From an uncultured Eubacteriales bacterium (GTDB taxonomy: Bacteria > Bacillota > Clostridia > TANB77 > CAG-508): 36,015 nt of DNA. Positions within the stretch are counted from its first letter, which is position 1, and every line of letters starts with the position of its first letter. The notes under the pieces were generated by a model. The model had not been told where the DNA came from and ran no database searches. It was given only the letters and a program-made list of their open reading frames with translations. Positions 1 to 36,015 of this stretch are shown piece after piece. A program made the position numbers and the translations under genes. The stretch covers positions 1 through 36,015 of the forward strand of contig CABTXJ010000001.1 in NCBI GenBank assembly GCA_902488785.1, given 5' to 3'.

Positions 1-808
1 ACACTTTATTTATTTCTTCTGCTTCTTTAACCTCAATATCTTCAGCTTTATAATCTGCATCTTTATCTATTCCATAAGTAATTACATTGCAATTATATTT
101 TTCTTTTTCACTTATTACTTTTTGTAACATAGTATCATCCGCATTTAATACTAAATATCCATCTTTAGATATACCTTTTACTATTTCTATTTTAGCTTTT
201 AATATATTTTCTACACTTCCTAAAATTCCAATATGTGAAGATCCAATATTTGTAATTATTGCGATATCAGGTCTTACTATATCTGTTAGTATTTCTATTT
301 CACCAATGCCATTCATACCCATTTCAAATACAGCAAGTTCTTCATTTTCTAATTTGCTTGCTGTAAGTGGAAGGCCAATTACTCCATTATAATTTTTTTC
401 TGTTTCATAGGTATTATATTTTTCTGATACAACATTATATACAGCTTTTCTTGTTGAAGTTTTTCCAACACTTCCAGTTATTGCTATTTTCTTTATATCT
501 ACATTTTTCATCATTTCTTTTGCAATTATTTGTAATGCTTTTCTATGTTCTTTAACATATACAATTGTAATATCATATTCAGATAAATCAATTGTATCGT
601 CTGTAATTATACAAGTTTTAGCTCCATTTTCTATTGCTGATTTTATATATTTATGTCCATCTGTTTTCTCACCCTTTGCTGCAACAAATGTATCGTCTTC
701 CTTTATTTCTAAGCTGTTTTGTATTAATCTTGAAAAATAATCTTCTCCTGTGCCTTTCATGATCTTTCCATTTATTTTATCAATAACATCATTTATTTTT
801 ATTTTCAT
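1..808 (-). CDS. murF: UDP-N-acetylmuramoyl-tripeptide--D-alanyl-D-alanine ligase MurF, N-terminal ~269 codons; 3' end runs off the window
   Basis: Not in the ORF track because it is truncated. Manual reverse translation from ATG 808-806 (AAGGAG upstream) gives MKIKINDVIDKINGKIMKG...KKIAITGSVGKTSTRKAVY...NYNGVIGLPLT...FEMGMNGIGEI...ITNIGSSHIG. This shows the Mur-ligase P-loop and the MurF-type IGLPLT motif. The frame is open to position 1. Confidence 0.85.
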   Translation of the reverse strand, partial: MKIKINDVIDKINGKIMKGTGEDYFSRLIQNSLEIKEDDTFVAAKGEKTDGHKYIKSAIENGAKTCIITDDTIDLSEYDITIVYVKEHRKALQIIAKEMMKNVDIKKIAITGSVGKTSTRKAVYNVVSEKYNTYETEKNYNGVIGLPLTASKLENEELAVFEMGMNGIGEIEILTDIVRPDIAIITNIGSSHIGILGSVENILKAKIEIVKGISKDGYLVLNADDTMLQKVISEKEKYNCNVITYGIDKDADYKAEDIEVKEAEEINKV

Positions 809-1054
809 AATTTCTCCTTATACTAGTCCGGATTTTTGGGCTACTTAAAACTATATTTATTATTTTGTTTTATTTTATTTTCTTTTCTTTTATTATATGT
901 ATTATATTAGTTCCATTTAATTTCTTCAATATTATGTATTATATATTATTTATATTCTATTTATACTTACTATTTCTTTTTACTTTTTTTTCATATATAA
1001 TTATATTCAATTGAAAAATATGAAAAATATAATATATGCATTTTGGAGGTTATT

Positions 1055-2197
1055 TTGAAAAATATATTAATTCTATCAGGTTCATTTGGTGGCGGTCATA
1101 ATTCTGCTGCTAATTCCTTATCACAAGAAATACAATCTAGAGGTGAATACAATGTAAAAATTATCGATGCTTTAGAATATGTAAGTCATGATATTAATAA
1201 ATTTTCAATAGAATTTTATAATTTAGCTTCTAGAAAATTTCATGGTATATCTAAAAGAATGTATTATGATACTAATAGTGGTTATATGCTTGATTTAAGT
1301 AAGTTTGCAGTCAAAATACTTTCACCACTAATCATTAATCTCTTTGATGAATTTAAACCTAATCATATAATTTGCACACATCCATTTGCTACAGTTATGG
1401 CAACTTATGCAAAAAAATCAGGACGTATTTCAAATGATATACCTGTTTCTACAATAATTACAGATTATGAGATACATGGTTTTTGGTTTGGATTCCCTGA
1501 CTATTTAGATCATTTATTTGTAGCTACAGATCAAATGAAAAAAACTATCATAGAAAATGATATTATGGATCAAAATAAGGTTCATGTAACAGGTATTCCT
1601 GTTAAAGAAGTGTTCAAAACTAGTATCTCTGACATCAAAAAAAGCGAATTAAGAAAAGAACTCAATATTCCAGATAATAAGAAATCTACTATATTTTTTG
1701 CTGGTGGTGCGTTAGGTCTTTCCAATTCTTCATTAATAGATACATTAAATATTCTTGCCACTTCTTTGTCTGATTATCATTTTATTGTAATAACTGGAAA
1801 AAATGAGGAATTATATAATGATTACAAAAAATATATAGAAAAAAATAATTTAAACAACGTAACTTTAATTAAATTTGCTAACAATGTTAATGAATTAATG
1901 GATATCTCTGATTTCATAGTTTCAAAGCCTGGAGGTTTAACTACATCTGAAGCAATAGCAAAGGGAGTTGCTCTTCTTATAATAAATCCACTACCTGGTC
2001 AAGAGGAGGCTAACACTAACTATATAGTAAGTAATAATGCAGGGGTTCATGTTACAAAAGAAAATATTGATGAAATAACAGATAAAATAAAAAATGATCC
2101 TAATTACATTAAAAATATGAAGGCGAATTCAAAAAATTTAGGAAAGCCTTTTGCTTCAAATGATATAATTGATATTGTTTTAAAGGACTTAATATAA
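1055..2197 (+). CDS. GT28 (MurG-like) glycolipid synthase, MGDG synthase / UgtP-like diacylglycerol glycosyltransferase
   Basis: Frame of track ORF 1043..2197. Start moved to TTG 1055 because GGAGG (1045-1049) lies 5 nt upstream of it. It has the N-terminal SGSFGGGHNSAAN loop and the C-terminal KPGGLTTSEA...PGQEEAN motif typical of this family. Confidence 0.7.
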   Translation: MKNILILSGSFGGGHNSAANSLSQEIQSRGEYNVKIIDALEYVSHDINKFSIEFYNLASRKFHGISKRMYYDTNSGYMLDLSKFAVKILSPLIINLFDEFKPNHIICTHPFATVMATYAKKSGRISNDIPVSTIITDYEIHGFWFGFPDYLDHLFVATDQMKKTIIENDIMDQNKVHVTGIPVKEVFKTSISDIKKSELRKELNIPDNKKSTIFFAGGALGLSNSSLIDTLNILATSLSDYHFIVITGKNEELYNDYKKYIEKNNLNNVTLIKFANNVNELMDISDFIVSKPGGLTTSEAIAKGVALLIINPLPGQEEANTNYIVSNNAGVHVTKENIDEITDKIKNDPNYIKNMKANSKNLGKPFASNDIIDIVLKDLI

Positions 2198-2250
2198 TTT
2201 TAGTATTAAAATAACTAAAATAAAATACAATGCAATAAAATATAAAATAA

Positions 2251-2276
2251 AAAAGTAGCTATTGCTACTTTTTTTA
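2251..2276. terminator. Bidirectional rho-independent terminator between the GT28 gene and minC-like gene
   Basis: AAAAGTAGC-tatt-GCTACTTTT hairpin flanked by an A-run and a T-run. Confidence 0.7.
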
Positions 2277-3227
2277 AAATCTCCATTTGCTTTTTTTCTT
2301 ATCTTCACTTTGTATTTCTATTGTATTATTAGATTTGTAATCAACCGTAATTTTTCCATCTTCTATAAAGAATATTGGAAATTTATCATATTTTTCAACT
2401 TCTTGAACTTCTTTTCCAATTCTTATTTGTGTTTTCTGAGTACTATTTGCTGCAACAAAAGCTTTAGCATTTCCATTAGCACCTGCATGTGCAAGTCCTC
2501 TTAATTCTCCTAATATAACTACATTGTCTTCAGCTATTATTTCAGCACCACTATTTAAATCTCCTAAAAGTACGATACTTCCTTTAAATTCTTCCCTAAT
2601 ACCTGATCTTAATGATCCTTTTATAAATTTTGTTTTTGAAACATCTATAGTTTTTTCATATATTTTCTCTATTTTATCTAAGCCGAGCTTTTCTTTAGTT
2701 TTTTCAAATAATATCTTTGCATTAATTTTAGTATCTAAAGTTTTAAGTATTAGATCTTGCTCTTCATTTGAAAATGATTTATTAAAAAGTTTTAAATATA
2801 TTATATTGTGTTCATTTATACTTCCTAATTTTTCCAAGTCGTTGTCATATTCTGCATTTTCTTCTTTATTTTCTTTGTTTTCACTGATTTCTTCTAATTC
2901 ACTTTGTTTATTTAGATCAGATAATTCTTTTCTAAATTGTTTTATGCTATCTAAAATACTACTATTTTCTTGTCCTTTTGAAATATATTTTGCTTCACTT
3001 TCATTTGAAATACTACCAACCAATTTCTTTTTTTCTTTTTTATCTTCTTCAATTTCTATTTTATTTTTAGCATTTAATCCTTTTAGCAAATCTAATGAAA
3101 TATTATTTATTTCATCCTTTCTATCTATCATTTCAATAATTAAAGATGACACACTTCTATCATCAGGTACAAAAACACCAATAGTTTTCTTGTCATTTAA
3201 ATGTATAGTCAATAATTGTTCTTTCAT
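2274..3227 (-). CDS. minC: MinC-like septum site-determining protein (C-terminal MinC beta-helix domain; divergent low-complexity N-terminal part)
   Basis: The C-terminus RSGIREEFKGSIVLLGDLNSGAEIIAEDNVVILGELRGLAHAGANGNAKAFVAA...QIRIG matches the MinC C-domain signature (RSGQ..GDVNPGAE..GxLRGxxHAG). The remainder is K/E/N-rich. Confidence 0.6.
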   Translation of the reverse strand: MKEQLLTIHLNDKKTIGVFVPDDRSVSSLIIEMIDRKDEINNISLDLLKGLNAKNKIEIEEDKKEKKKLVGSISNESEAKYISKGQENSSILDSIKQFRKELSDLNKQSELEEISENKENKEENAEYDNDLEKLGSINEHNIIYLKLFNKSFSNEEQDLILKTLDTKINAKILFEKTKEKLGLDKIEKIYEKTIDVSKTKFIKGSLRSGIREEFKGSIVLLGDLNSGAEIIAEDNVVILGELRGLAHAGANGNAKAFVAANSTQKTQIRIGKEVQEVEKYDKFPIFFIEDGKITVDYKSNNTIEIQSEDKKKSKWRF

Positions 3228-3233
3228 TAGCTT

Positions 3234-3833
3234 TTACTCCATTTCTCTTCTTCCTTCTATCGCTTTAGCTAAAGTAACTTCATCTACAAATTCTAAATCT
3301 CCACCTATTGGAATTCCATGTGCTATTCTTGTAACTTTTACTTTGTATGGTTTTAATATTTTCGCGATATAGCTTGCTGTCGTTTCTCCTTCTACTTTTG
3401 GATTTGTAGCAATTATTACTTCTTCCACTTTCTCTTCTGTAACTCTTATTATTAACTCTTTGATCCTTAAATCTTCTGGTGAAACACCATTCATTGGTGA
3501 GAGTACACCTTCTAAAACATGATATATTCCCTTGTATTCACCTGTTTTTTCCATAGAAATGATATCTTTTACATCTTCTACAACACATATTAATTTGTGA
3601 TTTCTTTCTTTATTACTACATATTGGACATATTTCATCATCAGAAATATTAAAACATTTTGTACATTTTTTTAAATTTTTTTTAGCACTAACTATAGCAT
3701 TGAGAAGCTGTTGCACTTCTTTGTTATTTTCTTTTATAATATGAAATGCTAATCTCTCTGCAGTCTTTCCTCCAATACCTGGTAATTTAGCCAAATTATC
3801 TATCAAATCTTGTATTGATGTTGAATATTCCAT
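3234..3833 (-). CDS. recR: Recombination protein RecR
   Basis: It has the HhH motif [14 protein letters not shown], the C4 zinc finger CTKCFN..CPICS and a Toprim region. It sits in the conserved dnaX-ybaB-recR order. Confidence 0.95.
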
Positions 3834-4171
3834 TATAATCCCAATCCTGGTATATTTAGTCCTGAAGTCATTTCTTCTTCTTCTTTTGCTATTTGATTTA
3901 ACGCATCATTTATGCAAAGTGTAATTAAATCTTCTATCATTTCTTTATCTTTAGATTCTATTAATTCTTCAGATATATCTATATTTTGTAATACTCTTTT
4001 ACCACTTATTTTAACTTTTACTGCACTTCCTCCTGCAGTTGCTTCAAAACTTTTATTTGCAATTTCTTCTTGTGATTTTTTCATATCTGTTTGAATTTTT
4101 TGTGCTTCTTTCATAAGCTTTCCTATATTCATTCCCATTCCCATTCCACCTGGAAATCCTTTTCTTCCCAT
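3833..4171 (-). CDS. ybaB: YbaB/EbfC nucleoid-associated protein
   Basis: About 110 aa with [17 protein letters not shown]...[15 protein letters not shown], located between dnaX and recR. Confidence 0.9.
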
Positions 4172-4222
4172 ATCTTCTCCTATTTAATTATTCTTATATT
4201 TTTTTATTATTTTCATTATATA

Positions 4223-5884
4223 TTATAACTTTTCAAAAGTATATTCAACCTTGTACTCTTTACCATACAATATTTTTCCTACTTTTGATATATCTTCCAA
4301 TGCTTTATTATTATTTAATATTTTCAAATTATTTCTATTACTTTCATTACTTAAATCTACTATTAGATTATCACCATCTATTATAATTTCTGCACTATTT
4401 AATGCTACAAAAATAGGTGTATTTCCCATATTAAGTAACTGTTTTCTAAATTCCAATGTATCAACTTTTTTTATTTTTCGGATTTTATTTTCTTCTTGAT
4501 TTTTTTCTTCTTTTCCTTTTGCTTGTAGTTGTTTTTTTTCTTGTTCTTTTTCTATTTTTTGAATTTTATTTTCTTCTTGTTTCTTATCATTAAATTTATC
4601 TGTCTTCTTTTCTAAAATATTAATTTTGTCTTCTTTTTTATTATCCAATTTATTAAGTGTTTCACTTATTATTTCATGTTTTTTACAGTTTTCATTTTTT
4701 TCTTCTTTGTATTGTATTTCTTTTTCAGGCGTGTCATTATATTGTATTTTTAATTCTTCGTCTATTTCTATGTTTAATCCTATCTCTCTAAGTGACTTTA
4801 TCAAATATGTATTAACCTTATTTTTTTCACATATATTTATTATACTAGAAATTATAAGTATCTTTTGATCTTCTATATATTTCATTTCTTGTATAATTTC
4901 AATCATATTTTTTATAATTTTATATAATTCTATTTTATCTAATTTAGCATATTTTGATAACTTTTCTTTATCCTCCGATGAAAATTCAATTAATATATTT
5001 TCATCATTTAAATAGCAAGCATTTATAACCCTTAACAATTCAGTCATAAAATTTTGTGGCTCTTTTCCGTCTTTAAATATATTATTTACTAAATAAAGAG
5101 TCTCCTTTGTATTTCCTTTAATCATATTTTCAAAAATTTTTGTCATTTCTTTTGTGTTAGGGAGTCCTACTATATTCCTTACTTTATTTGCATCTATTTT
5201 TTCACTTGAATTACTTATACTTTCTAATATTGATATACCATCTCTCATTGATCCTTTAGCAAGTATCGAAACTAGCTTTAATGCGTCATCTGTTATATCT
5301 ATATTATTTTCAGAAGATATCTTTTTTAATCTATTATATATTATTTCTTTATCTATTCTAGTAAATTCAAATCTTTGACATCTTGAAAGTACTGTTGCAG
5401 GCAGTTTTTGTGGTTCTGTTGTTGCTAATATAAATTTAACATGTTCTGGTGGTTCTTCTAGAGTTTTAAGTAATGCATTTGATGCTCCAGTACTTAACAT
5501 ATGAACTTCGTCTATTATATATATTCTATATTTTGATGTTGTAGGTAAAAAACTTATTTCATCTTTAATTAATCTAATATCATCTACACCATTATTTGAA
5601 GCAGCATCAATTTCAGTAACATCTGGATTATTTCCAGAAAGTATGCTTAAACATGATCTACACTTATTACAAGGACTTGCTCCATCTCTATTTTCACAAT
5701 TAATAGCCTGTGCAAGTATTTTTGCAATACTAGTTTTACCTGTTCCTCTAATGCCTGTAAAAAGATATGCATGTCCAACATTACCATTTTTTATTTGATT
5801 TTTTAAAACTTCTACTATACCATCTTGGCCTACTACATCTTCAAATGTTCTTGGCCTATATCTCCTGTATAATGACTGATACAT
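4223..5884 (-). CDS. dnaX: DNA polymerase III subunit gamma/tau
   Basis: It has Walker A GIRGTGKTSIAK, the zinc module CNKCRSC, DEVHMLS and SRCQRF. Start trimmed from 5896 to ATG 5884 (MYQSLYRRYRP, GAGGTGG just upstream). The C-terminal third is K/E/N-rich and repetitive. Confidence 0.95.
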   Translation of the reverse strand: MYQSLYRRYRPRTFEDVVGQDGIVEVLKNQIKNGNVGHAYLFTGIRGTGKTSIAKILAQAINCENRDGASPCNKCRSCLSILSGNNPDVTEIDAASNNGVDDIRLIKDEISFLPTTSKYRIYIIDEVHMLSTGASNALLKTLEEPPEHVKFILATTEPQKLPATVLSRCQRFEFTRIDKEIIYNRLKKISSENNIDITDDALKLVSILAKGSMRDGISILESISNSSEKIDANKVRNIVGLPNTKEMTKIFENMIKGNTKETLYLVNNIFKDGKEPQNFMTELLRVINACYLNDENILIEFSSEDKEKLSKYAKLDKIELYKIIKNMIEIIQEMKYIEDQKILIISSIINICEKNKVNTYLIKSLREIGLNIEIDEELKIQYNDTPEKEIQYKEEKNENCKKHEIISETLNKLDNKKEDKINILEKKTDKFNDKKQEENKIQKIEKEQEKKQLQAKGKEEKNQEENKIRKIKKVDTLEFRKQLLNMGNTPIFVALNSAEIIIDGDNLIVDLSNESNRNNLKILNNNKALEDISKVGKILYGKEYKVEYTFEKL

Positions 5885-5902
5885 ATTCCACCTCATGTAA
5901 AA

Positions 5903-6017
5903 ACTTCCTCTTCAAGGAGAGCACAATTCACATAAAGGCACTATTTATCGCTGCTTTCTTCCGAACCTGACGAGATTCATAGCTCTTTATTGAATATGCC
6001 CTCATTGAAAAGGAAGT
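5903..6017 (-). ncRNA. ffs: Small (4.5S-like) signal recognition particle RNA
   Basis: The minus strand reads ...CUCGUCAGGUUCGGAAGAAAGCAGCG..., which is the conserved SRP domain IV with GGAA tetraloop; U-U-C/G-A-A covaries against E. coli U-C-C/G-G-A. A 13-bp terminal helix pairs ACUUCCUUUUCAA (6017-6005) with UUGAAGAGGAAGU (5915-5903). The position upstream of dnaX is the canonical one. Confidence 0.85.
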
Positions 6018-6082
6018 ATATTATATATATTTATATATTATTTTTTCAAATTTTTCAAGCATAATATCTATTTTCTATAACT

Positions 6083-6805
6083 TTATCTTTCATTTTCTAT
6101 TATTTTTTTATCCTCAGAATTATATAATTTTTCTTTATTATTATCTGTATTCATTTTATTTTTATTTGGTATACTTAATACTACATGTTTCTTATAAGTT
6201 TTATTATTATTTAATATAATGTTTAAATCACATTCTATTATAAAACTTATATCTTCTATATTTACATTATTATCTTTTAATAAATTAATATTATTTTCTA
6301 TTACAGCATCTTTTTGTACTTCTTTTTCTTCGATATCCCTATTTACTATTCTAAATAATATTTTAGTATTACCTGAATTATCAGGAATATATGTAAGTTC
6401 TTTACCTATTTGGTTTTCACCTGCAATAGTATAAAGTTTATTTATATTATCTGATGGTGATATAACAGATATTTCACCTTTTTTAGGTTGTTTAGTTACT
6501 TGTATATTATTAATTTTAACCTTTTTAATATTATTTTCTTTTGATTTTTCTTGTTTCAAATTTTCTACGTTTATTAGCACATCACTAATCTGTGATATTT
6601 TAATAAAATCATTCTCAGATTCTACTCTTCTTTCACCTTGTGCAGTATACATAATGGCACTGCTATCAAAATTTACATAATTTGCCACCTTATCTGTTGA
6701 ATTATAATCATATTTTTGTATCATTACAATTATAATTGCAGTTATTATTATTATACTTACAATTGATATTGATATTATATTCATTTTATTACTATTTTTT
6801 TTCAT
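6083..6805 (-). CDS. Hypothetical membrane-anchored protein (one N-terminal TM, extracytoplasmic N/K/I-rich body)
   Basis: ATG 6805 lies 8 nt after AAGGA. The hydrophobic segment is IISISIVSIIIITAIIIVMI. I recognise no family. Confidence 0.55.
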   Translation of the reverse strand: MKKNSNKMNIISISIVSIIIITAIIIVMIQKYDYNSTDKVANYVNFDSSAIMYTAQGERRVESENDFIKISQISDVLINVENLKQEKSKENNIKKVKINNIQVTKQPKKGEISVISPSDNINKLYTIAGENQIGKELTYIPDNSGNTKILFRIVNRDIEEKEVQKDAVIENNINLLKDNNVNIEDISFIIECDLNIILNNNKTYKKHVVLSIPNKNKMNTDNNKEKLYNSEDKKIIENER

Positions 6806-7271
6806 TTCTTATTTCCTTAAAAAATTCTTTTAACATTTCTATATACTCATTATATATTTTATTTTCTTGATTGTCATTAATGTATTTTTTAAACATATCT
6901 TTTTTGTTAATATACTTATTTAAATAATTTAAATTATCAGGTTTCTCACATAAATATATAACTTCTGAAATTCTGCTATTTTCTATTGCACCAATACACA
7001 TTTTGCAAGGCATAAGTGTAACATACATTGTTGCATCATTTAATCTCCAACTTTTTATTTTTTTCGAAGCTTCGTCTATAGCTAAGATTTCGGCATGATG
7101 AATAGCATTTTGATTTTTTTCAACAGTATTATGTTTACAAGCAAGGATCTTTCCATCTTTGACTATTATTGCACCAACTGGAACTTCATCTTTTTTATAT
7201 GCTTTTTTTGCCTCCAAAATTGCTTGTTCCATATAGTATCTTTGATTATTGTATTTTTCTTTGTTTTGCAT
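6792..7271 (-). CDS. tadA: tRNA-specific adenosine deaminase TadA
   Basis: It has the CDA zinc motifs HAEILAI and PCKMCIGAI. The true start could be the internal ATG at 7232 (MEQAILEAKKA). Confidence 0.9.
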   Translation of the reverse strand: MQNKEKYNNQRYYMEQAILEAKKAYKKDEVPVGAIIVKDGKILACKHNTVEKNQNAIHHAEILAIDEASKKIKSWRLNDATMYVTLMPCKMCIGAIENSRISEVIYLCEKPDNLNYLNKYINKKDMFKKYINDNQENKIYNEYIEMLKEFFKEIRNEKK

Positions 7272-8280
7272 TTTTTACTCTTATATCTTCTCCATCAATT
7301 TTATACATTCTAGAATTTCCTGCTATTCTTGAAAGTATCCTATCACCATATGTATTAATTATATCTTGTATTGAAAGATTAGTTGATATTATTATTGGAT
7401 TATTCCTTATCATTCTCTCATTTATTATTGTAAACATTTCTTCTATTCTTGGCCCATTTACCGATTCTGTCCCTAAATCATCAATAATTAATAAATCAAC
7501 ATTTATAATATTATCAATATAGTCATTATATCTTTTTATATCACCAAATTTATATTCTACTAACTTACTAAAAATATTATTAGCTGTTTGATAAAGTACA
7601 GTATAGCCATTTTTTATTAAAGCATTTCCTACAGATTCAGAAAGATGTGTTTTTCCAACTCCTGTTTTTCCTGTAAGCATTATAGAATTGTGTGATTCAT
7701 TTTTAATCTTTTCAAAATTTTCAACATATTCTAATAAATCATTATATAATTTTTTAACTTTATCCTTAGGGCTAATACCATTTTCTTTTACATCACTATA
7801 ATAATCTATATTAAAATTCTCAAAAGTATTTTTTACTACTCTTTTTAAATTTGATTCTTCATAGCTTTTTTCAATTAATTTTTGTGTAAAACATTTACAT
7901 CTTTTTCTTTTTCCATTTTCCACTATATATCCAGAATCTTTGCAGTTTTTACAATCATAATCAACCTCAAAATCTTTAGGATTTATATTATTTTTTTCTA
8001 AAATTTCTTTTTTTCTTAATTTCAATCTATCCAGTTTTTTATACAGTTCTTTTTTACTTTTGGATTTATTCTTTTTAAATTCTTCTTTATCATTGTGTTC
8101 CGTAATCATTCCAGCAAGTTCTATAATTGATTTATATGTTATACTTCTCATTTCTTCATCAATTTTCTTTAATTCAGGATATTTTTCATAAATTTCAAAT
8201 ACTCTTTTATCTCTAATTCCTTCTTCATAATTTCTTTTAAGTTCATATTCCCTTAAAAGCTCTTCTGCTTGTTTTGACAT
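7246..8280 (-). CDS. dnaI: DnaI/DnaC-family replicative helicase loader (AAA+)
   Basis: It has Walker A GKTGVGKTHL, Walker B LLIIDDLGTE and the cysteine cluster CKNCKDSG...CKC. It lies immediately downstream of a DnaD-domain gene, as in the Firmicutes dnaB-dnaI pair. Confidence 0.75.
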   Translation of the reverse strand: MSKQAEELLREYELKRNYEEGIRDKRVFEIYEKYPELKKIDEEMRSITYKSIIELAGMITEHNDKEEFKKNKSKSKKELYKKLDRLKLRKKEILEKNNINPKDFEVDYDCKNCKDSGYIVENGKRKRCKCFTQKLIEKSYEESNLKRVVKNTFENFNIDYYSDVKENGISPKDKVKKLYNDLLEYVENFEKIKNESHNSIMLTGKTGVGKTHLSESVGNALIKNGYTVLYQTANNIFSKLVEYKFGDIKRYNDYIDNIINVDLLIIDDLGTESVNGPRIEEMFTIINERMIRNNPIIISTNLSIQDIINTYGDRILSRIAGNSRMYKIDGEDIRVKNAKQRKIQ

Positions 8281-8329
8281 AGCCCTCCTTCCTTTATTAC
8301 TTTGTTATTAATATAGTTTTTTAAATTAT

Positions 8330-9286
8330 TTACATTAATAAATTTTCAAATTCATCTGCATTTCTATTTTCTGTTTTAGTATTATTATTAGTAACCTTTC
8401 TTTTTATAACTTTATTCGTATTTTTTTTATTTTTTTCATTATGTTTCTTTATTTCTTCTACTGTCTTTAATCCATTTTCATGCCAATTTGTAATTATTGC
8501 ATCTAGATATGCTATACTAACTTCATTCTTTTTAACAGATGTTGAAAGTAATAAGTCTATAACTTCCTTGTTATATCCATATTCTATTATCCATTTCTTC
8601 ACATAATCCATCTGATATTCTGTAAGATTCTGCTTAAAATTCATTTTCTTCTTTATATAATTAGCTATACTCTTAGATTTTTCTTCATTTTCAAAATGTT
8701 TTGCTAGATCTTTGTATGTTACTATTCCTTCTTTACTAAATGATTCACATACTGTTTCAACATATTTTTGTGGCTTGTTTCCAGTTGAAAAGCAATAACT
8801 AAATATACCAATCATTGTGTCTTCATCAAAATTATATTTATCAAACCAAAGCGAAATTGCATTATACCATGTTATTGACATCACACCATTGAAGAACTGA
8901 TTATTAATATCATTTATAACCTTTTGCTTTTCATTTTTTTGTAATTTTTCCATGCTTTCCTCATATGATAATTCTATCTTAGGATTATATTTCATATTCA
9001 AATACTTTTCTTCTAAAGATTGAATTTCATAACTATTGCTTCTTTTTATTAGCAAACATTTTTCTTCTAAATATGATATAGCACTTTGCACAGTTCTTTT
9101 ATCGAGTGAACATTCAACTGCCATATCAGATATAGTAGATTCCTTACTATTTAAAGATATATATACTATATACATATATACTTTGAATGCTTCTGCTGGC
9201 ATATTTTTAAAATAATCTAAAAATAAGATTTGTGGTATTTCTATTTTTTTAAAAATATTATCTTTATCCTTATTACTAAATTTCAT
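8330..9286 (-). CDS. DnaD-domain replication initiation / membrane attachment protein (DnaB/DnaD-like)
   Basis: The N-terminal winged-helix-like region and the C-terminal DnaD-type repeats (YQMDYVKKWIIEYGYNKEVI..., AYLDAIITNWHENGLKT) are followed by the loader gene. Confidence 0.6.
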   Translation of the reverse strand: MKFSNKDKDNIFKKIEIPQILFLDYFKNMPAEAFKVYMYIVYISLNSKESTISDMAVECSLDKRTVQSAISYLEEKCLLIKRSNSYEIQSLEEKYLNMKYNPKIELSYEESMEKLQKNEKQKVINDINNQFFNGVMSITWYNAISLWFDKYNFDEDTMIGIFSYCFSTGNKPQKYVETVCESFSKEGIVTYKDLAKHFENEEKSKSIANYIKKKMNFKQNLTEYQMDYVKKWIIEYGYNKEVIDLLLSTSVKKNEVSIAYLDAIITNWHENGLKTVEEIKKHNEKNKKNTNKVIKRKVTNNNTKTENRNADEFENLLM

Positions 9287-9328
9287 TTTTTCCTTCTTAT
9301 TTATTATAGTATATATTTTATCAAAATC

Positions 9329-9357
9329 ATTATATCAAAACAGTCAACTAACTTCAA
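9329..9357 (-). promoter_or_regulatory. Candidate sigma-A promoter for the DnaD-domain/loader operon
   Basis: On the minus strand, TTGAAG (9357-9352), a 17-nt spacer and TATAAT (9334-9329). Confidence 0.45.
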
Positions 9358-9410
9358 TTTTTTATTATTATATCATATTTATTTTATAGCTATATAATAC
9401 ATCCTTATTA

Positions 9411-9719
9411 TTATTTTAAATAAATATGATATTTAGATTTAGTATAATAATTAATTAAATATTTAAGTATATATGTAATATCTTCTCCATTTAACCCTGA
9501 TATTGAAATCAATGTAATTGGTAAATATATAATTATTAATATTTGTACTTTTAATAAAAAACTTTCTATTATCTTTCCTAAAATAACATATGTAATTATA
9601 AAAAATATTGTTAATAAAAATATGAATTTATATTCTATAATGCCTAAAAACTTAGGCTTTATATCATAATTTTTTGGTATTATAAATTTTTTTAAATATC
9701 CTTCACTATTTTCATTCAT
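9411..9719 (-). CDS. PrgI-family (VirB3-like) small two-TM T4SS protein
   Basis: 102 aa. The IPKNYDIKPKFLGIIEYKFIFLL opening, two hydrophobic helices and the C-terminal GEDITYILKYLINYYTKSKYHIY resemble PrgI/TcpE-type proteins. It is the last gene of T4SS module A. Confidence 0.5.
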   Translation of the reverse strand: MNENSEGYLKKFIIPKNYDIKPKFLGIIEYKFIFLLTIFFIITYVILGKIIESFLLKVQILIIIYLPITLISISGLNGEDITYILKYLINYYTKSKYHIYLK

Positions 9720-9741
9720 AGCAACTCCTAAAATATCTCAT

Positions 9742-10593
9742 CTATCCTCCTCTTAAAAATTTACCAGATATATTTGTTTGTACTCTCATCCCACCTAATA
9801 AATCATTTGTAATTTGATTAGACTTTATCAATGCATATATAACTCCAATAAATATTAATTTAGAAGATATATTTGATGTTGCCGGTGTTATATATGTTAT
9901 TATCATAAGTATAATAGCTGCTATGTTCTGCATAAATAGTAATGCAACTATTGTTTTAAGCCAAGAATAAAATATATATTCTGTATTTTTTATTGCCTTA
10001 AATATTATCATTATTGGTGAAATTATAAGCATAATAATTACTAACATGTACCTATATGCATATTCAAATAACAATGTTACTAACCCAGAAGATATAAAAA
10101 TTTTTAATATACCATCAAAAGTTGTAAAATCTATACCATTTTCAAAATTATAAATATTAGATTGTAAATTTTTTACATATATGCTAAAAAAAGTTTCTTT
10201 ACTATATGGGTTACTATTTAATTTAAGTATTTCTTTAGTAAACAGTGAATTAATTTTTAAAAATGTTCCTAATATCTCTTCTATATTTGTAGCTACTATA
10301 ATTATTATTATCATTCTTATCAAAAATGTATAAGGATTTTCTTCAGATTTTAATGTAAGATGTGAAAGTAAGAATTTAAAAGAATAATAAATTATTATTC
10401 CAAAAGCAACAGACACCGCAATAGATATTGTTCCATCTACACTTTTGTTTCCCATTATCATTTTGACTGCTCCTTCATTGAAGATATTATCATCAATAAA
10501 TAAAAAATCATCAAGTAGCAAAAAAATATTATTATCAATAGAATTAACTAATTTTGATATTATTCCATTTAATATTCCTATTATATTTTCTAT
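9742..10593 (-). CDS. VirB6/TrbL-like polytopic membrane protein (start proposed at ATA 10593; track start is TTG 10521)
   Basis: At least five hydrophobic helices. The frame stays open upstream of TTG 10521 to the TAA-TAG of the preceding gene. AGGAGG (10604-10599) lies 5 nt before ATA 10593-10591, and there is no SD before TTG 10521. Confidence 0.5.
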   Translation of the reverse strand: MENIIGILNGIISKLVNSIDNNIFLLLDDFLFIDDNIFNEGAVKMIMGNKSVDGTISIAVSVAFGIIIYYSFKFLLSHLTLKSEENPYTFLIRMIIIIIVATNIEEILGTFLKINSLFTKEILKLNSNPYSKETFFSIYVKNLQSNIYNFENGIDFTTFDGILKIFISSGLVTLLFEYAYRYMLVIIMLIISPIMIIFKAIKNTEYIFYSWLKTIVALLFMQNIAAIILMIITYITPATSNISSKLIFIGVIYALIKSNQITNDLLGGMRVQTNISGKFLRGG

Positions 10594-10605
10594 ATTGTCC
10601 TCCTA

Positions 10606-10980
10606 TTATTTAAGCAATGTTTGTATAAACTCTAAAACAAATTTTGTGCTTAGTATAAATGCATATGAATATATAGTTCCTCTAATTAGTTTTTTAGATG
10701 TTCTTACTTTTTCTTCATCTCCAAAACTAAACTTTCTCATTATTAATCCTGTACTTATTGCAACTCCAGCTATTGGTGTAGCTACTAATAATATGTATGC
10801 CTGTATTCTTTCAAAAGCTTTTTGAATCTTTTTTATTAATTTTGGATTAGATTGTGCAAACCCATAATTTTGATTAATAATAATAAAACTTATTATTATT
10901 AATGATATTAATATTTTAATATTTATTTTCTTTAAAATTTTTTTTGACCTTTTTGCATTAATATTTTTTAATCTTCTTAT
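10606..10980 (-). CDS. VirB2/TrbC-like pilin candidate (signal peptide plus two hydrophobic helices), non-canonical ATA start
   Basis: Manual translation gives 124 open codons from the T4CP stop to TAA 10608-10606. AGGAGG 10994-10989 lies 8 nt before ATA 10980-10978. The first ATG/GTG/TTG in frame is codon 81. The ORF is absent from the track. Confidence 0.5.
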   Translation of the reverse strand: MRRLKNINAKRSKKILKKINIKILISLIIISFIIINQNYGFAQSNPKLIKKIQKAFERIQAYILLVATPIAGVAISTGLIMRKFSFGDEEKVRTSKKLIRGTIYSYAFILSTKFVLEFIQTLLK

Positions 10981-10992
10981 TTTATTTACCTC

Positions 10993-12831
10993 CTAATCTA
11001 AAAAATATGGAATCATATTTATTTTATTTACATATTTAATTTTATTTCCATCTGATATGAATCCTAGAGATTCAAATGTATTTAGTTCTTGTGTAAAAAA
11101 CTTATAATCAAATCTATAATCAAAATTGGAATATCTATTTATACTTTCATTTAAGCTAGAGTTATCTGAAATAAATTCTTTAGCTAAAAAACTATAATTT
11201 GCATCCTTAGAACTTTCTCCAATTGTAATTGATTTTCTTTCTTTTTCTTCTTTTCCTATTAATTTTTGCATTTTTTCAATAGTATATTCATCATCTGTTC
11301 TAAAACATATCTTATTAACTAAGCTTTGTATTATTACATTAGATGTATTTTCTTCTTTTAATGCATTTTTAATTGAAGTAAAACTTTGTGTGGATATAAC
11401 ATTTATACACATTGCTTCTCTTGATTGTGAATAAAAATCAGCATCATTTTTTGTCACATACTCTTGATATTCGTCACTAATGAATGCTGTTATTCTTTTT
11501 GGACCGCCTCTTCCTAATTGCTTAAGAACTTCTGATTGAAAATCTAATTTTAAATAACAAGCTATAACTTTAGAAATATCACCATATTCAGAAATATTCA
11601 TATTTAAAACAACTATTTTTCCTTCTTTAATTAATTCCTCAAATCCGTTGAAATTTATTTCTTCTTTTTTAGGTGAAAAATGTTTATTAATCTTATAATC
11701 TGTAATAAAAAGATTCGTTATTCTACTTATTTCAGCTCTTATTATATTTTTAGTTCTTGAATCTAATTTAATAAATTCTTTTTCATAAAAATTTATAAAG
11801 GTATTTAAGTCATATATAATCCTTTGTATTTCGTTTTTTTCTTTTTCTATTAATTTATTAGATTTAACCATTTTGATTTTTAATATATCAACTAACTTCT
11901 TTTTTGTTTCTATATAATATTCTTCATTCGAAATTATTTTATTTAATTCATCAAAATTTACATACCCATCATTATATATTCTTATATATTTTATAACTTC
12001 TGCAATTACAGTTTCTGCTTTATCTATCCAAAAACTTTCTGAATTATTTGGACTAAAAAGTAATAATATATATTTTAACCTTGAAGCTATGATTTTAGGG
12101 CTATATTCTTTTTTATCTAAAGGATTATAATAAATATTACTATTTAAACTAATTTCAATTAAGTCATCTTCTCTGCCTATATATTGGCACTCTTTTTTTA
12201 TAAAGTCATAATAATTACCTTTTACATCCAATACTAGCATACCTATTTTTTTACAATTATTAATCGATGAACATATACCAAACTTTAATAATTTTTTAGT
12301 TATTTGATAAACTGCTGAGCTAGTTTTACCAGATCCTATACTTCCTGTTATTAATATATTTTGAAAAAGGCCTTTTTCGTTTAAATATAAGGGATTATTA
12401 CATTTATCAAATCCCAATAATATTTTTAAATTTTCTTCTTGATCTATATTATTATTCTTTAAATCATTTTTTTTAATATTTTCTTTTTTCTTTTTGTTAC
12501 TTTTTATCTTTGATTTCTTTATTTTTATTTTTTTATTTTTTAAAACGCTTAATGTATATTCATCTTTATCTTTTATTTCAGTTGAAATTTCAAATTTTTT
12601 AAGTTTATATATTAAAGTTATTGAAATTAAAAAGCTAGAAATATATATATACTTATTTAAAAATTGCCACAATTTGGGATATTCTTTTATAACATCAAAA
12701 TTATTTATTGACCCTTTTATTTTAAGACTTTTTAGCTCTGATAATTTTCCAAAAAAATTATATTCTATTAAACAAATAAATAATGAATATAATATTGACT
12801 TTATTAAAGCTTTAAAATTAATGTTTTTCAT
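10993..12831 (-). CDS. virD4: Type IV coupling protein (VirD4/TraG/TraD family ATPase)
   Basis: It has two N-terminal TM helices, Walker A ITGSIGSGKTSS, VLDVKGNYY, Walker B AFISDEYQEY and the STQSF motif. The size and architecture fit a T4CP. Confidence 0.7.
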   Translation of the reverse strand: MKNINFKALIKSILYSLFICLIEYNFFGKLSELKSLKIKGSINNFDVIKEYPKLWQFLNKYIYISSFLISITLIYKLKKFEISTEIKDKDEYTLSVLKNKKIKIKKSKIKSNKKKKENIKKNDLKNNNIDQEENLKILLGFDKCNNPLYLNEKGLFQNILITGSIGSGKTSSAVYQITKKLLKFGICSSINNCKKIGMLVLDVKGNYYDFIKKECQYIGREDDLIEISLNSNIYYNPLDKKEYSPKIIASRLKYILLLFSPNNSESFWIDKAETVIAEVIKYIRIYNDGYVNFDELNKIISNEEYYIETKKKLVDILKIKMVKSNKLIEKEKNEIQRIIYDLNTFINFYEKEFIKLDSRTKNIIRAEISRITNLFITDYKINKHFSPKKEEINFNGFEELIKEGKIVVLNMNISEYGDISKVIACYLKLDFQSEVLKQLGRGGPKRITAFISDEYQEYVTKNDADFYSQSREAMCINVISTQSFTSIKNALKEENTSNVIIQSLVNKICFRTDDEYTIEKMQKLIGKEEKERKSITIGESSKDANYSFLAKEFISDNSSLNESINRYSNFDYRFDYKFFTQELNTFESLGFISDGNKIKYVNKINMIPYFLD

Positions 12832-12832
12832 T

Positions 12833-12985
12833 TTATATACCTTTTATATTATTTTCTTTCATCTTAATTTTGCTACCTTGTACATTATGGAGAACATATT
12901 TTTCAAAAATATTATAAGCTAAATAAAATAATATAATTGTATTAATAATTATTATTATGATAAAAATTTTTACACGTTCACTCAA
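12833..12985 (-). CDS. 50-aa single-TM peptide, first gene of T4SS module A
   Basis: TTG 12985 lies 7 nt after AAAGGAG. Translation: MSERVKIFIIIIIINTIILFYLAYNIFEKYVLHNVQGSKIKMKENNIKGI. Its TAA (12835-12833) lies 1 nt before the T4CP ATG, suggesting translational coupling. It is below the track length cutoff. Confidence 0.45.
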   Translation of the reverse strand: MSERVKIFIIIIIINTIILFYLAYNIFEKYVLHNVQGSKIKMKENNIKGI

Positions 12986-13020
12986 TTTAAATCTCCTTTT
13001 TCCATTTTTTTATTTGAAGC

Positions 13021-13048
13021 ATTATACCAGCTTTTTCATTTTTGTCAA
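13021..13048 (-). promoter_or_regulatory. Consensus sigma-A promoter of T4SS module A
   Basis: On the minus strand, TTGACA (13048-13043), a 16-nt spacer and an extended -10 TGGTATAAT (TATAAT 13026-13021). Confidence 0.7.
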
Positions 13049-13114
13049 ATGTATTTTTTAAAAATCTTTTTCAAATATTCTTAATTGTTTTTAATTATTT
13101 TTATTTTACACATA

Positions 13115-13141
13115 TAAAAAAACCTTGACACTATGTCAAGG
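13115..13141 (-). terminator. Rho-independent terminator of the 198-aa gene
   Basis: CCTTGACA-ctat-GTCAAGG hairpin followed, on the minus strand, by a T-run. Confidence 0.7.
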
Positions 13142-13175
13142 CTTTTAATATCTCTTACAACAAATATATCTATGT

Positions 13176-13772
13176 TTAATATACTTTTTTGCAAAACTCT
13201 TTCCCATCTCTAGAAAAATTATACATAATATTTTTAATTTTTCTTGTTAAAACTATATTATTTTTTTGACTATTGAATGCAGCTACAGCTTTTTCTAAGT
13301 CGTTCTCATTTTCTAATATTCTCATAATTTCAAGTGAATTATATATGTCTCTTAATCTATAATTTTTAAATGATTTTTCAACCTCTTTTTTCCGCTGTTT
13401 TCTTTTCTCTTTATCAATTAGCTTAAATCCTTCTTCTATTAGATTATTTTTTCTTTCTTCTTCTCTTTTTTCTTCTAATTTTAGCCAATTAATTAGTTCT
13501 TCATTTTCTTTTTTACGCTTTTTAATATATTTTTCTTTTGTATATCCTGTAATTGTTTTATATACTTTATCAAGTGTAATGTTTTTAGAATATATATTAA
13601 TACCTAAACGATTTATATATACATTTTCTGAGTTTTCATCAGCTCTTTTTAGTATCTCATAAATTTCTTCAATGCTTAAATATGGACTAACGAAAAGTTG
13701 AGTTGCCACTTTTTTATTTTCATCTTTTTCTTGTCCTTTTCTGATTAATCTTGCCATTTCTTGATATGTCAT
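13176..13772 (-). CDS. Hypothetical K/E-rich soluble protein, monocistronic
   Basis: ATG lies 6 nt after AGGAG. It has its own candidate promoter and terminator. I recognise no motif. Confidence 0.55.
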   Translation of the reverse strand: MTYQEMARLIRKGQEKDENKKVATQLFVSPYLSIEEIYEILKRADENSENVYINRLGINIYSKNITLDKVYKTITGYTKEKYIKKRKKENEELINWLKLEEKREEERKNNLIEEGFKLIDKEKRKQRKKEVEKSFKNYRLRDIYNSLEIMRILENENDLEKAVAAFNSQKNNIVLTRKIKNIMYNFSRDGKEFCKKVY

Positions 13773-13872
13773 TAAATACTCCTATAATTCTTATTTCTAA
13801 TTAAACATATTTACATTTGTTTTACTTAAAGTACCAAAAATTTTTAATACTTTTATCAATACTACACGTATA

Positions 13873-13901
13873 ATTATAGCATATTTATGTCTTTTCTTCA
13901 A
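13873..13901 (-). promoter_or_regulatory. Candidate promoter of the 198-aa gene
   Basis: On the minus strand, TTGAAG (13901-13896), a 17-nt spacer and TATAAT (13878-13873). Confidence 0.4.
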
Positions 13902-13966
13902 TTATTCATAATTTATATTTACTTATATTATTTTTAATAGTATAATATTATTCCAATAAAAAATAG

Positions 13967-13997
13967 AAAAAGGAGCATATTTCAATGCTCCTTTTTT
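13967..13997 (-). terminator. Rho-independent terminator of the exported 242-aa protein gene
   Basis: AAAAGGAGCAT-atttca-ATGCTCCTTTT hairpin with a T-run on the minus strand. Confidence 0.75.
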
Positions 13998-14027
13998 AGT
14001 ATAATAAAACATAATATTTTTTACTTT

Positions 14028-14756
14028 TTAATCATCCTTCTTACTTCTTTTAATATGAATCTTTATTTTAATTACTAATAATAAAAATAATATTAGAATA
14101 AAAATAAATATATAGATACCACTTTTATCTTCACTTTTTATATAATTATCTTTTTTTAATTCAGATGCATAAGTATACTTAATCATACTTATTTTTTGTT
14201 TTTGTATATTTCCAATTATTGATTGACTGCATCTAGAATAGATTTTTTCTAAATTATTTTTATTTTTTGTTATAAGCTTAATACTATTTTCATCGTTTTT
14301 CTCTTCCATATATTTTATTAACTTTTCATCTAATTTTATATGATTACTTACTATATTCAAAAAAGAAATTTCATCCAATTTATCATTTTCTAAAGCTTCT
14401 TTACACTCTTTTATATATCTAATACATCCTAACTTCTCTTGTTCTGTTAAATATAATCCATTCGTATAAAATTTAAGGATAAATGCATTTAATTCAATTT
14501 CAAATCTCTCTCTTATATTCTCATATGGAACCTCATCATTTCTATTTATATTTCCCACTCTATCTATAGGTTCTGTCCTTTCTATTAAAGTATCTATTAT
14601 ATATTTTACTTCGTTATTTTCATAAATATAGTAGAAATCAACAATACTATGCCTTTCTTCTTTGATATCTTCTTTTGCATATGATGTTGAATTTATTGTT
14701 GATAAAAATATCATAGCAATTAGTAATATTTGTATAGTTTTCCTTAATGCCTTTAT
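14028..14756 (-). CDS. Exported protein with N-terminal signal peptide and C-terminal TM anchor (start proposed at ATA 14756; track start is ATG 14714)
   Basis: AAGGAGG 14769-14763 is followed by ATT (14759) and ATA (14756) in frame. The extension gives KALRKTIQILLIAMIFLSTINSTSYA-KED, a complete n/h/c signal peptide. The C-terminal anchor is IYIFIFILILFLLLVIKI followed by KRSKKDD. Confidence 0.55.
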   Translation of the reverse strand: MKALRKTIQILLIAMIFLSTINSTSYAKEDIKEERHSIVDFYYIYENNEVKYIIDTLIERTEPIDRVGNINRNDEVPYENIRERFEIELNAFILKFYTNGLYLTEQEKLGCIRYIKECKEALENDKLDEISFLNIVSNHIKLDEKLIKYMEEKNDENSIKLITKNKNNLEKIYSRCSQSIIGNIQKQKISMIKYTYASELKKDNYIKSEDKSGIYIFIFILILFLLLVIKIKIHIKRSKKDD

Positions 14757-15037
14757 AATATGCCTCCTTAATAACCATTAAACAAAAATATTATGTTTTC
14801 TCCGAAATCCTTAATTATAGGATTTCTAATTTAAATATACATAATAATTTTACCATATTAACATTATTTTATCAAATTTTAATTTATCTAAAAAATTTGT
14901 TATATAATTAATATAGTATTCAACTTCCTGTTATTTTATTGTATTTGTGCATTATTTAATTTTTTTAGCAGTTGATAATTTTTTTATTGTATTATAGTAT
15001 AAATTTAATATATGAAATTGCTGCAACACTATAATAA

Positions 15038-15066
15038 TTGACATTTTAGCATTTTTCTATTATAAT
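15038..15066 (+). promoter_or_regulatory. Consensus sigma-A promoter of the hydrolase gene
   Basis: TTGACA (15038-15043), a 17-nt spacer and TATAAT (15061-15066). Confidence 0.7.
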
Positions 15067-15093
15067 TAAGTAGTGATTAAATTTGGAGGATTT

Positions 15094-15999
15094 ATGAAAA
15101 ACGCATCGAAAAGAACGTTATTACTTATAATAATGTTAATTGTTGTATTATCAGTTTCGGCTTATGCAACAAAAATGGATATTATTAAATCTGAAATAAT
15201 ATTCCATGATGGTAGTAAGCTATCATTTGCTACCAAATCGAATAAAAATGCAGAAGAAATACTGAAAGAAAACAATATAGTCCTATTAGATGATGAAGTA
15301 ATTAAAGAATCTAATGAAGGTGATAAAAAGATTATATACATTGATAAAAAGAACTCAAATGAAAATATTGTTAAATCAGAAAATTTTAAAGAGGTATCTT
15401 CTGAAGTCATAAGAAATGATAACTCATCTATTATTGAAAAAATTGAAATTGAAACAATAGAAATACCTTTCAATACAATTACTAAAGAATCTAAAAATCA
15501 AGATAATACAAGATCAATGGTAATTCAAATAGGTGAAAATGGAATTAAAGAAATTAAATATAAAAGTATATATAAAAATCAAGAATTAATAGATAGAAAA
15601 ATTTTAGAAGAAAAAGTTACTAAAGAACCTAAAGATAAAATAGTACAACTAGTTCCTAAAGTAACATCAAGATCTCTTTCAAGAGTTAATATACCACCAG
15701 GTGAAGCAAGAGCAGCATTTGAACAAGTATGTGCAGAAAAAGGTGTTTCTGCATCTGAAAGAAATGCTTGGGCAGAATTAATAAGTAGAGAATCAGGATG
15801 GAGAACAACTGCTACAAACAGAGGAACAGGAGCTTATGGACTTCCACAATCACTACCTGGTAGAAAAATGGCAACACATGGTTCTGATTGGAGAACAAAC
15901 CCAAGAACACAATTAAGATGGATGTACGATTATACAAAAGGTAGATATGATTCTTTTGGACATGCACTTAGTATCCAAAAAAATAGAGGTTGGTATTAA
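15094..15999 (+). CDS. Secreted DUF348-G5-lysozyme-like (transglycosylase-type) peptidoglycan hydrolase
   Basis: Start trimmed to ATG 15094, which lies 4 nt after GGAGG. It has a signal peptide KRTLLLIIMLIVVLSVSAYA and a DUF348-like region. The G5-like segment is EIPFNTITKES...VIQIGENGIKEIKYKSIYKNQELIDRKILEEKVTKEPKDKIVQLV. The C-terminus is ESGWRTTATNRGTGAYGLPQSLPGRKM...GRYDSFGHALSIQKNRGWY, with catalytic-Glu ESG and GLPQ motifs. Confidence 0.65.
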   Translation: MKNASKRTLLLIIMLIVVLSVSAYATKMDIIKSEIIFHDGSKLSFATKSNKNAEEILKENNIVLLDDEVIKESNEGDKKIIYIDKKNSNENIVKSENFKEVSSEVIRNDNSSIIEKIEIETIEIPFNTITKESKNQDNTRSMVIQIGENGIKEIKYKSIYKNQELIDRKILEEKVTKEPKDKIVQLVPKVTSRSLSRVNIPPGEARAAFEQVCAEKGVSASERNAWAELISRESGWRTTATNRGTGAYGLPQSLPGRKMATHGSDWRTNPRTQLRWMYDYTKGRYDSFGHALSIQKNRGWY

Positions 16000-16031
16000 G
16001 ACTTGAAATATACAATTAAATATATTAATAT

Positions 16032-16062
16032 AAAGATATTACTTTAATGTAATATCTTTTTT
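16032..16062 (+). terminator. Hairpin terminator after the hydrolase gene, abutting the tRNA 5' end
   Basis: AAAGATATTAC-tttaat-GTAATATCTTT followed by TTT. A possible tRNA promoter, TTGAAA (16003-16008)-17-TAATAT (16026-16031), overlaps it. Confidence 0.5.
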
Positions 16063-16139
16063 GTTCTCGTAGCTCAGCTGGATAGAGCACTCGCCTCCTA
16101 AGCGAGGGGTCGGAAGTTCAAATCTTCTCGGGAACACCA
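16063..16139 (+). tRNA. tRNA-Arg (anticodon CCU, reads AGG), CCA encoded
   Basis: The acceptor stem is GUUCUCG/CGGGAAC. The D-arm is AGCUCAGCUGGAUAGAGC, the anticodon arm is CUCGC-CUCCUAA-GCGAG and the T-arm is GGAAGUUCAAAUCUUCU. It ends in ACCA. Confidence 0.9.
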
Positions 16140-16150
16140 ATAGAAATAAT

Positions 16151-16178
16151 AAAAAACTGTAATTAAATTACAGTTTTT
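16151..16178. terminator. Bidirectional terminator between tRNA-Arg and gyrA
   Basis: AAAAAACTGTAATT-a-AATTACAGTTTTT palindrome with an A-run and a T-run. Confidence 0.7.
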
Positions 16179-16213
16179 ATTTTTATTTTTTTATATTTTA
16201 CCTTTTTATTCTA

Positions 16214-24447: not shown

Positions 24448-25281
24448 TTATCTTTTAATTTTATACGATGCTATTACTTTGTTTAAAGTTTCTATCATTT
24501 TTTCTATATTTCCTTCATAGAAACATCTAACTTCTGGAATCATGACTTGATCTACAGTTTCTTCTATATTTTTTCCAAATTTCTTTTGAAAAGTTTTATC
24601 CTGTGTGTTTATTTCTAATTCATTTAATATATTAAGTAAATATAGCAACCCCGGTTTATCTGCTTCAACATTTAAATCTATTTTTTCATTATCATATTCA
24701 GTAATAAGTTTAATTAATAAATTATACAACTTTTCCCTATTTGACTTTTTCATTTCCTCAATATATTCAAAACTTCTAGGTGTTTTAGTGATTTGCAAAA
24801 CCGTATCATTTTTTTGATCTTTGCAAAGTTTCATTCCTGATTTTTGTGCTAATTTATTCATTTCAGAGTCTTCAACAGTTCTTAAATATACATTTTGATA
24901 TCCCTTTTCTTTCATTTTATTCAAAGCAAAATATAATAATTCTGTTTGAATTCCTCTTCTTCTATAGCTTGGCAAAGTCATTGAATCTGAAATATATGCC
25001 ATTTTAGAAGTATCTTTTATATCTATTGGGTGCTCAGTTTCTTTTGAACCTTTCCAAGATAATAAAGAAACTGGATAACTCTTACCTTTTTCATATTCTA
25101 CTTTTGCCACATACGCTCCGCCTTGATTAAATTCATTATAATATTCTAAAATATCATCTAAACTTAGTAATTCATAAAAAGGCTTTGTTGCAAACCATTC
25201 TTGCATTACTAGCCAATTCATTTTATCCGCCTTTTCAATAATTAGATTTCTTCCTGAGATCTTCTTTACATTTTTTTCCAT
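24448..25281 (-). CDS. GNAT-family N-acetyltransferase with an extra C-terminal helical domain
   Basis: The acetyl-CoA motif is LPSYRRRGIQTELLYFALNKMKEKGY. The C-terminal ~110 aa are unassigned. Confidence 0.65.
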   Translation of the reverse strand: MEKNVKKISGRNLIIEKADKMNWLVMQEWFATKPFYELLSLDDILEYYNEFNQGGAYVAKVEYEKGKSYPVSLLSWKGSKETEHPIDIKDTSKMAYISDSMTLPSYRRRGIQTELLYFALNKMKEKGYQNVYLRTVEDSEMNKLAQKSGMKLCKDQKNDTVLQITKTPRSFEYIEEMKKSNREKLYNLLIKLITEYDNEKIDLNVEADKPGLLYLLNILNELEINTQDKTFQKKFGKNIEETVDQVMIPEVRCFYEGNIEKMIETLNKVIASYKIKR

Positions 25282-25567
25282 ATTTCCTCCCTTCTCTATA
25301 AAAAATTATCTATAGAGTTATAAAATGTAGTGCATTTTTAATTATGCATATTTATATTATAACATACTTTTTTAAATTTACATAAAGTTTTTTGGATTTT
25401 TTTTAATTTTCCTTATTAATCAACTATATTTTAGGTATTTTTTATTATTTTTTTCTTAAATTAAAAATCAACCTAAATATGTAAACTAAATACATATTTA
25501 AATTGATTCTTTTAATATTTTTCATATATTAATCTAATACTTTCAGTAATATACAATTTATCTTAAT

Positions 25568-27496
<1,929 letters not shown>

Positions 27497-27505
27497 TTAT
27501 TCTCC

Positions 27506-28615
27506 TTATTCTATTATTTTTCCTTCTTCTATCTTATATAATTTTTCACTTACATCTTCTACTTTTATTAAATCAGTTGTTGTAATAATTATTTGTATAT
27601 TTTCAAAATTAGAAATTATATTATTTACCCTTGTATTGTCTAATTCTGAAACAAAATCATCTAAAAGCAATATTGGCAAAGCTCCTGTAACTTCTTTAAT
27701 TACTGAAAGCTCAGCAAGTTTTAAACTTAATACCGATGATTTTTGTTGACCTTGTGATCCATATTTGCTTGCATCTAACGAATTTATTGTTATTATAATA
27801 TCATCTCTATGTATTCCATATTCAGTATATCCTTTTTTGACATCATTTTCTATATTGTTTTCAAATAACTTTTTAAATTCATTTTTATTTTTAACTTTTG
27901 ACTTATATTTAAGTTCTATTTTTTCTTTAACATTATTTGTTTCACTAATTTTTTTATGTATTTCTACTATATATTTATTTAATAGATCAATATATTCTTT
28001 TCTGTAATCATATATCTTATAATTACAATCTAATATTTGATTTTCATATACTTCAATTAGCTTTTTTTGTTCTTCTGTCATTTTGACATTTTTATTATTA
28101 GAAAAATATATTTTTTTAAGTAATATATTTCTTTCTTCTATTAACTTATTATATCTATTTAAATATTCTAAATATAGTGGCCTTATAGAAGAGATTAACA
28201 TATCAATAAAACGTCTTCTAACACTTGGTCCTTCTTTAATTATTGATATATCGTCTGGTTTAAAAAGAACTATATTTAATTTACCGATAAGTGATGAAAG
28301 CTTTTTTTGATTAACACCATTTATCTTTATATATTTTTTATTTTTATTATTATCATAAGATATAATTATTTTTTGTTTTCTATTATTTTTTTCAAATTCT
28401 AATTCTATAAAGAAAAAGTCTTCTCCAAATTTTAAAATATCTGCATCCCTATTTGTTCTAAAAGATTTTCCATATGAAAACATATAGATAGCTTCTAATA
28501 TATTTGTCTTTCCTTGTGCATTATTACCATATATTATATTTATATTTTTATCAAATTCTATTTTCATATTTGGAATATTTCTAAAATTTGTTAATTTCAA
28601 ATTGGAAATATGCAT
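27506..28615 (-). CDS. recF: DNA replication and repair protein RecF
   Basis: It has Walker A GNNAQGKTNILEAI, the signature SQGQQKS and Walker B ILLLDDFVSELD. Confidence 0.95.
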   Translation of the reverse strand: MHISNLKLTNFRNIPNMKIEFDKNINIIYGNNAQGKTNILEAIYMFSYGKSFRTNRDADILKFGEDFFFIELEFEKNNRKQKIIISYDNNKNKKYIKINGVNQKKLSSLIGKLNIVLFKPDDISIIKEGPSVRRRFIDMLISSIRPLYLEYLNRYNKLIEERNILLKKIYFSNNKNVKMTEEQKKLIEVYENQILDCNYKIYDYRKEYIDLLNKYIVEIHKKISETNNVKEKIELKYKSKVKNKNEFKKLFENNIENDVKKGYTEYGIHRDDIIITINSLDASKYGSQGQQKSSVLSLKLAELSVIKEVTGALPILLLDDFVSELDNTRVNNIISNFENIQIIITTTDLIKVEDVSEKLYKIEEGKIIE

Positions 28616-28634
28616 ACATTTTAGCTCCTTAAAA

Positions 28635-29747
28635 TTATTCTCTAGTCTTAATTGGTAATATTATATAATTATATGAATTATCATTTTCAATAGGTCTTAT
28701 AATTGTAGGTGTTTTAGATGTTCCAAAATCAATATATATTTCTTCATCATCTATATTTTTAAGTACATCTAAGAAAAACTTAGGATTAAATTTTAACGCA
28801 ATTTCTTGCCCTTCTGTTTCAACATTTAATTCTTCTTTTGCTGTTCCGATAACTGACATACATGAAATTATCATTTTTCCTATTTCTAACTTAATATCTA
28901 CTGGTTCTTTCTTTTCTTTTGCTAAACTAGATGATGAAATCAACATAACTCTTTCGAAAGAATTTTGAAGTAAGTTTCTATTAATTCTAATTCTAGTTTC
29001 AGTTGGTGATTTAATTACTTCTTTATAATTTAAATAATCACCTTCTAATAATTTAGTTGTTATTTTACAATCTTCTAATATGAATATTCCTTGATTTTTA
29101 GAAAATCCTATTGTTACTTCATTAAATGAATCTTCTAAAATTTTTGAAACTTCATTTAATGTTCTTCCAGGTATTACCATTTTAAAAGTATCATTTGACG
29201 AAACATTCATGCTTCTAATTGCAAGTCTAAATCCGTCAACTGCTACAACATTTAATGAATCTTTATCCACATCAAATAGACAACCTGTGTATAACTTTCT
29301 TTTTTCATCAGTTCCTACTGCAAAAATTGTTTGTTTAATCAAGTTCTTTAAATTTTTTTGATCTAATTTAATTGTATTTTCTATATCAACTTTTGGAATT
29401 TCAGGAAAATCTTCTGGTTTCATAGTTGCAAGTTTAAAATTAGAACCTTCGCAATTAATAGTAAGTAAATTATTTTCATTAATAAAAATTTCAATTTCAC
29501 TATCAGGTAGTTTTCTAATAATTTCTGCAAATGTTTGAGCTTGAACTACAGTTGAACCTTCTTTTATTACGTCTGCATTTATTTTATATTCTATTCCTAA
29601 TTCTTCATTATATGTATTAAATATAACATTATTATCTTTAGTATTTATTAAGATACCTTCTAATATTGTATCTCTTTTTATGGCTACACCATTTATAACT
29701 GAATTAATAGCTTTAAGAAGTGTAGATTTATCACATTTAAAATTCAT
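28635..29747 (-). CDS. dnaN: DNA polymerase III beta sliding clamp
   Basis: About 370 aa with the three-domain clamp pattern, between dnaA and recF. Start trimmed to ATG 29747 (MNFKCDKSTLL). Confidence 0.95.
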   Translation of the reverse strand: MNFKCDKSTLLKAINSVINGVAIKRDTILEGILINTKDNNVIFNTYNEELGIEYKINADVIKEGSTVVQAQTFAEIIRKLPDSEIEIFINENNLLTINCEGSNFKLATMKPEDFPEIPKVDIENTIKLDQKNLKNLIKQTIFAVGTDEKRKLYTGCLFDVDKDSLNVVAVDGFRLAIRSMNVSSNDTFKMVIPGRTLNEVSKILEDSFNEVTIGFSKNQGIFILEDCKITTKLLEGDYLNYKEVIKSPTETRIRINRNLLQNSFERVMLISSSSLAKEKKEPVDIKLEIGKMIISCMSVIGTAKEELNVETEGQEIALKFNPKFFLDVLKNIDDEEIYIDFGTSKTPTIIRPIENDNSYNYIILPIKTRE

Positions 29748-30038
29748 AATTAATCCTTTCATAATTTATTATTATTTTAATATATCTTATTTTTTAAATT
29801 ATTATAGTTATACACAATCAATTTTTACTATGTGGATAACTTTTAACTTTTCTTCATTTATATTTATACAATATATACATATATAATTATTAATTTCTTA
29901 TATTATATAGAATAATATTTTTAATTGTAATAGTTATTAATAATTAATATATCACTTAATTAATAAAAAAGAAAATATAAAATTGAAATAAATGAAATGC
30001 ATTTATATATATATATAATGAAATGAAAAATGAATACT

Positions 30039-30056
30039 TAGTAGTAGTAGTAGTAG
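30039..30056. repeat. DnaA-trio array, six tandem 5'-TAG-3' (3'-GAT-5') units
   Basis: TAGTAGTAGTAGTAGTAG is followed by GGGA and then DnaA boxes at 30061-30078. Confidence 0.8.
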
Positions 30057-30060
30057 GGGA

Positions 30061-30212
30061 TGTGGATATAGTGGATAACTACATTTAACTCTAGAGTCTC
30101 TAATAAACTTTATGTGGATAACTCTGTGGATAACTCGACTTACTTATCCACAGTATCCACATAGAAAAAGTTATCCACAATTTTTAGGTAGTTATCCACA
30201 TACTTATCCACA
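30061..30212. promoter_or_regulatory. DnaA-box cluster (6 perfect and 3 one-mismatch 9-mers)
   Basis: Perfect TGTGGATAA at 30113-30121 and 30125-30133. Perfect TTATCCACA at 30144-30152, 30171-30179, 30192-30200 and 30204-30212. One-mismatch boxes at 30061-30069, 30070-30078 and 30153-30161. Confidence 0.9.
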
Positions 30213-30297
30213 TAGTTATGTGTATAACTTTTTGTTTATTTATCAATCTTTTAAGCTGGTTGCAAATAATATTTTTTATGTTAATTTTAATTTTACT

Positions 30298-31647
30298 TTA
30301 TATATCTGCATTTTTAGCATTTAAAAAGTTATCCACACTTTCCACAATTAATTTTGTATTTCTGTTTGTTTGCATTTCATTTATAATTTTTTGCTCTGCG
30401 TGCATAATTGTAGTATGATCTTTTTTCCCAAAATAGTCTCCAATCCTTTTATATGGAAGGCTTAGTTTAGTTCTACAAAAGTACATAGCAATTTGCCTTG
30501 GAAAAGCTATCTCTTTTGATTTTTTAGATGACATTATATCTTTTTTTGGTACATTAAAATAACTTGAAACTACATCTAATATGGTATCTGGTGTTATTAT
30601 ATTTTCATTTTCTAAGGCTATTTCATTTATAGCCTTTTCAGCTACTTCCATACTAATAGAACCTTCAAGCATTGCAATCATTGTTATCTTATTTAATGCA
30701 CCTTCTAAATCACGTATGTTTGTATCTAACTTTTCTGCAATTCTTTGAAGTATTTTATCTGGTACTATTATATTTTTCTCTTCTGCCTTTTGCTTTAATA
30801 TAGCAAGTCTTGTCTCATAATCTGGTGAAGAAATATCAACTATTAATCCTTGGTTAAATCTTGATTTTAATCTTTCTTCAAGTACTGGAATGTCTTTAGG
30901 TGGCTTATCTGCAGAAAGAATAATTCTTTTTCCACTTTGGTGTAATTGGTTGAATGTGTTAAATAATTCTTGTTGTGCAGCTTCCTTTCCTGAAAGAAAT
31001 TGAACATCATCCATTAGTAACACATCAACATTTCTATACTTTTGCCTAAATTCTTCAGTATCTCTTTCTTTGTTTTTTATTGAATTTACAAGTTCTATTA
31101 AAAAGTTTTCAGAAGTTACATATAATACCTTTAAATTAGGTTGTGTTCTATATACCTCATTTGCAATAGCTTGCATTAAGTGTGTTTTACCAAGCCCTGG
31201 TCCACCATAAATAAATATTGGATTTGAAAATACGTTAGATCTTTCTGCAACAGTCTTTGCTGCTGTATATGCTATTTTATTGTTATCACCTACTACAAAT
31301 GTATCAAAAGTGTATGCAGGGTTTATAAGTGGATTTGTATTAGCTTTTTCAATTTGCTTTAGTTGTTCACAATGTTTTCTATATTCAGGAACTTCACTAT
31401 TTGAAATAACCTTAATTTCAACATCTTTACTTGTTATATTTTTGAATATATTAATGAAATCATCCATATAATTGTTGTTTATTATTGTTTTTTGTGAGTC
31501 TTCTGGTGCAACAAGTACTATCTTATTGCCTTCATAAGATTCAATATATAAGTTATCTCCACCAACTGCATTATATGCAAAATCAGTAGAAAATGATCTA
31601 AAAGAATCTTTAAATTTTAAAAGAAGCTCATTACAATTTGCATTCAT
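30298..31647 (-). CDS. dnaA: Chromosomal replication initiator DnaA
   Basis: It has Walker A GGPGLGKTHLMQAI, LLMDDVQFL, and sensor and DNA-binding domain motifs (DHTTIMHA). Start trimmed from 31713 to ATG 31647 (AGGAGG 4 nt upstream, MNANCNELL). Confidence 0.97.
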   Translation of the reverse strand: MNANCNELLLKFKDSFRSFSTDFAYNAVGGDNLYIESYEGNKIVLVAPEDSQKTIINNNYMDDFINIFKNITSKDVEIKVISNSEVPEYRKHCEQLKQIEKANTNPLINPAYTFDTFVVGDNNKIAYTAAKTVAERSNVFSNPIFIYGGPGLGKTHLMQAIANEVYRTQPNLKVLYVTSENFLIELVNSIKNKERDTEEFRQKYRNVDVLLMDDVQFLSGKEAAQQELFNTFNQLHQSGKRIILSADKPPKDIPVLEERLKSRFNQGLIVDISSPDYETRLAILKQKAEEKNIIVPDKILQRIAEKLDTNIRDLEGALNKITMIAMLEGSISMEVAEKAINEIALENENIITPDTILDVVSSYFNVPKKDIMSSKKSKEIAFPRQIAMYFCRTKLSLPYKRIGDYFGKKDHTTIMHAEQKIINEMQTNRNTKLIVESVDNFLNAKNADI

Positions 31648-31716
31648 ATTACCTCCTATTATTATTAAATATGTTATATTCATTATATATAATATAATAT
31701 AAAAATACAACAATAG

Positions 31717-31820
31717 TTATCCACAATAAAACGTAATGGTCTTAGAGTATCTAAGTATTAAAGCAGATATAAAATTGTGGATAACTATGTGGATAACATA
31801 AAAAATATATATGTAGATAA
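31717..31820. promoter_or_regulatory. Upstream DnaA-box cluster (oriC part 2 / dnaA autoregulation)
   Basis: Perfect boxes at 31717-31725 (TTATCCACA), 31776-31784 and 31788-31796 (TGTGGATAA). One-mismatch TGTAGATAA at 31812-31820. Confidence 0.85.
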
Positions 31821-31905
31821 AACAAAATAGCTAATATATAATATAAGTTAAATTAAATAATATATAATTTAATTTATTATGTAAACTTAACAAATAGGAG
31901 GAAAT

Positions 31906-32592
31906 ATGCACAAATTAGTATTAGTAAGACATGGTCAAAGTGAATGGAATAAAGAAAATAGATTTACTGGTTGGACTAATGTTAAATTGTCAGAACAAGG
32001 GATAGAAGAAGCTAAAGAAGCAGGAATAAAATTAAAAGAAAGTGGTTATAATTTCGATAAGGCTTACACATCATATTTGATGAGAGCACAGGATACATTA
32101 AAATATATACTTGAAGAGTTAAATGAAACAGATATAGCAATTACAGAATCATGGAGATTAAATGAAAGGCATTATGGTGCACTTCAAGGATTAAATAAGG
32201 CAGAAACAGCAAAGAAATATGGTGATGAGCAAGTACACATATGGAGAAGAAGTACTGATACTAGACCACCAGCACTTGATGAATCTGATGAAAGATATCC
32301 AGGAAATGATCCTATATATAGTAAATTAAGTAAGGAAGAATTACCTAAAACAGAGAATTTAAATGATACAATAAAAAGAGTTATACCAATATGGGAAGAT
32401 GAAATATATAAGGATATGAAAGATGGTAAGAAAGTAATAGTTGTTGCACATGGAAATAGTTTAAGGGGATTAGTTAAATATATAAAGAATTTAAATGAAG
32501 AAGAAACAATAAATTTAGAAATACCAACAGGAAAACCATTAGTTATTGAACTTGATGATAATTTAAGATATATTAATGATTATTATATATAA
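31906..32592 (+). CDS. gpmA: 2,3-bisphosphoglycerate-dependent phosphoglycerate mutase
   Basis: It has [27 protein letters not shown] and [11 protein letters not shown]. Confidence 0.93.
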
Positions 32593-32650
32593 TATTATAA
32601 TATAGATACATAATTATATATATAATAGTCAAATAAATAATAGTTAAATA

Positions 32651-32677
32651 AAAAAGCCCAAATTGTGGGCTTTTTTT
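32651..32677 (+). terminator. gpmA rho-independent terminator
   Basis: AAAAAGCCCA-aatt-GTGGGCTTTTTTT. Confidence 0.85.
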
Positions 32678-33420
32678 CATGCTATTAATACATAGTCGAT
32701 GTTCACAATAACTATTCACTGAATAAAAATTGAAATGCTATTACTAAAAAATAAAATGATAGTTATTGAGATTAAAATAAAGAAATAATTGTAATAGTTA
32801 ATATTTAATATTTAAATATTAGCAATTGAAAAGTTTCTCACTATCTCATCTCGTTTTATCTTATCTTGTTTTATTTTAAAATTAACTTTAGCTTTAACTT
32901 TTATTTTATAATTATTTAATTTTATACAATTTTAATATTTTAAAATTATATTATGCGATCATATTATGATTTAAATTATATAATTATATATTAAATATAT
33001 TAGATATAATTGATAGAATTCTTATTATAAAATTAATCTGTTGAATTTTATTTTCTATTGTTATTTACTATATGAAAATTATTTATTGCTTTATTAAGCA
33101 TATAAATATTGTTTTGGTGATTTTATAAAATCTAAGCTAACTTAACTTAACTTAGTACTGTATTTAGATTCAAATTTAGTAAATATTTGCTCATTTTAAA
33201 TTTTAATTTAAGAATTTGTAATAAAATTATATAAGAAAAATAAATTGAAATATTAACGTGAACGCTTTAACCAATGAAAAATAAAAGATTGAAAGTCTGA
33301 AAAATCAAGGATTTTATTATTTATATAAAGTTAAAATATAAATACAAAATTCATAAATAAAATATAATATCATATATTAGTTTACATAATGCATATACTA
33401 TTTATTATTATATTTTAACC

Positions 33421-33449
33421 TTGACAATTATTGCACTTTTAGATATACT
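33421..33449 (+). promoter_or_regulatory. rpmH operon promoter
   Basis: TTGACA (33421-33426), a 17-nt spacer and TATACT (33444-33449). Confidence 0.65.
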
Positions 33450-33491
33450 TATTTAGTATAAATATGCAATATAAATAGAAGGAGGAATCAA

Positions 33492-33626
33492 ATGAAAAGA
33501 ACATTTCAACCTAAAAAAAGACAAAGATCAAAAGAACATGGTTTTAGAAAAAGAATGTCTACTTCAAATGGTAGAAAAGTAATAAAGTCTAGAAGACAAA
33601 AAGGTAGAAAAAGATTATCTGCATAA
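33492..33626 (+). CDS. rpmH: 50S ribosomal protein L34
   Basis: Manual translation gives [50 protein letters not shown] lies upstream. It is below the track cutoff. Confidence 0.97.
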
Positions 33627-33641
33627 AGATAAAGAGATATT

Positions 33642-33983
33642 ATGAAAAAAAATAAAACAATAAAAAAGAACTACTATATAAGAAGGATTATACATAAAGG
33701 TAAAAAAACTAAAAACGATTTATATTTAGTATCATATTTTAGGAATAAATATGAATGGAATAGAATAGGAATTGCAGTTAGTAAAAAGCTAGGAAATGCT
33801 GTAGTTAGAAATAAACAGAAAAGATTAGTAAGGGAAGCTGTAAGACTTTTAGATAAATATAATAAAAAAGGATATGACGTTATAATTAAAGTTAATAATA
33901 ACTCTAAAAATTTAGATATGGCATATTCAAGATTAAAAGATGCATATAGTAAATTAGGAATATATGAAGAAGATATTAATTAA
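33642..33983 (+). CDS. rnpA: Ribonuclease P protein component
   Basis: A small basic protein directly after rpmH, with the RNR-like motif [13 protein letters not shown]. Confidence 0.9.
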
Positions 33984-34182
33984 AATAATTAAATTTTACC
34001 AAAGAGAAATATCTCCAATTATAAGTCAAAAAGGTACAGCATGTAAATATAGACCGACTTGTTCTCAGTATGCAATAGAAGCAATTGAAAAACATGGATC
34101 TATAAAAGGAATTTTTATGGCTATATGGAGAATAATAAGATGTAATCCTTTTTCAAAGGGTGGTTACGATCCAGTGAAATGA
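33964..34182 (+). CDS. yidD: Membrane protein insertion efficiency factor YidD
   Basis: [10 protein letters not shown]...[19 protein letters not shown]...[14 protein letters not shown]. Confidence 0.93.
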
Positions 34183-34189
34183 GGAAAAT

Positions 34190-35314
34190 ATGGCGTCAAT
34201 TTTTGAATTTTTTGCAAGAGTACTAGGCTATGTACTTAATTGGTTATATCTACTTACAAATAATTATGGATTTGCGATCTTGCTTTTAACAATATTAATC
34301 GCGCTAGTTATGATACCAGTAGATATTAAAAATAGAAAAATAAACAAGCAAAGTGCAAAACTTAGTAAAATACAAAAAGAAATAGAAGAAAAATACAAAG
34401 GAAATAGAGAAAAAATAAATAGTGAAATGATGAAAGAAATGCAAAAGCAAGGAATAAATCCTTTAGCTTCATGTTCAGGATGTTTGATTTCATTATTGCA
34501 ACTATTTATTATGATATCAATTTTTTACTTGGTAGGAAGTCCTCTTACATATGTAAAGAAATTACCAAAAGAAGAAATAAATAAATATTATATAGAAGCT
34601 GTTGAAAAAACATATAGTGAAAAATATGGTGAAAGTATTGATTTAAATAAATTAAAAGAAGAACAATCTAATAATAATGAACAAAAAGATCCTAAAAATG
34701 AAGAAAAACCTGAAGAACAAGAAAAAGGCAAGGATCAAAAAGATGAAATTTCAAACGAAGAAAAGCTAAAAAGAGTTAAAGAAATAGAAAGCAAGTTTGG
34801 AACAAATGGAAGAGAGATGTTTGTTATCCGCAAATTAGATAATGAAAAAGTTAATATGAATTTAGATTTCTTAGGAATTGATTTATCTAAAACACCAAGA
34901 GATACAGTGTCAAATATGAAGGATGCTTTTAGCAAAAATGGAATAAAAGTTTTAATTATACCAATAGGTTATATTATCCTTTCATTTATAAATGTTGGAA
35001 TAATGCAAAAAAGATTAGAAGAACAAACTAAGGAAGCTAAAGAAGAAGTAAATACAGATAATACAATGAAATCTAAATATAAAAGTGATCTTTCAGAAGA
35101 TAGTGAAAAATTAAATCAAGAAGATATGCAAGATATAATGATGTCTAGCAACAAAACAATGAGATATATAATGCCAGTTATGATATTTAGTATAACAATG
35201 ATTACACCAATAGCAATAGCACTATATTGGTTACTAAGCACAGCTTTTGATATGATTAAAAATAAAGTTGTAGATGATGTAATTGAAAAAGAAAATATAG
35301 AAGAAAAGGTGTAA
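34190..35314 (+). CDS. yidC: YidC/Oxa1-family membrane insertase with long charged insertions
   Basis: NYGFAILLLTILI, MQKQGINPLASCSGCL and the C-terminal TM pair, in the conserved rnpA-yidD-yidC-jag order. Confidence 0.88.
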   Translation: MASIFEFFARVLGYVLNWLYLLTNNYGFAILLLTILIALVMIPVDIKNRKINKQSAKLSKIQKEIEEKYKGNREKINSEMMKEMQKQGINPLASCSGCLISLLQLFIMISIFYLVGSPLTYVKKLPKEEINKYYIEAVEKTYSEKYGESIDLNKLKEEQSNNNEQKDPKNEEKPEEQEKGKDQKDEISNEEKLKRVKEIESKFGTNGREMFVIRKLDNEKVNMNLDFLGIDLSKTPRDTVSNMKDAFSKNGIKVLIIPIGYIILSFINVGIMQKRLEEQTKEAKEEVNTDNTMKSKYKSDLSEDSEKLNQEDMQDIMMSSNKTMRYIMPVMIFSITMITPIAIALYWLLSTAFDMIKNKVVDDVIEKENIEEKV

Positions 35315-35319
35315 GTACT

Positions 35320-36015: not shown

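Follow-up and report, generated by a model that had tools for sequence, protein, structure and literature searches.

A candidate AUA-initiated VirB2/TrbC-class propilin gene in a T4SS locus of uncultured gut Clostridia

INTRODUCTION

VirB2/TrbC pilins are small proteins made with a long leader that ends at a putative signal-peptidase site. Their two helices are joined by a short charged loop, and they are encoded beside VirB6-like, VirB4, and T4CP genes. The predicted protein described here has the same architecture and the same neighbors. It differs from the known pilins in that its own sequence falls below the curated cut-offs and matches no solved pilin by sequence or fold, and its assembly into a pilus is putative. 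The locus also resembles the Firmicute conjugative T4SS (CD1110-family VirB4; MPF_FA/FATA class) in carrying VirB4, T4CP, and VirB6/TrbL-like genes. Unlike those systems, it has a fixed synteny, a split VirB4, and a VirB2-like pilin, and it lies in the window (the whole 36,015-nucleotide stretch of DNA analyzed here) without a relaxase match among the window's ORFs. A third comparison is with the T4SS of Patescibacteria, which likewise lies near dnaA and has no recognizable relaxase. In contrast to the pilin arrays of Patescibacteria, the window, whose host belongs to a Clostridia lineage, holds a single pilin copy (PMC12102498).

In model bacteria, conserved AUU and AUA start codons have been recognized in just a few genes of each genome. 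They include infC of Escherichia coli (AUU) and infC (AUA), ccpN (AUA), cvfC1 (AUU), and citZ (AUA) of Staphylococcus aureus, all with extended Shine-Dalgarno (SD) sequences (PMC13009471). The AUA/AUU starts of S. aureus give approximately 10 to 30% of the AUG reporter output, and initiation in Firmicutes generally requires a strong SD a short distance from the start codon (PMC13009471). ATA and ATT start variants of rsbW are described in Listeria, where the order of start codon strength is ATG > ATA > ATT (PMC13068326). The starts discussed below resemble these precedents: a strong or extended SD is properly spaced, the state is conserved in relatives, and there is no canonical alternative. 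The precedents concern individual regulatory or metabolic genes, only a handful in any genome, whereas in the present clade several components of one membrane machine are involved. The S. aureus and Listeria starts were assayed by experiment; those of the present clade are predicted from sequence.

RESULTS

An initial annotation of the window had proposed that a VirB2/TrbC-like pilin gene is missing from the ORF list between the T4CP gene and a VirB6-like gene. The minus-strand frame in question is open from 10992 to 10609, bounded by the T4CP stop codon within TAGGAGG and by a TAA, both as originally read (Table 1). The frame had been given as 124 codons open from the T4CP stop; it is indeed open but spans 128 sense codons, 124 of which are counted from the ATA discussed below. 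From base composition, 0.004 stop-free runs of at least 128 codons are expected on the minus strand per window, and 200 shuffles of the window gave a mean of 0.2 such runs with both strands pooled. Translation of the frame returned the earlier string.

Table 1. Positions of the features of the propilin locus within the window
Feature	Position	Strand	Basis
Perfect consensus promoter: TTGACA, 16 nt, TGgTATAAT	13021..13048	-	Pattern match only
T4CP gene, upstream; ATG start in window	10993..12831	-	TrwB_AAD_bind and TraG-D_C domains
TAGGAGG: T4CP stop TAG (10995-10993) overlapping SD AGGAGG (10994-10989)	10989..10995	-	Sequence, duplex energy
Proposed ATA initiation codon of the propilin	10978..10980	-	8 nt after AGGAGG, conserved in relatives
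Putative leader (signal) peptide, residues 1-42	10855..10980	-	Sequence inspection, alignment, AlphaFold2
Mature pilin (putative), residues 43-124 (82 aa)	10609..10854	-	Invariant columns, AlphaFold2, Pfam, dN/dS
TAA stop of the pilin gene	10606..10608	-	Read from sequence
Antisense shadow ORF, not a gene	10445..10825	+	ORF list, antisense stops, dN/dS comparison
VirB6/TrbL-like gene, downstream	9742..10604	-	PF04610, E 0.0019

The gene is absent from the ORF list as had been noted, the only entry in its frame being a 44-aa ATG ORF (10606..10740). The first ATG, GTG, or TTG is the ATG at codon 81 (10740; codons numbered from the ATA), again as stated. This codon falls inside the invariant mature part of the protein, so no canonical start yields the conserved product. 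The plus-strand ORF that overlaps the gene had been dismissed as its shadow. Over the aligned 84-codon mature region this frame has three stops in the related locus L002, and the sense frame has the lowest dN/dS of the frames compared, which bears out the dismissal.

With the addition of T10988, the SD becomes AGGAGGT, a 7-nt match to the anti-SD. The first reading had left a choice between the ATA and the ATT six codons downstream (10962-10960). The SD duplex energy is -11.6 kcal/mol for the ATA, -2.4 for that ATT, and -4.1 for the ATG at codon 81, which favors the ATA. The sequence TAGGAGGTAAATAAA-ATA is identical in the relatives L001 and L002, as is TAGGAGG, and L083 reads AGGAGGTGA at the SD site, with AGGAGG, 8 nt, and then ATT. 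The assemblies of L001 (DRR576531) and L002 (SRR22356118) come from samples distinct from that of the window; in all, the SD, the 8-nt spacing, and ATA, ATA, or ATT are kept in three independent other-sample assemblies, while the codons downstream diverge. An unrelated species (L005) also has an SD followed by ATA, without a canonical start for 67 codons. An apparent ATA start of the L009 pilin was discarded, as it is really an ATA-ATG pair and hence canonical.

The SD window has two in-frame positions, and the probability that at least one of them holds a near-cognate codon by chance is about 0.22; the case for the ATA therefore rests on conservation and necessity and not on its mere presence. 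SD conservation could partly stem from overlap with the T4CP coding sequence. Reassignment of ATA to Met was considered and rejected: ATA accounts for 7.3% of codons in the window genes (ATT, 4.0%) and encodes the invariant Ile59 of the pilin. On these comparisons, the ATA at 10980-10978 is the best start candidate, and we infer that AUA is the codon used.

Pilin orthologues of other species begin with ATG or TTG, 4 to 9 nt after the SD. The start is canonical in most species of the genome census and the metagenome loci, including 57/57 assigned cases among 66 metagenome loci. In L002 and L083, an ATG lies in frame exactly 8 codons past the ATA or ATT, in neither case with an SD. This ATG could be the real start in these two loci, the window and L001 then having lost it.

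A related reading is that the gene is real but begins at another non-canonical codon, either the ATT at 10962-10960 or an ATT or ATA before the hydrophobic core, with a shorter functional leader. A start anywhere before about residue 22 would retain both a basic n-region and an h-region, gene callers picked the in-frame ATG in L002 and L083 and a TTG at codon 12 in L001, and the n-region evolves fast, most window-L001 differences lying outside the mature part. Set against this, all of the downstream candidates are without an SD, the sole feature shared by all four lineage members is an SD followed at 8 nt by ATA or ATT, and initiation in Firmicutes generally relies on a strong, nearby SD (PMC13009471). 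We consider a start farther downstream improbable and retain the ATA.

A total of 1,664 homologues, each about 125 aa long, were found for the frame, and family alignments of the mature part contain 31 to 35 invariant columns. Comparison of the window with L002 gave a dN/dS of 0.047 at a dS of 0.66, with 22 of the 30 differences at third codon positions, and comparison with L083 gave 0.135 for the mature part (dS to these two relatives is about 0.66 to 0.67). L001 is much closer, with 9.5 non-synonymous and 1.5 synonymous differences from the window over the whole gene and only 2 and 0 in the mature part. When metagenomes were searched for nearer kin of the window lineage, no locus exceeded 63% identity, and the loci recovered served instead as a replication set. 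These data demonstrate that the unannotated frame is, as first proposed, a real gene, and that it is under purifying selection.

A narrower reading is that the window copy is a young pseudogene, its ancestral ATG lost and pilin no longer made in this strain. It has in its favor that a canonical start is missing here while the pilin start is canonical in most species, and that the window and L001 are too similar for selection to be measured between them. However, the frame is intact, the SD with ATA or ATT is shared with the two relatives at a dS of about two-thirds, and mature-part selection against both is purifying. The neighboring VirB6-like gene moreover has an ATA start conserved in all four lineage members, and ATT or ATA starts recur among other T4SS genes in dozens of species. 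Recent decay of the gene thus appears very unlikely, and an intact gene starting at the ATA remains the preferred reading.

In order to assess what the gene encodes, the predicted protein was inspected, aligned, and modeled with AlphaFold2. The leader opens with a basic, fast-evolving n-region whose net charge over residues 1-22 is +10. An h-region follows at residues 23-35, containing the hydrophobic core ILISLIIISFIII, and the c-region reads NQNYGFA. Sequence inspection places the putative cleavage after F-A42 and before Q43, the GFA-QS junction singled out previously; in homologues the same alignment column, at the end of the leader, holds a small residue that is conserved and is usually A or T. 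In the model (mean pLDDT of 77), residues 2-38 form a leader helix, and the mature part folds as a hairpin, mostly at 83 to 93 per 10-residue block, in which helices 46-83 and 89-123 are joined by the loop SFGDE (84-88), part of the invariant motif KFSFGDEE. The earlier description of a signal peptide followed by two hydrophobic helices stands with one correction: the 42-aa leader and the modeled hairpin agree with it, but only the first mature helix is strongly hydrophobic. The second is moderately so and is unflagged at Kyte-Doolittle >=1.6, yet AlphaFold2 models it as a helix. Helical hairpins are non-discriminating in fold searches. The "conserved pilin" published for the TANB77 clade, which was also considered, belongs to Tad-type pili and is different from the window protein.

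Pfam analysis supports a VirB2/TrbC-class propilin identity at the level of the family, in line with the initial annotation, the window copy by itself scoring below both curated cut-offs (PF18895, 19.3 bits against 26.6; PF04956, 15.1 bits against 27.9). PF18895 (T4SS_pilin) was matched by 14/14 aligned members at an E of <=0.05 (best, 3.7e-6) and PF04956 (TrbC/VirB2) by 5/14 (best, 2.3e-5). They are the top two families for these 14 members, other families giving scattered single matches, and precomputed matches to PF18895 or PF04956 exist for four of the homologue clusters. NCBIfam has no family for the pilin, the VirB6-like protein, u102, u274, u83, or u266.

The protein might instead be a conserved small T4SS membrane protein, such as an inner-membrane accessory, whose family matches reflect a shared two-helix topology. 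The subthreshold scores of the window copy fit such a role, as does a PDB sequence search with the family profile that found nothing relevant (best E of 0.46, unrelated proteins). A Foldseek search of the PDB with the model gave no match at an E of <=0.001, the best conjugation-pilus chain (8dfu) standing at an unusable E of 4. A tblastn screen of 72,556 plasmids for the mature pilin was likewise empty, which leaves no tie to a known conjugative plasmid. Gram-positive T4SS classes are also described as lacking VirB2 homologues (PMC12102498). The family-level matches oppose this, as do the long leader, cleavage-type site, hairpin, and VirB6 adjacency, which are hallmarks of VirB2, and equivalent VirB2-like genes are reported to lie beside monoderm-type T4SS genes in Patescibacteria (PMC12102498). 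We judge an accessory protein to be a highly improbable alternative to a propilin.

The position of the gene between T4CP and VirB6-like genes was confirmed. T4CP, pilin, and VirB6-like genes are syntenic in 80/80 genome loci, and the pilin lies between the other two in about 146 related loci. The overlap of the T4CP stop with the pilin SD suggests translational coupling. The perfect consensus promoter is found immediately past a terminator (13146-13118), and an operon comprising a small ORF, T4CP, pilin, VirB6-like, and u102 probably begins there. A further consensus promoter lies at 23121-23093. VirB4 is split into two ORFs 10 kb from the pilin, the N-terminal piece being u200. The C-terminal piece reaches 313.5 bits with the model of the CD1110 family (cut-off, 325) and shares 27 to 29% identity with the VirB4 proteins of conjugative plasmids from Firmicutes. 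Among the window ORFs scanned, none matched a relaxase or integrase family. Synteny of the T4SS with gyrA, DnaD-like, DnaI-like, tadA, and dnaX is fixed across 80 species-level genomes.

The VirB6-like gene, 15 nt downstream of the pilin, has its own SD, AGGAGG (10604-10599), followed after 5 nt by an ATA start (10593-10591), with a duplex energy of -10.2 kcal/mol. Its entry in the ORF list is shortened and begins at TTG 10521. The start reads "ATA GAA" in the window, L001, L002, and L083 and "ATG/TTG GAA" in other orthologues. It is barely credible that the pilin ATA is an ATG misread in sequencing or assembly. Although only one base separates the two codons and the stretch is AT-rich and of low complexity, the same ATA occurs in the independent assemblies of L001 and L002, and the second ATA start, 390 nt downstream, is also reproduced.

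To determine how far such starts extend, start codons were called across the clade with an SD-energy-anchored procedure that prefers canonical codons; plain counts after the SD are confounded by spacer composition (ATT, TTT). In a first census, near-cognate codons were assigned to 65/328 T4SS starts compared with 4/237 in neighboring genes (Fisher p = 1e-12), the counts here and below being phylogenetically non-independent. Two of the four neighboring cases, both DnaI-like genes, were rejected as canonical ATA-ATG pairs. A wider census of 1,114 long open frames found near-cognate codons with a strong SD at 73 of the 96 assigned T4CP starts, at 5/5 for VirB4, and at 2/2 for its N-terminal piece (u200), against 1/279 housekeeping frames and 4/295 others. 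This was replicated in the 66 metagenome loci, where near-cognate starts were assigned to 12/18 T4CP, 0/37 DnaD, and 0/32 DnaI genes. Most T4CP orthologues begin with ATT or ATA, and in many orthologues the first canonical codon lies 70 to 148 codons inside the frame; both pieces of the split VirB4 mostly start at ATA, and neighboring housekeeping genes start at ATG. The habit extends across more than 100 species-level genomes, with T4CP and VirB4 as its cross-species users; within the window it is seen in u200, u242, the pilin, and the VirB6-like gene. Near-cognate starts are thus specific to T4SS genes in this clade, and the pilin ATA is one instance of a multigene, multispecies pattern.

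DISCUSSION

Taken together, the comparisons make it probable that the minus-strand segment 10980..10606 is a functional VirB2/TrbC-class propilin gene of a monoderm-type T4SS, translated from a near-cognate AUA. Its product would comprise a leader of 42 aa and a mature part of 82 aa that folds as a helical hairpin. The T4SS is chromosomal, lies near the replication origin, and is passed on vertically within a large clade of gut Clostridia that are uncultured; vertical inheritance, as opposed to an ICE, is argued for by the synteny with gyrA, DnaD-like, and DnaI-like genes, which is fixed in all loci. A VirB2-like pilin in a monoderm-type, relaxase-less T4SS by oriC is a layout so far associated with Patescibacteria, which would here be extended to Clostridia.

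Weak near-cognate initiation aided by a strong SD is the likely mechanism. Ribosomes that terminate on T4CP, or 30S subunits retained by the strong SD, would initiate at AUA with initiator tRNA, giving a fraction of the AUG efficiency, and the VirB6-like gene would be started likewise (AGGAGG, 5 nt, AUA). Initiation factor IF3 may be involved. We infer that the AUA serves to attenuate or tune expression. A weak start is nevertheless counterintuitive for a pilin because pilin is a high-copy subunit.

A more far-reaching proposal, which we regard as rather unlikely, is that the near-cognate starts constitute a translational regulon in which T4SS subunits are jointly gated at initiation, as opposed to a product of drift. 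Under such a regulon, T4CP would be gated at AUU, the VirB4 pieces at AUA, and the pilin and VirB6-like genes of some lineages at AUA. Transcription would proceed from consensus promoters, with the output and stoichiometry of the machine following the IF3 level or growth state. The regulated system would be a T4SS that lies near the origin, lacks a relaxase, and has a VirB2-like pilus, similar in this to the T4SS linked with episymbiosis in Patescibacteria.

A whole machine on near-cognate starts in more than 100 species offers a natural test bed for control at the level of the start codon. Gene callers limited to ATG, GTG, and TTG drop or truncate such genes, and a clade-wide secretion machine is consequently under-annotated, in this case the T4SS of abundant, uncultured gut Clostridia. 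Both outcomes are seen in the lineage studied here: the VirB6-like gene of L001 was called 44 codons short, and the window pilin was left entirely uncalled.

A probable pilin gene without a canonical start codon

The minus-strand frame that follows the stop codon of the type IV coupling protein (T4CP) gene had been proposed to encode a VirB2/TrbC-like pilin, missed for want of a canonical start (ATG, GTG, or TTG). The long open frame was confirmed: it contains 128 sense codons after the T4CP stop, its first canonical codon is codon 81 when numbered from the proposed ATA start, and the proposed translation was reproduced. A mechanical ORF list represents it by a 44-aa ATG ORF only. From base composition, 0.004 stop-free minus-strand runs of this length are expected per window; shuffled sequence gave a mean of 0.2, both strands combined.

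The mature pilin is strongly conserved among homologues. A protein search returned 1,664 homologues of ~125 aa each, with 31 to 35 invariant columns in the mature part, KFSFGDEE included. Over the 84 C-terminal codons, the window and L002 (a relative from another sample) show 24 synonymous and 6 nonsynonymous differences (dS, 0.66; dN/dS, 0.047), and third codon positions hold 22 of the 30. In the same region, the antisense frame has three stops in L002 and a dN/dS above that of the sense frame; the plus-strand ORF listed there is therefore a shadow, as the initial annotation suggested.

Features of the window
Feature	Position	Strand	Start or signal
u200, N-terminal VirB4 piece	22465-23067	-	AAGGAGG-AAAAC-ATA (23067)
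VirB4 ATPase piece, 596 aa	20687-22483	-	ATC 22483 (SD, -9.7 kcal/mol) or TTG 22477 (-6.6)
u242, 242 aa	14028-14759	-	AGGAGG-CAT-ATT-ATA (14759/14756)
Putative promoters of T4SS blocks	13048-13021; 23121-23093	-	TTGACA/TATAAT
Terminator	13146-13118	-	
Small hydrophobic ORF, 50 aa		-	TTG 12985, own SD
T4CP gene, 612 aa	stop TAG 10995-10993, within TAGGAGG	-	ATG 12831, weak SD
Pilin SD	10994-10988	-	AGGAGGT
Pilin frame	stop TAA 10608-10606	-	ATA 10980-10978
Listed ORF in pilin frame, 44 aa	10606-10740	-	ATG
Antisense ORF	10445-10825	+	
VirB6-like gene, 5' end	10591-10604	-	AGGAGG-ACAAT-ATA GAA (ATA 10593-10591); listed from TTG 10521

Identity of the pilin

The protein probably is, and works like, a VirB2/TrbC-class pilin. 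A profile search gave T4SS_pilin (PF18895; E = 1.2e-3) and TrbC/VirB2 (PF04956; E = 0.028) as the sole Pfam matches at E ≤ 0.1. Both were under the curated cut-offs, and strict profile membership of the window copy is borderline. The proposed identity stood at the family level: of 14 aligned members scanned singly, 14 matched PF18895 (best, 3.7e-6) and 5 matched PF04956. The signal-like leader and two-helix topology also held up. The 42-aa leader has an n-region of net charge +10, a 13-residue hydrophobic core, and a G-F-A end before Q43 (putative cleavage site), and an AlphaFold2 model (mean pLDDT, 77) that was computed from 40 sequences has a helix over residues 2 to 38 of the leader and then a hairpin (H46-83, loop SFGDE, H89-123). 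No solved structure matched the pilin by sequence or by fold, NCBIfam assigned it no family, and a plasmid search found no homologue on any plasmid.

Separately, P0009, a 172-aa homologue from an ENA contig of 562 bases, appears to carry a partial pilin-like unit fused N-terminally to a complete unit: leader-like segments and 'AFE.I..W' helices each occur twice. Some relatives may therefore have tandem pilin genes or a fusion.

Chromosomal setting of the secretion system

The pilin gene is flanked upstream by the T4CP gene (TrwB_AAD_bind, TraG-D_C) and downstream by a TrbL/VirB6-like gene. Ten kilobases away, VirB4 is divided into two ORFs, as it also is in genome locus L042: u200, which matches the N-terminal part of a VirB4 model, and an ATPase piece, for which the VirB4 model of the CD1110 family gives 313.5 bits. 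The ATPase piece shares 27 to 29% identity with VirB4 proteins from conjugative plasmids of Firmicutes. The window itself is an origin region of the chromosome, with rnpA, yidC, and jag on one strand, dnaA, dnaN, recF, and gyrB on the other, and a change in the sign of GC skew there. The type IV secretion system (T4SS) genes (window 6 to 23 kb) lie 8 to 20 kb from dnaA, interspersed with gyrA, DnaD-like, DnaI-like, tadA, dnaX, ybaB, and recR.

The order T4CP-pilin-VirB6-like-u102-DnaD-like-DnaI-like was kept in 80/80 species-level genome loci retrieved (L003 to L082), all from uncultured gut Clostridia MAGs, and gyrA, the ORF u266, VirB4, and u200 are nearby wherever the flanks extend far enough. 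No window ORF matched a relaxase or integrase family. The T4SS is therefore chromosomal and vertically inherited, not an ICE; the DnaD/DnaI-like pair may be the cell's own or may have arrived with it. A survey states that VirB2 homologues are absent from Gram-positive T4SS classes (PMC12102498), whereas this Clostridia system has a VirB2-like pilin. In having a VirB2-like pilin, in lacking a relaxase, and in lying close to dnaA, it resembles the monoderm-type T4SS described for Patescibacteria (PMC12102498).

Choice of the pilin start codon

The ATA proposed initially remains the best candidate start. The Shine-Dalgarno (SD) sequence 8 nt ahead of it forms a duplex of -11.6 kcal/mol with the 16S 3' end, compared with -2.4 kcal/mol for the ATT six codons later and -4.1 kcal/mol for the ATG at codon 81. 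Three relatives from other samples have ATA, ATA, and ATT at the same position: L001 (96% identical) and L002 (93% in the mature part) share the window's context, TAGGAGGTAAATAAA-ATA, though the subsequent codons of L002 are wholly different, and L083 (85%) has AGGAGG, 8 nt, and ATT. The chance of a near-cognate codon within the SD window is ~22%. In L002 and L083, the pilin could instead start at an in-frame ATG 8 codons downstream of the ATA or ATT, but neither ATG has an SD. In other species, the codon after the pilin SD is ATG or TTG (genome set, 58 ATG and 12 TTG; metagenome set, 47 and 10, respectively). The sole exception, L005, has an SD and ATA, with 67 codons lacking a canonical codon.

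Near-cognate starts are concentrated in the T4SS

The true 5' end of the VirB6-like gene likewise lacks a canonical start. Its 'ATA GAA' is common to the window, L001, L002, and L083, and orthologues have 'ATG GAA' or 'TTG GAA'; the ORF list begins 24 codons late, and the public call of the L001 gene begins 44 codons late. The start of u242, which has an N-terminal hydrophobic segment and no orthologues in the fetched loci, is likely ATT or ATA, because its first ATG falls within that segment.

The window T4CP, with its ATG, is unlike that of most species. In L003 to L082 and L084 to L149, where the orthologous gene begins ~1.7 to 2 kb ahead of the pilin, most species have ATT, or less often ATA, ATC, or CTG, as its start. 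Tallied across species, T4CP starts were ATT (33), ATA (4), ATC (2), and CTG (2), against TTG (8) and ATG (3). The associated SDs average -12.4 kcal/mol, which is very strong; frequently the near-cognate start directly follows an in-frame stop, and the first canonical codon is often 70 to 148 codons downstream. ATA begins the VirB4 C-terminal (ATPase) piece in 5/6 loci and u200 in 3/3; the orthologues of the ATPase piece in L005, L009, L042, L055, and L078 start at ATA after an SD. Occasionally u102 and u266 have ATA, ATT, or CTG at the exact site of the orthologues' ATG. Across L003 to L149, TTG is unusually frequent as the start of the VirB6-like gene (40/81 in the genome set, 34/62 in the metagenome set) and of u102 (25/77, genome set), so the weak starts of the operon reach beyond ATT and ATA. 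Among neighboring genes used as controls, ATG was the assigned start in 72/72 DnaD-like, 49/52 gyrA, 12/12 ybaB, and 11/12 recR genes.

In a first census, 65/328 T4SS starts were near-cognate versus 4/237 in neighboring genes (Fisher p = 1e-12), the loci in this and the following counts being phylogenetically nonindependent; 2 of the 4 proved to be ATA-ATG pairs. A second, family-blind census covered 1,114 open frames, each 150 codons or longer, and placed near-cognate codons with strong SDs at 73/96 assigned starts for T4CP, 5/5 for VirB4, 2/2 for u200, 1/279 for housekeeping genes, and 4/295 for other frames. The pattern recurs in 66 metagenome loci (T4CP, 12/18; DnaD-like, 0/37; DnaI-like, 0/32).

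Predicted effect on expression

Pattern matching placed perfect candidate promoters ahead of both T4SS blocks, the first after a strong terminator and followed by a small ORF that ends 1 nt ahead of the T4CP ATG. Farther along, the T4CP stop and the pilin SD overlap, the VirB6-like SD begins 2 nt past the pilin stop, and no terminator was found between the three genes, a layout that suggests coupled translation along the operon. IF3 discriminates against near-cognate starts, the classic case being infC autoregulation. In Staphylococcus aureus, ribosome profiling mapped AUA/AUU starts that have extended SDs, and these yielded ~10 to 30% of AUG reporter output (PMC13009471), and the order in Listeria is ATG > ATA > ATT (PMC13068326). 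We therefore infer that initiation at AUA would yield the pilin less efficiently and that the whole T4SS would be throttled at initiation.

Near-cognate starts with strong SDs are an already known mechanism. We found no description in the literature of their concentration in one machine across a clade. They may be selected tuning, or drift that low-expression genes tolerate under AT mutation pressure; that T4CP has kept ATT for so long argues against strong counter-selection.
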